The notes under the pieces: model-generated
What the model saw: the letters and a program-made list of their open reading frames with translations, nothing else
Databases searched by the model: none
What the model was told of the DNA's origin: nothing
Assembly (NCBI GenBank): GCA_041483895.1
Contig: JBGPGO010000008.1
Location: 1 to 64,000, forward strand
Source: Fimbriimonadia bacterium
GTDB taxonomy: Bacteria > Armatimonadota > Fimbriimonadia > Fimbriimonadales > JABRVX01
DNA length: 64,000 nt
Direction: 5' to 3'
Shown: in pieces, positions 1 to 64,000 of the stretch
How positions within the stretch are numbered: position 1 is the stretch's first letter
How the letters are laid out: the number at the start of each line of letters is the position of its first letter
Program-made: the position numbers and the translations under genes

Positions 1-420
1 ACGTTCGCTGGAGATCAATGAGAAGCTCGCTCCGAATTCGTTGGATGTGGCGGGGAGCCTGAACAATCTCGGCAACGTGGCCGAGGATCGCGGCGATCAG
101 GTCTTGGCGGAAAGCTATCTCAAACGTTCGCTGGAGATCAATGAGAAGCTCGCTCCGAATTCGTTGGATGTGGCGGGGAGCCTCATCAATCTCGGCAACG
201 TGGCCTGGAGTCGCGGCGATCTGGCCTCGGCGGAAGGCTATTACAAACGTTCGCTCGAGATTCGGGAGAAGCTCGCGCCGGGATCGCTGAATGTGGCCAA
301 GAACCTGAACAATCTCGGCAACGTGGCCGCCGGGCGCGGCGATCTGGCCTCGGCGGAAGGCTATTACAAACAGGCGCTGGAGATCAAGGAGAAGCTCGCG
401 CCGGGATCGCTCGATCTGGC
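1..420 (+). repeat. 123-bp tandem coding repeats (TPR units)
   Basis: Bases 1-60 recur exactly at 124-183; later units are near-identical. Confidence 0.85.
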
Positions 421-2065
421 GGAATGCCTGGACGGTCTTGGACTCCTGGCAAAGAGACAAGGGGACCTGAAACAGGCAACAACGCTGCTCTCCCAAGCCA
501 TCGACCTCGTGGAGAAGCAACGGGCCGTCATTCGCAATCCGGAAGCGCGGGGAATGCTGACGGAACGGCAGGACTACTTCAGCAGCCTGATCCATGTTCA
601 GATCGAAGCCCACGACCTGCCGGGGTCTTTCTATACATTGGAACGCTCTCGCGGTCGGGTGATGGCGGATCGTATTGCCGAGCGGGGGGTGGATTTCACG
701 GCGGACGCTCCGAAGGAGCTTTTGGACAGGCAGGCGCAGTTGGACCGGCGTCTATCCATCGCGATGACGGCGCTGCAGAAATTGGACAAGTCGGATTCGG
801 CGGTAGGGGATAAGCTGCGGTTGGAGGTGGAGAGCGTAAGGGTTACCCAGCGGGAATTAGATGATCGGTTCCGGGCGGTATCTCCCAAGTATGCTTCGAT
901 ACAATATCCCAAGCCGCTCAACCTCGCGGGAGCCCAGGCGGCGCTCGATGACGGAACGGTGCTCCTCACCTATTATCTGGCCGAGAAAAAAATCTATCTC
1001 TTCGTTGTCACAAAGTCCTCCCTTCGATTGGTTAATGTGGATAAGGACCTGAAAACTCTAATTGAGGAGGTGGGAAGCTATCGAACCAGGCTGATGAAAA
1101 CCGATGTGACGCGCGAGGGGCTGGCGCTCTATGACCTCTTGGTTCGGCCCGCCCAGAAAGAGGTGGAGGGTTCGAAAAGGGTTCTCCTCTGCCCCGACGG
1201 GTGCCTGAACAATCTTCCGTTTGGCTCTTTGGTGGTCTCTGCCAAGGAGAACACGGGGGAGCGGGGGGTGGTGGCGGTCGCCACCCAGGCTGCCTTTGCG
1301 GATGTGGTCTATTTCTCGGACCTTCGTCCCTTGCATAGCGTTGTCTCGATGACGGTGTATGCCGAGACCTTGAAGGCGCGTGCCAGGAAGAAGGAAGGTT
1401 TGACGCCGCTCGTTGCCTTCGGGGACCCGGACTATGCGGGGTTCGAAGACACGAGCGCGACCCGGTCGGCCTTGCGGGGTGTGGAGCTAAAGCCGCTTCC
1501 GGGGACCAAGGACGAGGTAAACGCGATCGCTTCGAAGGTAACCGGCGCGAGCGTGCTGCTTTCTGATAAGGCGACGGAAACCTCCGCAAAGGAGCTTGCC
1601 GGCAAGGCTATGATGCTTCACTTTGCCTGCCACGGACTCTTGAACGACGCCGACCCGCTGCGCTCCTCGCTCGCGCTCACTCCGGATGAACCGAAGAACG
1701 ACGGCTTTCTGCAGGGCTGGGAGGTTCTGGGTCTATCGCTGAATGCCGACCTGACGGTGCTGTCCGCCTGCGAAACGGCCTTGGGTCAGGTGACGAAGAG
1801 CGAGGGCGTGGACGGGCTTGTGCGCTGCCTGTTGTTTGCGGGTTCGCGCTCGGTCCTTGCGAGTTTGTGGCAGATTAGAGACGACAGCACGGCATGCCTG
1901 ATGACAAACTTCTACCAGAACCTAAAGGGAGGCGATGCCAAGGATGTTGCACTGCAAAAGGCGATGAAGACAGTGCGAGAGACGAAGGAGTGGAACGGCA
2001 AGAAGCGCGACTGGTCCCGTCCCTACTACTGGGCGCCCTTCACCCTCACCGGCGACTGGCGGTAA
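1..2065 (+). CDS. TPR-repeat + CHAT (caspase-like) domain protein, 5' end outside window
   Basis: 41-aa TPR-like repeats (SLNNLGNVA..RGD) open from base 1; C-terminal CHAT motifs HFACHG and VLSACET (His/Cys dyad), ending in PYYWAPF. Confidence 0.93.
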   Translation, partial: RSLEINEKLAPNSLDVAGSLNNLGNVAEDRGDQVLAESYLKRSLEINEKLAPNSLDVAGSLINLGNVAWSRGDLASAEGYYKRSLEIREKLAPGSLNVAKNLNNLGNVAAGRGDLASAEGYYKQALEIKEKLAPGSLDLAECLDGLGLLAKRQGDLKQATTLLSQAIDLVEKQRAVIRNPEARGMLTERQDYFSSLIHVQIEAHDLPGSFYTLERSRGRVMADRIAERGVDFTADAPKELLDRQAQLDRRLSIAMTALQKLDKSDSAVGDKLRLEVESVRVTQRELDDRFRAVSPKYASIQYPKPLNLAGAQAALDDGTVLLTYYLAEKKIYLFVVTKSSLRLVNVDKDLKTLIEEVGSYRTRLMKTDVTREGLALYDLLVRPAQKEVEGSKRVLLCPDGCLNNLPFGSLVVSAKENTGERGVVAVATQAAFADVVYFSDLRPLHSVVSMTVYAETLKARARKKEGLTPLVAFGDPDYAGFEDTSATRSALRGVELKPLPGTKDEVNAIASKVTGASVLLSDKATETSAKELAGKAMMLHFACHGLLNDADPLRSSLALTPDEPKNDGFLQGWEVLGLSLNADLTVLSACETALGQVTKSEGVDGLVRCLLFAGSRSVLASLWQIRDDSTACLMTNFYQNLKGGDAKDVALQKAMKTVRETKEWNGKKRDWSRPYYWAPFTLTGDWR

Positions 2066-2067
2066 CG

Positions 2068-2231
2068 GGGGAGCGCCGGCATCCTGCCGGCATTGAACTC
2101 ATCTGACTGATCGGACCTATACGACCGATATGTCCTATCTCGGAGTGCCTCCCTCCGGCCGGCAAAGGTCAATGCCGCCAGGAAGAAAGCGCTCCCGGAA
2201 AAGCAATGTCGGCATCCTCCCGGCGCTACCC
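2068..2231. repeat. Mosaic REP-like element (family A plus GGACCTATA-type 9-mers)
   Basis: GGGAGCGCCGGCATCCTGCCGGC with a degenerate inverted partner; similar to 8563-8752, 43286-43337, 47260-47320. Confidence 0.65.
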
Positions 2232-3023
2232 TAGGCGCTCCCCGAGAAATGCGAAAGGCCCGGGCGATTGCCCGAGCCTATGCGATTGCTGCGGTAGGAC
2301 GGATGAGACATACGACCGGCGGCGGCTGATGAGGCCGACGATGCCCAGACCGATGGCGGCCAAAGTGCCCGGTTCCGGCACGCACGTGGTGCTTACCTCG
2401 TACGCGGCGTTGTTCTTCAACCTCACTGCGGTACCAAGAGTGAACGAGTTGGTCGGGTCGATACCGACGGCGTCATTCTGCGTCCAGGCGCCCAGAACGT
2501 AGGGCAAACTGTTCTCAAGGATGAACGTTTGGCCGATGTCTTGGAAGTCCGCATCGACGGCGACGCCGATCCAATAATGCCCGGTGGTTCCGAGGTTGAG
2601 GTTCAGGTTGTTGAACGTGGCGACATATGCCGGGTTGACGGCGCTGGTGCCACCCAACGGATTTATCACGGCGGTCGTTCGGTACGCTTGCGCAACGGTG
2701 TTGCCGTTCAGCGCGAAGCCAGAACCTGCGGGGTCCGCGACGCTGCTCCAGAAGGAAATCTGATAGCCACGAATTTTGCTGACGTCCAGTACGCCGGTAA
2801 TTTCAAACGCTACGCTGACCGAATCTACGATATTGCCGGTGGCATAAAAGTCGTCGATCACTGTACCGCTGAACGGGACGTCCGACATGATTTGCATGAC
2901 TCCAAATACCGGCATGGAACCGAGAGTGCCGCCTTGGACATCGATGTGGTCCATGTCAACTGACGCGTTGGCGACTGCGCCGATGGCCGCGCAAGAGACA
3001 ATGGCGAGAGTTCGAATCTTCAC
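2226..3023 (-). CDS. PEP-CTERM sorting domain protein (paralog 1)
   Basis: GTG start after AGAGGAG; signal peptide; VPEP + TM + RRR; similar to 3271-3987 throughout. Confidence 0.9.
   Translation of the reverse strand: MKIRTLAIVSCAAIGAVANASVDMDHIDVQGGTLGSMPVFGVMQIMSDVPFSGTVIDDFYATGNIVDSVSVAFEITGVLDVSKIRGYQISFWSSVADPAGSGFALNGNTVAQAYRTTAVINPLGGTSAVNPAYVATFNNLNLNLGTTGHYWIGVAVDADFQDIGQTFILENSLPYVLGAWTQNDAVGIDPTNSFTLGTAVRLKNNAAYEVSTTCVPEPGTLAAIGLGIVGLISRRRSYVSSVLPQQSHRLGQSPGPFAFLGERLG
2256..2279 (-). terminator. Terminator-like hairpin inside the extended 3' end of PEP-CTERM paralog 1
   Basis: Minus strand AGGCTCGGGC-AATC-GCCCGGGCCT followed by TTCGCATTT. Confidence 0.55.
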
Positions 3024-3150
3024 TTTATATTGCTCCTCTTCGTGCCGGCCAGCCATTGCTATTGCCAAGGTGTGCACGCGGCCGGGTTGGTCTTTCGGTG
3101 ATGCGGACGGCCGCGGTCTCATGAATCGAGGTCCGTCTTATAAAAAGAGA

Positions 3151-3167
3151 AGCAGATTGCGTGCCAA
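3151..3167 (-). promoter_or_regulatory. sigma54 (-24/-12) promoter
   Basis: TTGGCACGCAATCTGCT on minus strand vs consensus TGGCACG-N4-TTGC; conserved upstream of the paralog. Confidence 0.75.
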
Positions 3168-3210
3168 ATGGCGTGGAGACGGCTGATGCCGGTATCTCGT
3201 TTTGCAAAAT

Positions 3211-3243
3211 GAAAAGACCCGAACTTTTGATAGTTCGGGTCTT
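3211..3243 (-). terminator. Intrinsic terminator after PEP-CTERM paralog 2
   Basis: AAGACCCGAACT/AGTTCGGGTCTT stem followed by a T-rich tail on minus strand. Confidence 0.75.
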
Positions 3244-3270
3244 GCGATGAGTCGCTATTATTGTTCGATG

Positions 3271-3987
3271 TTAGCTTCGTCGTCGGCGCAGGAAGCCTAG
3301 GAGTCCGGCGCCAACAGCAGCGAGCGTAGCCGGTTCCGGAACGCAATCGGTGACGACCTGGTAGGCCGCGTTGTTCTGCAATGGAATCGGGTTGCCCTGA
3401 CCAAAGGTGCCCAACGGGTCGATTCCAACGGCATCATTGGCCGTCCCTGCTCCGAGGATGACCGGCCAGCTGTTCTGAAGGATGAACATCTGGCCATTGT
3501 TCCCGAACGGAGCGTCGACCGAGACGCCGACCCAGTAGTGGCCGGTGCTGCCCAGATCAAGGTTCAGATTGTTGAACGTCGCGACATAAGCCTGGCTCAC
3601 CGCGCCTGTCCCAGCAAGCGGATTGATAATCGCGCTGGTCTGGAACGTTTGCGCCACTGTGTTCCCGTTTAGGAAGAAACCGGATCCCGCCGCGTCGGCA
3701 ACGCTCTTAAAGAAGGAGATCTGCCAACCTCGGACCTGGTTGAAGTCAAAGGCGGTGAAGCCTAGGTCAAACGCGACGCTGACGGATTGGACGATATTGC
3801 CCGAGGCGTTGAAATCGTCAACGACCATGCCGCTGAACGGATAGTCGGCCGCGATCTGCATGACGCCGAACGTAGGCATGTCGGCGAGCGTCCCGCTGAT
3901 CACGTTGATGTGGTCCATGTCGATTGCCGCGTTGGCGACGCCGCCGATGACCGCGCAAGAGACAACGATAAGCGATCTAAGTTTCAC
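3271..3987 (-). CDS. PEP-CTERM sorting domain protein (paralog 2)
   Basis: GTG start with SD; signal peptide; VPEPATLAAVGAGLLGFLRRRRS*. Confidence 0.92.
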   Translation of the reverse strand: MKLRSLIVVSCAVIGGVANAAIDMDHINVISGTLADMPTFGVMQIAADYPFSGMVVDDFNASGNIVQSVSVAFDLGFTAFDFNQVRGWQISFFKSVADAAGSGFFLNGNTVAQTFQTSAIINPLAGTGAVSQAYVATFNNLNLDLGSTGHYWVGVSVDAPFGNNGQMFILQNSWPVILGAGTANDAVGIDPLGTFGQGNPIPLQNNAAYQVVTDCVPEPATLAAVGAGLLGFLRRRRS

Positions 3988-4113
3988 TTGTACTGCTCCT
4001 CTTTTGCCGGCCAGGCATTGCGTCTGCGAGACCTTCGGTGCGGCCGGTTCATGTGTTTCGGTAGTGCTGGCGGACCGCGGAGTGCTGACCGCGGGCCGGT
4101 TAGAGCAGGGTGT

Positions 4114-4130
4114 TGCAGAATGCGTGCCAA
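4114..4130 (-). promoter_or_regulatory. sigma54 (-24/-12) promoter
   Basis: TTGGCACGCATTCTGCA on minus strand. Confidence 0.75.
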
Positions 4131-4190
4131 GCGGCCCTCTTCGAGCAAGATTTAACTATTGAAGTCAGGAAATTTTGCGGGTTGGCGGCC

Positions 4191-5684
4191 TTACCCGAAC
4201 CACTTTTTCAGCAGACCGGCAACTCCGCCGGGCTGGGAAGCGAGTCCTTCCACCAGTTCCTTATCCGAGCGCATCCAGCCCGGACGGAGCAGTTGGGCCG
4301 ACTCCTCGCCACCGGGTCCGGCGGTCCGCAGCAGCTCCTTCGATTGCGCCTCGGCAATGTCCGCATCCGTGGCGGCCCGGAGCAGGGAAGACATGTCTTT
4401 GATTGCGTTCAGGGTCTCCTCCGCGGAAATACGGATCAGATCGTCGTTGGAATGGATTGCCGAGCCGAGATAGTCCACGCAATCGAACTGATTGATTCCG
4501 TTGAGCCGTAGCACGGCGCGCGCCCGATCATAAGCCGTCTCCGATCCCGAGCGCAGCACCATATCCGCAATCGCATCAGGCCCGCCGATGGCCGTGATAA
4601 CCTCATACGCAAGGTCCCGGGTGTCCTGCTCGGGTGGGGCGTTCACGCACTCGGCAACAAGGCCCAGCGCATTCACCTGCCCACTGCGCGCCAAGGCCGC
4701 CACCGCCGCCATGCGGACGTTCGCGACCGGATCATTGAGGAGCGAGGACAGCGCGGTTGCCGCCTCGGCCGGTGCGCCTGGCGGAACCCCCTCAGCGACC
4801 CCAAGACGCACCACATCGCTCTCGTCATTCACCGCATGGGAAAGTGCGGCCACATACCCGGGCCGGTCGCATGCCAACAGTGCGTTGTAAGCGCCCAACC
4901 GAACCGCCGGCGCAGGATGGCCCAGTTTCGCATCGATGATCTGCCTTGCAGAACTGCCCCCGATCTTTCCCAGGGTCTCCAAGGCCTCGCGGGCAATACC
5001 GGGATCGGGGTCGTCCGTCATCGGGATGAGGCTTGCCGCTTCAATCGCATGGGCATGCTGCTTGACGGCCTGCAGCGCGGCAATCCGAATCTGTCTTGGA
5101 CCGGAGGCGGCCGCTTCCAGAAAGGCCGGCCAGATCGAATCCGGCGCTTCGAATTCAAACTCGGCGGCCCGTTGAAGCGCGAGTTCCCGATACGAGGGGT
5201 CCGACGCCGGGTCTCGCAGGATTTCCCCCAAAAGCTCCAGAGCTTCGCTTCCCTGGTATCGCAAGATGAGCCATGTTGCGGCAACTTTCCCCAGAGAGGC
5301 GCCATGCTGAAAGAGCTCCCGCATCTGACTTGGTCTCATCATGTGCGGTTCGTCGGGCAATCCCAGGGTCTTCACAATCGCCTGCACGACCTCCGGCCTG
5401 TCCGTCTTGCATAGCTCCAGCATGGGCCCGACGATTTGCGGGTCCGGGAAGTTGCGGAGCTCCTCGGCCGCCGCCAGCCGCACCTTCCAGCTCAAGTCGT
5501 TTAGCGCCTCGAGAAGCTGCTCGACCACAAAGGGACCGGCGAGCTGAGCGGCAATGCGTACGGCGGTTTCCCGCAATTTCCACGAACGGGACGACCACCC
5601 GGTGGGATAACTTCCGTGCGGACGCTTGACGGATGGCCCGTTTCCGGGGAATAGTTGTCGGGTATTGGAATCGAAGGACTCCAT
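4191..5684 (-). CDS. HEAT/PBS-lyase repeat protein (start uncertain)
   Basis: Repeated LxD...VRxAAxxAL motifs. Confidence 0.8.
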   Translation of the reverse strand: MESFDSNTRQLFPGNGPSVKRPHGSYPTGWSSRSWKLRETAVRIAAQLAGPFVVEQLLEALNDLSWKVRLAAAEELRNFPDPQIVGPMLELCKTDRPEVVQAIVKTLGLPDEPHMMRPSQMRELFQHGASLGKVAATWLILRYQGSEALELLGEILRDPASDPSYRELALQRAAEFEFEAPDSIWPAFLEAAASGPRQIRIAALQAVKQHAHAIEAASLIPMTDDPDPGIAREALETLGKIGGSSARQIIDAKLGHPAPAVRLGAYNALLACDRPGYVAALSHAVNDESDVVRLGVAEGVPPGAPAEAATALSSLLNDPVANVRMAAVAALARSGQVNALGLVAECVNAPPEQDTRDLAYEVITAIGGPDAIADMVLRSGSETAYDRARAVLRLNGINQFDCVDYLGSAIHSNDDLIRISAEETLNAIKDMSSLLRAATDADIAEAQSKELLRTAGPGGEESAQLLRPGWMRSDKELVEGLASQPGGVAGLLKKWFG

Positions 5685-7284
5685 CGCAGTTGATTTTGGC
5701 ACGACGAATACCATCGTTGCGCAGTGGACGGGCACGCGGGCGGAATGCGTCGAACTCGACAACATAACTGTTCATGAGCCTACTTGGGGCACGCCTCTGG
5801 TGCCCTCAGTCATCTATTTTAATGAGCCGGACCAGGTTGTCATCGGCTCCCGCGCCCTCAGCGCTATCGAGGCGGACCGGACGGTGGTTCTCGCGCCGGA
5901 ACGCGCTCCCTGGGCTCTAGCCGTCAAAAAGCAGCTTCTTTGGGATAGCTCGAAAGTGGTCTCCACCTGTGACCACAGAGCGATCACGGCCAGAGAAGCG
6001 GCATTGCTGTTCCTGACCGAGTTAATGCAGGAGTGCCTCAAGGAGGAGGCCCTGCGTGGCAAGCGGGGCTGCCTCGGCGGTTGGATGGTTCGCCACAACA
6101 GGCCCCACATCTCGCACCTCACGCTCACCACGCCGGTCGAATGCCACGAACCGTACCGGTTGGAGCTAGGTCGAATGGGGTCTCGCATCGGGGCTACCAA
6201 GGTGTCACTGCTGGATGAGCCGGTTGCCGCCGCACTTGGGTATGGCGTGGACCTGACCAACGAACAGGTCCTGATGGTGTTCGACTTTGGGGGCGGCACC
6301 ATTCAATCGGCCATCGTTCGGACGACGCCGGGAACCGGACATGAGCAGGTCGGTCGAAGATCGTCGATGCTTGCCACACGGGGCGAGATCGATTTCGGTG
6401 GCAGAACCGTCGATGGATGGCTCCAGGATATGCTACGGCCGCGCCTGCCTCGTGGCGCGGAGACGGAAGATTGGTTGCGACGCAATGCCGAGCTGATCAA
6501 AATCACTCTGTCCGCGGAAGATGCCCCACCCAGTATCCGATTCGCCGCCCCGTCGGGCGTGCAGATAGAGATCACGCGGGACGAGTTCCTGCACCTCTTG
6601 GAAGAAAAGGGAATGTACAAGACCATCGACTCGATGCTGAGCGATCTGTTCGACGACCTATACAAGCGCCACGGATTTGGCCCGGAGGGCATCCAGGCGG
6701 TTCTTCCCGTCGGCGGATCGACACTGCTTCCCAAAGTGCGGCGCAACCTGCTCGACATGTTCGGACCCAGCCGCGTTTGGTACGACAGCCCGTTCGATGC
6801 GGTGGCAAAGGGGGGCGCGATATTTGGGGCGGGGGCGGTTGTCGACCAGATCGTCCACCATGATTATGCGGTCCGGCTGTTCGACGACAAGAACAACCGG
6901 CCCGAATATGAGCTGCTGGTGCCCCGTGGAACCTCCTTCCCGACCGCCGGAGCCATCGCCACCCGATACTACAGCGTGGCGAAGGCGCAGCGCGAGTTCC
7001 GTCTCCCCATCTGCGAGGTTGGATATTCCGGCCGGCGTTCGGTGCCTTGGCGGGCGAGGGCGCAGGCCAACTATTGGAACCCGGATACCGAGCACGAACA
7101 GGAGGCGATTGTCTGCCTGAACGCCGGGGACGTGATCCGAATGGCCTCGCCTGGGACTGGAAACGAGGCAAGATTGCGTATTGAATTCTGGTTGGACGAG
7201 CAACGTCACCTCGTCGCTAGTATTTATGACCTATCTCGCAAGTCCTATATGAGAGAAAAAGAACGTGTCGTGCAACTGAGATAG
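5665..7284 (+). CDS. Atypical Hsp70/DnaK-family protein
   Basis: IAVDFGTTN, LDEPVAAALGYG, VFDFGGGT, VGGSTLLP; short non-canonical C-terminus; probable TTG start. Confidence 0.88.
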   Translation: MESKDSIAVDFGTTNTIVAQWTGTRAECVELDNITVHEPTWGTPLVPSVIYFNEPDQVVIGSRALSAIEADRTVVLAPERAPWALAVKKQLLWDSSKVVSTCDHRAITAREAALLFLTELMQECLKEEALRGKRGCLGGWMVRHNRPHISHLTLTTPVECHEPYRLELGRMGSRIGATKVSLLDEPVAAALGYGVDLTNEQVLMVFDFGGGTIQSAIVRTTPGTGHEQVGRRSSMLATRGEIDFGGRTVDGWLQDMLRPRLPRGAETEDWLRRNAELIKITLSAEDAPPSIRFAAPSGVQIEITRDEFLHLLEEKGMYKTIDSMLSDLFDDLYKRHGFGPEGIQAVLPVGGSTLLPKVRRNLLDMFGPSRVWYDSPFDAVAKGGAIFGAGAVVDQIVHHDYAVRLFDDKNNRPEYELLVPRGTSFPTAGAIATRYYSVAKAQREFRLPICEVGYSGRRSVPWRARAQANYWNPDTEHEQEAIVCLNAGDVIRMASPGTGNEARLRIEFWLDEQRHLVASIYDLSRKSYMREKERVVQLR

Positions 7285-7352
7285 GGATGCGGCGTAGTTG
7301 TGGAGGGCTCCGTTCCATCGGAGCCGTACTGAGAAGGGGAAACAATGAACGA

Positions 7353-8591
7353 ATGAGCAACAATCAAGCGTCTGCCCAAATCTTGCCGACGGTCGGCCTA
7401 GCCTGGATATCTCTCGTCGTTCTTGCCCTGGCGACCGGTGTGGTGCTGGAATTCAACTACGGCGCCGCCACGGCGTACAAAAGCGTCGAAGCGATTCAGT
7501 CCGTGAAATTTTGGGCCTGGTTCCGCGGCGTTCATCACTGGTGCTCCGCCGGCAGCATCATCGTCGGCTTTCTTTGGCTGGTGCAGGGGCTGTTTGAGGG
7601 GGCCTATCGTAAGCCCAATCAGCTTCGATGGATCGCGGCGGTCATGGGGCTTTTCATCGTCTATCTGTTCCAACTGACCGGGCACAGCCTTCCCTGGGAT
7701 CAGCGGGCGGTGCGCACAACCGCTATCGAGACCGGGATCGCGGCGGACGCGCCAGGATTCGGACCGGCCCAAGCCCGTTTCTTGCGCCAAGGCGATGAGG
7801 TGGGAGACCAGACCCTCGGCTTCTGGCACAAGGCGCACATTTGGTTCATCCCCGCCGCGCTGCTCGCGCTGGTCATTATCCCAATGGGGATCGCAAAACC
7901 GGGCGCAAAGGGCTCTTGGGGCCTCGCCATCATTTTGATCGTGACGATCATGGCCATATCAGGGGTGATGGGCGCGCCGACGTTGGACCTGACGCCGACG
8001 GCGAGCGACTTTGCGGGTGGGCCACAGCCGCCGGAATGGTATGTCTACCCGCTTCATGGGATGCTCCGGCTGTTTCAGGGGATGAGTCCGTCGGTCACCT
8101 TCGTCGGGACGATGGTGATCCCCGGTCTGGCGCTCGTCTGCCTGCTGCTGCTCCCTTGGCTGGATCGGTCGAGTTCGGGCGGATTGGGGAAGGCGCTCGC
8201 TGGGATCGGGGTTGTTGCCATTGCCTTGCTGTCCGTGATGGGTTACAATTCCGCGACCGCTGCACTCGCTACCGAGTCGGATCCACCGCCACCATCCAAG
8301 TTGTCCGTGAACCCGGAACTGATCGACAAGGGAAGGGCGCTGTTTGGCAAGGCAAATTGCAGTGCGTGTCATAAGTTGGCCGGCAAGGGCGGGATCGTCG
8401 GCCCGCCGCTGGACAACGAGGGCGGCAGGCACCCGGACCTGCAGTGGCAAATGGACCACCTTAAAGACCCCAAGAAGATGTCTCCCGGCTCCACCATGCC
8501 GTCGCAGTCGCAATACTCCAACGAGGACCTAACAGCGCTGGCCAACTACTTATTGTCCCTAAAGGGAATGCCGGCTTCCGGCCGGCATTAA
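7353..8591 (+). CDS. Cytochrome b/b6-like protein fused to a C-terminal class I cytochrome c
   Basis: RGVHHW, GHSLPWDQ, PEWY, several TM helices, CSACH and a distal Met in STMP. Confidence 0.88.
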   Translation: MSNNQASAQILPTVGLAWISLVVLALATGVVLEFNYGAATAYKSVEAIQSVKFWAWFRGVHHWCSAGSIIVGFLWLVQGLFEGAYRKPNQLRWIAAVMGLFIVYLFQLTGHSLPWDQRAVRTTAIETGIAADAPGFGPAQARFLRQGDEVGDQTLGFWHKAHIWFIPAALLALVIIPMGIAKPGAKGSWGLAIILIVTIMAISGVMGAPTLDLTPTASDFAGGPQPPEWYVYPLHGMLRLFQGMSPSVTFVGTMVIPGLALVCLLLLPWLDRSSSGGLGKALAGIGVVAIALLSVMGYNSATAALATESDPPPPSKLSVNPELIDKGRALFGKANCSACHKLAGKGGIVGPPLDNEGGRHPDLQWQMDHLKDPKKMSPGSTMPSQSQYSNEDLTALANYLLSLKGMPASGRH

Positions 8592-8752
8592 CCGGGGAAG
8601 CGCGTCGGACATATAGGACTTATAGGACCTATACGACCTATCTGTCCTATCCGGGATGGCAGCTCTCCCCGTAACGCTGGCTTCCAGCCGGCTTCCAGCA
8701 GATAGGTAGTATCGGACATATAGGACTTATGCGACCTATACGACCTATCGGG
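8563..8752. repeat. Mosaic REP-like element with tandem GGAC(A/C/T)TATA 9-mers
   Basis: Two blocks TCGGACATATAGGACTTAT..GACCTATACGACCTAT plus GTAACGCTGGCTTCCAGCCGGC (identical at 47261). Confidence 0.7.
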
Positions 8753-8778
8753 GATGGTATCATGCTCGAAACTGGGAG

Positions 8779-8831
8779 GGCGATGGAGTCCGCCAGAACC
8801 GTCCCGTTGTATCGGGGCTAATGGCTCCTAC
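8779..8831 (+). ncRNA. Fluoride riboswitch (crcB motif)
   Basis: GGCGATGGAGTCCGCC...AAC...GCTAATGGCTCCTAC matches the crcB consensus; lies upstream of an antiporter and DUF190. Confidence 0.92.
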
Positions 8832-8871
8832 TACAAAACCTCGGGCTAAATGCCCGTAGTAGGAGGCTAAG

Positions 8872-10068
8872 TTGGAACACGTTTGGTTTACCGCCGCCAT
8901 CTGGTTGGCGCTGGCAATCGCAGCCACAATCCTTGCAATCCATCTCCGAATTTCCGTTGCCCTCACGGAAATCGTCGTCGGCACGGTCGCCCAGCTCATA
9001 ATCGGCGCGGCGTTCGGCACAAAATCGCTGGGCGCCGGCGAAAGCTGGGTGACGTTCCTGGCCGGGACCGGCGCTATCATGCTCACCTTCCTAGCGGGGG
9101 CGGAACTGGATCCGAAATCGTTCCGCAAAGGCTTTTGGGGTGCCATGTCCGTCGGCCTGGTTTCTTTTGCCGCTCCATTTCTGTTCGCCACGGCGGTCGC
9201 GTTTTGGCTGCTCCATTGGGACGTTCGCGCCTCGTGGCTTTGCGGCATCGCGCTGTCCACGACCTCTGTGGCGGTGGTATACGCCGTCATGCTGGAGCTT
9301 GGCCTCAACCGAACCCAATTCGGCAAGGCCATTCTCGCCGCCTGTTTCATCACCGATCTCGGCACTGTTCTCGCGCTCGGCTTCATCTTTGCGCCGTTTA
9401 CGATGCGCACCTTGTGGTTTGCGATCGGGATGTTGGTCGGCATTTTCGTATTGCTTGGCGCGACGAAGCCGTTCTTTCGGCGCTATGGCAAACGGCCAAG
9501 TGAATTGGAGGCGAAGTTCCTGTTGCTCGCTCTCTTTGGTCTCGGAGGTCTCGCTGTTTGGGCGGGGTCCGAGGCGGTGTTGCCGGCATATCTGATTGGG
9601 ATGGTATTGGCCGGAACGGTTGGCAAGGATCACGCCTTGGTCCGCCGCCTGCGCACACTGACGTTTGGGTTGCTGACGCCGTTCTACTTCATTCGGGCGG
9701 GCTCGCTGGTCCAGTTGGGGGTGGTCGGTAGCGCGTTCGGCGTCTTCTTGGCGCTTTTTGGCGCGAAGATGATCGCAAAAATCGGTGGTGTGTTTCCGAT
9801 TTCGCTCCGGTTGGGGCACAGTGCTCGCAACGCGGCGTACGTAACGTTGCTCATGTCCACCGGCCTCACTTTCGGAACAATCTCGGCGTTGTATGGCCTG
9901 TCGCACGCCATCATCACGCAGGCACAGTATTCGCTGCTTGTCGCCACCGTAATTGGCAGCGCCGTAATACCGACCTGGATCGCCAACCGCTTCTTCTTGC
10001 CGCACGAACACCTTCCACCTTCTCCGGGAGCGGAAGAGGCGTTGGCATTCGCGACCGAGGACGACTGA
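8872..10068 (+). CDS. Cation:proton antiporter (CPA2 / Na+/H+ exchanger family)
   Basis: Many TM segments; FLAGAELD, STTSVAVV, PFYFIRAG; TTG start after AGGAGG. Confidence 0.9.
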   Translation: MEHVWFTAAIWLALAIAATILAIHLRISVALTEIVVGTVAQLIIGAAFGTKSLGAGESWVTFLAGTGAIMLTFLAGAELDPKSFRKGFWGAMSVGLVSFAAPFLFATAVAFWLLHWDVRASWLCGIALSTTSVAVVYAVMLELGLNRTQFGKAILAACFITDLGTVLALGFIFAPFTMRTLWFAIGMLVGIFVLLGATKPFFRRYGKRPSELEAKFLLLALFGLGGLAVWAGSEAVLPAYLIGMVLAGTVGKDHALVRRLRTLTFGLLTPFYFIRAGSLVQLGVVGSAFGVFLALFGAKMIAKIGGVFPISLRLGHSARNAAYVTLLMSTGLTFGTISALYGLSHAIITQAQYSLLVATVIGSAVIPTWIANRFFLPHEHLPPSPGAEEALAFATEDD

Positions 10069-10356
10069 CACCATTGGCGCCATAAACCGACCTATGCGGC
10101 CATCGTGGAGCTGGCGCGCAAGGAGGGGCTGGCCGGGGCGACGGTGACGCGCGGCATCATGGGCTTCGGCGGCAACAGCCGCATCCACACCGCCTCCATC
10201 TTGCGCCTGTCCGAGGACCTGCCGGTCACGATCCGGATCGTGGACACCCCCGACCGCATCGACGCCTTCCTGCCCCTGCTGGAGGAGATGATCCAAGGCG
10301 GGACGGTGATCACGCAGGATGTGCTGATTGAGAAATACGTGCACAACGGGGAGTAG
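10069..10356 (+). pseudogene. DUF190 (PII-like) protein lacking its own N-terminus
   Basis: HKPTYAAIVELARKEGLAGATVTRGIMGFG...LSEDLP; homology starts immediately after the antiporter TGA, in the same frame. Confidence 0.75.
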
Positions 10357-10365
10357 ACGACAAAC

Positions 10366-10431
10366 CGATGTGTTGGGGTCTTGGGTCACTGCACAAGGAA
10401 GGTATCGGTGGCAGTGAACCCCAACACATCG
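10366..10431. repeat. REP/MITE-like palindrome, family B
   Basis: CGATGTGTTGGGG...CCCCAACACATCG terminal inverted repeats. Confidence 0.8.
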
Positions 10432-10460
10432 AAGCTGCAACCTAATTTTCCACACTCTTC

Positions 10461-10490
10461 TTGACAAAACTATTACCAGTAAGGCATAAT
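10461..10490 (+). promoter_or_regulatory. sigma70 promoter of the str operon leader
   Basis: TTGACA-N18-CATAAT. Confidence 0.75.
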
Positions 10491-10493
10491 TGG

Positions 10494-10666
10494 CGCGCTC
10501 TGGGACCGAAAGGTCCGTGGAGCGTACAACCCGTGCCGTTAGGAAGGGGGCGTAGCCAGGGCCGAGGGAAGATCCCGACGCCAAACCGATAACGCCAGTT
10601 CGTAAGAATTGTAAGCCGTTTTGGTATGACTATGTGGCCCTCCGCGCGTACGGTGAGGGCTTTTTT
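10494..10666 (+). ncRNA. Putative structured leader or sRNA upstream of rpsL
   Basis: GNRA hairpins (GGACC-GAAA-GGTCC, CAGTTC-GTAA-GAATTG) and a terminal hairpin with T6. Confidence 0.55.
10637..10666 (+). terminator. Intrinsic terminator/attenuator before rpsL
   Basis: GCCCTC...GAGGGC followed by TTTTTT. Confidence 0.7.
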
Positions 10667-10684
10667 GGTGTCTGGACGAGGAAT

Positions 10685-10750
10685 CCCTCAACAGGTCCTC
10701 CTGTTGAGGGTCTAAGGCGCCGCGCCCTCAACAGGAGGACCTGTTGAGGG
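10685..10750. repeat. Inverted doublet of family C palindromes
   Basis: CCCTCAACAG-GTCCTC-CTGTTGAGGG and its exact reverse complement 14 nt downstream. Confidence 0.85.
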
Positions 10751-10773
10751 ATGCTGTGCTAGGAAGTGAAAGT

Positions 10774-11148
10774 ATGCCAACGGTAAACCAGTTAGTACGC
10801 AAAGGGCGAAGCACGCCCAAGAAGAAGGGCAAGTCGCCGGCGCTGCAGGAAAATCCCCAGCGGCGAGGCGTCTGCACGCTCGTCCGTACCGTGACGCCCA
10901 AGAAACCGAATTCCGCCCTCCGAAAGGTGGCCCGCGTCCGTCTCACCAACGGCATCGAGGTCACGGCGTATATTCCCGGCATCGGTCACAACCTCCAGGA
11001 GCACAGCGTCGTCCTGGTCCGAGGCGGGCGCGTGCCCGACCTGCCCGGTGTGCGATATCACATCATCCGCGGGACCCAGCAGACCGCAGGGGCCGCCAAC
11101 CGCAAGCAGGGACGTTCGAAGTACGGGGCCAAGAGGCCGAAGGCCTAG
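10774..11148 (+). CDS. rpsL: 30S ribosomal protein S12
   Basis: [19 protein letters not shown]. Confidence 0.99.
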
Positions 11149-11158
11149 GGGGTAAAGA

Positions 11159-11629
11159 ATGCCACGAAGATCCGCACCAAAGCTTATTCCGATCCGACCC
11201 GATGCGATCTACGGGAACGAGATGATCCAACGGCTCATCAACCGGGTTATGCTCAACGGCAAGAAGACCGCCGCCGAGAAGATCGTTTACGGCGCGCTGG
11301 AAACGCTGGAAAAGAAGCTGGACAAGCCGGCTCTCGAAGTGTTCGAGAAGGCCATCGCGAACGTGACGCCGCAGGTCGAGGTCCGATCCCGGCGTGTCGG
11401 CGGCCAGACCTATCAGGTTCCGGTCGAAGTCTATTCGCGCCGTAAGCGGTCTCTCAGCCTACGGTGGATCGTGACGTTGTCCCGGAAGCGCACCGGCAAG
11501 AGCATGTCGGAAAAGTTGGCGGGAGAGCTGATGGACGCTTTCAACAATACCGGCCCGGCCGTAAAGAAAAAGGAGGATACCCACCGAATGGCGGACGCGA
11601 ACAAAGCGTTTGCCCATTATAAGTGGTAG
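11159..11629 (+). CDS. rpsG: 30S ribosomal protein S7
   Basis: [22 protein letters not shown]. Confidence 0.99.
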
Positions 11630-11633
11630 TCCA

Positions 11634-13745
<2,112 letters not shown>

Positions 13746-13784
13746 CGTCGGGCAGCCGACGGCAAACTATGAGGAGACAGACTT

Positions 13785-14990
13785 ATGGCCAGAGCCAAAT
13801 TCGAGCGGACGAAACCGCACATGAATATCGGAACCATCGGGCACGTTGACCATGGCAAGACGACGCTCACAGCCGCCATCACGCGCGTGCTAAGCGATAA
13901 AGGCATGGCCAGCTATCAAAAGTACGATACGATCGATTCAGCGCCGGAAGAGAAAGCGCGCGGAATCACAATCAACATCTACCATGCGGAGTACGAGACG
14001 GAAAATCGCCACTACGCCCACGTGGACTGTCCGGGTCACGCCGACTTCATCAAGAACATGATCACCGGCGCTGCGCAGATGGACGGGGCGATCTTAGTGG
14101 TTTCGGCCGCGGACGGTCCGATGCCGCAGACTCGCGAGCATATTCTGCTCGCTCGCCAGGTCGGCGTTCCGAGCATGGTCGTCTTCCTGAACAAGGTCGA
14201 CATGGTGGACGATCCGGAGCTTCTCGACGTCGTGGAGCTCGAGGTCCGCGAGCTGCTCAGCAAATATGAGTTCGATGGCGACAATATTCCGATCATCCGC
14301 GGAAGCGGTCTAAAAGTGCTGGAAGCGGCGACATTGGATCCCAACGACCCGAATGTCAAGGCGATTCATGAGCTGATGCATGCGGTCGATACCTACATTC
14401 CGGAGCCGGTTCGAGACGTGGACAAGCCGTTCATGATGGCGGTGGAAGACGTCTTCACGATTACGGGTCGCGGCACGGTCGCCACCGGGCGTGTCGAGCG
14501 CGGCCACCTGAAGACCGGCGACGAAGTGGAGATCATCGGTCTGAGCCGAGAAAAGCCGAAGAAGACGGTCTGTACCGGTGTGGAGATGTTCCGCAAGATA
14601 TTGGATCGGGCGCAGGCGGGAGACAACGTTGGCCTGCTTTTGCGTGGTATCGACCGCAAAGAGATCCTGCGAGGCATGGTCATCGCCAAGCCGGGGTCTA
14701 TCACCCCGCACACGAAATTCGACGGTGAGGTCTACGTTCTGACAAAGGACGAGGGCGGACGTCATACTCCGTTCGTTACCGGATACCGCCCGCAGTTCTA
14801 TTTCCGAACGACGGACGTGACCGGCAGCCTCTCGTTACCGACCGGCGTGGAGATGGTTATGCCGGGAGACAGCATCACGATGACAGTGGAGCTGATCGAG
14901 CCGATTGCCATGGAACAGGGTTCCCGGTTCGCGATCCGCGAAGGCGGCCGAACCGTCGGAGCGGGCGTCATCACAAAGATTCACGAGTAG
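13785..14990 (+). CDS. tuf: Elongation factor Tu
   Basis: [27 protein letters not shown]. Confidence 0.99.
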
Positions 14991-14997
14991 GAGAGTT

Positions 14998-15023
14998 GGG
15001 GGCCGTTGAATTCAGCGGCCCCC
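14998..15023 (+). other. Stable hairpin between tuf and rpsJ
   Basis: GGGGGCCGTTG-AATT-CAGCGGCCCCC, no U-tract. Confidence 0.6.
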
Positions 15024-15033
15024 TAAATATTGC

Positions 15034-15342
15034 ATGCGAAGAGACAAAGTAAGAATAAAACTTAAGGCATACGATCACCGCGTGCTGGACCAGTCGGTAG
15101 AAAAGATTGCCGACACGGCTCGCAGAACCGGCGTTCGGGTTGCGGGACCGATCCCGCTGCCCACGAACATCCGCAAGTTCTGCGTGATCCGAGGTCCGCA
15201 CATCGATAAAGAGTCGATGGAGCATTTCGAGATCCGTACGCACAAGCGTTTGATCGATATTCTCGAACCGACGAACAAGACCATCGACGCTCTGATGCGG
15301 TTGGATCTGCCGAGCGGCGTTGACATCGAAATAAAGAGCTGA
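15034..15342 (+). CDS. rpsJ: 30S ribosomal protein S10
   Basis: [16 protein letters not shown]. Confidence 0.99.
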
Positions 15343-15475
15343 GTTGCGACTCGGTCGGGAGACCGGTCGCATCGCCAGATTGCCTCACAGCGAGGCGGTT
15401 TCGCGACCCTGAACCATGAGGGGCGACGCGAAAGAGACTGCCGAAAGCGGACGAGGCGGAAAGGTTGGAAGCCCT

Positions 15476-16102
15476 ATGCTGCCAGGAATTCTGGGGCGAA
15501 AAGTGGGAATGACGCATATCTTTGACGACACGGGAATCATGATTCCGGTGAGCGTCATCCAAGCGGGTCCGGTCTTTGTTACACAAATCAAAGCGCCGGA
15601 AAAGGACGGCTACAGCGCGGTCCAGGTCGGGTTCGAGGCCTTGCCGAAGCGCAAGATCAATCGGCCCCAGCATGGACATTTTCGGAACGCGGGCGTTGAG
15701 CCGACCCGATTTCTCCGCGAGTTCCGGGTGGATGACGCGTCGTCGATCACGGTCGGCCAGTCGTTTAGCGTCGAGCTTTTCTCGCCCGGCGACCGGATTG
15801 TGGTCAGCGGGACCAGCAAGGGGAAGGGGTTTGCCGGCGGCATGAAGCGGCACCACTTCCACGGCCAGACGATGACCCACGGCTTTATGACCCACAGGCG
15901 GCCTTGTTCGGTCGGTGCGACGGGCCCGGCCAGAGTTTTCAAGGGCCATAAGGGACCCGGTCACATGGGAGACGAGCGCGTCAGCCAGAGCGGCCTCAAG
16001 ATTGTGGCCGTTGATGTTGAGAAGAACCTGCTTCTCGTAAGCGGTTCCATCCCCGGCGCACCCGGCGGCTTGGTGGAAGTTCGCAAGGATAGGAAAGGTT
16101 AG
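15476..16102 (+). CDS. rplC: 50S ribosomal protein L3
   Basis: GILGRKVGMT, SKGKGFAG; start moved to ATG 15476. Confidence 0.98.
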   Translation: MLPGILGRKVGMTHIFDDTGIMIPVSVIQAGPVFVTQIKAPEKDGYSAVQVGFEALPKRKINRPQHGHFRNAGVEPTRFLREFRVDDASSITVGQSFSVELFSPGDRIVVSGTSKGKGFAGGMKRHHFHGQTMTHGFMTHRRPCSVGATGPARVFKGHKGPGHMGDERVSQSGLKIVAVDVEKNLLLVSGSIPGAPGGLVEVRKDRKG

Positions 16103-16104
16103 CC

Positions 16105-16782
16105 ATGCCAACCGTCAAGATTTATGACAAGAAGGGCAAAGAATCGGGCGAATTGAAGCTTCCCGACGCGATGTACGGCAATGCCGAGACCCGATCGCGC
16201 GACGTCGAGGGCGAAACGGTCGACGTTCAGCGGAACCTGGTCGCCAATCTGCATCAGGCCGTCCTGGCCGAGCAGGCGAACGAGCGCCAAGGGACTCATT
16301 CCACCAGAACGCGCGGAATGGTTCGTGGCGGTGGGCGGAAGCCGTTCAAGCAGAAGAAGCTGGGTCGGGCTCGGCAGGGAACCATTCGGGCGCCGCATTG
16401 GAAGGGCGGCGGTGTCGTGTTCGGTCCGTCGCCGCGCTCACACGAACAGAAGATGAACCGTCGGTCAAGGCGACTCGCGATCCAGTCTGCGCTCGGCTAC
16501 AAGATTGCTTCTGACATGGTGGTCGCCATCGACGGTGTAAACTTCGAGCGTTTCAAGACCAAGGATGCGTTAGAATTCCTCAAGCAGTATGGAGGGGATG
16601 GCCCACGGACGCTCGTCATCCTTGGAGAGCACAATCCGTTCGCGGTGCGGAGCTTCCGCAATCTGCCCGACGTCGAGTTGCGGACCGCGCCGGACTTTTC
16701 CGCCCGGGACATCATGGTGGCACGCCGCATCATCATGGATAAGTCGGCCTTTCAAATTGTAGAGGAGCTCTGGTCGAAATGA
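16105..16782 (+). CDS. rplD: 50S ribosomal protein L4
   Basis: RQGTHSTRTR, GGGVVFGP. Confidence 0.98.
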   Translation: MPTVKIYDKKGKESGELKLPDAMYGNAETRSRDVEGETVDVQRNLVANLHQAVLAEQANERQGTHSTRTRGMVRGGGRKPFKQKKLGRARQGTIRAPHWKGGGVVFGPSPRSHEQKMNRRSRRLAIQSALGYKIASDMVVAIDGVNFERFKTKDALEFLKQYGGDGPRTLVILGEHNPFAVRSFRNLPDVELRTAPDFSARDIMVARRIIMDKSAFQIVEELWSK

Positions 16783-17090
16783 AAAGTCCCTACGAAATTC
16801 TGCTGATCCCGCGGATTACGGAGCGCACTTTGCGACTGGTTGAGGGCGGCCAATATACGTTCATCGTCGCGGACGATGCCAATAAAATCGATATCGCCCG
16901 CGCGGTTGAGGAGCATTACAACTCCGGCAAGTCGAAGGACAAGATCAAGGTCGTTGGCGTGAATACCATCAACGTGCGCGGCAAGATAAAGAGCCGGATG
17001 CGGTTCAAGAAGCCGGGCCGCACCCCCAAATTCAAGAAAGCGATCATCCGGCTGGCACCAGGTCAGACCCTGCCGGATTTTGGAGTTTAG
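16779..17090 (+). CDS. rplW: 50S ribosomal protein L23
   Basis: ANKIDI, KKAIIRL; gene order. Confidence 0.97.
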
Positions 17091-17092
17091 CT

Positions 17093-17926
17093 ATGGCAAT
17101 GAAGAAACACAAGCCGACGTCGCCCGGTCGCCGTTTTTTGATAACGGTTTCGAACGACGACATCACGAAGAGCGATCCGGAAAAGAGCCTGACCATCAGC
17201 AAGAAGCGGACCGGCGGGCGCAACAATACCGGCCGCGTCACTTCGCGATTCCGGGGCGGCGGCAACAAGCGGCTCTATCGAATCATAGATTTCAAGCGAG
17301 ACAAAGTTGGCGTCCCCGGCAAAGTGGCCGCAATTGAATACGATCCGAATCGAACGTGCCGCATCGCCCTAATTCACTATCGAGATGGCGAGAAGCGATA
17401 CATTCTGGCGCCCAAGGGTCTTGCGGTCGACGCCATGATCATGGCTGGACCCGAGTCGGACATTCAGCCCGGCAACGCGCTGGCGCTTCGCGACATCCCG
17501 CTCGGTACGCTGGTGCACAACATAGAATTGACGCCTGGCAGAGGCGGGCAGATCGTCCGCTCCGCCGGCGGGTCGGCGCAGATCATGGCGAAAGAGGGCG
17601 ACTATGTGACGCTGCGATTGCCATCCACCGAGATGCGGCGCGTGTTCCATACATGCATCGCGACGGTGGGCGAAGTCGGAAATGCGGACCATGAGAACGT
17701 TTCGTACGGCAAGGCCGGCCGCATCCGCGCGAAAGGTAAGAAGCCGCACGTGCGCGGCGTCGTTATGAGCCCTCGTGACCATCCGCATGGTGGTGGCGAA
17801 GCCAAGTCGCCGGTCGGACGGAAGAAGGGCCCGGTAGACCGCTGGGGCAACTCGTCTCGCGGCAAACTCACCCGTTCGAACAAGCGGACCGACAAGTTTA
17901 TCGTTCGCCGAAGGAGCAGCAAGTAA
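17093..17926 (+). CDS. rplB: 50S ribosomal protein L2
   Basis: [15 protein letters not shown]. Confidence 0.99.
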
Positions 17927-18207
17927 TGCCTCGATCACTGCACAAGGGTCCGTTTATCGACGCTCATCTGGAGAAGAAAGTGGACGCCATGAACTCCAGG
18001 AACGAGAAGAGGATCATCAAGACCTGGTCGCGTCGGAGCACGATCCTGCCGTCGATGATCGGGCACACGTTCGCGGTTCATGACGGCCGCAAACATATCC
18101 CCGTTTTTGTGACGGAGAACATGGTCGGGCACAAGCTGGGTGAGTTTGCGACGACCCGCACATTCCGAGGCCATGCCGGTCAAGAAAAGACTTCGAGGGT
18201 TAGATAA
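17926..18207 (+). CDS. rpsS: 30S ribosomal protein S19
   Basis: KTWSRRS, GHKLGEF. Confidence 0.99.
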
Positions 18208-18209
18208 AG

Positions 18210-18791
18210 ATGGAAGTACGAGCAAGCGTAAAGATGCAGCGCGTTCCGCCGAGAAAGGCTCGGTTTGTGATCGACCAGGTTCGGGGCATGCGGGCGATCG
18301 CGGCGATGAACATGCTGACTCACGTGCCGAACAAAGCGGCGGAGATCGTGAAGAAGCTGATCAAATCGGCGATGGCCAACGCCGTCGAGAATCACAACCT
18401 CAATGAGGAGGACCTCGTGGTCACCGAAATCTACGCCGACGGGGGACCGACGCTGAAGCGTATCAAGCCGCGCGCGATGGGCCGGGCCAACAGAATTCTA
18501 AAGCGCACGAGCCACATTGGGTTGATCGTCGAGGACATTCCGGAGGTTGCGAAGCCGAAGCAGCCCGCCCGCAAGAAGCCGGCCAAACTGGAACCGATCA
18601 AGGTGGCGGCTGTGGCTGCGCCCGTCGTTGAGGAAGCGCCTGCGGTCGAAGAGGCAACGGCCGTCGAGGAAGCTCCGGTGGAAGCCGTGGCAGAGGAAGC
18701 GACGGAACCGGCAGCGGAGGCAGTTGAGGAGCCGAAGCAGGAAGAGGCCGAAACACCCGCCGCCGAAGGCGAAGAGGTCAAAGAGGAGTAA
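18210..18791 (+). CDS. rplV: 50S ribosomal protein L22 with acidic C-terminal extension
   Basis: PRAMGRA..KRTSHI followed by a ~80-aa A/E/P-rich tail. Confidence 0.97.
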   Translation: MEVRASVKMQRVPPRKARFVIDQVRGMRAIAAMNMLTHVPNKAAEIVKKLIKSAMANAVENHNLNEEDLVVTEIYADGGPTLKRIKPRAMGRANRILKRTSHIGLIVEDIPEVAKPKQPARKKPAKLEPIKVAAVAAPVVEEAPAVEEATAVEEAPVEAVAEEATEPAAEAVEEPKQEEAETPAAEGEEVKEE

Positions 18792-18794
18792 CGC

Positions 18795-19562
18795 ATGGGT
18801 CAAAAAGTAAACCCGATTGGATTTCGGCTAGGGGTCAACCGGACCTGGGACAGCAAATGGTTCTTCAATAAGAAGATCTATCCCGAGATGGTCATGGAAG
18901 ATTTCAACATTCGGAAGCTTCTCAAGACAAAGTGGGCGAACGCCTCCATATCCCGCGTGGAAATCGAGCGTCCGGCCGATCTGGTAAAGGTCACGATTTA
19001 CACCGCGCGACCTGGCGCAATCATCGGCCGCGGCGGCAAGGGCATCGAAGAAATCACGCATACAATCGAGCGCATGGTGCACAAGCGGCACAAAGAGGCG
19101 CGCGTGTATGTGAATGTCAATGAGGTCCGGCAGCCGGAACTGGATGCCCAACTGGTGGCAGAGGGAGTGGCGCAGCAGATCGAGCGACGCGTCTCCCACC
19201 GGCGCGCAATGCGGCAGGCCGTTTTGAGGGCGAGTCGCCTGAACGTCAAGGGCCTCAAGATCATCTGTGCCGGGCGCCTCGGCGGATCGGAAATGGCCCG
19301 CCGGGAGACCGAGAAGCATGGCAAGGTGCCGCTTCATACCCTGCGGGCGGATATTGATTACGGGTTGGCGGTCGCCCGGACGATCTACGGAGCGATAGGG
19401 GTACGAGTTTGGATTTACAAAGGGGAAGTGCTGCCCGAGAAGTCCCGGCGTAAGGACGAATATATCGACGCTCCAGGGCACGGTTCGCAGGACCGGGAGC
19501 GCAGGGCAACGCGTCGTCCTCGAAAGCAGGCGGCCGCGCCAACACCAGAGGCAGGAGAATAA
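18795..19562 (+). CDS. rpsC: 30S ribosomal protein S3
   Basis: [24 protein letters not shown]. Confidence 0.99.
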
Positions 19563-19566
19563 CGCT

Positions 19567-20145
19567 ATGTTGATGCCAAAGCGTGTCAAATACAGGAAGG
19601 TGCACCGGGGCAGGCGCACGGGCAAAGCGACCGGGAGCTACAAGATCGATTTCGGCGAATTTGGCCTGCAGGCGATGGGCGCGTGCTGGCTGACCAATCG
19701 GCAAATTGAGGCCAGCCGAATTGCCATGACCCGCTACATCCGGCGCGGTGGAAAGGTGTGGATTCGGGTCTTCCCGGACAAGCCGTACACCAAAAAGCCC
19801 GCGGAGACCCGGATGGGATCCGGCAAAGGCAATCCCGAGGGATGGGTGGCGGTTGTGAAGCCGGGCCGCATCCTATTCGAGATGTCCGGGGTGCCGGAAG
19901 TCACGGCCAGAGAAGCGATCCGGCGGGCTATTCACAAGCTGCCGATTCGGGCGCGATTTGTCACTCGCCGCGACTTCGCCAAGCTCTACGAAGAGATGGG
20001 CGGCGAACCCGAACTCATTATGCCGAAAGAGGGCGAAGAGATGGACACTGAGATCCATCTGGAAGCCGGCGAGCACGATACGGTGGCAGTTGCCGCGCCG
20101 ACCGAAGAAAAAGTGCCGCCGCCGGAGGCCGGGGGGGAAGCATGA
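19567..20145 (+). CDS. rplP: 50S ribosomal protein L16 with acidic C-terminal extension
   Basis: [16 protein letters not shown]. Confidence 0.98.
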
Positions 20146-20351
20146 AGGGCATGAAACCAAGCGAATTGCGTGACAAGAACATCGAAGATCTTGCGGAGGA
20201 GCTGGCGAAGGAGCGCGAGGCGCTGTACAACGTGCGCCGACAGATTATCTTCGGCCAGGTAAAGGACGTGATGAGCGTTCGTGGGCACCGCAAGAACATC
20301 GCGAAGCTGATGACCGTGATAACGCAAAAGCAGAGGGAGGACGCACAGTGA
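20142..20351 (+). CDS. rpmC: 50S ribosomal protein L29
   Basis: [14 protein letters not shown]; gene order. Confidence 0.95.
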
Positions 20352-20617
20352 GCGAAGCCGCAACCGAACAACGAGGGCAGCGCAAGGTCCGCGAGGGCTA
20401 CGTGGTGAGCAACAAGATGGATAAGACGGTCGTTGTGACGATCGAGCGCCGTATTCGACACCCTCTGTACCACAAGATCATACGGCAGACAAAGCGATAC
20501 AAGGCTCGTGACGAGCAGTCCTGCGACGTGGGCGATCACGTGGAGATCACTGAATGCCGCCCACTCAGCAAAGAGGTCCGTTGGCGCATCAGCCGGATCA
20601 TTGAAAAGGTGAAGTAA
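20348..20617 (+). CDS. rpsQ: 30S ribosomal protein S17
   Basis: [19 protein letters not shown] start. Confidence 0.98.
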
Positions 20618-20986
20618 TTGGTTCAGCAATACTCAAGACTTAAGGTGGCGGACAATAGCGGAGCGCGCGAGCTGATGTGCATCCGAGTCCTAAAGGGTTC
20701 GCAACCGAAATATGGCGGCATTGGAGACATTATCGTCGGAGCGGTCAAAACGGCGACGCCGAACATGCCGGTGAAAAAAGGCAACGTCGTCAAGGCGGTT
20801 GTCGTTCGCACGCGATTCGCGCAGCGCCGGTCAGACGGCTCAACAGTGAGGTTCGATGATAACGCCTGCGTTTTGATCGATGCGGCGAAGGAACCCAGAG
20901 GCACGCGCATCTTCGGCCCGGTCGCCCGCGAGCTGCGGGACAAAGGGTTTATGAAGATCGTATCCCTCGCGCCGGAGGTGTTGTAA
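20618..20986 (+). CDS. rplN: 50S ribosomal protein L14
   Basis: [21 protein letters not shown] start. Confidence 0.99.
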
Positions 20987-21342
20987 TGGATAAGAAGCGG
21001 CCTACACAGCCTTTGGGCAAGATGAAGGTGCGGACCGGCGATATCGTGATCGTGATCGCCGGGAAAGATAAGGGTCAGCATGGCAAGGTGACGACGGTGA
21101 ACCGGGTCAGCCGGCGCATCACGATCGAAGGCGTCAACATGGGCACGAAGCATGTGAAGCCCATACAATCGGCAAGCATGAATCGGCCGGGAGACAGAGT
21201 GCAGCGCGCGATGCCGCTGCATATTTCCAACGTCATGCTCGCTGATCCGAAAACGGGAAAACCGACGCGAATCGGCCGCAAAGAGATCGATGGCAAGATG
21301 GTCCGCTACGCGAAGGATTCCGGGGAGCAACTGGAGAGCTAA
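20986..21342 (+). CDS. rplX: 50S ribosomal protein L24
   Basis: GD.V.VIAGKDKG, HISNV. Confidence 0.98.
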   Translation: MDKKRPTQPLGKMKVRTGDIVIVIAGKDKGQHGKVTTVNRVSRRITIEGVNMGTKHVKPIQSASMNRPGDRVQRAMPLHISNVMLADPKTGKPTRIGRKEIDGKMVRYAKDSGEQLES

Positions 21343-22017
21343 ATGGCAGACAAGATAGACAAGGCAGAAAAGGGCGGCAAGAAGGAACCGAAGGGCAAGG
21401 TCAAGGGCAAGGGCGGCGGCGGCGCCGCGATTGCAACAGCTACCGCCGCGGAATTGGCGACGGTTCCGCCTTCGCGGCTGCATCAAAAGTATAAGGATTC
21501 TATCGTTCCGGCTCTCAAAGAACAGTTCGGATACAAGTCGCTTCTGGCGGTTCCGCGGCTGGACAAGATCGTGGTCAACATGGGAATTGGCCGGGCCGAG
21601 GATGATGCCAAGCAGTTGGAGAATTCCGTTCGGGACCTGACTCTTATCGCGGGCCAGCGGCCGGTGGTCACGAAGGCTAAGAAAGCGATTTCAAACTTCA
21701 AGATTCGGGAAGGGAACAAGGTCGGATGCCGGGTCACATTACGCGGCGAGCGCATGTATCACTTTTTCGATAAGCTGGTCTCCATCGTGCTGCCAAGACT
21801 TCGCGACTTTCGCGGCCTATCGCCGAAGGCATTCGATGGCAGAGGCAATTACGCATTGGGTCTAAAAGAGCAGATTATTTTTCCGGAGATTTCTTACGAT
21901 ACCTTCGACAAGCTGCGTGGCATGGATGTGGTGATCTGCACCACTGCCAAAACGGATGAAGAGGCCAGGGTGTTCCTCAAGAAGATGGGAATGCCGATTC
22001 GGGAAGCAACTCAATAG
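21343..22017 (+). CDS. rplE: 50S ribosomal protein L5 with N-terminal extension
   Basis: [23 protein letters not shown]. Confidence 0.98.
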
Positions 22018-22032
22018 AGAGGGATTTGGGAT

Positions 22033-24102
22033 TTGAAGAAGTACAGCGCTGACAAGATTCGCAACGTGGCACTCGTAGGACATGGCGGTTCGGGAAAAAC
22101 AACCTTGGCCGAGCATATCCTATTCATATCCGGCGCCACGGACCGAGTTGGCACGGTGGAGGCCGGAAACACAGTTTCCGACTATGATCCGCTGGAGCAG
22201 AAGCGCAAGATCAGCCTGAACGCATCGGTTCTTCCCATCGAGTGGAGGGACCACAAAATCAACCTGATCGATGTTCCCGGATACCCGGACTTTATTGGCG
22301 ACCTGTTCGGCGTCTGTCAGGTGGTCGAATCCATGGTTATCGTTACCGAGGCCAAGGACCACACAGACGTCGGTTTCGAAAACGCGTGGGAAGAAGCAGA
22401 GATCGATGCCCTGCCGCGCATGATTTTTGTCAACAAGATGGAGCGGGAAAACGCCGACTTTCCCGGCCTCGTCCGGTTCTTGGAGAACTCGTACGGCCGC
22501 AAAGTGGTGCCCATCCACATGCCGATCGGCTCCCAACTCGAATTCAAGGGTGTGATAGACCTGCTGGAAATGAAGGCCTATGTCGGCCATGACAAGGACC
22601 TGCACGCGGAGGATATCCCGGCGGACCTGCTGGCGGAAGCGGAAGCCATGCGGGAAAAGGTGGTGGACGCGGCGACCATCGCGGATGATGAATTGGCGCT
22701 GAAATATCTCGAGGGCGAGTCGGTGACTCCCGACGAGGTGATGCACGGCCTCCTGCTTGGCGTGGAGCAGGGAAGGGTGGTCCCGGTGTGTATCGGGTCG
22801 GCGGCGCATGGCATCGGCGTCGGCCTTCTCGTGGATAGAATCGTCGGCGCGCTTCCCGCTCCGACCGATATGCCGCACAAGGCGGGCGATAAGGAACTTG
22901 AATCGGATGAGGGAGGACCGCTGGCCGCGCTGGTATTCAAGTCTACGGCCGATCCGTATGTCGGCAAGATCAGCTTCTTCCGGGTTTTCAGCGGAACATT
23001 CACCAGCGACAGCCACGTGTGGAATCCGAACCGCGAAAAGGACGAGCGGGTGGGTCAGGTGTTTTGCCCACGTGGAAAAACTCAGGAATCGACACCAGCG
23101 GTCGGCGCCGGAGACATCGGGGCGGTCGCCAAGCTGCAGGAGACTCGAACCGGCGATACATTGACGACGAAGGGTTCGGGCATTCAATTCGAGCCGTTCC
23201 ACTATCCCGGCCCGATATACAGCATCGCCATCCACGCGGCGACAAAGGCGGACGAAGACAAGCTCGGACCGGCCATGATGCGATTGGCGGACGAGGACCC
23301 CACCTTCGTATCGCGGCAAGACCCAGAGTTGAACCAGACGATTTTGTCCGGCATGGGGGATCTGCACCTCGACGTGACAATCGAGCGCCTTCACAACAAG
23401 TTTGGCGTGAACGTCGAGACCGAGGAGGCGAGGGTGGCCTATCGCGAGACGGTGCGATCGAGCGCCACCGCCGAAGGAAAGCACAAGAAGCAGACGGGTG
23501 GCCGCGGACAGTACGGCCATTGCAAGATCGAAATGGAGCCACTCGATCGTGGGGCCGGTTACGAATTCGTCGACAAAGTAGTCGGTGGAGCGATTCCCCG
23601 CAACTTCATCCCAGCGGTCGAAAAGGGAATTCGCGAGGCGCTGACCAAAGGCATCCAGGCCGGGTATCCCGTGGTGGACCTGCGGACTACGCTTGTCTTT
23701 GGCTCCTACCATGATGTGGACTCGAGCGAGGCGGCGTTTAAAATGGCTGGGCAGCTAGCCTTCCGGAATGCGGCGGCGCTGGCTCAACCCACGATGCTGG
23801 AGCCGATTGTGTTGGTGGACATCATCGTGCCGGAAGAGTATGTCGGCGACATCAACAGCGATCTGAACGGGCGGCGAGGCCGGTTGCTGGGTATGGAGGC
23901 CATCGGTTCGGGCCGGCAGCGCATACGGGCTCATGTGCCTCAGGGCGAAATGATGAAGTACGCCCTCGACCTGCGCTCGATCACCCGGGGACGGGGCAAA
24001 TTCGCCACTGAATTCGATCACTATGAGGAATTGCCCGCGAACGTTATCCAGGAGCTCGTGAAGAAGCACGAGCGCGAGAGGAAAGAAGAGCAAGAGGACT
24101 AG
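22033..24102 (+). CDS. Divergent elongation factor G paralog (EF-G2 / EF-G-like)
   Basis: Full-length [48 protein letters not shown] start. Confidence 0.93.
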
Positions 24103-24163
24103 CCGGCTTGGGGTACACTTGCCGGTCGGCTGCGGGAACGGTTCGATTGGAGGATCTATATCT

Positions 24164-24349
24164 ATGGCAAAGACCTGTTTGATAAATAAGGCGAAACTGA
24201 AGCCGAAGTATAAGGTGCGCGGTTACACGCGATGCAACGTGTGCGGTCGGCCACGTGGCGTCTTTAAGTACTTTGGCCTTTGCCGAATTTGCCTGCGTGA
24301 GCTAGCCCACAAAGGCGTACTGCCGGGTGTGACAAAGTCGAGTTGGTAG
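24164..24349 (+). CDS. rpsZ: 30S ribosomal protein S14, zinc-binding type Z
   Basis: CNVC...CRIC; ATG after GGAGG. Confidence 0.97.
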
Positions 24350-24358
24350 GAGTAAGAG

Positions 24359-24754
24359 ATGCACAGTGACCCGATAGCGGACATGTTGACAAGAATTCGG
24401 AATGGGGGACGAGCCCACCTGACGCAGGTGGACATGCCCGCGTCTGGAGTGAAGCAGTCATTGGCCAAGATCCTCCAAGATGAAGGGCTGATCACCAGCT
24501 TTGAACTGGTCAAGGACACGAAGTTTCCGACGCTCCGCGTCCAGTTGAAGTATTTCCAGGATAAGAAGCACGCGATCCGAATCATCCGCCGGATCAGCAA
24601 ACCGGGCTTGCGGGTGTACTCATCGAGCGAGAAGCTGCGCCCGGTCCGAAACGGTCTCGCGACGCAGGTGGTGTCCACCTCGCAAGGCATTATGACCGAC
24701 CGAGATGCCCGCAGAAGGCATATCGGCGGGGAAGTAATGTTCGAAGTTTGGTAA
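24359..24754 (+). CDS. rpsH: 30S ribosomal protein S8
   Basis: DPIADMLTRIRN, SKPGLRVY. Confidence 0.99.
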   Translation: MHSDPIADMLTRIRNGGRAHLTQVDMPASGVKQSLAKILQDEGLITSFELVKDTKFPTLRVQLKYFQDKKHAIRIIRRISKPGLRVYSSSEKLRPVRNGLATQVVSTSQGIMTDRDARRRHIGGEVMFEVW

Positions 24755-24766
24755 AGGACGACAGAT

Positions 24767-25327
24767 ATGTCTAGAGTAGGGAGAAAACCGATAACCGTGC
24801 CCGGCAACGTGACCGTCACCAATCAGGACGGCCACATCACCGTGAAAGGTCCGAAGGGCGAACTGGCCTGCCGGGTCGAGCCGCGCCTGGAAGTCAAACA
24901 GGAGAACGGCATCATTGCCCTTGAGCGGCCAACCAACGAGTCCTACATGCGCCAGCAGCACGGATTGGCGCGGACCCTGATTGACAATTTAGTAATCGGA
25001 GTAACCGAAGGTTTCACGAAAAACCTTACGTTGGTCGGCGTTGGATACAGGGCAACGTTGGACGGGAAGAACCTCGTGATGAGCCTTGGCTTCTCGCATC
25101 CTGTGATTGTTGAGCCCAGGCCGGGAATCACGTTCACAATCGAACCCGGTGATCGAACGCGGCCCATGTCCATCAACGTGGCCGGAATTGACAAGCAGGT
25201 TGTCGGGCAGCAGGCCGCCGACATCCGACGAAAGCGTCCGCCGGACTCGTATAAGGGCAAGGGCGTCCGATACGTAGGCGAGGTGGTCAAGACCAAGCCG
25301 GGCAAGCGCGGCGTGGCTGGTAAGTAG
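24767..25327 (+). CDS. rplF: 50S ribosomal protein L6
   Basis: [17 protein letters not shown]. Confidence 0.99.
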
Positions 25328-25337
25328 GAAGAGCAAG

Positions 25338-25694
25338 ATGCCAAGAACATCACAAGACTTGAGACTGAGAAGACACCGTCGGATCCGAAAGCATCTTTCC
25401 GGCACGGAACAGGCCCCGCGGCTCAGCGTATTTCGCAGCCTGCAGCACATCGCCGTTCAGCTGGTGGACGATTCGAAGGGACAGACGATTTGCAGCGCCT
25501 CCACGCTGGAGAGCGACCTGCGATCAAAGTACGGGGGCAATCTGAGCGCCGCCAAAGAGATCGGCAAGCTGATAAGCCAACGCGCTAAGGAAAAGGGCGT
25601 CGAGCGGGTCGTGTTCGATCGAGGCGGGTTCCAATATGCCGGCAGGGTCAAAGCGCTGGCCGATGCCGCCCGCGAGGGTGGCCTGAAGTTTTAG
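25338..25694 (+). CDS. rplR: 50S ribosomal protein L18
   Basis: [14 protein letters not shown]. Confidence 0.99.
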
Positions 25695-25703
25695 GAGCAA
25701 TGA

Positions 25704-26255
25704 ATGAGGAAATTTGATCGCAGCAGCGAGGGCGAAGGCTCAAATATGGAGGTCCGCGTGGTGCGGACCAACAAGGTATTCAAGACCCACAAGGGAGGCA
25801 AGACCGCGAGTTGGTCCTGCCTGGTCGTCGTCGGCGATCATAAGGGCAAGGTCGGGGTGGGAATCGGTAAGGCCCGCGGCGTGCCGGATGCCATTCGCAA
25901 GGGAGAAGAGGCTGCCCGCCGCGCGATGATGGAGATCCCGATGATCGCCTTCACTATCCCGCATGAAGTCAAAGCCAAGGTCGGGACCTCGCTGGTGCTC
26001 TTGAAGCCGGCTTCGCCTGGGACGGGCGTGGTTGCCGGCGGAGCGGTTCGCGCGATGCTGGAAGTGGCCGGCATCCAGGACGTTTTGGCCAAAAGCTTTG
26101 GGTCTCGCAACCCAATCAATTGCGCATGGGCCACAATTGAGTGTCTGAAGGACCTCTCGGTGCCGGAGGAGACGGCCAGCCGGCGCGGCAAGAAGGTAGA
26201 AGAGCTGATCCCTTGGCTGCCCAAGGCTCGAGGCGAGGCCCCGGTCAATGCTTAA
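25704..26255 (+). CDS. rpsE: 30S ribosomal protein S5
   Basis: [18 protein letters not shown]. Confidence 0.97.
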
Positions 26256-26460
26256 GGTCACTCTGAAACGAAGCGCCGTCGGCTACAGCGTGAACCACAA
26301 GCGCACGGTTGAAGCGCTGGGCCTGGGCAAACTGAATTCGTCGAACATGGTTCCGGACAATCTCGCCATTCGTGGGATGATCCACAAGGTCGCTTTCCTG
26401 GTCGTAGTGGAGGAAGTGGCAGAGAAACCGAAGAGAGGCAAGAAAGATGTTTCTGCATGA
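26248..26460 (+). CDS. rpmD: 50S ribosomal protein L30
   Basis: [16 protein letters not shown]. Confidence 0.95.
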
Positions 26461-26887
26461 TCTGAAGCCCGCTCCCGGCGCGAGGAAGGCTAAGACGCGG
26501 CGTGGAAGAGGTCCCGGTTCCGGGCTTGGCAAGACCGCCGGCCGTGGAATGAAAGGGGATAAGGCTCGTGGTCGGGTCTGGCTGGGATTCGAAGGCGGCC
26601 AAACCCCCCTGCATCGACGCCTGCCCCTGAAAAAGGGCTTCCGGAACCCGAATCACAAGGAGTTCTCGGTTGTTAATCTAGATGGCCTGAGCGAGCGGTT
26701 CAAGGACGGCGAGGAAGTGACTCCAGAGACGCTGACCGAGCGCGGGCTGGTGACGAAACGGCTGCACGGCATCAAGATACTCGGCCGAGGCGACATCACC
26801 TGCAAGGTCAAAGTATCCGCCCACCATTTCAGCAAGTCGGCGGAGGAAAAGCTGCTCGCCAAAGGCTGTGAGGTCACGCGTCTGTGA
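26447..26887 (+). CDS. rplO: 50S ribosomal protein L15
   Basis: [20 protein letters not shown]. Confidence 0.99.
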
Positions 26888-28194
26888 ACTTCAAAGAAAC
26901 GATCCTGGCCGCCTGGGCAACCCCGGACCTTCGGCAGCGGATCATTTTTGTCTTTGCTATGTTCATGATCTATGTGATTGGGATCCATATTCCCGTCCCG
27001 ATCCAAGGCGTTGACCCCAACCTTATCGCGGACGCCGTTGAAAAGAACCAAGCTCTACAGTTCTTGAACCTGTTCGGAGGCGGCGCCCTCAAGCGGCTTT
27101 CCATCTTTGCCCTGGGGCTCAACCCGTATATTACGGCCTCCATCGTTATGCAGCTCATGACGGTCGGCGTACCGTCCTTGCAAAAGCTGCAGCGCGAAGA
27201 AGGCGAGTACGGCCGCCGCAAGATCAACCGCATCACCCGCACGTTGACGATTTTCCTCTGCCTGTTCCAAGGCTGGGGATATACGACGCTGCTCTCCCAG
27301 GTGGCGGCGCAGGCCGGTACCGGCTCGACGTTTACGATGGGCATGCGAGCATCCATCATCATGTTCTGGACGGCCGGCGCGATGTTTGTGCTCTGGCTCG
27401 GCGAACAGATCCAGGAGAAAGGGATTGGAAACGGCGTTTCGCTCATGATCTTCGCCGGCATCTTGGTCCAGCTGCCCTATACGATCGCCCGGCTTCGGAC
27501 CAACGTTGCGGACGGGGCTGTCAACGGATTCAATATCATCACGCTGGTCTCTATTTTCCTGGGAACCATTTGGATCATCGTCTTCTTTACCAAGGCCCAG
27601 CGGCGCATTCCCATTCATCACATGAAGCGGGTACCCGGCCAGAGGATGACGGGAACGCAAACAACATATCTCCCCCTGTCAATCAATATGGCGGGCGTCA
27701 TCCCGATTATCTTTGCCATCTCACTCCTGTTTCTTCCTGGAACGTTCGCGACGGCCTTTGGCGAGACATCCGGCATCGGCCAACTGTTCCGCCACATTCA
27801 ACAGCTGTTCACTCCTGGGCAAAGCGGTTGGGGCGCACTTCTGTATACCGCCATGATCTTCGCCTTCACTTACTTCTACACGGCGGTTATCTATAACGTG
27901 GAAGAGATGGCGGATAACCTCAAGAAGAGCGGGGCCTTCGTGCCGGGCGTTCGTCCGGGCAAGCCGACACAGGAGTTCTTGGACGGTGTGATCAGCCGCA
28001 TCACCTTGGTCGGCGCAGCGTTCCTTTCGTTTGTCGCCCTGCTACAATATTACGTACCGAATTGGACCAACACCGGAACCTCGGTGTCGCTTGTCGGCGG
28101 CACTTCGCTGCTCATCGTGGTCGCCGTGGCGCTGGACACCATGAATCAGGTCGAAGCACAGGTGATTATGCGCGGGTACGAAGAGGTCGGCTAA
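26884..28194 (+). CDS. secY: Preprotein translocase SecY
   Basis: [28 protein letters not shown]. Confidence 0.99.
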
Positions 28195-28836
28195 TTGCGG
28201 CTCGTTCTTCTTGGTCCTCCCGGAGTTGGCAAAGGGACGCAGGCGAAGCTGGTTCACGAACAGTACGGTATCCCTCATATCTCAACCGGCGACATGCTGC
28301 GCGAGGCTGCCGCGATTGGGACCGAGATGGGAGAGAACGCCGGCCGGTATATGTCCGGCGGTGAACTGGTGCCCGACGATGTGATCATTGGGGTTGCAGA
28401 GGAGCGCCTTTCGATGGTCGACGCGCTACCGGGCTTCATTCTGGACGGTTTCCCGCGAACAGTTCCCCAGGCCGAGGCGTTGGAAGAGATGTTGGAACGA
28501 CGCAAGGCGCCGCTGACCACTGTCGTAGCGATGGAAGTTGACGTGGAGAAAGTGGTCCAGAGGCTGAGAGGACGTAGGATCTGTCCGAGCTGCGGGGCGA
28601 GCTTTAATGTCGAGACGGCCCCGCCAAGAGATCCAAATCGTTGCGACGTCTGCGGTCAGGGGCTGGTAGTTCGTGAGGATGATCGGCCGGAATCGGTCCG
28701 TGAGCGGCTCCGTGTCTATACGGAAAAAACGCTCCCTCTCGTACAGTTTTACGAAAAACGGGGCCTCTTGCGGCGCGTGGATGCGACCGGCGCCATCGAG
28801 GATGTATTTGCGGAATTGCGTCGGGTGTTAGACTAA
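28195..28836 (+). CDS. adk: Adenylate kinase (Zn-LID type)
   Basis: GPPGVGKGTQ, LDGFPR, CPSC/CDVC. Confidence 0.98.
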   Translation: MRLVLLGPPGVGKGTQAKLVHEQYGIPHISTGDMLREAAAIGTEMGENAGRYMSGGELVPDDVIIGVAEERLSMVDALPGFILDGFPRTVPQAEALEEMLERRKAPLTTVVAMEVDVEKVVQRLRGRRICPSCGASFNVETAPPRDPNRCDVCGQGLVVREDDRPESVRERLRVYTEKTLPLVQFYEKRGLLRRVDATGAIEDVFAELRRVLD

Positions 28837-28837
28837 G

Positions 28838-29587
28838 ATGATTGTGCGCAAAAGTCCGGAAGAGGTCGAAAAGATGCGCGACGTGGGGCGAATTGTGGCT
28901 CGCACGTTGCGAATCCTGTCCGAGAGCATCATACCGGGGAAGACGACGACTCGGGAACTGGACGAACTTGCTCAGCGGCTCCTCGATGAAGAGGAAGCCT
29001 ATCCGGCATTCAAGGGCTACCGAGGCTATCCGGACGCGCTTTGTGTTGCCCGCAATGACCAGGTGGTTCACGGCATCCCGTCGGACGAGCCACTCGAAGA
29101 GGGCGACATCGTCGGACTAGACATCGGAGCGGTAAAAGGCGGCTATTACGGGGACGGCGCGTGGACCTACCCCGTCGGGGAGGTCAGCCCGGAGGCGCGC
29201 CGGCTTCTGAACGTGACGAAAGAAGCGCTCTATCAAGGGTTGGCGCAGGCGAAGGCGGGTAACCGGATCGGGGACATTTCTTCGGCGGTACAGAAATACG
29301 TCGAGAAGAACGGGTATGCCGTCGTGCGGGAGCTGGTCGGGCATGGGGTCGGCCGGGCTGTGCATGAAGACCCTTCCGTCCCGAACTTCGGGAAGCCGGG
29401 CAGCGGACCGAAATTGGAAGTTGGGATGACGATTTGCGTGGAACCGATGGTGAATGTCGGCACAAAAGAGGTTGCCACGCTGGAAGACAAATGGACTGTG
29501 GTGACAAAGGACGGAAAGCTTTCCGCGCACTTTGAGCACATGATAGCGATCACATCCAACGGACCTGATATCTTGACGAAGGAGTAG
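28838..29587 (+). CDS. map: Methionine aminopeptidase type I
   Basis: VVHGIP, GHGVG..HEDP, SAHFEH. Confidence 0.98.
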   Translation: MIVRKSPEEVEKMRDVGRIVARTLRILSESIIPGKTTTRELDELAQRLLDEEEAYPAFKGYRGYPDALCVARNDQVVHGIPSDEPLEEGDIVGLDIGAVKGGYYGDGAWTYPVGEVSPEARRLLNVTKEALYQGLAQAKAGNRIGDISSAVQKYVEKNGYAVVRELVGHGVGRAVHEDPSVPNFGKPGSGPKLEVGMTICVEPMVNVGTKEVATLEDKWTVVTKDGKLSAHFEHMIAITSNGPDILTKE

Positions 29588-29616
29588 TCCGGTGAGAAAT
29601 AAACAAATGGAGGCCT

Positions 29617-29853
29617 ATGGCTAAACCGAGAACCAGCGAAAAGGAACGAGGACTGCAGGTGCAGGGAACCGTAATCGAGGCTCTGCCGAGCGCCCAGTTC
29701 CGGGTCAAGCTGGACGATGGTCCGGAAATCATGGCGCATGTATCAGGCAAGATTCGGATGAACTACATTCGAATCCTGGCCGGGGACAAGGTGCTGCTCG
29801 AACTATCGCCCTACGACCTGACTCGCGGCAGAATCGTCTATCGTTACAAATAG
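29617..29853 (+). CDS. infA: Translation initiation factor IF-1
   Basis: [18 protein letters not shown]. Confidence 0.98.
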
Positions 29854-29958
29854 ATCGCTTGCGTTTTCCTGTGGGGTATACTGACCCTTCGCGTGTATGG
29901 CGCCACGGTCTCTGATCGGCGCCCGTGCGTCTTTGTGTACGGGCGGGAGGGGTTTGTT

Positions 29959-30072
29959 GTGAAAGTTCGGGCTTCGGTTAAGAAGATTTGTGACAAATGC
30001 ATCATTATCAAGCGGGCCGGTGTCGTGCGCGTAATCTGCAAGGTCAAGAAGCACAAGCAGCGACAGGGCTAG
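29959..30072 (+). CDS. rpmJ: 50S ribosomal protein L36 (below ORF-track cutoff)
   Basis: Manual translation from [40 protein letters not shown]. Confidence 0.97.
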
Positions 30073-30085
30073 TTGGAGGACTGAT

Positions 30086-30463
30086 TTGGCTCGTATTGCG
30101 GGCGTAGACCTGCCTAGAGACAAAGCAATAGAGTATGCACTGCCGACTATCTTCGGCATCGGGCCGACGACATCGGCACAGATATTGGACGCCGTCGGCA
30201 TCGATCCGCGCAAAAAGGTTCGTGACCTTACCGATCGCGAGGTCGCCAGCATTCGCGACGCCATCGACCGGACGATGAAGGTCGAAGGAGATCTGCGGCG
30301 CGACATCCAGCAGAATATTAGGCGGTTGATTGAGATCGGCAGCTATCGGGGCCTGCGCCATCGCCGCGGCCTTCCGACGAGGGGCCAGCGAACCCGGCAC
30401 AACGCCCGGACGCGCAAAGGTCCGAAGCGAACGATTGCCGGCAAGAAGAAAGTGAAGAAGTAA
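30086..30463 (+). CDS. rpsM: 30S ribosomal protein S13
   Basis: [19 protein letters not shown]. Confidence 0.99.
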
Positions 30464-30466
30464 TCT

Positions 30467-30862
30467 ATGGCACGGAAGCGGGCGACCGGGAAAGTCAAGA
30501 CGAAGGAAAAGCGCAGTATCGTCCACGGTGTCGTGCACATCTGCTGCACCTTCAACAACTGCATCGTGTCAGTCAGCGATCATGACGGCAACATACTGTG
30601 TTGGCAGAGCGCCGGCGGGTCCGGTTTCAAGGGATCGCGCAAAGGCACGCCGTTTGCCGCGCAGACCGCCGCCGAGCAGGCCGCGCGCAAGGCAGGCGAT
30701 TATGGAATTCGCAAAGTGGACATCGTGATCAAAGGACCCGGTTCCGGTCGCGAAACCGCGATCCGCAGCGTGGGAGCTTCCGGCCTGGAGGTTACGTCCA
30801 TACGCGACGAGACCCCGATTCCACACAACGGGTGCCGGCCGCCGAAGCGGCGGCGAGTGTAA
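30467..30862 (+). CDS. rpsK: 30S ribosomal protein S11
   Basis: [15 protein letters not shown]. Confidence 0.99.
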
Positions 30863-30878
30863 TAGGGAGGATATGTAA

Positions 30879-31517
30879 TTGTCCGTAATTTGGGAATCAC
30901 GTTGTAGGTACTGCCGAAGAGCGGGAACGAAACTATATCTTAAAGGCGAGCGCTGCTACACGAAGAAATGCGCCATCGAGCGGGAAAGCCGCCAAAAGCC
31001 GCCAGGGGCACACGGCCAGCCGACCGGGCGCCAGCGAGTCACGGAATATGGCGAGCAGCTAGCCGAAAAGCAGAAGTTGAAGCGGATGTACCAGCTTCGA
31101 GAAGGGCAGTTCTCCCATTACATGAGCGTCGCCCAGCATCGGCGCGGAGTGAGCGGTGCCAACCTGCTGCAGATTCTTGAAACGCGATTGGATAGCGTGG
31201 TCTATCGGCTGGGCTGGGCAAAGTCGCGTGGCATGGCTCGCCAAATGGTTACGCACCGATTCTTCGCCGTCAACGGCGTTCCGACAAACGTACCGAGCTT
31301 TCTGACGCGACCAAACGACAAGGTTTCCTTGGTTGACAAGAAGCGCGCGACGAAAGCGGTTGCCGAATCGCTGAAGTCGATGACAACCCACCGAACTCCG
31401 GGATGGCTGGAACTGGATACCAACACCTTCGACGGAAAGGTACTCCATGCTCCGGCCCGGGACGAGATCGACACACAAATTAGGGAGCAGATGATTGTTG
31501 AGTATTACACCCGATAG
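30879..31517 (+). CDS. rpsD: 30S ribosomal protein S4 (Zn-binding)
   Basis: CRYCRR..KGERC, LETRLDSVVYRLG. Confidence 0.98.
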   Translation: MSVIWESRCRYCRRAGTKLYLKGERCYTKKCAIERESRQKPPGAHGQPTGRQRVTEYGEQLAEKQKLKRMYQLREGQFSHYMSVAQHRRGVSGANLLQILETRLDSVVYRLGWAKSRGMARQMVTHRFFAVNGVPTNVPSFLTRPNDKVSLVDKKRATKAVAESLKSMTTHRTPGWLELDTNTFDGKVLHAPARDEIDTQIREQMIVEYYTR

Positions 31518-31554
31518 CGAACGGGAATTCGAAGTAGCGCCGGTTGAACAGGCC

Positions 31555-32547
31555 TTGCCGCAAATCGGTTTGCTGGAGCAATCCGATTTTCATGGCAAGT
31601 TTGTCGTTGAACCGTTGGAGAGGGGATACGGTCACACCATCGGCAGCGCATTGCGCCGAGTGCTTCTCTCTTCGATACGGGGCTGCGCCATCACCGCCAT
31701 CAAGATCGACAAGGTGCTGCACGAGTTTGCCGCCATTCCAGGCGTGAAGGAAGATACCAGCGAGCTGATCCTCAACCTTAAGGGAGTCGCAGTCAAGATT
31801 GACTACGATGCCCGGCCCGGCCCGAACGAGGATTTGATTTTGACTTTGGACGTCCGTGGGGCGGGCCGCGTTACCGCGGCGGATATCCAGTGCCCATCCG
31901 GCGTGGAGATCACGACCCCCGAAGTCTACATCGCCACGATCAGTGACAAGAACGCCTCGTTGCGGATGGAGATTTTCGTGGGCGTTGGGATCGGGTATGG
32001 GCTTCCCGAAAAGCACGAGCGGTACAAGCAGATGATCGGCGTCATTCCCATGGGTTCGCAATTCACGCCTGTGAGGAAGGTCGCCTACACGATCGATCCC
32101 ACGCGCGTCGGCTACAAGACCGACTATGAGCGCTTGATGATTGATGTGGAAACGAATGGCACGGTGACGCCGAGTGAAGCTGTCGCGGAAGCGGGCCGAA
32201 CCCTCGACAAATTCTTCCGGATGTTCTTCGACCTGTATGAAGCGCCCGGCGAACCGTTCGAGCAGATGCACGATGTGTTGCCGCCGGAACTGCGCGACGT
32301 GCCGGAGAAGCGGATCGAAGAGATGGACTTTTCCCAGCGAACATTTAACTGCTTGCGGCGCGCGTCTCTGCTTACCTTGCGGGACATGGTGCAAGTTGAT
32401 GAAGGGTTCCTGACTGGCATCCGCGGTTTTGGGAAAAAGTCGCTTTCCGAAGTTCGAGAAAAGTTGGCCGAGCTGGGCCTGGAGTTGCGACCGTCCAAAG
32501 GCGGCGCCCGACCCGTGTTCGACGACGACGATGAGGATGACTTCTAA
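31555..32547 (+). CDS. rpoA: RNA polymerase alpha subunit (probable TTG start at 31555)
   Basis: EPLERGYGHTIG, LHEF, RTFNCL. Confidence 0.97.
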   Translation: MPQIGLLEQSDFHGKFVVEPLERGYGHTIGSALRRVLLSSIRGCAITAIKIDKVLHEFAAIPGVKEDTSELILNLKGVAVKIDYDARPGPNEDLILTLDVRGAGRVTAADIQCPSGVEITTPEVYIATISDKNASLRMEIFVGVGIGYGLPEKHERYKQMIGVIPMGSQFTPVRKVAYTIDPTRVGYKTDYERLMIDVETNGTVTPSEAVAEAGRTLDKFFRMFFDLYEAPGEPFEQMHDVLPPELRDVPEKRIEEMDFSQRTFNCLRRASLLTLRDMVQVDEGFLTGIRGFGKKSLSEVREKLAELGLELRPSKGGARPVFDDDDEDDF

Positions 32548-32984
32548 TGCGCCATAGAGTTGCCAACCGAAAACTAGGTCTGCCCAGCGATCAGCGAAAG
32601 CACCTGCTTAGCAATCTCGTTCGGCAGATGATCATGCACGGCCGTGTCCATACGACGTTGTACCGCGCCAAGGAGCTTCGGCCGATGGTCGAAAAACTGA
32701 TCACGACCGCGAGGAACGGCGCCGATTCCGTTGCCGCCCGTCGACAGGCTCGCAAGCTTCTGGTCGGACATTCCAGCCGTCAGGCCAACCCGAAGATGGC
32801 GACCATGACCCCGACCCAGCTCGGGGACAAAAGCCTCATTACTGGAGAAGACCTTGTCAAGCATCTGTTCGATACGGTTGCGCCTCGGTTCAAAGACCGG
32901 CCGGGCGGCTATACGCGAATCACCCGAACCGGCATTCGGAGAGGGGACGCCGCGGCGACGGCGTTGTTGTCTTTCGTCGAGTAA
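32547..32984 (+). CDS. rplQ: 50S ribosomal protein L17 with internal insertion
   Basis: MRHR, RPGGYTRI, RRGDAA. Confidence 0.97.
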   Translation: MRHRVANRKLGLPSDQRKHLLSNLVRQMIMHGRVHTTLYRAKELRPMVEKLITTARNGADSVAARRQARKLLVGHSSRQANPKMATMTPTQLGDKSLITGEDLVKHLFDTVAPRFKDRPGGYTRITRTGIRRGDAAATALLSFVE

Positions 32985-33773
32985 TTGACCATCGCGCTCG
33001 TCATCGAGTACGACGGAACGGATTTTCATGGATTTGCCCGGCAGCCTGGGCAAAGAACGATCGAAGGAACGCTCTGGGAAGCGATCGCGCGGATCGAGGG
33101 CGAGCAGCTTGAGATTTTCGGAGCGGGTCGCACGGATGCCGGTGTTCATGCGATTGGACAGACTGTGCACTTTGTTTCGAAGCTGCCAATCGAGCCGAAA
33201 CGTTGGGTAGAGATTGTGAATAGGGCGCTGCCGCTCGATGTTCGAGTGAGAAGCTCGCGGAAAGAGTGGGACGGGTTCCACGCGCGGTTCTCGGCAGATT
33301 CGAGAGAGTATCGATATACGTTCCTCAACCGAGGGACCGTGAGCGTTTTCGAGAATCGATACGCATTGCACGAACCGCACCAGTTCGATGTAGAGCGGAT
33401 GGATCGAGCGGCGAGAGACTTCGTTGGAGAGCACGATTTTCGTGCATTTACGAAAGAGCTTGAGCCGGAGAAATCGAGTGTCCGGACGGTGATGGAGGCC
33501 GGGGTGCGAAGGGTGGGGCCGCAGGTGCGGTTCACGGTGGTCGGCTCGGGGTTCCTTAGGGGAATGGTCCGCATGATGGCGGGAACGCTATCGGAAATCG
33601 GATTGTGCCGGCGGGAAGCGGAAGATATCGGGAAGATGCTGGCGGATCCGGGGTACGGGCGAAGAGCGCCGATGCTGGCGGCCCGAGGACTGTGCCTGGT
33701 GAAGGTGCGCTATCGAAAAGACAGAACGATTTGGTGGTCGGATTCGGCCCCAGTGGACGCAATTGAAGGATAG
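32985..33773 (+). CDS. truA: tRNA pseudouridine(38-40) synthase
   Basis: EYDGTDF, AGRTDAGVHA, FHARF. Confidence 0.97.
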   Translation: MTIALVIEYDGTDFHGFARQPGQRTIEGTLWEAIARIEGEQLEIFGAGRTDAGVHAIGQTVHFVSKLPIEPKRWVEIVNRALPLDVRVRSSRKEWDGFHARFSADSREYRYTFLNRGTVSVFENRYALHEPHQFDVERMDRAARDFVGEHDFRAFTKELEPEKSSVRTVMEAGVRRVGPQVRFTVVGSGFLRGMVRMMAGTLSEIGLCRREAEDIGKMLADPGYGRRAPMLAARGLCLVKVRYRKDRTIWWSDSAPVDAIEG

Positions 33774-34208
33774 ATGATGATGAGAACATATTCGGCAAAA
33801 CCAAGTGAGATCGTGCGGGATTGGTATGTGGTTGACGCGGCCGGCAAGGCGGTCGGGCGCGTGGCCAGCGTTGCCGCCCAACTGCTGCGCGGCAAGCACA
33901 AGCCCACCTTTACCTATAACCAGGACGTCGGTGACCATGTGATCGTCATCAACGCCGACAAGGTGAAGCTGACAGGGAACAAGCCGGAGGAGCTGATCTA
34001 TTGGCACTCCATGTATCCGGGCGGACTGAAATCCGCAGCCCGCGGAGAGTGGCTGGACGCAAAGGCGGATGAGCTTCTCTATAAGGCGATTTGGGGAATG
34101 ACTCCCAAAACCCGACTCGGTCGGAAAATTATCAAGAAGTTGAAAATCTATAAGGGCAGCGAGCATCCGCACGAGTCGCAGGCGCCCAAGGTGTGGGAGG
34201 TCAAGTAA
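33774..34208 (+). CDS. rplM: 50S ribosomal protein L13
   Basis: LRGKHKP, YPGGLK. Confidence 0.99.
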   Translation: MMMRTYSAKPSEIVRDWYVVDAAGKAVGRVASVAAQLLRGKHKPTFTYNQDVGDHVIVINADKVKLTGNKPEELIYWHSMYPGGLKSAARGEWLDAKADELLYKAIWGMTPKTRLGRKIIKKLKIYKGSEHPHESQAPKVWEVK

Positions 34209-34212
34209 CGAA

Positions 34213-34608
34213 ATGGCGCACGCAGCACGCAACTATGGCACCGGGCGCAGGAAGAACGCCATCGCCCGCGTCTGGATCAAGGCCGGCTCCGGTTCCATAA
34301 CTGTTAACGGCCGCAAGTCGGACGATTACTTCTGCCGGGCGACATTGAGCGCTTTGGTCAACGCGCCGATGAAGTGTGTTGATCTGGAGAATCGTCTCGA
34401 TATCGTGGCGACTGCCAAAGGCGGAGGGGTCAGCGGCCAGGCCGGCGCGTTGGCCCACGGCATCGCACGAGCTATCATCGAAATGGACCCTACATTGCGA
34501 TCGCCGCTTCGCCGTCTTGGACACTTGACCCGAGACCCAAGGGTCAAGGAGCGGAAGAAGTACGGGCGGAAGCGAGCCCGGCGCGGATTCCAGTACGTCA
34601 AGCGCTAG
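34213..34608 (+). CDS. rpsI: 30S ribosomal protein S9
   Basis: GTGRRK, LTRDPR.KERKK. Confidence 0.99.
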   Translation: MAHAARNYGTGRRKNAIARVWIKAGSGSITVNGRKSDDYFCRATLSALVNAPMKCVDLENRLDIVATAKGGGVSGQAGALAHGIARAIIEMDPTLRSPLRRLGHLTRDPRVKERKKYGRKRARRGFQYVKR

Positions 34609-34615
34609 TCTTCGA

Positions 34616-34640
34616 CCCTCCACAGTGCGACTGTGGAGGG
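34616..34640. repeat. Family C palindrome
   Basis: CCCTCCACAG-TGCGA-CTGTGGAGGG; near reverse complement of 39064-39088. Confidence 0.75.
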
Positions 34641-34712
34641 ATGTTGAACTGGGCAAGGAGTTCGATGGGCACAGGTTCGGGGCCCGCCCGCATCTGTGCC
34701 CTTTCAACTTAA

Positions 34713-35966
34713 ATGGCACAGGCGACTGAACAGGCGGAACTAGACGTGACAGGCGGGCCGCATCCAATTTGGAGGCGGCACAACCTCTGGCCGCTGTATG
34801 CCATCGCGGTGCTCGCCGAGCTCGGGTACGCCGTTTTGAACATCTCGGCGATGCAGCCGTATCTCCGTTACGATCGCCAGTTCGGCGAAAGCATCATCGC
34901 GCTCGTGATCACCGTGTTTCTGCTGTCCGAGGCGGTGTTCAAGTCGCCCATGGGACATTTGGGGGATCGGTACGGCAGGCGCAGGCTGCTGCTCGTCGCG
35001 CCATGTATCTCACTTTGCACCGCCGTTCTCACCACCCTGATGCGGCCGGCCATCGGTTTTATCGGCCTGCGGGTTTTGGATGGCATTGGGGCCGCGATGA
35101 TTTGGCCGAACCTCTTTGCCGCGGTCGGGGACAAGGTAAGCGACAGCGACCGGGCGGAGGCGATCGGCGTCCTCAACATGTGCTATTGGGTTGGGATAGC
35201 GCTCGGTCCGTTCCTTGACGGGTTGGTCTTCCAGTTCACCGGCAACCGGCATTTCTCGTTCTACCTGGTGGCGCTCCTGTTCGGTGCGGCGGCGCTGATG
35301 GCTTTTCGCACCATCCCCGCGGATGGCGTGCACCCGCATCACGAAGACGAGGCGCATCAGATACCGAAGCTGCGGGACCTGTGGCAGGTGGCGCATGAGA
35401 TTCCCGGCCACTTGGCGCTCTCTATCGTCACCTTCTTCGGAATCGGCCTGCCGATGGCCATCTTCAAGCTGTACGCCAAAGATGTGCTGCAATTGTCGGA
35501 CCTCAGCTTCGGCGCGTTGCTTCTGCCGGCGGCTGCGGCGATGGCATTTTTGAGCATGCCCGCGAGTAGGGCGGTCAATCGGCTCGGAAGGGTGAAGAGC
35601 GTGCAGATCGGACTGCTCACCGGCGCTGTCGGCATGCTCATTATCGCGCTTACTTCTTCGCAAATTGCCTTGGCTGTTTTCGGCTGTCTGGTTGGGCTGG
35701 GGTTCTTGGTGGCGATTCCGGCCTGGCTTACAATAGCCAGCGATGTAAATGAGAACCAGCGCGGGACCTACTTGGGCGCGGTCCAGACCGCCCAAGGCGT
35801 GGGGGCGCTGTTTGGGGCTTCTACGGGCGGATTCCTGTACGAGCACGTATCAAAGAACGCGCCGTTCTTGGGGACCGCAGGGGCGCTCTTCCTGGCTTTT
35901 GGGCTTAGCTTCCTGGTGTTCCGGCCGCGCCGAAGCCCGTTCCTGGAACAGCCTGGCCAGGACTAA
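34713..35966 (+). CDS. MFS transporter
   Basis: G.LGDRYGRR motif A; about 12 TM segments. Confidence 0.92.
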   Translation: MAQATEQAELDVTGGPHPIWRRHNLWPLYAIAVLAELGYAVLNISAMQPYLRYDRQFGESIIALVITVFLLSEAVFKSPMGHLGDRYGRRRLLLVAPCISLCTAVLTTLMRPAIGFIGLRVLDGIGAAMIWPNLFAAVGDKVSDSDRAEAIGVLNMCYWVGIALGPFLDGLVFQFTGNRHFSFYLVALLFGAAALMAFRTIPADGVHPHHEDEAHQIPKLRDLWQVAHEIPGHLALSIVTFFGIGLPMAIFKLYAKDVLQLSDLSFGALLLPAAAAMAFLSMPASRAVNRLGRVKSVQIGLLTGAVGMLIIALTSSQIALAVFGCLVGLGFLVAIPAWLTIASDVNENQRGTYLGAVQTAQGVGALFGASTGGFLYEHVSKNAPFLGTAGALFLAFGLSFLVFRPRRSPFLEQPGQD

Positions 35967-36321
35967 ATCCCGGTTGATTTCGCGGGGCTTCCATCGGCGT
36001 TCCGCTGTCCGCTTCGGGGATGACCTTGCCGTACGGATTCTGGCGGCGGTCTCTCTCTTCCGGGGTGTACATTTCGGCGTATTTGTCCGCGACGCTGTTT
36101 GGCAGCTTTACCTGCTGATCGACCGCGACTTCGGCCTTGGCGGCGGCGACCTTCTTGTCCAGCTCCGGGGTCGGTCTAGGCCCCACGCTCATTTTGCCAG
36201 GCTTCATCTCGACAACGGGGCGCCAGGAATCCAGGTCCTTTGGGCTCGGCTCGGTCCGATGGTGCCGGCATCCCCCAAGGACTAGGGCGAGGAGGGGCAG
36301 GGCGATCCAAATGCGTTTCAT
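35905..36321 (-). CDS. Hypothetical lipoprotein
   Basis: MKRIWIALPLLALVLGGC lipobox. Confidence 0.7.
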   Translation of the reverse strand: MKRIWIALPLLALVLGGCRHHRTEPSPKDLDSWRPVVEMKPGKMSVGPRPTPELDKKVAAAKAEVAVDQQVKLPNSVADKYAEMYTPEERDRRQNPYGKVIPEADSGTPMEAPRNQPGFSPGQAVPGTGFGAAGTPGS

Positions 36322-36567
36322 TACATTGGGATTATTGGCGTATTCGCGCCACGGCTTCCTCAGCATGTTTGCTTAGAATTTCCTAAGGGAGGGAAGAGCT
36401 GGGGTGGAGATGCCCGGCCTCTGGGAAGACTGAATCGCGCTGCTCGGCCTGGGGTTTCTTGCTTCTTGGCGATAGTGAGTTATGTTGGCGTCTTAGAACA
36501 TCCCGTGCCTCTTCACGGCTGGCAGCCTCTCGAATTCCCTCAATAATGTGATTATTGAGGGATGCCA

Positions 36568-37644
36568 CTACCAGCATGGCTCTTCACCGCCTCTAACTAC
36601 GAGCCTGCGTTCATTTCGGATCGTTGACGAGACCCAGATCTCTTTGCTAGAATCACCAGTATCAGCCTCATATGCGATCCACCTGCCATCTCTCGAAATC
36701 GTAGGTTTGGTCCCATGTGCAATTTGCCTTATCCTGATGTTGCTGCCGATGGTGGCTATTTTTATTATCCCATCGCTCGTGCCTTCCAATTTGCAGACAT
36801 CGAATACTATTTGATTGCCAACTGAACTCCACTGGAGACTCTGCACCCCTCGCGTATTGGGGTCGGCCCCTAGGCGGCCAACTATCTTTGCCTGAGAAGA
36901 AAGTCTCCTCTCGTGCCATTGCATTCCCTTCGCAAATAGATCGGCACGCTTCGAAAAAAATGACCCGCTTTCGCTCCCTGCTAACCAAAGGTCTCCGTTC
37001 AGCGAAAACACGAGTTTCACACCGTTCGGTGAAAATGATGGACTCCAGCAGGATGTTATCGAAATCGACTCTAGGCCAGATGTTGCAGACCCAATAAATC
37101 TGAATTCTCTTGGGTGCAATGGATCGTTCTCAGTCTTGTGCGGGATATAGACAAAGCAGATCGAAGTAAGTCGTATACTCGGATGCTCGGAATACCAAAC
37201 GTCTTGCAGTTCAAGTGAACTGGGCAATAACGTCCTCTTTTCTTCAATTGAAAAAGCGATTCCGTTTCCATTTGGATGCCAACTCGGACGACCAATTACA
37301 GTTGCGCGCGAATGAATGCCGAAGCTTGTTAGCCTCAGTTGCAGCCGACCGTTGCTGTCACACATCCAAACATTGTTGGCACGAAGAAACGCAATGTGTT
37401 TCCCATCTGGACTTATCGATGGATATGATGCATCACGGCATATCTTGCTTGCAATCCCATGAGACCATTGCCACAGATCGTTACCGCGTACAAATACAAA
37501 TTTCGGAACCTCGGTGCTTGCTGCATCAGTAGAGCGTGGACCAACAACTTCTCCATGCAAGTTGCGCGACAGCATAAACGAAGCCATAATGAGCGTAGCC
37601 GCAAATACGACTCTCACAACGATATTACTATTAGCCATGTCCAT
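36568..37644 (-). CDS. Secreted TolB-like/PD40 beta-propeller protein
   Basis: PSISPDGKHIAF, PSWHPNG, PSFSPNG, PTISRDGRWIAY. Confidence 0.8.
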   Translation of the reverse strand: MDMANSNIVVRVVFAATLIMASFMLSRNLHGEVVGPRSTDAASTEVPKFVFVRGNDLWQWSHGIASKICRDASYPSISPDGKHIAFLRANNVWMCDSNGRLQLRLTSFGIHSRATVIGRPSWHPNGNGIAFSIEEKRTLLPSSLELQDVWYSEHPSIRLTSICFVYIPHKTENDPLHPREFRFIGSATSGLESISITSCWSPSFSPNGVKLVFSLNGDLWLAGSESGSFFSKRADLFAKGMQWHERRLSSQAKIVGRLGADPNTRGVQSLQWSSVGNQIVFDVCKLEGTSDGIIKIATIGSNIRIRQIAHGTKPTISRDGRWIAYEADTGDSSKEIWVSSTIRNERRLVVRGGEEPCW

Positions 37645-37865
37645 TTCTCCAATTGCTTAGGATTTACGTTCTATCGCCCAACAGGTCCTCCTGTTTAGCG
37701 GCGTGAATTCGTACGCAAGAGCCACCTGGGGACCGAACTGCCAGGCGTCAATTGCACCGCTCCAGCGGCGGAAATGCGCCATGTGGAAATCTTACACCAT
37801 TCGACGGATTGTGTCGCAGTCAGCCTCTCCGAAGCGCCTCAGCAGGCGAATCTATTGAGGGATCC

Positions 37866-39032
37866 TTAGAGCAAACTCTTCGGCGAGACCCAGCGTCTTT
37901 CGGCGGAGCTGATCTCTACGGCCTCCAGAACCGCCTGGTTCTTCAGTCCTTCCTCGAAATCGGGTGTGAGCGGCTTGCCGTGCGCGATGTTCTGAAGCGC
38001 GTCGTGGATGAGGTTGGTGAAGGTGTGCTCGTAGCCGATGATGTGGCCCGGCGGCCACCAGGCCCCCGCGTAGGGATGGAAGCTTTCCGTCGTTTGGATT
38101 GTCCGGAAGCCGCGAATGGCCTGCGGGTCGTCGGTTCGGTACAGCTCCATCTCGTTCATCCGCTCCATGTTGAACACCAGCGAGCCCTTGGAGCCGTTGA
38201 TCTCAAATCGATTGAAGTTCTTGCGGCCGGGCGCGAAACGGGTTGCCTCAAAGTTACCAATTGCGCCGTTTTCGAATCTCGCAAGGAACAGCGCCGTGTC
38301 GTCCACTGTCACCTCGCCCATTTCCGTCCCTGCCTTGCCTGCCAGCCCTCCGGTTGCATCGGCGAGGATCGGCCGCTGCTTGACGAAAGTGTCCATGAGG
38401 CCGGAGACTTCGGCGATTTCGCCGACCAGATGACGGGCGAGATCGATAACATGCGCGTTGAGATCGCCATGAGTGCCGGAACCGGCGAACTCTTTTTTCA
38501 GCCGCCACACGAGAGGGAAGTTGGGATCGGCGATCCAGTCCTGCAGATAGGTGCCGCGGAAATGATAGATATGGCCGATTTTGCCGTCGTCGATCAATTG
38601 TTTCGCAAGGGCGATGGCGGGGACGAAGCGATAGTTATGGAAGAGGGCGCTCTCGACTCCCGCGCTTCGGACCGCCGCCGCCATCTCTTTGGCCTCCGCC
38701 AGGTTGTTGGCCATCGGTTTTTCGCAGAGGACCACCTTGCCGGCTTTGGCCGCCGCGATGCTGATTGGGGCGTGCAGGTGTCCCGGCGCGGCGACGTCGA
38801 TGATATCGAGATCCGGACGCTGGACGACGCGCTCCCAGTCGGTGTCCGTCTCTTCCCAGCCGAAGGTTTTCGCGGCTTTGTCTACCCGTTCTTGGTTGCG
38901 GCCGCAGATCACTTTCATCACGGGATCAACATCGAGATCGAAGAATCGGCTCACCTGGCGGTAGGCGTTCGAGTGGGCTTTGCCCATGAACTGATAGCCG
39001 ATGAGGCCGATATTGAGCTTCCGTTTCGCCAT
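37866..39032 (-). CDS. Gfo/Idh/MocA family oxidoreductase
   Basis: [21 protein letters not shown]. Confidence 0.93.
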
Positions 39033-39063
39033 GTGGGTTCATTTCACCGGGTGCATACCCGAT

Positions 39064-39159
39064 CCCTTCACAGTCGCACTGTGAAGGAGTCTTCTTTGTG
39101 TTGGGGTCTGGGGTCCTCGGCGCCAGCTAGGATTCGGCCGGCGAGGACCCCAACACATC
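39064..39159. repeat. Adjacent family C and family B palindromes
   Basis: CCCTTCACAGTCGCACTGTGAAGG then TGTGTTGGGGTC...GACCCCAACACA. Confidence 0.78.
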
Positions 39160-39173
39160 ATCGATTCATTTCC

Positions 39174-39632
39174 CTAGAAATGCATCTCCTCGTCGCCGTA
39201 GAGAAGCTGAATGTAGTTCACCTGGCCGAGGTGGTAGGTGTTGTTCCACTCGTGGTAGCTCAGGATTTCACCGACGCGGGTTGTCCCCCATGGAAGCTCT
39301 ACCGTTTTGTTGATGTCATCATCGGACAGCCCCATGATGTAGCCGCCAAAGTCGTCCGTTTCTTTTCGCGCCACGGCGATGGCCTGATCCATTGTAGCGA
39401 CGGTCTGCTTGAACGCATCCCATTTTGCCGAATCGGATTCCGGCATCTTGCCTTCGGTTATGCAGCCCTTGATCCATCTCGGGAATCCGGCCACCTCTTG
39501 CATCATCGATAAAATCGTCCGCGCTTTCCCCATCGGAACCCATTCCCATTTGTCCGGCGGCGTGGATTGCACGCATTTGATCAGTCCTTCTAGGGACTGC
39601 TTGGCTCCTTTTGCCGTAATGTCTTTGTTCAT
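39174..39632 (-). CDS. DinB/YfiT-like metal-binding protein
   Basis: W.W.P..KARTI and C-terminal YHLGQVNYIQ. Confidence 0.75.
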   Translation of the reverse strand: MNKDITAKGAKQSLEGLIKCVQSTPPDKWEWVPMGKARTILSMMQEVAGFPRWIKGCITEGKMPESDSAKWDAFKQTVATMDQAIAVARKETDDFGGYIMGLSDDDINKTVELPWGTTRVGEILSYHEWNNTYHLGQVNYIQLLYGDEEMHF

Positions 39633-39703
39633 TTACTCCTTGCTCCTATTCAAAAGTATTGAGTCGCTGGGCATTCTAGTATTCAACCATCATCCGATTA
39701 ATC

Positions 39704-41002
39704 CTACGTGAGGCTAGGGATAAAGTCCCCGTGCGCCTCAAGCATTTCGTCCACCATCGCCTTGATCTCGTCGATTGTCAGCTCGGCACAGGTGTGCGGA
39801 TCCATCATTGCCGCCTGATACACATAGTCGCGCTTGCCGGTGAGGGCGGCTTCGACGGTGAGCGACTGAACGTTGACATTGGTCTGAATGATGGCGGCGA
39901 GTTGCGGCGGGAGATTGCCGATGTAGGTTGGTTGAATGCCGTTCTTGTCTACCAGGCACGGCACCTCAACGCAGCAGCCGGTCGGGAGATTCGTGATGAG
40001 GCCCGTGTTCTTGACATTGCCATACACGACGCGCGGAGTGTTCGTTTGCATGCTGTCTACGATCAGGGAGCCATATTCGGAGCTTCTTTTGATCGCAATC
40101 GGCTCATCGCCTTCATATTCGATGCGGCGCTGCTCCCAGATGCCGATGATGTCTTCACATCGGCGGATGTACTCGTCGAGCGGCACATCGAACCGTTCGA
40201 TCAGGTCTGGGCGGTCGCGCCGAATGAAATAGGGGCAGTACTCCGAGAAATGCTCGCTCGATTCGGTGACGAAGTAGTTCAGATGCTTCATCATCTCGAA
40301 TCGCACCGCGTCTTTGGCGAAGATTTCAGGATTTTCGGCCACATCGAAGAACCTTTTGTATAGGTTTTCCACTCCCAACTTGAACTCTAAGAAAAAGGCC
40401 ATGTGGTTGATCCCGGCCACGCGATAGTGGACCTGATCGTAGGGGACCCCGATGTATCCGCAGAGCTGCTGCGCGGTGCCTTGCACCGAGTGGCACAATC
40501 CAACGGCCCGGACTCCGCCCGAGCGGGCGAGGGACCAACAGTTCATGGCCATCGGATTTACGTACTGAAGCATCAGCGCATCGGGGCACAACTCACGCAT
40601 GTCCTTGGCCAAATCGAGCAGGACCGGGATGGTTCGAAGGCCCCGCATGATCCCGCCCAGATTGAGGGTGTCCGCGATCGTGTGTCGGAGGCCATATCTC
40701 TTGGGAATCTCGAAATCGATGACGGTCGAGGGCTTGTAGCCGCCGATCTGGAACATGGTGATGACATAATCCGCGCCCCGTACCGCTTCCCGCCGATTTT
40801 GGGTTGCGGTGATGGAATGCGGCTTCGCGCCAACCGCGGCGGCGACCTTCTGGGCGACCCGATCAGCCGTGTGCAGCCGATCGGGATCGATGTCCATCAA
40901 TGCAATTTCACAATCCGACATGCTTGGGAAACTTAGAATGTCGCCCAAGAGGTTCTTCGCGAACACAACGCTGCCCGCGCCAATCAATGCAACTTTTGCC
41001 AT
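39704..41002 (-). CDS. melA: GH4 alpha-galactosidase/glucosidase
   Basis: IGAGSVVF, YVNPMA, GLCHSVQ, GINH, TESSEH. Confidence 0.92.
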   Translation of the reverse strand: MAKVALIGAGSVVFAKNLLGDILSFPSMSDCEIALMDIDPDRLHTADRVAQKVAAAVGAKPHSITATQNRREAVRGADYVITMFQIGGYKPSTVIDFEIPKRYGLRHTIADTLNLGGIMRGLRTIPVLLDLAKDMRELCPDALMLQYVNPMAMNCWSLARSGGVRAVGLCHSVQGTAQQLCGYIGVPYDQVHYRVAGINHMAFFLEFKLGVENLYKRFFDVAENPEIFAKDAVRFEMMKHLNYFVTESSEHFSEYCPYFIRRDRPDLIERFDVPLDEYIRRCEDIIGIWEQRRIEYEGDEPIAIKRSSEYGSLIVDSMQTNTPRVVYGNVKNTGLITNLPTGCCVEVPCLVDKNGIQPTYIGNLPPQLAAIIQTNVNVQSLTVEAALTGKRDYVYQAAMMDPHTCAELTIDEIKAMVDEMLEAHGDFIPSLT

Positions 41003-41041
41003 GTTGATATTGTCGCATAGTCCTGGTGCTACAATCGAGGC

Positions 41042-41530
41042 ATGGAGCTCAAAGTGGCGAAAGCGACCAACGCGGATTGCCCCGGAATCATCGCGGTTAT
41101 CAAGGACGTCTGCGTGGAATACGGCTTCACGTGGGAGGACGGCGGCTACTTCGGCGACCTCTTCGATGTGGAAGGCTATTACCTAAGAAAGGGCGGGATG
41201 TTCTGGACGGTGCGGGAGGGAGATGAAACGGTCGGCACCTGCGGCGTCAAGCATTGGTCGGCGGAGATGTGCGAGCTATCCAGGATGTATCTTCTCAAGA
41301 AAATGAGAGGTCAAGGGCTTGGCGGCCGGCTTTTCCAATTGGCGACCGATTGGAGCAGGGAACAGGGGTATCGCCGAATGGAGATCTGGTCGGACGTGAA
41401 GTTGACCGACGCGCACGCCATGTATCAGAAAAGGGGCGCTATCCCGATCGGTCAGCGGATCTGCGACGATCCGGACGACAGCTTGGAATACGGGTTCTTG
41501 TACGAGCTAGCTTCCGTCTCCGGGGGTTAG
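41042..41530 (+). CDS. GNAT family N-acetyltransferase
   Basis: ELSRMY..RGQGLG, AMYQK.G. Confidence 0.88.
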   Translation: MELKVAKATNADCPGIIAVIKDVCVEYGFTWEDGGYFGDLFDVEGYYLRKGGMFWTVREGDETVGTCGVKHWSAEMCELSRMYLLKKMRGQGLGGRLFQLATDWSREQGYRRMEIWSDVKLTDAHAMYQKRGAIPIGQRICDDPDDSLEYGFLYELASVSGG

Positions 41531-42358
41531 CTGGTTGCCCTTGAAGAATTCTTTCATCTGCGGCGTAGCCTCCTTGGCTTTTTCGTTGTATCGCACCAGG
41601 ATCGCGACGCGACGGTTGGTCGGATCCATGGGGTTGGAGCGCACCCGCGGCCGAGTATCGGCGAATGCATTGACCTGCTTGATTCGTCCTGTTAGGCCCG
41701 CACTTTCCATGATTATTTTCGCGGCCTTCGCGCGATCGAAGGATAGGTTCCAGTTATCATAATTGGGGGTTGCGTACTGAACCGAATCCGTGTGTCCTTC
41801 AACGTCAACCGGATTCGAGAGCTCTTTCAAATGCGTCCCCACCATTTTGAGGAGGGCGGCTGCGGCGGGAAGCATTTTCGCCGAGCCCAATTCGAAAAAG
41901 CCTATTTCCGTTCTGTCCACCAGCTCAATGAGTAGTCCTTCATCTGTGACCGTCACTTCGACCTGACTGGCGAGGTTGGTTGAGCCTTTCATTTGTTTGA
42001 GCGCCACTTTGATCTGCTGCTCTGCCTTTTCAAACTTGCTCTTCTCCGTCCGGCGGACGGCGTTCATCAACGAATCCGCGCTTTTTGCGCCGGCGAGGGA
42101 TTTTTCCCCGGACTTATTGCCCGTCATCGCCAACGGATTGCGGCCGTTTTCAAATCCGGCGGTAAATCCGACCGGATCGTTGAAGTATCCCTGAATCGCC
42201 TTGCGCGTTTCTTCGCTGAGGCCGAGGATCCACATGACGAGGAAAAACGCCATCATGGCGGTCATAAAGTCGGCGAACGCAACCTTCCATGCCCCACCGT
42301 GGTGGGCTTCATGGCCGCCGGTCTTTTTGATGATCCGAATCTGTGGCTGCTCGGGCAT
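41507..42358 (-). CDS. motB: Flagellar stator protein MotB
   Basis: HGGAWKVAFADFMTAMM; OmpA-like VEGHTD..NWNLS..NRRV. Confidence 0.93.
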   Translation of the reverse strand: MPEQPQIRIIKKTGGHEAHHGGAWKVAFADFMTAMMAFFLVMWILGLSEETRKAIQGYFNDPVGFTAGFENGRNPLAMTGNKSGEKSLAGAKSADSLMNAVRRTEKSKFEKAEQQIKVALKQMKGSTNLASQVEVTVTDEGLLIELVDRTEIGFFELGSAKMLPAAAALLKMVGTHLKELSNPVDVEGHTDSVQYATPNYDNWNLSFDRAKAAKIIMESAGLTGRIKQVNAFADTRPRVRSNPMDPTNRRVAILVRYNEKAKEATPQMKEFFKGNQLTPGDGS

Positions 42359-42360
42359 TG

Positions 42361-43218
42361 TCAGGCGGCCTTTTCCTTCACGAATTCTTCCATCTCGCTG
42401 AAGCCCGGCCGGATGAGCGGCTCAATGTTGCGCCGTGCAAACTCGCAGCATGTCATCGGCGCCTCACCCCGGCCGAATGAGATCAGCGCGTTCTTGATGG
42501 CGTTCATGTATGCGTGTTCCCCTTCAACCCGGCCCTTCATCGCGGTGGACAACGGTCCAAAAACGCCGTAGGCCATGAGGACTCCCAGGAATGTTCCGAC
42601 GAGCGCCGCGGCGACGTGATGGCCGATCTCGGCCGGGCTGCCGCCGATCGATCCCATCGTGATGACGACCCCAAGGACGGCGGCAACGATTCCAAATCCA
42701 GGCATGGCATCGCCGACTCCTTGCATCAGCGTGGGGATATCCATTTCTTCTTTGTGGGAAGCCTCCAAATCGCTATCCATCATGTCGGAGAGGTCCATGG
42801 GCGACACGGTGCCCGTGAGAATGACCTTTAGGGTATCGCACAAAAAGTGGACGGCGTGAGGGTTGTTTGCAAAGGTCGGATATTTCTGAAAGATTTCGCT
42901 CTCCGCAGGTCGCTCGACGTGGCCTTCCAACGCGAGCAGCCCCTCTCGCCGAGACAGGTTGAATAGCTGGTACATCATTTTCAATAGCTCTTTGTAGGCG
43001 ACCTTGGTGTACAAATCCGGCTTGAGGAGGCCCATGATCTCTTTGAGAACTTCGCCGATTACACCGACGCCGTGGCTGACAATCATGGAACCGATGCCCG
43101 CTCCGCCTATCACAATGAACTCGGATATCTGCATTAATACGGCAATCTGCCCGCCAGCCATGATGAAGCCGCCGAGTATCGCACCCATAAGAACCACGAC
43201 ACCGATAATTAGTTGCAT
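42361..43218 (-). CDS. motA: Flagellar stator protein MotA
   Basis: RREGLLALE, PGFGIVAAVLGVV, ALVGTFLG, EFARR; ATG at 43218. Confidence 0.95.
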   Translation of the reverse strand: MQLIIGVVVLMGAILGGFIMAGGQIAVLMQISEFIVIGGAGIGSMIVSHGVGVIGEVLKEIMGLLKPDLYTKVAYKELLKMMYQLFNLSRREGLLALEGHVERPAESEIFQKYPTFANNPHAVHFLCDTLKVILTGTVSPMDLSDMMDSDLEASHKEEMDIPTLMQGVGDAMPGFGIVAAVLGVVITMGSIGGSPAEIGHHVAAALVGTFLGVLMAYGVFGPLSTAMKGRVEGEHAYMNAIKNALISFGRGEAPMTCCEFARRNIEPLIRPGFSEMEEFVKEKAA

Positions 43219-43285
43219 TCCGCCTGGTATCTCCGCTGTATGGTAATTCCACAGACCCCGGCCGAAACCCCTGAGAATAGTGATA

Positions 43286-43337
43286 GGGAGCGCCGGCATC
43301 TTGCCGGCTCAATGCCGCCTGGAAGGCAGCGTTCCGT
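43286..43337. repeat. Family A REP-like palindrome
   Basis: GGGAGCGCCGGCATCTTGCCGGC, one mismatch to the copy at 2070. Confidence 0.7.
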
Positions 43338-43389
43338 TTCGGTGCAAGGTAAACTGGAAGCATCGATCAAACGAAGGGGAATGTAAGTT

Positions 43390-44568
43390 TTGGTACCAAG
43401 CAGCAAGCGGCTCGATCAGATACCGCCGTACCTTTTCGCGGAGATGGCCAGGATCAAGGCAGAGGCCGTCAAGGCGGGCAAGGACGTGATCGATCTTGGG
43501 ATCGGCGACCCGGATCAGCCTACCCCGCCCGAAATCATCGAGGCATTGTACAAGTTTTCAAAGGAAAGTTACACCCATCGATACGACGAGAGCCCGCGCG
43601 GCGTCCCGGAATTCTTGTCCGCCGCCGCCGACTGGTTCCGGCAAAAATATGGGGTATCGCTCGACCCATCGCAAAACCTGCTGCTGCTCATCGGCTCCAA
43701 GGAGGGACTTGGCCATCTCTGCTGGGCCTATTGCGATCCCGGCGACGTGGTCATCGTGCCGCAGCCGGGCTATACGGTGTACAAAGTGAACGCTTTGATG
43801 GCCGGCGCGGAAGTGTATGAGGCGCCGCTAACGGAGGACAATCGGTTTCTGCTCGACTTCGATGCCATTCCCGACCATGTCGCCCGCCGCGCAAAGCTGC
43901 TGTTCATCTGCTACCCGAACAACCCGACAGCAGCCGTTGCATCCATCGATTACTTTCAAAAGGCTCTCGATTTTTGCGACCGTCATAGCATTATTCTCGT
44001 CAACGACGCCGCGTATGCGCAGGTCTGTTACGATGGATTCGTGCACCCGAGCTTGCTGCAGGTCCCCGGCGCTGTTGACCGTGCCATCGAATTTCATTCG
44101 CTTTCCAAAATGTTCAACATGACCGGGTGGCGTCTCGGGTTTGCGGCCGGCAGCCCGGAGGGTATCAGCGCCCTTGCGAAGTTGAAGTCCAATATCGATA
44201 GCAAGCAGTTCATGGCGATTGCGCTGGCCGGGGCGCACGCGCTGCGACATGTGAGCAACCAGAAGACTTTCGATCTGTATCAGCGGCGGCGTGACATTCT
44301 GGTGAGCGGTCTGCGGCGGCTGGGATGGATGGTTCCAAACCCGCAGGCGACATTTTACATTTGGGCGCCGGTGCCGAAAGGTTACGATTCGATGCGGTTT
44401 TCCAAAGAGATTCTGGAAAAGACGGACATCGTGCTCATTCCCGGCGTCGGTTATGGCCAGGTCGGGGATGGCTATGTTAGAATGTCTTTAACCCTTTCCG
44501 GCGATAAGAACGGCGAGCGATTGGCGGAGGCCGTCAGCCGGATCGAGGCATGCGGTTTTCAATTCTAA
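43390..44568 (+). CDS. dapL: Class I/II aminotransferase, LL-diaminopimelate aminotransferase-like
   Basis: PPYLFAE, LGIGDPD, YPNNPT, SLSK.FNMTGWR. Confidence 0.8.
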   Translation: MVPSSKRLDQIPPYLFAEMARIKAEAVKAGKDVIDLGIGDPDQPTPPEIIEALYKFSKESYTHRYDESPRGVPEFLSAAADWFRQKYGVSLDPSQNLLLLIGSKEGLGHLCWAYCDPGDVVIVPQPGYTVYKVNALMAGAEVYEAPLTEDNRFLLDFDAIPDHVARRAKLLFICYPNNPTAAVASIDYFQKALDFCDRHSIILVNDAAYAQVCYDGFVHPSLLQVPGAVDRAIEFHSLSKMFNMTGWRLGFAAGSPEGISALAKLKSNIDSKQFMAIALAGAHALRHVSNQKTFDLYQRRRDILVSGLRRLGWMVPNPQATFYIWAPVPKGYDSMRFSKEILEKTDIVLIPGVGYGQVGDGYVRMSLTLSGDKNGERLAEAVSRIEACGFQF

Positions 44569-45843
44569 ATGTCGAAACAGACGACTACACACAGCGTAGT
44601 TCTCCCCGCGGAGCGAGTGGTTCTGGTCTATGTCAATACGGAGCCGCACGAGGATTCGTACGTCGAGAATGAGCTCCGTTCCTTGGTCGATACGGTGGGG
44701 TATGAGGTGGTAGGCGAATTGCGGCAGCGCCGCGACCATCCGGATTCGCGCACCTACTTGGGAGAAGGGAAGGCGCAGGAACTCGGCGAGTTGGTGAAAT
44801 TCGAAAACGCCGACAGCGTGATCATCGACGCGGAGATATCAGCGCGCCAGCAACACAACTTAGAAGGGGCCGTCGGATGCTCGGTGGGGGATCGGCCGCA
44901 ACTGATTCTTGACATCTTTGCACAGAGGGCGCACACAGCGGAAGGGATGTTGCAGGTCGAACTGGCGCGGCACACCTATTGGCTTCCGCGTTTGATGAGC
45001 CGGTACACGAAGTTCGAGCGGCAGCGCGGCGGAACCGGAGCGCGTGGCGGACAGGGCGAGCAGCAGCTAGAATCCGATAAACGAAGATTTAAAGATCGCA
45101 TCGCCCAACTCTCGGGCGAGCTGGCAGACCTGCGCCGCAAGCGCAGCCAGCAGCGGGAGAGTCGGCGAAAATACCCATTCCCGTTTGCCGCAATCGTGGG
45201 TTACACGAGCGCTGGAAAGTCCACGCTGCTAAACACGCTCAGCGGTTCCCAGATTCACACCGACAAGGCTTTGTTTTCCACGCTCGATCCGACAACCAGG
45301 CGGGTAGCACTTCCCGACGGATATTCCGTGTTTGTGACCGACACGGTTGGGTTCCTTCGAAACCTGCCGACCCAGCTCATCGCGGCGTTCCGGGCGACGT
45401 TGGAGGAGGTGACGGACGCGGATTTTCTTGTTCATGTGATCGACGTGAGCCATCCGTTTTGGGAAATGCAGCGCGACTCCGTGTTCGACACCCTCAACGA
45501 GTTGAAGGCCGGTGGAAAGCCGATGGTCACGATCTTCAACAAGTGCGATCTGATTCACGATCAGCATCTTCTCAATGAGTTGGTGGCGCAGACACCCAAC
45601 TCCGCCTATATCTCGGCGCAACATGCGGTTGGGATCAACTATCTCACCGATCGGCTGGTTGCGACGCTGCGTTCGCTGTTGACGGAGGTGCGGGCGTTAA
45701 TTCCGTATTCACACAGCGGCATGGTTTCTGAGTGCTATGAGCTCGGGCGCGTCTTGGATGCGGAGTATGTGGAAGAGGGCATTCTGATGCATGCCGAGGT
45801 CGTGTCCGAGATGGCCGCGCGGCTTGCGCCGTTCCTTCAATAA
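44569..45843 (+). CDS. hflX: GTPase HflX
   Basis: ILDIFAQRA, GYTSAGKST, DTVGF. Confidence 0.96.
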   Translation: MSKQTTTHSVVLPAERVVLVYVNTEPHEDSYVENELRSLVDTVGYEVVGELRQRRDHPDSRTYLGEGKAQELGELVKFENADSVIIDAEISARQQHNLEGAVGCSVGDRPQLILDIFAQRAHTAEGMLQVELARHTYWLPRLMSRYTKFERQRGGTGARGGQGEQQLESDKRRFKDRIAQLSGELADLRRKRSQQRESRRKYPFPFAAIVGYTSAGKSTLLNTLSGSQIHTDKALFSTLDPTTRRVALPDGYSVFVTDTVGFLRNLPTQLIAAFRATLEEVTDADFLVHVIDVSHPFWEMQRDSVFDTLNELKAGGKPMVTIFNKCDLIHDQHLLNELVAQTPNSAYISAQHAVGINYLTDRLVATLRSLLTEVRALIPYSHSGMVSECYELGRVLDAEYVEEGILMHAEVVSEMAARLAPFLQ

Positions 45844-45844
45844 A

Positions 45845-46648
45845 GTGGCAACCTGGCAGGCGCTTCTTTCTCAATCGCCCATCGACCGTCGAGAGTCTGA
45901 GATGCTGGCAGGGGCCGTGTTGGGTCGCGACCGGGCATGGCTGCTGGCACATGACGATGATATTGCGACCCCGGATGCGGAGGCTCAATTTCGGTCATGG
46001 ATCCGTCGGCGATCCTCTGGCGAGCCGATCCCCTATGTCACGGGACACAAGGAGTTTTTTGGTCTCGATATCGAGGTAACTCCATCTGTCTTGATTCCAA
46101 GGCCGGAAACGGAATTCGTAGTGGAGCGATTTCTTGCCATCGAGTCGTCGTTGCCACCTGGTCCGGTCGTCGATGTCGGCACGGGGAGCGGATGTATTTT
46201 GGCGGCGGCGCTTTCCCATAGCAATCGGTTTGGGATTGGGGTGGAGAGCGAGAGGGAAGCATTGACGGTTGCGGTTAGGAACTGGTCGCGGCTTGACATT
46301 CGTGCGCGTCCGGTACTGGGGGACCTTCTTACCGGATTCCGTCCCAATTCCGTGGCTGCGGTATTGTCGAACCCTCCATATATCGCCGGTAACGATCCCA
46401 ATTTGGATCCCGCCGTAGCCGAATTTGAACCCAGCCGGGCACTCTTTGCGGGTGCGGACGGAATGGATGTAGTTCGCCAACTTGCCCAACAGTCGTCTTC
46501 AATATTGCTTCCCGGCGGAGTACTCGTTATGGAGTTTGGGTTTGGACAAAAGGCGGAAGTTGTGCGCTGTTTGGCAGGTTGGGACCAGGTTACGGTCACG
46601 AATGACCTTGCAGGGATTCCTCGAGTCGTTGTCGCACACAGACCCTAA
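45845..46648 (+). CDS. prmC: Release factor glutamine methyltransferase
   Basis: LIPRPETE, DVGTGSG, SNPPY. Confidence 0.95.
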   Translation: MATWQALLSQSPIDRRESEMLAGAVLGRDRAWLLAHDDDIATPDAEAQFRSWIRRRSSGEPIPYVTGHKEFFGLDIEVTPSVLIPRPETEFVVERFLAIESSLPPGPVVDVGTGSGCILAAALSHSNRFGIGVESEREALTVAVRNWSRLDIRARPVLGDLLTGFRPNSVAAVLSNPPYIAGNDPNLDPAVAEFEPSRALFAGADGMDVVRQLAQQSSSILLPGGVLVMEFGFGQKAEVVRCLAGWDQVTVTNDLAGIPRVVVAHRP

Positions 46649-46651
46649 CGG

Positions 46652-47227
46652 TCATCGGCTTTTTTCGGCGGGCTTTTTGGCCAGCGATTCGCTGCATGCA
46701 AATGTATCGAGCCAGCGGCGCCGGCCTTCCAATAACTCCAAAAGGTTGCTGAACGCGGCCCCAAGATACGGATCGTGCTCAGTCTCCGAGCGCGCCCGGC
46801 CGATCTCCTTCACGTAATCGATATATTTCTCGTTGGACTCGACCCATCTTTGAACCGTCTCCACTCGTTCTTTCGGAGCAAGCATTCGCAGCATCAATGT
46901 CCGAGATCGCAGCGGGTCGGAGAGCATGCCAAGGTCTTCTTCGGGCGGCACAGCCGTGAGCCATGCGTGAAGTTCTTTGACGCCTGTATCGGAAATGTGA
47001 TAGATAGTCCGGGCCCGGCCATTGTCGGATTGGTCTGTTGTGACTTGCAGATATCCACCGGACTGCAGGCGACGCAACGCGGGATAGACAGCGCCCGTGC
47101 TGCCGCTCCACCGCGACGCGCGGGTCTTCAAAATCAACTGTCGAATGCTGTATCCCGTGTTGTAGCCTCGATAAACGGCCCCCAAAAGGATGAAATCAAA
47201 CTCCGCCAGCGCTTGCCTTTTTGGCAT
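46652..47227 (-). CDS. PadR family transcriptional regulator
   Basis: TGY, S.G.VYP.L.RL, Y.I...G. Confidence 0.88.
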   Translation of the reverse strand: MPKRQALAEFDFILLGAVYRGYNTGYSIRQLILKTRASRWSGSTGAVYPALRRLQSGGYLQVTTDQSDNGRARTIYHISDTGVKELHAWLTAVPPEEDLGMLSDPLRSRTLMLRMLAPKERVETVQRWVESNEKYIDYVKEIGRARSETEHDPYLGAAFSNLLELLEGRRRWLDTFACSESLAKKPAEKSR

Positions 47228-47259
47228 GCTCCTATTGTACCGGATAGGACGAATCGCAC

Positions 47260-47320
47260 TGTAACGCTGGCTTCCAGCCGGCACAAGACTTCAAATTGCC
47301 GGCTGGAAGCCAGCGTTACA
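47260..47320. repeat. Perfect 24-bp inverted repeat (family A, REPIN-like)
   Basis: TGTAACGCTGGCTTCCAGCCGGCA-N13-TGCCGGCTGGAAGCCAGCGTTACA. Confidence 0.85.
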
Positions 47321-47324
47321 AACA

Positions 47325-47350
47325 GAGAACCCCGGCGAACCGGGGTTCTC
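47325..47350 (-). terminator. Intrinsic terminator
   Basis: GAGAACCCCGG-TTCG-CCGGGGTTCTC followed by TGTTTG. Confidence 0.7.
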
Positions 47351-47382
47351 AGAGGTCCATGCGTCAGTGAATGTAGAAAGAT

Positions 47383-48153
47383 CTATCTTCCGCCGCCACC
47401 GGGACCGGGCGCTCCGCCGCCGCCAACGCGGGCCGGAGGCGCCGGAAACTTGAACGCTTTGCCCTGAAGCTCCTTGAACTTGGTCTTCTGGGCTGAGGTG
47501 AGCTCGGCTTCGACCTTCGCGGCCATCGCCTTGCGCATCTCTTGCATCTTCTGCATCATCGCAGTACGATCGCCCTGAGCGTCCTGCCTGGCCTGCTGCA
47601 TATCCTGCATCGCGTCCTGCATCACGCCGCGCATCTTATCGAGCTGGTCGGCGGTCACTCCCAGTTCCTTCTGAAGCTTCTCATCATTAAGGATCATCAT
47701 CGCGCCGGCCTGTTGAATGGTCAACTCGCGAAGCCGCTTCTGCTGGTCGGCATTGAGCACTTCGTCGATCTTCTTCTGGACATCCGCGAAACCAGCGCCC
47801 CTGGCCGCTACGCCCTGCGGAGGGCCGCCGGCGCCCGGCTGGTCGCCCGGCTGTACGTTGCCGCCGCCGCCACCGCCGGCGCCACGATTACCCCGGTTGC
47901 CTCGGGCTGCTTGGGCTTCTTCAAGGATCCTGGTGATCTTTGCATCCTGATCCGCCGTGAGCTTTAATTCCTTCTTGACTTCCGCCAGGCCAAGAAGCAT
48001 GGCGCCGCCGCCGCCAAAACCTCTCTGGCCAATGCCCTGACCTCGCTGGCCGATGCCGCGCCCGCCGCCACCGCCGGGATTTTGGGCCAACAGGGTTCCA
48101 CTGATAAGAACCGAAACGGCGATCACTGTGAACGCACGAATCGAAATTTTCAT
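47383..48153 (-). CDS. Secreted Spy/CpxP-like (LTxxQ repeat) protein
   Basis: Signal peptide; ELKLTADQ, LNADQ, LTSAQ..F.ELQGK.F. Confidence 0.75.
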   Translation of the reverse strand: MKISIRAFTVIAVSVLISGTLLAQNPGGGGGRGIGQRGQGIGQRGFGGGGAMLLGLAEVKKELKLTADQDAKITRILEEAQAARGNRGNRGAGGGGGGNVQPGDQPGAGGPPQGVAARGAGFADVQKKIDEVLNADQQKRLRELTIQQAGAMMILNDEKLQKELGVTADQLDKMRGVMQDAMQDMQQARQDAQGDRTAMMQKMQEMRKAMAAKVEAELTSAQKTKFKELQGKAFKFPAPPARVGGGGAPGPGGGGR

Positions 48154-48232
48154 CTTCCACCTCCGATGGGATTCGAGCGAATAGACGCTGGCGGACACCG
48201 AAAGTTCACCAGTCGTCTGCCTGGCAAAAATA

Positions 48233-49465
48233 CTAGAAGTTAAAAAGCTTGCCGACCAGTTTGATCATGTTCAGTTTTTGGCCCGGATTGAGGATGCCCA
48301 GCACCATCTTGCCGATATCCAGTCCACCACTTTTCAGGTCGATTCCCAGAGACTTGGTAATGCCGCCGATCAGCGTCTCCATCGCGCCCTGCTTGACGTT
48401 TTTGAGGGACTGGAGCGCGCCGCCGTACTTTTCCATCAGCTCCCCTACCTGCTGCTGCTGTTGAGGCGACAGCTTTAGGGCTTGCCGGAGACCCATGTTG
48501 AGCAGGAGCGCCTTCGGCCCGCCTTGGTATTGGAGCGCGAGCTGTTGAAGACGATCGAGCTGCTTGCCCTTCAGGCCGCCGATGGCTTCCTGCGCGGCGG
48601 TCGTCTTGAGCGCCAGCATCGCTTCCGGATTGTTCAAACCCTTCGTCCCGGCATCCACCACGAACTTGTTAAAGATGCCTTTGAGCTTGGCTTGCTGGTC
48701 TTTGGAAAGACCGAGCTCCTTGGCGACCTTGGGATTGGTGCCGAGCGCGACGGTGCTGAGTGCGCTGTCCGCGACGGATCCGGGCTGTGGCGGTTCGGGC
48801 GATGGTGGGGGAGGTTGGGGGTCTGAAATCGATTCTGTGGTGATGCCGGCGTTTGTGAAGTCGAACGGCTTACCTTGCAGGTCTGCAAACTTTTGCGCTT
48901 GATCGGGTGTGAGGACGCCGAGGATTGCGGCGTTAATTCGCGTCGTTGCTTCCCGCTCGATCGCCTCGATGGACGCCTTGTCATTGGTCTTCGCCAGCTC
49001 CCCTTCAACCGAACGGAACTGGGACCAGTTGGCCTCAACCGCCGATTCCATTTGAATCTGTTGTTCGGGGGTGACGCCGACCTTGGCCCGCACGTCGGGG
49101 TCGCCAATCAGCGCTTCGGGCCCCCGGAATTGCAGCGCCAGCTCCTTTGCCCGCTGGAGCTGCTGCGGGTTGAGGGATTTGATCAGCGCGGTTGCGGTTT
49201 TGCCTACGATGATGATATGTGCCGTGGAGTCATCTTTGGGGGCGGCCGTGAAATCTGTTTTTAGCGTTTTGAGGGAGGCTTCGAGCTGTTTCTTTTGGTC
49301 CTTGCTCAGATTCAGTTCTTTTTGAACCGGCGGCCTCATGGTGATGGCCAGGATCGTGACTGCTGTCCTCAGCTTCCGCACGATCGACGTGTCTGTCCGT
49401 TCCGGTTGTTGCCCTAAGCTGGTGATCGCGACGGCGGCCGCGCCAATCCAACATGCGATTTTCAT
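48233..49465 (-). CDS. Secreted protein with two Spy/CpxP-like LTxxQ modules
   Basis: Duplicated EL.LSKDQ...QLALQ modules joined by a Pro-rich linker. Confidence 0.72.
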   Translation of the reverse strand: MKIACWIGAAAVAITSLGQQPERTDTSIVRKLRTAVTILAITMRPPVQKELNLSKDQKKQLEASLKTLKTDFTAAPKDDSTAHIIIVGKTATALIKSLNPQQLQRAKELALQFRGPEALIGDPDVRAKVGVTPEQQIQMESAVEANWSQFRSVEGELAKTNDKASIEAIEREATTRINAAILGVLTPDQAQKFADLQGKPFDFTNAGITTESISDPQPPPPSPEPPQPGSVADSALSTVALGTNPKVAKELGLSKDQQAKLKGIFNKFVVDAGTKGLNNPEAMLALKTTAAQEAIGGLKGKQLDRLQQLALQYQGGPKALLLNMGLRQALKLSPQQQQQVGELMEKYGGALQSLKNVKQGAMETLIGGITKSLGIDLKSGGLDIGKMVLGILNPGQKLNMIKLVGKLFNF

Positions 49466-49495
49466 GAATGTCCCCCTTCGACCTGCTGGGGAATT

Positions 49496-50173
49496 CTACC
49501 GTCTGGTAGCCTGCCGCCGCGCGATGAATGCCAAAGGCAGTGCGAGGAGTGCGACGGTCGGTTCGGGAACTACCTGAAGATAATTGTCTGTTATGATCTC
49601 TGTCTTATAGCTGTTGCTGATTCGCCTCGTGGAGAGTCCTGTACCAGTGTCTCTGCCAATAAGGTCCCAATTCAGCACCTCGCCGACGCTGCCCGCCATT
49701 ACCGTGAACTTGAAGAAGTCTATGTCCTCATGTAACCGTTCTCCGCCATTTAGAAAGCCCACGATCGCTCTGCCGCATACGAACGGAGAAGTTGCGTCGG
49801 TCGGGTCATACGCGTTGTCATAGATCGGCCCATCGGACGGCTGCCAAGAAGCCTTGTAGATATAACCGGTTGTACCGATTCTGAAGCTCTTATTGCATTG
49901 TGCTCTGAAGGTATTCGCATCTTCATCTGAAATCATGGACTTGCCTTCTAGACAGATCAGCGTTTGCACTGTGTCCAATTTCTCTAACGTGCCGCCGTAG
50001 TCGAAAAATAGGTGAAGGCCGACGGTGTCCCCGGGTTTCGCGAGAAGCAGCCCTGCATTTTGGACCCCGGTCGTCAGGTTCTCGAAGTACAGCCTGGCTT
50101 TGTATGCGCCGAATGCCGAGACGCAAAACAAAGAGGCCAGGAAGCAGACTAAAATTCGGTGCCGGATAACCAT
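49496..50173 (-). CDS. PEP-CTERM sorting domain protein
   Basis: Signal peptide; VVPEPTVALLAL...RR. Confidence 0.85.
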   Translation of the reverse strand: MVIRHRILVCFLASLFCVSAFGAYKARLYFENLTTGVQNAGLLLAKPGDTVGLHLFFDYGGTLEKLDTVQTLICLEGKSMISDEDANTFRAQCNKSFRIGTTGYIYKASWQPSDGPIYDNAYDPTDATSPFVCGRAIVGFLNGGERLHEDIDFFKFTVMAGSVGEVLNWDLIGRDTGTGLSTRRISNSYKTEIITDNYLQVVPEPTVALLALPLAFIARRQATRR

Positions 50174-50198
50174 GATAACACCTCAAAAGTGCCATCAT

Positions 50199-50227
50199 AT
50201 TCTACAGGATCGATGTTCGGTTGTCAA
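50199..50227 (-). promoter_or_regulatory. sigma70 promoter
   Basis: TTGACA-N17-TAGAAT. Confidence 0.75.
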
Positions 50228-50275
50228 GCAGGGAAGGGGAACATTCGCATGGAACTCTTTCCGTGGAGGTGGCGG

Positions 50276-53200
50276 ATGAAATCGATCGTCGTGGGATTGG
50301 CAGTCATATTCGTGGAAATGGGATTCTCGCAAGTCGTTGTGAAGTTGCCCGAAAATCGGCCGGAGTGGCAGTTTGCGGTCAATGAGATCAAGGCAGCGGC
50401 GAAGGAGAAGCTGACGGTGGTTGCGTCCATCGCCAAGGGCGAACCGGAGAGCTTCCGGATCCGGACCGGCGGTGGACAAGTGATGGTTGATGGCGGGGAC
50501 GCGCGCGGTCTGATGTACGGCCTGCTCGATGTCGCCGAACAGCTTCGGGTCTTCCATAAGGTCAGCGGGAAGCAAGACAAGCCGTTTCTGAAATACCGCA
50601 TGCTCAAGTTCAATCCGCCATTGAAGGGAAACGTCTATCTGAGCGATGAGGACGCGGCCAACAGCGCGTGGTTCTTCGATCTTGATTATTGGGACGCATT
50701 CTTTAAGATGATGGCGAAGGCGCGCTACAATGTCATCAGCTTCTGGCACTCGCATCCCTTCGGCAACATGGTTACTCTGGCCAAATATCCCGAAGCCGCC
50801 TTGCTGCAAGGCGCGGAGATGGACAAAGCAAAGCAGTTCTACCACTCGCTCTTCCAACTCGCCCATGCGCACGGCATCGATGTCTATTGGATGACGTGGA
50901 ACATCCATGTGACGCCCGGTTTCGCAAAGGCGCACAGCGTCAAAGACGGCCAGGATTCGCCGCTCATTCGCGACTACGCAAAGGAGTGCATGCGCGAGAC
51001 TCTGCGCGAGTACCCTGAGATTGACGGATGGGGCACCTGTCCCGGCGAGGCGATGGGCTCGCTCGATGCCAATGGCCGAGAAGATTTCATACGCGAATGC
51101 ATCTTGGAGCCGATGCGGGAAACGGGACGCAAGATGCCGCTCATCCACCGCTATTGGGGCGCGGAGCCGCCCGCGCTCGCCAAAATGGTCTCCGATGCCA
51201 AGTATCCAGCGGACGTTTTGCTGGATATCAAATTCAATGGCGAGCACATGTACAGCTCCCCGAAGCCGCATGTTCAGGACCAGCGCTGGTTCAACCAAAG
51301 CCCCAAGCCGTACCAAATCCTTTGGCATTTGCGAAACGATGATCTGTATCAGTTCAACTGGGGCGATCCCGATTTTGCTTATGCGCTGATCAAGAACTGC
51401 GCCGGATCGGGCGGGTTCGTGATGGGGTCAGAGGTCGAGGTGCCCGGCGTGGACCGGTATCACACGAAAGAGACCGAATGGCACAAGACCTGGAAATACC
51501 AGTTCGAAAAGCACTGGTTCCGGTGGATGCTGTGGGGCCGCGCGGGCTACAACCCCAACATGGGCGAGGACGTTTGGCGGGGGATGTATCAGGCGAAATA
51601 CGGCAAAGAGATCGGGGCGAAGGTCTATGAGGCGACCAAGACCGCCAGCAAAATCATCCCGGCGGTTGAGCGATTCCACTGGGATTATATGAACGGGGAT
51701 TGGTACGCGGAAGGGAACATTGGCGGGTGGAACACGAGTGCGGAGATGCCGCGGCCCAACTTCCGCCGCAACCAGATGTGGCACGATTTGGACGGATACA
51801 TTTTTAACAACACGATTGACGAAGGGATGCTCTCGATACCGGAAATGGTCGGCGAGTCGACAGTGTCCGGCAAACTGCCGTCAGGACGCAAGACCGCCTT
51901 TGAGGTCGCAGCCGAGCTTGGGCAGTGGTCGGCGAAGGTTGACAGTTTGGCTCACGAGGCAGAGACATTGGCGATCGGCCCACGCGCCATGCCTCGCGAT
52001 GTGATTCTTCGACAGGCGAAAATGGAGAGCCTCGATTGTGACTTGATGGACCTTAGCGCCATCAGTAAGCTGGGCGATTTCTACGCCGAAAAGCTAAACG
52101 CCGCCGGCTCGGCAGGGCTGCTGCTTTTCGGTTTCAATCCAGATGTCCGCGATGTCGCCGTTACGATGGCGAAGCAGGCCGCCGATTCCTGGTCGCGACT
52201 TGCAGACATCGCCGACCGTCATTATCTCAAACACGAAGTCTGGCTAATGGGTCAGTTTTCCTGGGGCATGTATACTCCTTTCGTCCAACGAGACGTGGAG
52301 ATGGCGCTGTCCGTTGTGCCCATCCCCCGATCCGAGCGTGAATGGACGGTCGGCGGCAAGAAGTTGAAGACTGTCACGTGGCAACACGTGGGCGATCCGA
52401 TTAAAGACCAGTGGATCGACTTCATGAACGGCATCGCAGGCAAGGTCCGTCCAACCGCAGACACAGCCACGACCGAGATACAAGTTCCGGCGGGCCGTAC
52501 CGCAGCCGTCAAGTTTCTTGGCAAGGGTCTGATAGAAGCAAGCGCGCCCGGCGGTGTCAAGTTCGGGCCGGGGATGCCGGAAGCCGCAGTCGTGTCGCAA
52601 TCCGGAGTACTCACAGTCAAAGTCGACCCGAAAGAGGCGAAAGATGGGTTTACGATTCAAGTGATTCCGCAAGGCAGGCCCGACGATCAGATCATCCTGC
52701 CGGCAAAGGACGGCAAATTGACCGCTCCCTTCGCCCTGGAAGCGCCACAAGGCGGCCTGCACGGCCAATGCATCCTCGTGAAAAAAGGCGTTGGCCACGG
52801 CAAAGAGGGCTCCGCCGGACCGATCAAGGACAATGGTTGGGCGGACTTTTCTTTCACGACCAAATTGGCCACCAAGTACGAGGTCTGGGCGCGAGTCTGG
52901 TTCACCGACGACGACAGCAACTCATTTTTCCTAAAATTCGACGGCGGCGATCCGCAGATTTTAGCGAGCGAGGATTTCAATCGATGGGCATGGGTGATGC
53001 TCCCGGCGACGATGGAACTGAAGAATGGTAAGCATACGCTCCAGGTTAGGAACCGCGAGGACGGAGTGCGCCTCGATGAGATTCGACTGATCCCAATCGG
53101 CATGGACGCGCAGGCGCTGCTGCCAAAGACATTGCAAGAAAGGTTGGCAGTCTTGGGACCGAAGGGCGCGGCGGACAATCTCGCCGCCTACTTCCAAAAG

Positions 53201-55000
53201 ATGACCCCGATCAAGGGCCCCCAACATGCCGACAGTCTCGAAGCTTGGAAAGTTCGCCGTGGAGAAGTGCGCGAGATGGTGATGCGAGATATCGGCCTCT
53301 GGCCGCTGCCGAAAGACATCCCCCTCGACCCGCATATCGCCGGCAGCAAGGAACGGGACGGTTACACGCTCAGCCGCATCTATCTCCAGATGTTCCCTGG
53401 TTGCTATGGGACCGGGTGGCTCTACGTTCCGCTCCATCCAAAGAGCCCGAAGATGCCGGCGATTATCAATCCCAACGGCCACTTTGAGCACGGAGCCTGG
53501 AACCCGACAGAACAGTCGCGGGCTATCGCGATGGCCAAGAAAGGATACGTCTGCATCGCCACCGACAGCATCCACGCTGGAGATTTCGAGGTCGGCATGT
53601 GTCCCATCGGCCTGATGACCTGGCAGAATATTCGGGCGCTCGACTATCTATGCAGCCGTCCGGATGTGGACCTCTCGCGTATCGGAATCACCGGCGCAAG
53701 CGGCGGCGGCCAGCAAACGATGTACATGATGGCGATCGACGACCGACTCGCGGCCGCCGTTCCGGTCGTGATGGCCTGCTATTACGAGCGAATAATGAAC
53801 CCGGATTGGGCCCATTGCTGGTGCAACCACGCACCGGGAATTCAGGGAGATACCGATCCGATCGAATACCTCAGCCTCTTCGCCCCGAAGCCCGCGCAGT
53901 TCGAGTCTTCGACCTACGACTGGACCGCGCAGTTCCCCGAGAACGAGTGGAAAGACGTGCAGAAGGTGTGGAATCTGTACGGCGCCGGGGACAAGATCGC
54001 GAGCCGCATCGACAACATCCCGCACGACTACGACAAAGTGCGCCGCGAGGCGATGTACGGGTTCTTCAACAAGGTATTTGGCGTGGACGATCCCGACCAG
54101 GGGAAAGAGCCGGCTCTGAAGACGGAAGACTATCCGTTCATGGACACACTCGATCAGAAGATCGCGGGCGTGCAGGATTGGTCGGCCGCGGCGGCGTGGT
54201 ATCGGGCGAACCGGACCGCTAGCGGCGTCACGCGCGAGAAGCTGGCGAAACTGGTGCGCGCGGCGGACCCTGTGGAGGCTGAGGTGGGTGGGGAACCAAT
54301 GGAGACGCTGCATGTCTCTGTGCCGTTCGCGCAGACATTCCTCATTAATGGGGAGAAAGGCACCAAGATACCCGCCGTTCTGCTCTCTCCAAAGGCGACG
54401 GCACGGGCGATACCCGCCGTCATTCTCTTGATGCCGCACGGCAAGGCGGACGCGTTCGGACCGGACGACAAACCGAACCCGCTGGTTCAGGCCATTTTGG
54501 ACTCCGGCCAGCACGTGCTCGCGATCGACGCACGGCTTACTGGGGAGCTCCAAAAGGACTGGGTCCACAACTGCCTCTTCTGGGGAAGGCCCGAGGTCGG
54601 CATGGCCGCGGACGATGCGCGCTGGGCCGCCGCCTATCTCGCCCACTATCCCGGCGTGGACAAGAAGCACATTTCCGTCATCGGCGTGGGCCACATGGGG
54701 TTGGCGGCTCTGATTGCGGGAACGCTGGGCAGCTTTTCTTCTTGCGTTTTCGATGCGCAAGGCGCGAGCTACAAGAGCCAACCACTCTACGACACAAAGG
54801 GCTACTACTCCGGCGGCAAAGGGCTTTCGACCTTCGTCCTGCCGCTGCTTCCCGGCGTAATGGAGTTGGGCGATGTGCCGGAGATCGCGAAGGCGTGCGC
54901 TTGCCCGCTTGGCGTGATCCAGCCTGGGGAAGGCATGACCGGCGCTGCGGTCTTGGATCCAACCCATCTGGAATCGGTCGCCGGGTTTTTGCGGAAATAA
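50276..55000 (+). CDS. Large secreted protein: putative glycoside hydrolase + CBM-like sandwich + alpha/beta-hydrolase (acetylxylan esterase-like)
   Basis: SD GGAGGT; signal peptide; GGDARGLMYG; YEVWARV..GKHTL; GASGGG nucleophile motif. Confidence 0.75.
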   Translation: MKSIVVGLAVIFVEMGFSQVVVKLPENRPEWQFAVNEIKAAAKEKLTVVASIAKGEPESFRIRTGGGQVMVDGGDARGLMYGLLDVAEQLRVFHKVSGKQDKPFLKYRMLKFNPPLKGNVYLSDEDAANSAWFFDLDYWDAFFKMMAKARYNVISFWHSHPFGNMVTLAKYPEAALLQGAEMDKAKQFYHSLFQLAHAHGIDVYWMTWNIHVTPGFAKAHSVKDGQDSPLIRDYAKECMRETLREYPEIDGWGTCPGEAMGSLDANGREDFIRECILEPMRETGRKMPLIHRYWGAEPPALAKMVSDAKYPADVLLDIKFNGEHMYSSPKPHVQDQRWFNQSPKPYQILWHLRNDDLYQFNWGDPDFAYALIKNCAGSGGFVMGSEVEVPGVDRYHTKETEWHKTWKYQFEKHWFRWMLWGRAGYNPNMGEDVWRGMYQAKYGKEIGAKVYEATKTASKIIPAVERFHWDYMNGDWYAEGNIGGWNTSAEMPRPNFRRNQMWHDLDGYIFNNTIDEGMLSIPEMVGESTVSGKLPSGRKTAFEVAAELGQWSAKVDSLAHEAETLAIGPRAMPRDVILRQAKMESLDCDLMDLSAISKLGDFYAEKLNAAGSAGLLLFGFNPDVRDVAVTMAKQAADSWSRLADIADRHYLKHEVWLMGQFSWGMYTPFVQRDVEMALSVVPIPRSEREWTVGGKKLKTVTWQHVGDPIKDQWIDFMNGIAGKVRPTADTATTEIQVPAGRTAAVKFLGKGLIEASAPGGVKFGPGMPEAAVVSQSGVLTVKVDPKEAKDGFTIQVIPQGRPDDQIILPAKDGKLTAPFALEAPQGGLHGQCILVKKGVGHGKEGSAGPIKDNGWADFSFTTKLATKYEVWARVWFTDDDSNSFFLKFDGGDPQILASEDFNRWAWVMLPATMELKNGKHTLQVRNREDGVRLDEIRLIPIGMDAQALLPKTLQERLAVLGPKGAADNLAAYFQKMTPIKGPQHADSLEAWKVRRGEVREMVMRDIGLWPLPKDIPLDPHIAGSKERDGYTLSRIYLQMFPGCYGTGWLYVPLHPKSPKMPAIINPNGHFEHGAWNPTEQSRAIAMAKKGYVCIATDSIHAGDFEVGMCPIGLMTWQNIRALDYLCSRPDVDLSRIGITGASGGGQQTMYMMAIDDRLAAAVPVVMACYYERIMNPDWAHCWCNHAPGIQGDTDPIEYLSLFAPKPAQFESSTYDWTAQFPENEWKDVQKVWNLYGAGDKIASRIDNIPHDYDKVRREAMYGFFNKVFGVDDPDQGKEPALKTEDYPFMDTLDQKIAGVQDWSAAAAWYRANRTASGVTREKLAKLVRAADPVEAEVGGEPMETLHVSVPFAQTFLINGEKGTKIPAVLLSPKATARAIPAVILLMPHGKADAFGPDDKPNPLVQAILDSGQHVLAIDARLTGELQKDWVHNCLFWGRPEVGMAADDARWAAAYLAHYPGVDKKHISVIGVGHMGLAALIAGTLGSFSSCVFDAQGASYKSQPLYDTKGYYSGGKGLSTFVLPLLPGVMELGDVPEIAKACACPLGVIQPGEGMTGAAVLDPTHLESVAGFLRK

Positions 55001-55480
55001 GGCGAAGTTCGTTTGGCCGTTCGAAATCAACCGTGGAAGTTCAACGATACTTCCACGGTCTTGATTTAGAGGATCTGATTTCCGAGATGAACGTGCAGAC
55101 GATAATTCAGAGAACTCGAGGAAGGACCGATCAGATTCTCGTTCGATATTTTTTGGAATCGCCCATACTTTCAATCCGGAATCCAATTAATTTCCGCGAT
55201 GACGAGAGAAGATTTTTCCAGTTGAGGATCGCTCGTTAGGCGGATCGAATCTCAGTTGCGAATAGAATTTCATTGTCGCGCGCAACGTCCGATGCGACCG
55301 GAATCAGTTTCAATTTGAGAAAATCGAGATACCGATCTTCGGTAATTCCCAAAAGTTCTTCATCAAAATGCACGATATTTGCGAACAAATTTGCATTTGT
55401 GCACATCAAAATAAAAAGAACTATTGCAATTTTGCCAATCATTATTGCAATAATAACTCATCCAAGGAGGGTCTTAGCTT

Positions 55481-55861
55481 ATGAGGAAAACAACGACTAA
55501 GAAAAAACCATCCTCGTCCGCGTCGAAAAACGGCGTGACGATCACCCTGTCCGGCGACGTCGCAAAAGTGTTTCCGAGCGCCGCAAAAGCGACTGCGGCC
55601 TTGAAGCAACTCGCGGCGATCGTCTCGTCCGCGGCTCCAGCCGCCGCTCCGAAAAAGGCCGCGGCCAAGAAGGCTGCACCGAAGAAAAGAGTGGCAGCAA
55701 AGAGAGCGGCTCCGAAGAGGACCGCACGACCGGCTGCAAAGAAAACCACTGCGGCGAAGAAAACCACCGCACGGAAGACAACAGCCAAGAGAAAGACAGT
55801 AGCGAAGAAGAAGGCCCCAGTGGCCGCTTCCATGTCCTCCCCAGTTAGGACAATGAAATAA
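55481..55861 (+). CDS. Lys/Ala-rich histone H1-like protein
   Basis: AAKK/PKK repeats; AGGAGG SD; terminator follows. Confidence 0.78.
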   Translation: MRKTTTKKKPSSSASKNGVTITLSGDVAKVFPSAAKATAALKQLAAIVSSAAPAAAPKKAAAKKAAPKKRVAAKRAAPKRTARPAAKKTTAAKKTTARKTTAKRKTVAKKKAPVAASMSSPVRTMK

Positions 55862-55865
55862 GAAA

Positions 55866-55900
55866 AATGGGGCGGCCCGAATGGACCGCCCCATCTCTTT
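55866..55900. terminator. Bidirectional terminator
   Basis: ATGGGGCGG...CCGCCCCAT flanked by A-rich and T-rich tracts between convergent genes. Confidence 0.75.
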
Positions 55901-56399
55901 ATTTTTGCCGCTTCAGAACAATTTCGTGCAGCAGCTTTTCTTCGCCATTTTGAACCTGAACAAGGCGATTGGAGAGCGTATCTTTGTCAGTGAACCGTTC
56001 TGTAGCTTTCCACTGTTTCGGGTCGCCACCAATCGGTCCGAACTCGAAAATGAACGTATCGCTGGCCATAGTCACGTGGCCGTAAAACACGCTCTCCGAT
56101 CCGTGCGTGTCAAGATAATAGACCTGCTTCGCGGTGGGATCCCACCCCAAAAAGCTGGTCACATAGATCGGCGCTTTCGAACCCTTGCCGATCTGGCCCT
56201 CGCCAATAATCCCTTTCCCGTCCGGATGGCGGCGATACTTGAATTCCACAATCAGCGGCCCGTTCGGAGTCTGCACTTCGCCCGTCCATGTGCCTCCGAT
56301 AATCTGAGTCAGTTTCGTGAGAACCGGATCCTCAGCCTTCGTCGGCGTCTGCGCGGCAGCCACCCCGGCCGCCAAGATCAACAAACTAAGCCATTTCAT
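55899..56399 (-). CDS. Secreted hypothetical protein (possible lipocalin-like beta-barrel)
   Basis: MKWLSLLILAAGVAAAQ signal; L...GTW.G motif. Confidence 0.7.
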   Translation of the reverse strand: MKWLSLLILAAGVAAAQTPTKAEDPVLTKLTQIIGGTWTGEVQTPNGPLIVEFKYRRHPDGKGIIGEGQIGKGSKAPIYVTSFLGWDPTAKQVYYLDTHGSESVFYGHVTMASDTFIFEFGPIGGDPKQWKATERFTDKDTLSNRLVQVQNGEEKLLHEIVLKRQK

Positions 56400-57220
56400 G
56401 ATTTTCCTCTCTCTCCCTTCGGTTCGGGACATGCTTCATATCCGATGCCTTCCTCGCAATATCGTTTCAGCGATTGTTCCATCAGGGCGCGCGTGCCTTC
56501 CCGGAACATTTTTTCCAGGTCTTCCGGCACATCGCCCCAAATCACAAACTTCCGTTTGAGAATCGTCGCGTCGCCGTCCGCCTCAAACGTGTCGACGCTG
56601 AACGTGTTGTACGAGCCGGGCAGACCGCCCGGTCCGCGATACGCGCACTTGACCGGCGGATCGAGATAGACGACGATGCCGTACGAAGCGAAACCGCCGT
56701 CCCACAGCTCGCCGATTCGCCCGTTCATCTGCGGCTCGAAGATAATGGTGGAACCGGGCTTGAATCGGTGCGGCCACCAATTCGGAAATTCCACCGTCGC
56801 GGCGCGGAACACCCGTTCTTGGGACGCGTTGATCCGCATCTCCATTTCGATGTTCACGTGCCGATAGGGCGTCTGGTCCATTTGTTGGGCCACCTCTTTC
56901 GTGGTTTCTGCGTACCGTCGTAAGTGTAGGGCCGTCTCGGCCGCGGTGGACGATAGGGGGCTGGTCCATCGTTCGTACATCTCGCGCAAGGGGATCGGGT
57001 TCAGATAGTTGAACCGATTGCGCCCCTCGCACCGGAACAGGACCAGCCCCGCATCCTCCAAAACTCCCAGGTGCTGCATAACCGCGAAACGGCTCAGCCC
57101 CGTCAGCTCTTTGGTGAGCTGACCGGTGGTTTGCGGCCCTTCGCGCATCAAGTCCAGGAGTCTCCTCCGATGAGGACTCGCCAGCGCCCGCCAGACGGTT
57201 TCCGATTCCACGTTTGCCAA
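56396..57220 (-). CDS. ArsR/SmtB HTH + SRPBCC(AHSA1)-like fusion regulator
   Basis: ALASP.RR.LL..L, HLGVLEDAGLV; I.ASQERVFRA. Confidence 0.85.
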   Translation of the reverse strand: MANVESETVWRALASPHRRRLLDLMREGPQTTGQLTKELTGLSRFAVMQHLGVLEDAGLVLFRCEGRNRFNYLNPIPLREMYERWTSPLSSTAAETALHLRRYAETTKEVAQQMDQTPYRHVNIEMEMRINASQERVFRAATVEFPNWWPHRFKPGSTIIFEPQMNGRIGELWDGGFASYGIVVYLDPPVKCAYRGPGGLPGSYNTFSVDTFEADGDATILKRKFVIWGDVPEDLEKMFREGTRALMEQSLKRYCEEGIGYEACPEPKGERGKS

Positions 57221-57224
57221 TACG

Positions 57225-57245
57225 TGATATTATTATAACATATCA
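57225..57245 (-). promoter_or_regulatory. Extended -10 with overlapping inverted-repeat operator
   Basis: TGTTATAAT inside TGATAT-N9-ATATCA. Confidence 0.6.
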
Positions 57246-57290
57246 TGTGGCGGATGTCTAGGTATTTGGGTCCTTTTTGAATGTAAAAAT

Positions 57291-57315
57291 CCCTCAACAA
57301 TCACATTGTTGAGGA
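57291..57315. repeat. Family C palindrome
   Basis: CCCTCAACAATCACATTGTTGAGGA. Confidence 0.65.
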
Positions 57316-57316
57316 C

Positions 57317-57679
57317 TTACGTATGCCGTCCGGCTCCGTCCATGGGAGGATTGGCCGCCCTTCGTGAACTGATCATCCCGATGACCGCGCAAGCCAAAGC
57401 AGTAACTGCAGCGACGGTAATGACCCCGGCGGGCCACACGGCTTGGGTCATCAGAAGTTTGCGGCCAAAGAACACCGTGTCCAGTGCGGCCATGCACGCG
57501 CAGATGGCGTAGCCGATTTTGGGCCTGTTGTGCGCGAGGGCAACGCCTCCAATCACCACCACCCCAAACCCGACGTTCCAAATGAGCCAGGGCAACTTGC
57601 CCCCGGCCATGTATCCCTGCACCCCGCTGGCAATGTCCAGGAGGGCGTAGAGAATAAGGACGCCTCTAAGCCAGGTCAT
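57317..57679 (-). CDS. Small membrane protein, TMEM14-like
   Basis: 4 TM segments; G..GY..GG.....I pattern. Confidence 0.6.
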   Translation of the reverse strand: MTWLRGVLILYALLDIASGVQGYMAGGKLPWLIWNVGFGVVVIGGVALAHNRPKIGYAICACMAALDTVFFGRKLLMTQAVWPAGVITVAAVTALACAVIGMISSRRAANPPMDGAGRHT

Positions 57680-57706
57680 TGGGGAAAAGTGTACCTAGGC
57701 AAAGAA

Positions 57707-57768
57707 ATGTGCCGGGGTTCACTTTCGCCGACCACCCCGCTGTTCCTGACCGCCTTGACCCCAGCACA
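57707..57768. repeat. Family B palindrome variant
   Basis: TGTGCCGGGGT...ACCCCAGCACA. Confidence 0.6.
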
Positions 57769-57817
57769 GAACAGTTGCGCTGGAGTGTTTCAATCTTCCC
57801 GCCGGGCCGGCAGCCGC

Positions 57818-58513
57818 CTAGGTAATCCCCCGCTCGTTGAGTTGCTTGAGATCAGACCGAACGTACTCACCGACGGCCCAAGAAGTCCGATCCGTCTTGT
57901 TCGAAGCCAAGTTCGCTGCTTCGATTAGAAACGCCTTGAGTCTGACAAGGACTCGACGATACCCCGATGTATCGCTAACCATCTTGCAGCCACTGGCCTC
58001 AATGCTGTGCAAAAGGCGAACTTTCCAAAAAAAGCGCAGCTTCTCTTCATCGGTTAGAGTACCCATGTGGTTCGAAATCAGCGTTTCAAGTTTCGAAACG
58101 GCTTCGCGAATGTATGCATCATGGCGGATATCAATGTAGCCCTTAAGCGCCGCTCCCCACAATTCCGCTTCGCCCAACGCCCACTGAAATGGTCTGCGAT
58201 CCTCGATAAGCGAAGCAATCTCATTTGGCTCGATTCCTTGCCAGGCCATTGCTTGACACTGACTGAAGAAGATGCCTTGGCATATTCCTTGTCCGGCTTT
58301 GCTTTCAGTCTTTTGAGCCCAAGTGCTTTCGTGGTGCTCTATCACATACAGTGTCTGGCGACCCAGAAGCCCCCACACTCGGCGCGAGTTTCTCAGTACC
58401 GGCAATCTTCTTGTCACTGCTACTGCCGTTTGTATGCTCAGCATCCGGCAAAGGGCGATAAACCCGTCAATAGACTCGAAAACTCCCACAAAGCCAATTA
58501 CATCTTCTCGCAA
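57818..58513 (-). CDS. Hypothetical protein (AT-rich)
   Basis: 231-aa ORF with no recognisable motif; competing + strand ORF. Confidence 0.45.
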   Translation of the reverse strand: MREDVIGFVGVFESIDGFIALCRMLSIQTAVAVTRRLPVLRNSRRVWGLLGRQTLYVIEHHESTWAQKTESKAGQGICQGIFFSQCQAMAWQGIEPNEIASLIEDRRPFQWALGEAELWGAALKGYIDIRHDAYIREAVSKLETLISNHMGTLTDEEKLRFFWKVRLLHSIEASGCKMVSDTSGYRRVLVRLKAFLIEAANLASNKTDRTSWAVGEYVRSDLKQLNERGIT

Positions 58514-58633
58514 TTAACCGTTGCGGAGGCAGTAAAAACTGAAACAGGGTTAGGGTGGGGGTTCGTCCGCATCAAAAATCTATCATTCCGAAAAACCCCT
58601 GACAGTGCGAATGCCAGGGGATATCCGCGCCCC

Positions 58634-58777
58634 CGATGTATTGGGGTTTTTGGTGCTTGGCAGTCAACACGAATCGGCAGACGTGAACCCCAATACATCT
58701 GGGGGGAGTATCACCGTTGTGTTGGGGTCCTCGCCAGCCGCAACCGAACGAGAGCCAACCACCATAGACCCCAACAC
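58634..58777. repeat. Two tandem family B palindromes
   Basis: GATGTATTGGGG...CCCCAATACATC and GTGTTGGGGTC...GACCCCAACAC. Confidence 0.8.
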
Positions 58778-58829
58778 GTCGGATACCTCCGACGAATCGA
58801 TCGTCGGGGGATAAAGTCGCTGTGCCAAG

Positions 58830-60110
58830 TCAGCTATCGTGCAGCACCGCGATCGGTCGGCCTCGCGTCTCCGGCAACGTCCAGATCCATGCCCCGGTCA
58901 GCAGCGCGAACAGCGCCGCCAGCGAAATCCCTCCCGCTAGCCCGTATCGCGGCGCGATGACCGCGATCACCACCGGTGTAAAGAACTGCACCCCCCGCGC
59001 CAGGTTGAACGCCGCCCCCATCGCCGTGTTCCGAATTGCGGTCGGAAACAGCTCGGAAAACAGTGGGCCATATCCCCCGAACATCCCTGTGCCAAATCCC
59101 ACCAAGAACATGAACGCCAAAATCATCGGCGGCGAAGCCGAAATGGAAGACCACAGCAGCGTGATCATAATCAGCCCCAGCGCCATGATGACCGAGTAGA
59201 TGGAATACGCTGGCCGCCGGCCGACCCGGTCCGCCACCACCCCAAAGCTGGCATATCCCAGCAGCCCGCCGCCCTGCGTCACCAGCATCCACACCGCCGA
59301 AGTGGCCAGGGAAAAATGCCGCTCCTTGTGGAGGTACGAAGGCATCCACGAATAGGTGAACCAATAGGCCGACATATCGAAGATGGCCAGCACCAGCGAC
59401 AGTGCGAACAGCCTGCCGGTCGTGCCGGATAGCAGCATCCGAAGACGATTGCTGGTCTCTTGCGCCATGGCATCGTGTGTCAGCCCGCCCTCCGCGATCA
59501 GCTTCCGCCGCTCCAACCACACATCCGACTCCGGGAGCGATGTGCGAACGAAGATCACTAACAGCGCAGGCAGCACCGAGACGAAGAAACACATCCGCCA
59601 ACCGATCTGCGGCGCCAAAAATCCGCCGACAACGGTCGCAAGCGCGATGCCGATTGGCGCGCCCGTTTGCATCAGCGCCCCATACCGCCCACGAACCTTT
59701 GGCGGAAACGTCTCGCCCACATAGGTCTGTCCGGTCGCCCACTCACCACCGACTCCCAGACCGGTGAGGACGCGGAAAACGATGAGCGCGCCCAGCCCGG
59801 AAGAAAGGCCGCAAAGAAACGTCCCGACACTGTACGTGAGGATCGTCCACTGCAAAACGCTGCGCCGCCCAAAGCGATCCGAAAGAACGCCGAAGATCAC
59901 GCCCCCTATCGCCGTCGCCGCCAGCGACGCCCCCATCACGTAGGAAAGCTGAACTTCCGACAGGCCCAGCTCCTTGCCAATCGGAATGAGAAGAAAAGTG
60001 TACAGGATCAGATCGTAGAAGTCAAAAATCCATCCCGCCCAGGAGAGCAACAGGATTCGGTAGTGCTGCCTTGTCGGCCTCTCATGATCGGACAGCAACA
60101 TGGCTTTCAC
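58830..60110 (-). CDS. MFS transporter (sialate/organic acid type)
   Basis: FDFYD, LSDRFGRR, GGEW, SELFPT..R, LPETRG. Confidence 0.93.
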   Translation of the reverse strand: MKAMLLSDHERPTRQHYRILLLSWAGWIFDFYDLILYTFLLIPIGKELGLSEVQLSYVMGASLAATAIGGVIFGVLSDRFGRRSVLQWTILTYSVGTFLCGLSSGLGALIVFRVLTGLGVGGEWATGQTYVGETFPPKVRGRYGALMQTGAPIGIALATVVGGFLAPQIGWRMCFFVSVLPALLVIFVRTSLPESDVWLERRKLIAEGGLTHDAMAQETSNRLRMLLSGTTGRLFALSLVLAIFDMSAYWFTYSWMPSYLHKERHFSLATSAVWMLVTQGGGLLGYASFGVVADRVGRRPAYSIYSVIMALGLIMITLLWSSISASPPMILAFMFLVGFGTGMFGGYGPLFSELFPTAIRNTAMGAAFNLARGVQFFTPVVIAVIAPRYGLAGGISLAALFALLTGAWIWTLPETRGRPIAVLHDS

Positions 60111-60169
60111 AATCTAGTTCAGTGGCGCCGAATAATATCCTACCCAAACGAGGGAGCAACGCAAACTCC

Positions 60170-62011
60170 CTACCGACGCCGCAGCAGTCCCCCGACCTCC
60201 GATAGGTTGAGGCCGATATAGAAATAGTTCGCATTCGCCTGGAAGTTGCGACCGAAGCCGACCCAGAACATGTCCCGGAAGAACGTCGCGGAGAGGGCCA
60301 ACCCGATCTCCACCGGTTGCTTGTCGGAAAAATCGAGCAGGGCGATGCTGAAGCCCAGTCCCGGCGAGAGGCCGTGATTCCAGAAGTCGTTGTTCTTCAT
60401 CCCATACTTCCAATGGTAGCCAAGACCGAGGGTCGGCTGGTAGCTGACATTCCGATCGATCGTCCCCTGCGGCTGCACCATCAACAAAGCCCCGCGCGTC
60501 TCCATGTACAGGCCATACGCCTCGAGTTTGAACTCTTTGCGCCCCTGCATCAAGACTTTCCGCTCCTTGGTTTGCGGATCGTCCGACACCACGGAAATGT
60601 CAACGATAACTCGATCCCCCGGATAGCGCGGACCCACGGATCGCATGTCCAGTGTGGTGTCCAGGTCCTGATCGCCTTCCGCGGCGCGCGGAACCAAATC
60701 CCGCGCCTGCAACGCAACCCCTGCGCCGATATCAATTGCCTTCGCGACTTCCCGAAATTGCGACGATATCTGGCTGAAGTAGGTGATGTTGTTGGCAAAA
60801 ACACCCGCAAAATCGGTGAAATTCTGTGCCGACGCTGTGTTCACCACCCCTGGGTGCGTGGCGTTGTACGCGATCATGTTGGCGGCAAGAGATCGGAATC
60901 TCGAAGGGAGGTCGGTAACGTCTCGCAACATCCTGCGGGAAGAGGTATCGAGCAGCGTCCCGATCTCAAGCAGCTTGCCGGCGTTGTCAGCCGCCTGAAG
61001 AGTCGGCACGTTCGTCAGCATGTTGATGGTCTCGATCAGGCCCTTGGCTTCTGCATGGAGCGGCTTGCCGTCGGCAGGCGCCTTGGATAGGTTATCCAGA
61101 AGGGTCGTCAGATTTTGGGTTATCCCGTCGAAATTCATGCCCGCGACCAGTTCGTGCAGACCGTCGCCCATATCATGCAGCGTATCGCGGACCTGGCTCT
61201 GAAACGATCCGGTCATGAACTGGTTGGACAGATTTGCAACTCCCTGCGCTAATTGCAGGTCCCTTTGCGTGCGCGGATCCGCCACGGTTTGGAAGCGAGC
61301 GAATGGGATGGGGCTTCCCGCCTTTAGGCTGTCATACCTGTCGAGGTGTATGCGAGTCGACCGGCCGTCGTGACCCACCAAGTGCGCTTCCATAAAGACC
61401 TGAACCTGGCTCGTCTGACCGGACTGCCGACCCAGCTCATTCGCCGTCTTCGTCAGATTGCTCCCGATGGCATCTCCGAGCGGCTTATAGTCACCCTCGC
61501 CTATCGCCTTTTCGATCGCCGGCTTGAATTCGTTATAGATGACGGGGTCTTTGAATTCCAGCGTCTTGATGGCAGCAAGAATTTTGACGCCTGCCGCGCC
61601 GTGTTCGCCGCGAACAGAATTGAGCTGCGTGTCAAGAGACATCAGACGCCGCGTATCGTTCATCTTCAGCGCGACCGCTTTGCCAACGGCCATGCCGGCC
61701 ATGGCGATCTGTCTTTCCTGCGCCGTCAAAATCTGGCCAACGGCGGTCTCCAGGAGCTCCACGCGATCGGTCAGCGGTCCTGTCGCGATACCAGGGGATT
61801 TTTCTTTCGCAAGCGAAGCGAGAAACGCCTCTCGCTTCCAGTTGATCTTGAAGGTGGTGTCCATCTCAATCTCGGTCGTGCGGTTGCGGCTATCGATCGG
61901 CTTGCCGTTGGCCAGCACGAACGAGATATGATCGAGAACGTCGCCATAGGCAATCCCCATGGCAATGGGACAGAACGCGATTAACCCTAGCAATCTTCTT
62001 CCACCGTGCAT
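60170..62011 (-). CDS. Secreted hypothetical protein, helical centre and beta-rich C-terminus
   Basis: 613-aa ORF; hydrophobic N-terminus; alternating aromatic beta-strands at the C-terminus. Confidence 0.75.
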   Translation of the reverse strand: MHGGRRLLGLIAFCPIAMGIAYGDVLDHISFVLANGKPIDSRNRTTEIEMDTTFKINWKREAFLASLAKEKSPGIATGPLTDRVELLETAVGQILTAQERQIAMAGMAVGKAVALKMNDTRRLMSLDTQLNSVRGEHGAAGVKILAAIKTLEFKDPVIYNEFKPAIEKAIGEGDYKPLGDAIGSNLTKTANELGRQSGQTSQVQVFMEAHLVGHDGRSTRIHLDRYDSLKAGSPIPFARFQTVADPRTQRDLQLAQGVANLSNQFMTGSFQSQVRDTLHDMGDGLHELVAGMNFDGITQNLTTLLDNLSKAPADGKPLHAEAKGLIETINMLTNVPTLQAADNAGKLLEIGTLLDTSSRRMLRDVTDLPSRFRSLAANMIAYNATHPGVVNTASAQNFTDFAGVFANNITYFSQISSQFREVAKAIDIGAGVALQARDLVPRAAEGDQDLDTTLDMRSVGPRYPGDRVIVDISVVSDDPQTKERKVLMQGRKEFKLEAYGLYMETRGALLMVQPQGTIDRNVSYQPTLGLGYHWKYGMKNNDFWNHGLSPGLGFSIALLDFSDKQPVEIGLALSATFFRDMFWVGFGRNFQANANYFYIGLNLSEVGGLLRRR

Positions 62012-62080
62012 ACTGTTTGGATGGTACTAACGTTCGGCATGGTACATGGAGGGGTCCTTCTACCCATTGCAAAGGGAAAG

Positions 62081-62105
62081 GCCTCCATCGTGGAGCGATG
62101 GAGGC
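62081..62105 (-). terminator. Intrinsic terminator
   Basis: GCCTCCATCG-N5-CGATGGAGGC followed by CTTTCCCTTT on minus strand. Confidence 0.7.
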
Positions 62106-62122
62106 TGGACAGTAGTGTCACG

Positions 62123-62713
62123 TTAGCCCTTTTTAGACGGTGTGGCTGTTACTTTTCCGCCCTGAACCTTCAGAATGGTCGCCGGCTTTTGCGGCCATTT
62201 CACTGGTTCGGAAGCATTCTCACCAGTATACTTATAGGTCCCCGCGCCATCCAGCCGGACATCCAACTGGCCGTTTGCGTTGATGTGATCGAACGTGCCG
62301 ACGGCATTAACCGTGAAGCTCGGACCGGTGCGGACCGGTGGGCCAACAAGCCCGCCGCTTCCTTGGGCGCCCACACCGCCTCCAACGACGACTGCGGTGG
62401 CTGGGCCCGGCTTGTAAATAAAAGTGCCCAATCCTTTGAGGGTGTACCGTGGTCCCGCCTTCGTGACCTGGAAGCCATCGACCTTGATGTATTGATCGTA
62501 ATCTGTCGATGCGAACGTGATGGTGACCGTACCGTCGCCCTTGATTTCGAGGTTCCCCGATCCGTCGATCAAGACCACGCCTTTGCCCGCCGCCCAAATG
62601 CCGGACGGTTGTATTAGGATTTTGTGGTCGTTCTTATGATCGGTCGGAGTTTGCGAATGTCCGATTTGGATCAGCGCCGCAATCAAGACTGAAATCGCGA
62701 TCTGGGTTTTCAT
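62123..62713 (-). CDS. Secreted hypothetical protein (paralog of 62786-63355)
   Basis: GGAGG SD; signal peptide; shared GKG..DGSG and GPPV.TGPSFTV motifs. Confidence 0.8.
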   Translation of the reverse strand: MKTQIAISVLIAALIQIGHSQTPTDHKNDHKILIQPSGIWAAGKGVVLIDGSGNLEIKGDGTVTITFASTDYDQYIKVDGFQVTKAGPRYTLKGLGTFIYKPGPATAVVVGGGVGAQGSGGLVGPPVRTGPSFTVNAVGTFDHINANGQLDVRLDGAGTYKYTGENASEPVKWPQKPATILKVQGGKVTATPSKKG

Positions 62714-62785
62714 TTTTGTCCTCCTTGTTCTTTGGTCACGGTCCAGTGACTGCACTGGACCGTGACAACGTGGCTTAGATTAGCC

Positions 62786-63355
62786 TTATGGCTTCGGGTC
62801 GATCTTCAGGTCCGTGCCATTGGCGCTCCAGGGGTTGGCGGCGGTAAGTTTGCCGTTCAATCCGGTAAAGGTCTGATAGCTGCCTTCACCCGTCAATGTG
62901 AGCGCAAACTTACCGACGGCATCGATCTTGTCGAAGCTGCCGTAAGCCTTGACTGTGAAGGAAGGGCCGGTGTAGACGGGCGGTCCGACAGGTCCGCCGG
63001 GATTTCTGGTGATCGCGTCGACGGCGCTGTAGGCGCCGTGAACGGGCTTGACCTTGATCTTACTCTTCAGATTAAGGATCGCCTTCGGGACGATCACGCC
63101 GTGCCCTGTGAGCTCGATCGCGTCGCCGTTAATCTCCTTGACGACAAAACCTTGATGTGTGAAGATCTTGTCGAACTGGACCTTGGTCAGGCCTTGGATA
63201 TGTACGGTGCCATTACCGTCCAATGTGAGGTAGCCGGAGCCGTCTACCATGATGTCGCCTTTTCCCTTGGCAGTAACACCGGTTACTGCTGTTTGTGCGA
63301 TCGCGAGCGTTGTTCCAAGAATCGCTGCGATTGCGAGTGCGATATATCGACTCAT
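62786..63355 (-). CDS. Secreted hypothetical protein (paralog of 62123-62713)
   Basis: AGGAGG SD; signal peptide; same motifs. Confidence 0.8.
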   Translation of the reverse strand: MSRYIALAIAAILGTTLAIAQTAVTGVTAKGKGDIMVDGSGYLTLDGNGTVHIQGLTKVQFDKIFTHQGFVVKEINGDAIELTGHGVIVPKAILNLKSKIKVKPVHGAYSAVDAITRNPGGPVGPPVYTGPSFTVKAYGSFDKIDAVGKFALTLTGEGSYQTFTGLNGKLTAANPWSANGTDLKIDPKP

Positions 63356-63513
63356 TCGATTCTGTCCTCCTGATTTGGTCCGCTGTGCTGCGTGCGGTCA
63401 GCGGTACTGTTATGATTCCGGGCTTTATGATACCAGTTACACCTTTTTGGAACGGTCCTGGGTCTATGCTGGGAGTTCTTTTGTCTTCTTTCATGCTTCG
63501 ATGTGCCGGGGTC

Positions 63514-63563
63514 TTGATTTTTTCGAATTTTTTGTTATAATAGTAGACGTTAGTGTACTATTA
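63514..63563 (+). promoter_or_regulatory. sigma70 promoter with overlapping palindromic operator
   Basis: TTGATT-N16-TATAAT with extended TG; TAATAGTA-N10-TACTATTA. Confidence 0.65.
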
Positions 63564-63564
63564 C

Positions 63565-64000
63565 TTGTGTATTCTGTTTGCAGGGAGTGGCTACAAAGAG
63601 GAGTGGTTGGAAGGATGTCTACAGTTCACCGATGGGATCGAGCCCAGCGGCGGGGACTGCGCCTATTTTGACCTTTCCGGTCATCCGGATCCTTCCGAGA
63701 TAGCCGCGCGGTTGGCCGAGTTCCTGTCCGATGCCTCGGGCAGGCCGGTCCGATACGGCGCGGCCGGCTCCAAGTGGATCGCTCGCCTGGCGGCGGAATG
63801 GGAAGACGACGGCCTCGCTCTTTCGGATCCGGCGGCCTTCCTTGCGCCGCTTCCGGTGGAGTGCCTGCGCCCGATCGCTCCGGAGAACATCGTGCGGCTG
63901 CGCTTTTTGGGCTATCGCACGATCGGCGAGGCGGTTTCGATTCCGTTGGAAGTTTTGTGGCGGCAGTTCGATGAGGAAGGGTATCGGATCTATCGCGCCG
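63565..64000 (+). CDS. Y-family DNA polymerase-like/ImuB-like protein, runs off window
   Basis: Manual translation: IEPSGGDCAYFDL, GAAGSKWIARLAA, FLAPLPV, LGYRTIGE; absent from ORF track because no stop codon is in the window. Confidence 0.75.
   Translation, partial: MCILFAGSGYKEEWLEGCLQFTDGIEPSGGDCAYFDLSGHPDPSEIAARLAEFLSDASGRPVRYGAAGSKWIARLAAEWEDDGLALSDPAAFLAPLPVECLRPIAPENIVRLRFLGYRTIGEAVSIPLEVLWRQFDEEGYRIYRA

Follow-up and report, generated by a model that had tools for sequence, protein, structure and literature searches.

Complex III is regarded as having an inseparable core of cytochrome b and the Rieske protein, and it is an old and still open question how its Qo site makes two electrons take separate routes. 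In the cytochrome b of Rhodobacter, H97 and H198 bind heme bL, and H111 and H212 bind heme bH.

The closest described systems each share some features with the protein reported here; in this account, what is said of the cited papers refers to parts of their text. The PEWY-cytochrome c clade (Kao and Hunte 2014, PMC4122944) has the same build, a long cytochrome b that ends in a class I cytochrome c, but the clade of our protein is devoid of bH, has a relined quinol pocket and mostly lacks the Rieske gene. In the Pyrobaculum cytochrome b of the same survey, the helix-D bH ligand has been lost naturally and throughout the lineage. However, this protein is archaeal, and those parts of PMC4122944 report for it no fused cytochrome c, rebuilt pocket or Rieske loss. 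The survey dropped entries lacking any of the four His ligands, apart from six from Pyrobaculum, and this filter may explain why the present clade went unseen. Cyanobacterial subfamily K (Dibrova et al. 2017, PMC5600118), for which the function is given as unknown, has also lost a heme-binding His and the bn glycine. It differs in being a short four-helix protein, with the helix-2 His replaced by Glu or Gln and without the subunit IV part or a cytochrome c. The QiKO b6f complex of Chlamydomonas (petB-H202Q; PMC3112540) is bH-free and oxidises quinol without charge transfer, but it is engineered, retains the wild-type Qo site and the Rieske subunit, and has 5% activity. ActC of alternative complex III (ACIII; PMC5928083) resembles our protein in an outer-face quinol pocket with His and carboxylates, whereas its fold is unrelated, its acceptor is an FeS center and it is a proposed proton pump. 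Thus, cytochrome b-c fusions as such, the loss of a bH His in Pyrobaculum and subfamily K are already known. The present protein departs from the Rieske/cytochrome b complexes in its bH ligands, its Qo lining and its operon, yet it descends from them.

The protein (P0001) is encoded in the window, meaning the whole 64-kb stretch of DNA that was analysed. It belongs to a clade of 138 sequences, which we compare with 88 outside sequences that are near matches and no random sample. The gene and its domains are as follows.

7353..8591, forward strand: cytochrome b-cytochrome c fusion gene, 412 aa (open frame, Pfam, AlphaFold2)
7365..8261, forward strand: seven-helix cytochrome b domain, residues 5-303 (AlphaFold2, VIA)
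8304..8564, forward strand: class I cytochrome c domain with Cys336, Cys339, His340 and Met382, each in 138/138 (Pfam, AlphaFold2, clade alignment)

In profile searches, the protein scored over the Pfam cut-offs for cytochrome b N, cytochrome b C and cytochrome c, and missed the NCBIfam cut-offs for ExtP, cytochrome b6 and QcrB (114/290, 108/325 and 53/500 bits, respectively). The AlphaFold2 model, built with 109 clade members, consists of seven long helices followed by the cytochrome c (mean pLDDT 91.9, pTM 0.88, all five models above 90 pLDDT). Foldseek assigned it the cytochrome b fold with helices A-G, and VIA superposed it on 7q21_B with a Z of 28.3 and an rmsd of 3.5 over 296 residues. 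The helix count predicts that the cytochrome c domain lies on the outer face. All 138 clade members carry a single CxxCH together with the Met ligand. By the medians, the N-terminal stretch is about 26 aa and the D-E region about 18 aa shorter than in the outside sequences. The CxGG motif of heme ci/cn was found in helix A of 0/138 clade members, and of 0/88 outside sequences too. The positions given in the first-pass annotation for His61 (7533), Trp75 (7575), His162 (7836) and Ile176/Pro177 (7878-7883) are all correct; the PEWY motif runs from 8031 and CSACH from 8358, and Met382 lies at 8496.

The tree comprised 226 distinct cytochrome b sequences, after removal of duplicates and of rows covering <80% of the 238 columns. 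Clade members were first marked by Glu126 and His235, and the tree then grouped exactly these 138 (FastTree support 0.968; UFBoot 100 in a 54-sequence subset). In both trees, which do not include the sequences of PMC4122944, the clade nests among fusion proteins with low deep support. The nearest outside sequences have the build of a long cytochrome b with a class I cytochrome c, and the nearest of all, P0145, combines Glu126 with both bH His. The frames are intact across the 138 sequences, with a mean identity of 30% among 109 members, and dN/dS was 0.05 and 0.18 in two pairs, a third pair being saturated at synonymous sites. All of the named members are Armatimonadota, except for one record labelled as an archaeon. 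That label ("uncultured archaeon", L017) is doubtful, since its neighbours are common to Armatimonadota loci. The distribution is patchy: 15/41 relatives gave no match at 1e-20, and two genomes of the same family hold normal cytochrome b copies only. We found no literature on this clade within openly readable papers. The string "Armatimon" occurs neither in the main text of PMC5600118 or PMC4122944 nor in the four text supplements of PMC5600118, the tree figure of which may not be fully readable as text. As far as searched, the clade is therefore undescribed. Its members are annotated, for example, as "ubiquinol-cytochrome c reductase cytochrome b subunit", and such names would read as a working complex III.

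The heme sites of the cytochrome b domain, identified by alignment, are as follows. Rhodobacter numbers come from a gap-free mapping to the 2fyn chain via P0025, with an offset of +36 up to helix D.

7533..7535, forward strand: His61, heme bL ligand (Rhodobacter H97), 136/138
7575..7577, forward strand: Trp75 at the helix-B bH ligand position (H111), where His occurs in 35/138
7638..7640, forward strand: Ala96 at the helix-C glycine on the bH side, Gly in 16/138 as against 88/88 outside
7836..7838, forward strand: His162, heme bL ligand (Rhodobacter H198), 136/138
7878..7883, forward strand: Ile176/Pro177 at the helix-D bH ligand position (H212), His in 0/138 at +13 to +17

Alignment to a solved cytochrome b6 bore out the first-pass assignment of these positions: in helices B and D, His61 and His162 fall on the first His, and Trp75 and Pro177 on the second, bH-binding His. 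The helix-D bH His is present in 0/138 clade members and in 82/88 outside sequences, and its absence from 138/138, as compared to 6/88, rules out chance. The claim that both bH ligands are lost holds for P0001 and for 103/138 members in all, but not for the 35/138 that retain the helix-B His, a residue found in 87/88 outside sequences. None of the 138 retains both bH His. The glycines that accompany the hemes, whose role in cytochrome b is described in PMC5600118, follow the same division. The two on the bH side remain in 36/138 and 16/138 clade members, as compared to 87/88 and 88/88 outside sequences, while the two on the bL side remain in 131/138 and 138/138. Alternative bH ligands were rejected as a family trait, as His, Met or Cys occupies both positions in 5/131 and two His never occur. 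The second His of the HHW motif is nothing special, being found in 45/74 outside sequences too. From the sequence, P0001 thus has one bis-His heme b site and one His/Met heme c site, with the bH site absent. In line with the earlier view that this is not random decay, the bH site was lost long ago, and this state is conserved and subject to purifying selection, as the two dN/dS values indicate.

The quinol pocket, in contrast to the claim that the Qo side was kept, is relined with new polar residues, and the PEWY Glu occurs in just 43/138 members. The features of the pocket, again from the alignment, are as follows.

7671..7685, forward strand: Gln107 (134/138; 0/88 outside) and His111 at the Y147 position (His in 45, Asn in 89)
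7704..7730, forward strand: one face of the cd1 helix, with Arg118, Arg121, Thr122 and Glu126
7824..7826, forward strand: Trp158 (F194 position), clade-specific, 136/138
8031..8057, forward strand: PEWY motif (Glu228, 43/138) and His235 at the Y302 position (138/138; 1/88 outside)

Accordingly, of the two motifs whose persistence among homologs was to be checked, PEWY and CxxCH, only CxxCH is present throughout (138/138). P0001 itself has PEWY, and carries His, Arg, Thr, Glu and His at Y147, W157, G158, I162 and Y302, respectively, of the canonical Qo lining. Arg118 occupies the M154 position, where 110/138 members have His; Arg121 the W157 position, where the Trp is replaced in 136/138; Thr122 the G158 position, Thr or Ser in 137/138; and Glu126 the I162 position, Glu in 138/138. 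The clade-specific residues are Ser65, Gln107, Thr122, Glu126, Trp158 and His235, while the WY of PEWY, Pro114 and the cd1/cd2 scaffold are conserved within the clade. A His is present at 111 (Y147) or 118 (M154) in 137/138 members. His111 is paired with Glu228 in 43/45, and of the 93 members without His111, 92 have His118. In the AlphaFold2 model, residues 118, 122 and 126 share one face of the cd1 helix, with 118 and 126 two turns apart. In bc1, Y302 forms a bond with the Rieske head next to the His that binds quinol, Y147 acts as a relay to E295, and a bulky residue at G158 prevents quinone from binding (PMC7908018). Judging from these bc1 positions, His235 and Glu126 would lie at the Rieske end of the pocket, and the second His at the heme end. 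A His plus a carboxylate is a common pattern in quinol sites (PMC5928083).

A Rieske profile run over six frames of the 64-kb window gave no match, as the first-pass annotation had noted. Its description of the gene as an orphan needs qualification: at 37 of 41 loci no Rieske gene was found (two of these 37 hold <400 bases upstream of the gene, and 12 about 1.5 kb), but at the other four (L056, L057, L058, L060) an intact Rieske gene abuts the start codon directly upstream. The proteins of these four loci lack both bH His, possess the new residues and retain the longer N-terminus. Their genomes are assigned to the phylum of the source genome rather than to its order. Within the clade these proteins branch off deepest (UFBoot 100), and their sister group is the Rieske-free branch with P0001 (99), although FastTree recovers the same split weakly (0.24). 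The Rieske gene was thus lost in a second step, after the loss of bH. Given that the His/Glu/Thr set arose with the Rieske gene still upstream, it did not begin as a Rieske replacement.

At the genome level, the source genome has three Rieske plus cytochrome b clusters, all on other contigs. The fusion gene is the sole PF00033 match in 15/19 member genomes. A Rieske-subunit profile gave no match in 5 of 20 member genomes and, in 2 more, only weak matches in long frames of 370-390 aa. Of these seven genomes, G269 has no PF00355 match and the other six have matches only in frames of about 360-390 aa; the seven are 97-99% complete, with G147 being one contig, and a very diverged Rieske subunit could escape the profile. 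Seven of 20 genomes therefore appear, from their sequences, to have the fusion gene without a bc-type Rieske subunit and without any other cytochrome b, which speaks against an obligate Rieske partner. The other 13/20, namely the source genome and 12 of the other 19, encode at least one Rieske subunit, so that action in trans is possible. In several genomes of the same order, a stand-alone, membrane-anchored Rieske type with a CTHLSC motif (L098-L104) lies away from any cytochrome b, and it is a candidate in trans partner where present.

An ACIII-type NrfD-family gene lies within about 7 kb of coxI in 19/20 genomes, implying that the fusion protein is not needed as the main complex III. The source genome has an ACIII-type operon with an oxidase, whose subunits were tentatively named by their motifs and sizes. 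No complex III is listed in the first Fimbriimonas genome paper, and menaquinones are reported for Fimbriimonas (PMC4072686).

On the best reading, P0001 is a one-chain descendant of a Rieske/cytochrome b complex that has lost the bH site and the neighbouring Rieske gene. For its function we tentatively favor, at a little short of even confidence, an accessory, non-electrogenic menaquinol:cytochrome c oxidoreductase that would work at the outer membrane face with no Q cycle. His235, aided by Glu126, would take the hydrogen bond and the first proton of the quinol, the task of the Rieske histidine in bc1. The second His (111 or 118) would hold the other end of the quinol, together with Glu228 where His111 is kept. 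The tethered cytochrome c may occupy the vacated Rieske dock and accept electrons singly, while heme bL would buffer one electron of the semiquinone. Proton release would occur on the outside only, no charge would cross the membrane, and the protein would provide a side route alongside ACIII. The absence of a Q cycle was part of the earlier proposal, and a Q cycle within one chain is indeed excluded if bH is absent. The electron route proposed there, from quinol through bL to the cytochrome c, is doubtful, as in b6f a distance of >30 A separates bL and cytochrome f (PMC3112540). Transfer straight out of the pocket to the docked cytochrome c seems likelier than transfer via bL. In the b6f complex without bh, semiquinone/bl exchange sustains 5% of wild-type turnover (PMC3112540).

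The pTM of 0.88 and five models above 90 pLDDT fit a fixed place for the cytochrome c in the predicted structure. In a covariation analysis of 143 sequences, lineage signal prevailed and no contact between the domains could be trusted. The quinol-oxidase reading faces an energetic objection, since the transfer of a single electron from quinol to a cytochrome c runs uphill unless the semiquinone is stabilised. Thr or Ser at G158 in the clade, a position at which bulk blocks quinone in bc1, argues in the same direction, as do the in trans Rieske subunits in 13/20 genomes, the ACIII-type gene and the patchy spread.

An explanation that we regard as unlikely, but as deserving attention, is that the pocket no longer oxidises quinol. 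His235, Glu126, Thr122 and His111/118 would instead be ligands of a metal or of an additional heme, or hold a small polar substrate, making the protein an outer-face enzyme or redox sensor, or electrons would flow in reverse from the periplasm to quinone, as superoxide oxidase feeds periplasmic electrons into quinone. Two His, one or two Glu, Thr and Gln in place of a hydrophobic lining, Thr at G158 and the loss of the PEWY Glu in 95/138 all suit such a pocket, and ACIII fills the respiratory role in 19/20 genomes. However, the second His shifts between 111 and 118, as befits a hydrogen-bond partner better than a metal ligand, and 118 and 126, two helix turns apart, are too far from each other for one ion. 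Moreover, the WY of PEWY, Pro114 and the cd1/cd2 scaffold remain conserved, and no conserved co-transcribed partner gene accompanies the putative enzyme. A bc complex with a broken Q cycle that depends on a Rieske subunit encoded elsewhere, as in the QiKO b6f, is rather improbable for the clade at large. This reading draws on the four deepest-branch loci with their abutting Rieske gene, on the three Rieske subunits of the source genome and at least one in 13/20, and on the QiKO precedent (PMC3112540), but it must contend with the seven of 20 near-complete genomes that have the fusion gene without such a subunit. In addition, the docking surface has other residues at W157 and Y302, and the stand-alone Rieske genes elsewhere are of a separate type in a different setting. 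Probably, Rieske dependence is true of the deepest branch only.

Electron transfer between monomers is reportedly known in bc1, and the source genome encodes three normal cytochromes b. A mixed dimer, in which electrons would pass from the protein's own bL to the bL and bH of a normal partner, can thus be envisaged. The fusion protein is, however, the sole cytochrome b in 15/19 genomes and its N-terminal stretch is cut back, so that we consider this very improbable and disfavour it as a family-wide role. Finally, the patchy spread, including absence from two same-family genomes searched, and the long branches might point to a decaying relic or a mere membrane anchor for the cytochrome c. This we find hardly credible, in the face of intact frames in 138 sequences at about 30% identity, the dN/dS values of 0.05 and 0.18, and newly gained invariant residues within the membrane domain.

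Returning to the reading as a quinol:cytochrome c oxidoreductase, its fuller form is a stepwise conversion, with gain of the Glu, then loss of bH with gain of the His, then loss of the Rieske gene, to a single-chain, two-heme quinol oxidase. The His-Glu pair would stand in for the Rieske His and the tethered cytochrome c for the 2Fe-2S cluster, leaving no iron-sulfur cluster and no bifurcation. We hold this scenario to be possible, with the balance of probability tilting against it. The clade and its relatives offer a natural experiment with intermediates: normal proteins, proteins without bH whose Rieske gene is still there, and proteins with a relined pocket that have neither bH nor a Rieske gene. 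Should the single chain indeed oxidise quinol, a few named residues would account for the change from a bifurcating to a linear site, within a protein of 45 kDa.

The searches also returned other unusual cytochromes b. Another family of cytochrome b-c fusions (P0183-P0188), about 428 aa long and separate from the present clade, may equal the Acidobacteriota-rich Atlas cluster. It has lost the bH His of helix D while retaining that of helix B, and PGAQF stands in place of PEWY; in the IQ-TREE tree its bH loss is independent. A single 585-aa sequence (P0052) with two cytochrome c domains lacks both bH His, keeps YWG and PEWY, and represents a third independent bH loss. Myxococcota-labelled cytochromes b (L020-L024, L115, L116) possess the full bH His pair, with Glu at I162 and with PLWP or PLWT instead of PEWY, and L116 has an upstream Rieske gene. 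In Armatimonadota genomes, a cytochrome b is fused to a domain with 17 CxxCH motifs (L051, L053, L054, P0171).

Around the fusion gene, 26 loci were compared and no conserved partner gene was found, the commonest neighbours lying on the opposite strand. These are a cyclase-domain protein and a carboxypeptidase-regulatory-like protein, and they look like local synteny. In 10 loci (among L061-L073), an adenylate/guanylate cyclase-domain membrane protein is transcribed divergently from the fusion gene. At the P0001 locus, promoter and terminator scans stayed at chance level. A HEAT-repeat gene and an Hsp70-like gene, not common to other family loci, lie upstream (window 4191-7284). A three-codon frame behind a purine-rich, ribosome-binding-like stretch (7345-7356) has a stop that overlaps the P0001 start codon, and its translational coupling to P0001 is possible. 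Downstream of the gene, window 8596-8758 contains two blocks of a repeat with a 9-base period, parts of which match 48 places in the genome, identifying it as a dispersed intergenic repeat.

Follow-up and report, generated by a model that had tools for sequence, protein, structure and literature searches.

Why does a second gene for elongation factor G (EF-G) stand in the middle of a ribosomal-protein operon, and what might its product do there? The question was raised by a window of 64,000 nucleotides of a Fimbriimonadia bacterium from the phylum Armatimonadota (contig JBGPGO010000008.1, positions 1 to 64,000), in which the str-S10-spc-alpha cluster is present intact and an EF-G paralog, EF-G2, separates rplE from rpsN. 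The paralog is of the EFG II type, the commonest bacterial paralog of EF-G, whose cellular role is unsettled and whose studied members are linked to stress or starvation and biochemically discordant. A large insertion retained in the gene cluster that bacteria conserve most strongly is uncommon in itself, and a phylum with an operon-wired EFG II, together with natural controls in which the gene has moved or been lost, makes the alternative 'constitutive helper or stress factor' testable. According to the reading that we favour, to which we give about an even chance, an EFG II paralog was fixed early in the super-operon, was inherited vertically and is made together with ribosomes as a dispensable, GTPase-poor accessory translocase.

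An EFG II-type gene between rplE and rpsN

The gap between rplE and rpsN (22018-24163) holds a single open reading frame (ORF), the EF-G2 gene itself, at 22033-24102 of the plus strand (689 aa, TTG start). Re-reading of the sequence and the NCBIfam models agree with the placement, the spacers and the G1-G3 motifs given in the original prediction. Upstream, rplE (uL5; 21343-22017, plus strand) scored 280.6 bits with NF000585 against a cut-off of 186, the match starting from residue 44; its stop codon ends at 22017 and is followed by a spacer of 15 nt (22018-22032) with a Shine-Dalgarno (SD)-like purine run, AGAGGGA, before the TTG. Downstream, a spacer of 61 nt (24103-24163) with a GGAGG SD sequence leads to the ATG of type-Z rpsN (uS14; 24164-24349, plus strand; NF005974, 109.4 bits against 77) and then to rpsH (uS8; 24359-24754, plus strand), all three flanking genes scoring above the NCBIfam cut-offs. 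The canonical fusA (EFG I), which had been placed 10 kb upstream, was found in the str operon at about 11634-13745 (plus strand; TIGR00484, 1063 bits), 10.4 kb away start to start and with every motif intact. The assembly contains no third full-length EF-G gene.

By its sequence, EF-G2 is a member of the EFG II subfamily and thus of an already known type. With NF009381 it scored 886.7 bits against 583, with all five EF-G domains present, and in a tree of 124 EFG II-type and 10 EFG I rows, split from each other at 100% support, it stood on the EFG II side; an EF-G phylogeny had been proposed as a check. In the accessible text of Margus et al. 2011 (PMC3150367), the subfamily is recognised by its place in the tree, by a G2 relaxed to contain Ser and by residues such as Gly16, Leu25, Ser61, Gly333 and Lys352. 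In EF-G2, the P-loop G1, GHGGSGKTT (residues 16-24; 22078-22104), starts with Gly16 and is followed by Leu25, and G2 in switch I reads RKISL (residues 58-62; 22204-22218), a relaxed xxxSx in which Ser61 replaces the Thr of RGITI. These five type I positions (1WDT numbering) are occupied as described, by G16, L25, S61, G348 and K367, of which the last two were located in the alignment from the Ala and Gly that EFG I has there. At a further type I position, Thr291 (81% conserved; Ile in EFG I), EF-G2 has Ser304, fusA has Ile and the Armatimonadota consensus is Thr. The patterns GhxxxGKT of G1 and DxPG of G3 are both conserved, the latter as DVPGY in switch II (residues 80-84; 22270-22284) with Tyr84 at the catalytic His position, and a second EF-G, the canonical fusA, is encoded alongside. 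With canonical EF-G the protein shares fold, length and the domain IV loops, but it is only 40% identical, lacks RGITI and DTPGH and is encoded outside the str operon. It narrowly passed the canonical model TIGR00484 (670 against 659 bits), and failed NF058620 for Bacteroides EF-G2 (579 against 1000 bits, in two stretches), NF009377 for actinobacterial EF-G2 (664.8 against 890 bits) and the Tet ribosomal protection models (best score 288.6 bits, cut-offs 775-1425 bits).

The GTPase motifs had been put forward as divergent, and the changes are real; as an oddity of this protein they do not hold, being diagnostic of the whole subfamily. For this comparison, we aligned 125 EFG II sequences, 38 and 30 of them from the two operon sites A and B defined below, 19 stand-alone copies labelled Armatimonadota and 38 from other phyla. 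The switch II His was kept in none of the 125, Tyr or Phe being usual; since replacement of this His by Tyr or Phe and an RxxSx switch I are the EFG II norm, the motif changes are no surprise. In site-B copies of two families (f13 and f36; L031, L032, L183, L184 and L200), Gly or Leu stands in place of the catalytic His (DTPGG, DTPGL). One change had not been listed: G4 (22432-22443) reads NKME and not NKxD, with Glu in place of the guanine-reading Asp. NKxD is reported as conserved in EFG II in the accessible text of PMC3150367, and EF-G2 departs from it; Glu stands at this position in 19 of the 38 copies at site A and in 13 of the 19 stand-alone copies labelled Armatimonadota, compared to 2 of 38 from other phyla. 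The Glu is a drift within lineages of a motif common to GTPases and not a subfamily-diagnostic feature, membership being decided by the tree and the type I positions; NKME may make guanine binding weaker.

Domain IV is the best-kept part of the protein. Loop I (QTGG in EF-G2; 23491-23502) is invariant as Q-x-G-G in all 125 sequences, and so is loop II (H-D-V-D-S; 23710-23724) as H-x-x-D-S (H560, D563, S564). Identities for domains I to V were 50/54/56/64/62% among site-A and 42/40/44/59/55% among site-B copies, so that domain IV reached 59-64% within each EFG II group compared to 40-54% for domains I-II of the in-operon copies. Stand-alone Armatimonadota copies have the same domain pattern, and operon position thus leaves no visible mark on the protein.

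Gene order across Armatimonadota and beyond

It is the context, not the protein, that is the unusual part of this locus. The family and its motifs were known before, and so was the probable activity: the Armatimonadota copies share with the subfamily at large (PMC3150367, PMC4342817; NF009381/PRK12740) the five domains, Gly16, Leu25, Ser61 and an RxxSx switch I of the Chloroflexi/Clostridia-like variant as well as, going by the accessible text of PMC3150367, relaxed domains I-III, a conserved domain IV and the constant company of EFG I. They differ in being fixed in the S10-spc cluster at two alternative sites and in often having NKxE as G4. In the accessible text of PMC3150367, a conserved gene context is described for EFG I alone (str operon), and full-text searches, which covered main texts and few subscription journals, gave no paper that places EFG II within the S10-spc cluster. 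As far as we found, the operon arrangement has not been described before; to it we add the scoring of both sites on one sample, tests of a single origin, the pattern of loss and relocation, the drift of G4 and a possible lineage outside the phylum.

Site A is the junction between rplE and rpsN. Site B is the junction between rpsQ and rplN, uninterrupted in this genome (20348-20986, plus strand) and occupied by EFG II in 17 other families of the phylum. Among 201 genomes of the phylum searched, 113 had a match at E <= 1e-188, and relative to rpsN these lay at most 400 nt upstream (68), 0.4-5 kb upstream (19), on another contig (16), far away (3) or in genomes with no listed S14 (7); the placements exclude 10 second matches, which are canonical EF-G, and one of the 16 other-contig rows (G113) is canonical EF-G as well. 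Mapping of 60 chosen loci gave 22 at site A, one partial, 22 at site B and 15 without EFG II there, and later maps added eight site-B loci and one site-A locus. The site-B proteins are likewise EFG II. Scored by family codes, several of which rest on a single genome and which as kin are not independent, EFG II lies inside the S10-spc cluster in 39 of 44 (22 at site A and 17 at site B) and at neither site in five (f2, f6, f8, f16 and f31). Thirty loci from the genome's own order comprised 17 with rplE-fusA2-rpsN, the present one included, two with fusA2-rpsN only (one at a contig end, the other with a DNA methylase gene between fusA2 and rplE) and 11 stand-alone copies, of which eight are from family f2 and three from genus g8. 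The synteny survey across Armatimonadota that had been suggested thus finds the insertion again and again and shows it to be not specific to this genome but as old as the phylum, with a second site.

Outside the phylum, nothing separated rplE from rpsN in any of 30 Chloroflexota loci or of the 29 Bacillota loci with data, the state that had been described as normal. Site B was assessed there by outgroup loci only, and no EF-G was found at rpsQ-rplN in the Chloroflexota and Bacillota loci where the junction was covered; a metagenome scan with a site-B junction pattern gave 0 matches, a null that carries no weight because the pattern also matched 0 of our own 30 site-B loci. The best 80 loci from titled genomes, among the matches listed, consisted of 28 canonical fusA, 48 EFG II of other phyla and four labelled Armatimonadota, all four stand-alone and one (L154) outside the phylum branch in a tree. 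An r-protein neighbour was found in none of the 48, within the flanks covered, in line with the earlier statement that EF-G2 paralogs usually stand alone.

A pattern scan of metagenomes for site A gave at least 76 loci, 40 with rplE directly before EFG II and 36 without rplE adjoining, an undercount since no more than 9 of the 38 known loci fit the pattern. Long metagenome loci fell into the main site-A clade in 26 of 27 cases; L275 (2079-4961) and its close relative L286 fell elsewhere, and both have the site-A order rplE-EFG II-rpsN. In the best topologies of two trees (88%, a quick tree, and 97%), the r-proteins of L275 and L286 lay outside the sampled Armatimonadota, a branch with 97% support. 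The nearest named L5 matches of this lineage are from Armatimonadota and Bacillota (73-75%), and public records with proteins identical to those of L275 and L286 are labelled only 'bacterium'; in four of them L5 and S14 are exactly one gene number apart from being consecutive, with a single number left between the two. We dropped the placement of L275 firmly outside the phylum, since joining it to the site-A clade was not rejected (p-AU 0.52). L275 would then represent a sister lineage or else a deep branch missing from the sample.

Origin, relocation and loss

In r-protein trees, most site-A genomes formed one (starred) clade and the site-B genomes made up the other deep lineages, with site-A genomes of f20 and, in some trees, f14 falling among the latter; all site-A genomes as one clade was not rejected (p-AU 0.74). 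The main site-A clade of EF-G2 had 100% SH-aLRT support and followed the family codes. In free EF-G trees, site-A and site-B copies did not form one clade, which suggested two independent insertions, but a single origin of all in-operon EF-G2 was not rejected either (p-AU 0.40); we did not adopt independent insertions, possible as they are. The simplest reading of the sequence data would be one entry into the cluster, early in the history of Armatimonadota and followed by vertical inheritance, and one local hop over the three genes rplN-rplX-rplE connecting sites A (rplE-fusA2-rpsN) and B (rpsQ-fusA2-rplN). The order in L275 hints that site A is the older. For a phylum with poorly resolved deep branching, the A and B orders offer a rare-genomic-change character.

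A profile built from 27 rows was run against genomes chosen for lacking an earlier match. It detected no full EFG II in 4/4 genomes of f16, 5/5 of f32 (one with a partial match), 2/3 of f11, 2/2 of f2, 3/6 of f8 and 1/2 of f31; five of the genomes in which none was found are single-contig, one of these with a partial match. Relocation was seen in f2 and g8, where the cluster is split at rplE|rpsN, with rplE, fusA2 and rpsN-rpsH at three places, and where all eight f2 copies and three of four g8 copies of the order sample are stand-alone. Repeated loss and relocation, with canonical fusA intact, argue against an essential housekeeping role, and in that sense the housekeeping function originally proposed has to be given up. 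In every one of the 26 genomes checked that have an in-operon copy, canonical EF-G had its motifs intact; a division of labour between the two proteins was rejected for this lack of complementary decay.

Several observations were made alongside. In f2 and g8 (L059-L061, L206-L215), rpsN-rpsH-rplF begin a separate, distant cluster, and in four f2 genomes (L005, L007, L016 and L026) a gene with an HDOD domain lies directly downstream of the stand-alone EFG II on the opposite strand. The canonical EF-G gene of one f2 genome (G162, L196) had no match to rpsL, rpsG or tuf within 1.5 kb on either side, which may point to a rearranged str operon. For canonical EF-G, agreement of domain IV with an outside consensus had a mean of 74% in 16 genomes in which no EFG II was found, versus 84% in the 26 with an in-operon copy, a comparison (L186-L199, L378, L393, L394 and L397) made on few independent lineages and against an outside set selected by pattern in the same region. 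Before loop I of canonical EF-G, VPFKRQ, GLFKKQ or YKHVKQ was found in f11, f32, f16 and f8, and not in the two f2 losses.

This history also admits a possible, though less probable, account in which the gene is a hitchhiker: an ordinary EFG II landed once, was tolerated and hard to remove, and was expressed well enough from this position without being selected for co-regulation, its product acting as any stand-alone EFG II (e.g. by binding idle ribosomes under stress) with control exerted post-transcriptionally. The stand-alone copies and split operons of f2 and g8, the genomes without EFG II by profile and the likeness of the sequence pattern in and out of the operon all agree with it, and so does the presence of unrelated passengers at the same junction in single genomes, namely a methyltransferase (G063), a peptidase-M64 (G108) and a DNA methylase (G008). 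The passengers, however, are confined to one genome each, whereas EFG II has been kept far longer, in 39 of 44 family codes; moreover, the gene stayed within the cluster when moving between A and B, and overlaps with rpsN recur in several families. As to the layout of these loci, the methyltransferase is accompanied by a glycosyltransferase-like gene in the absence of EFG II (L055), the peptidase-M64 gene follows EFG II (L041) and the DNA methylase, which is of the N6/N4 type and has a RAMA domain, precedes it (L209).

Going further than our preferred reading, the position itself might be under selection, with two sites kept for the age of the phylum and partly coupled in translation to uS14, a GTPase-poor EFG II being made constitutively, keeping pace with ribosomes, as a standing second translocase by Armatimonadota and by one or more other deep lineages, and the losers remodelling domain IV of canonical EF-G. 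We consider this bolder version rather unlikely. If true, EFG II would work in normal growth and not as a starvation factor, and the gene order would be a rare marker that splits the phylum in two.

Probable function

In the accessory-translocase reading that we prefer, EF-G2 would bind the factor site of the 70S ribosome, and its intact domain IV loops would power slow translocation while ribosome-stimulated GTP hydrolysis stays low or absent. The low GTPase activity would follow from the missing switch II His, the relaxed G1, G2 and G5 and, in many copies, the Glu in G4. EF-G2 would thus be a standing, dispensable translocase beside canonical EF-G for times of GTP shortage or for stalled ribosomes, needing no starvation-induced transcription.

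Bacteroides EF-G2 carries an insertion in domain IV. The match of our protein to B. thetaiotaomicron EF-G2 (fusA2, BT2167; PDB 7UVP/8DMF; NF058620) breaks after residue ~508 and our protein is 29 aa shorter, which is consistent with lack of this insertion; what the two have in common is the EFG II type, the B. thetaiotaomicron protein being described as non-essential in culture and slow in translocation (bioRxiv 2026.05.25.727771 and PMC6989115, accessible parts). The structural prototype of EFG II is T. thermophilus EF-G-2 (PDB 1WDT/2DY1), matched by phmmer at E 2.6e-129 over 8-681. It is distant, canonical T. thermophilus-type EF-G chains scoring higher, and is reported to translocate and to have kept its GTPase (bioRxiv 2026.05.25.727771, accessible part). 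M. smegmatis EF-G2 (PDB 9K10; NF009377) is likewise a Tyr-type paralog and dispensable, but stress-specific; the same accessible part gives it minimal ribosome-dependent GTPase, no recycling activity, a position displaced from the SRL and tRNA and a role as stress regulator, and reports that H88Y nearly abolishes the GTPase of M. smegmatis EF-G1. According to the accessible text of PMC4342817, EFGII can substitute for EF-G with much slower translocation. The characterised EFG II proteins thus disagree, and translocase activity is not guaranteed.

Among the three roles originally proposed (recycling, assembly and low-GTP translocation), slow or low-GTP translocation would fit the invariant domain IV loops, which a slow, GTPase-poor accessory translocase explains better than a recycling factor does. 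A dedicated factor for ribosome recycling or subunit assembly, acting on new or post-termination ribosomes, is in our view improbable, and recycling is the least supported of the three. Co-location with r-proteins would suit such a factor, and other EF-G-family GTPases act in this way, e.g. spdEFG2 in Borrelia (PMC3150367, accessible text). Against it, EF-G2 is an EFG II and not an EFG I-derived copy, canonical EF-G shows no complementary decay in the in-operon genomes, the gene was repeatedly lost, its best-kept features are the tRNA-contacting loops of domain IV, and the mycobacterial EFG II cannot recycle (bioRxiv 2026.05.25.727771, accessible part). As for spdEFG2 itself, which groups with mtEFG2 and occurs with spdEFG1 where EFG I is absent (PMC3150367, accessible text), the presence of EFG I here and the EFG II type I positions argue against a relation, our trees being built without spdEFG rows.

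Probable expression together with ribosomal proteins

In the 38 loci of site A, the spacers on the two sides of EFG II have medians of 22 and 51.5 nt; in the 30 loci of site B, the medians are 34 and 29 nt. Seven of the 38 site-A copies run up to rpsN without a gap or overlap it. Hairpins resembling terminators were found at the two junctions in 4 and 2 of the 38 site-A loci and in 1 and 0 of the 30 site-B loci. No terminator- or promoter-like site was found at either EF-G2 junction in the window: the fold of the 15-nt spacer had a z of -0.45, and the GC hairpin of the 61-nt spacer was no better than shuffles (z 0.65) and lacks a U tract. Five folds of the spacers in all did not exceed shuffles as evidence of structured RNA, and Rfam over 8-36 kb found a fluoride riboswitch only. 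Short spacers, occasional overlaps and few terminator-like hairpins indicate that EF-G2 is likely co-transcribed with the r-proteins, so that the co-expression originally proposed stands as a probable arrangement. The gene would be transcribed from the upstream operon promoter or promoters and translated from its own SD sequence, with an output roughly in step with ribosomes; its position suggests synthesis along with ribosomes rather than under starvation only.

It is very unlikely that fusA2 is merely located in the cluster and is transcribed separately from an internal, e.g. stress-induced, promoter. Bacteroides fusA2 sets a precedent: it has a starvation-induced promoter of its own, the opposite of r-protein regulation, and rises 238-fold on carbon limitation while fusA falls 10-fold (PMC6989115, accessible text). 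The operon breaks of f2 and g8 at this very junction also indicate that promoters can arise there, and a weak match to a promoter is present within rplX (21140-21169). However, the 4 kb scanned contained only two promoter-like sites, where 1.1 +/- 1.2 were expected; the spacers are too short for a terminator plus promoter, and rpsN and rpsH need read-through.

Two further features were considered. The codon score of EF-G2 lies at the 82.5th percentile of 2171 ORFs and that of fusA at 78.7, a measure that discriminates little because codon bias in this genome is weak. Non-ATG starts were found in 19/42 site-A, 10/30 site-B and 10/21 stand-alone copies compared to 4/42 outside; the idea that the weak start codon marks reduced translation was rejected, since several r-protein ORFs in the window also start with TTG or GTG.

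Integrity of the locus and other features of the window

That the arrangement is an assembly artefact or a recent horizontal insertion is already refuted: the source genome is a 43-contig assembly, but both junctions are bridged by contigs of public DNA runs (rplE|EF-G2 by records X1, 21979-22233, and X4, 21397-22124; EF-G2|rpsN by X2, 23887-24956, and X3, 23680-24372) with no letter differences listed, each contig covering part of the stretch and the runs perhaps stemming from one campaign, the identical gene order is found in dozens of genomes including single-contig ones, and the GC (0.593) and GC3 (0.741) of the gene match its neighbours while its tree tracks the family codes.

Within the window, uL5 has an N-terminal extension of ~43 aa that is of low complexity and rich in K, G and A (21343-21471), and two r-proteins extend C-terminally past their family models, uL22 (193 aa; 18210-18791) by ~85 aa and uL16 (192 aa; 19567-20145) by ~65 aa. 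An antisense open frame of 530 aa under the EF-G2 gene (22120-23712, minus strand), for which no NCBIfam match was found, is most likely a shadow frame. The fluoride riboswitch (RF01734, 50.7 bits; 8770-8837) lies directly 5' of an ORF for a CPA2-like cation/proton antiporter (398 aa; 8872-10068).
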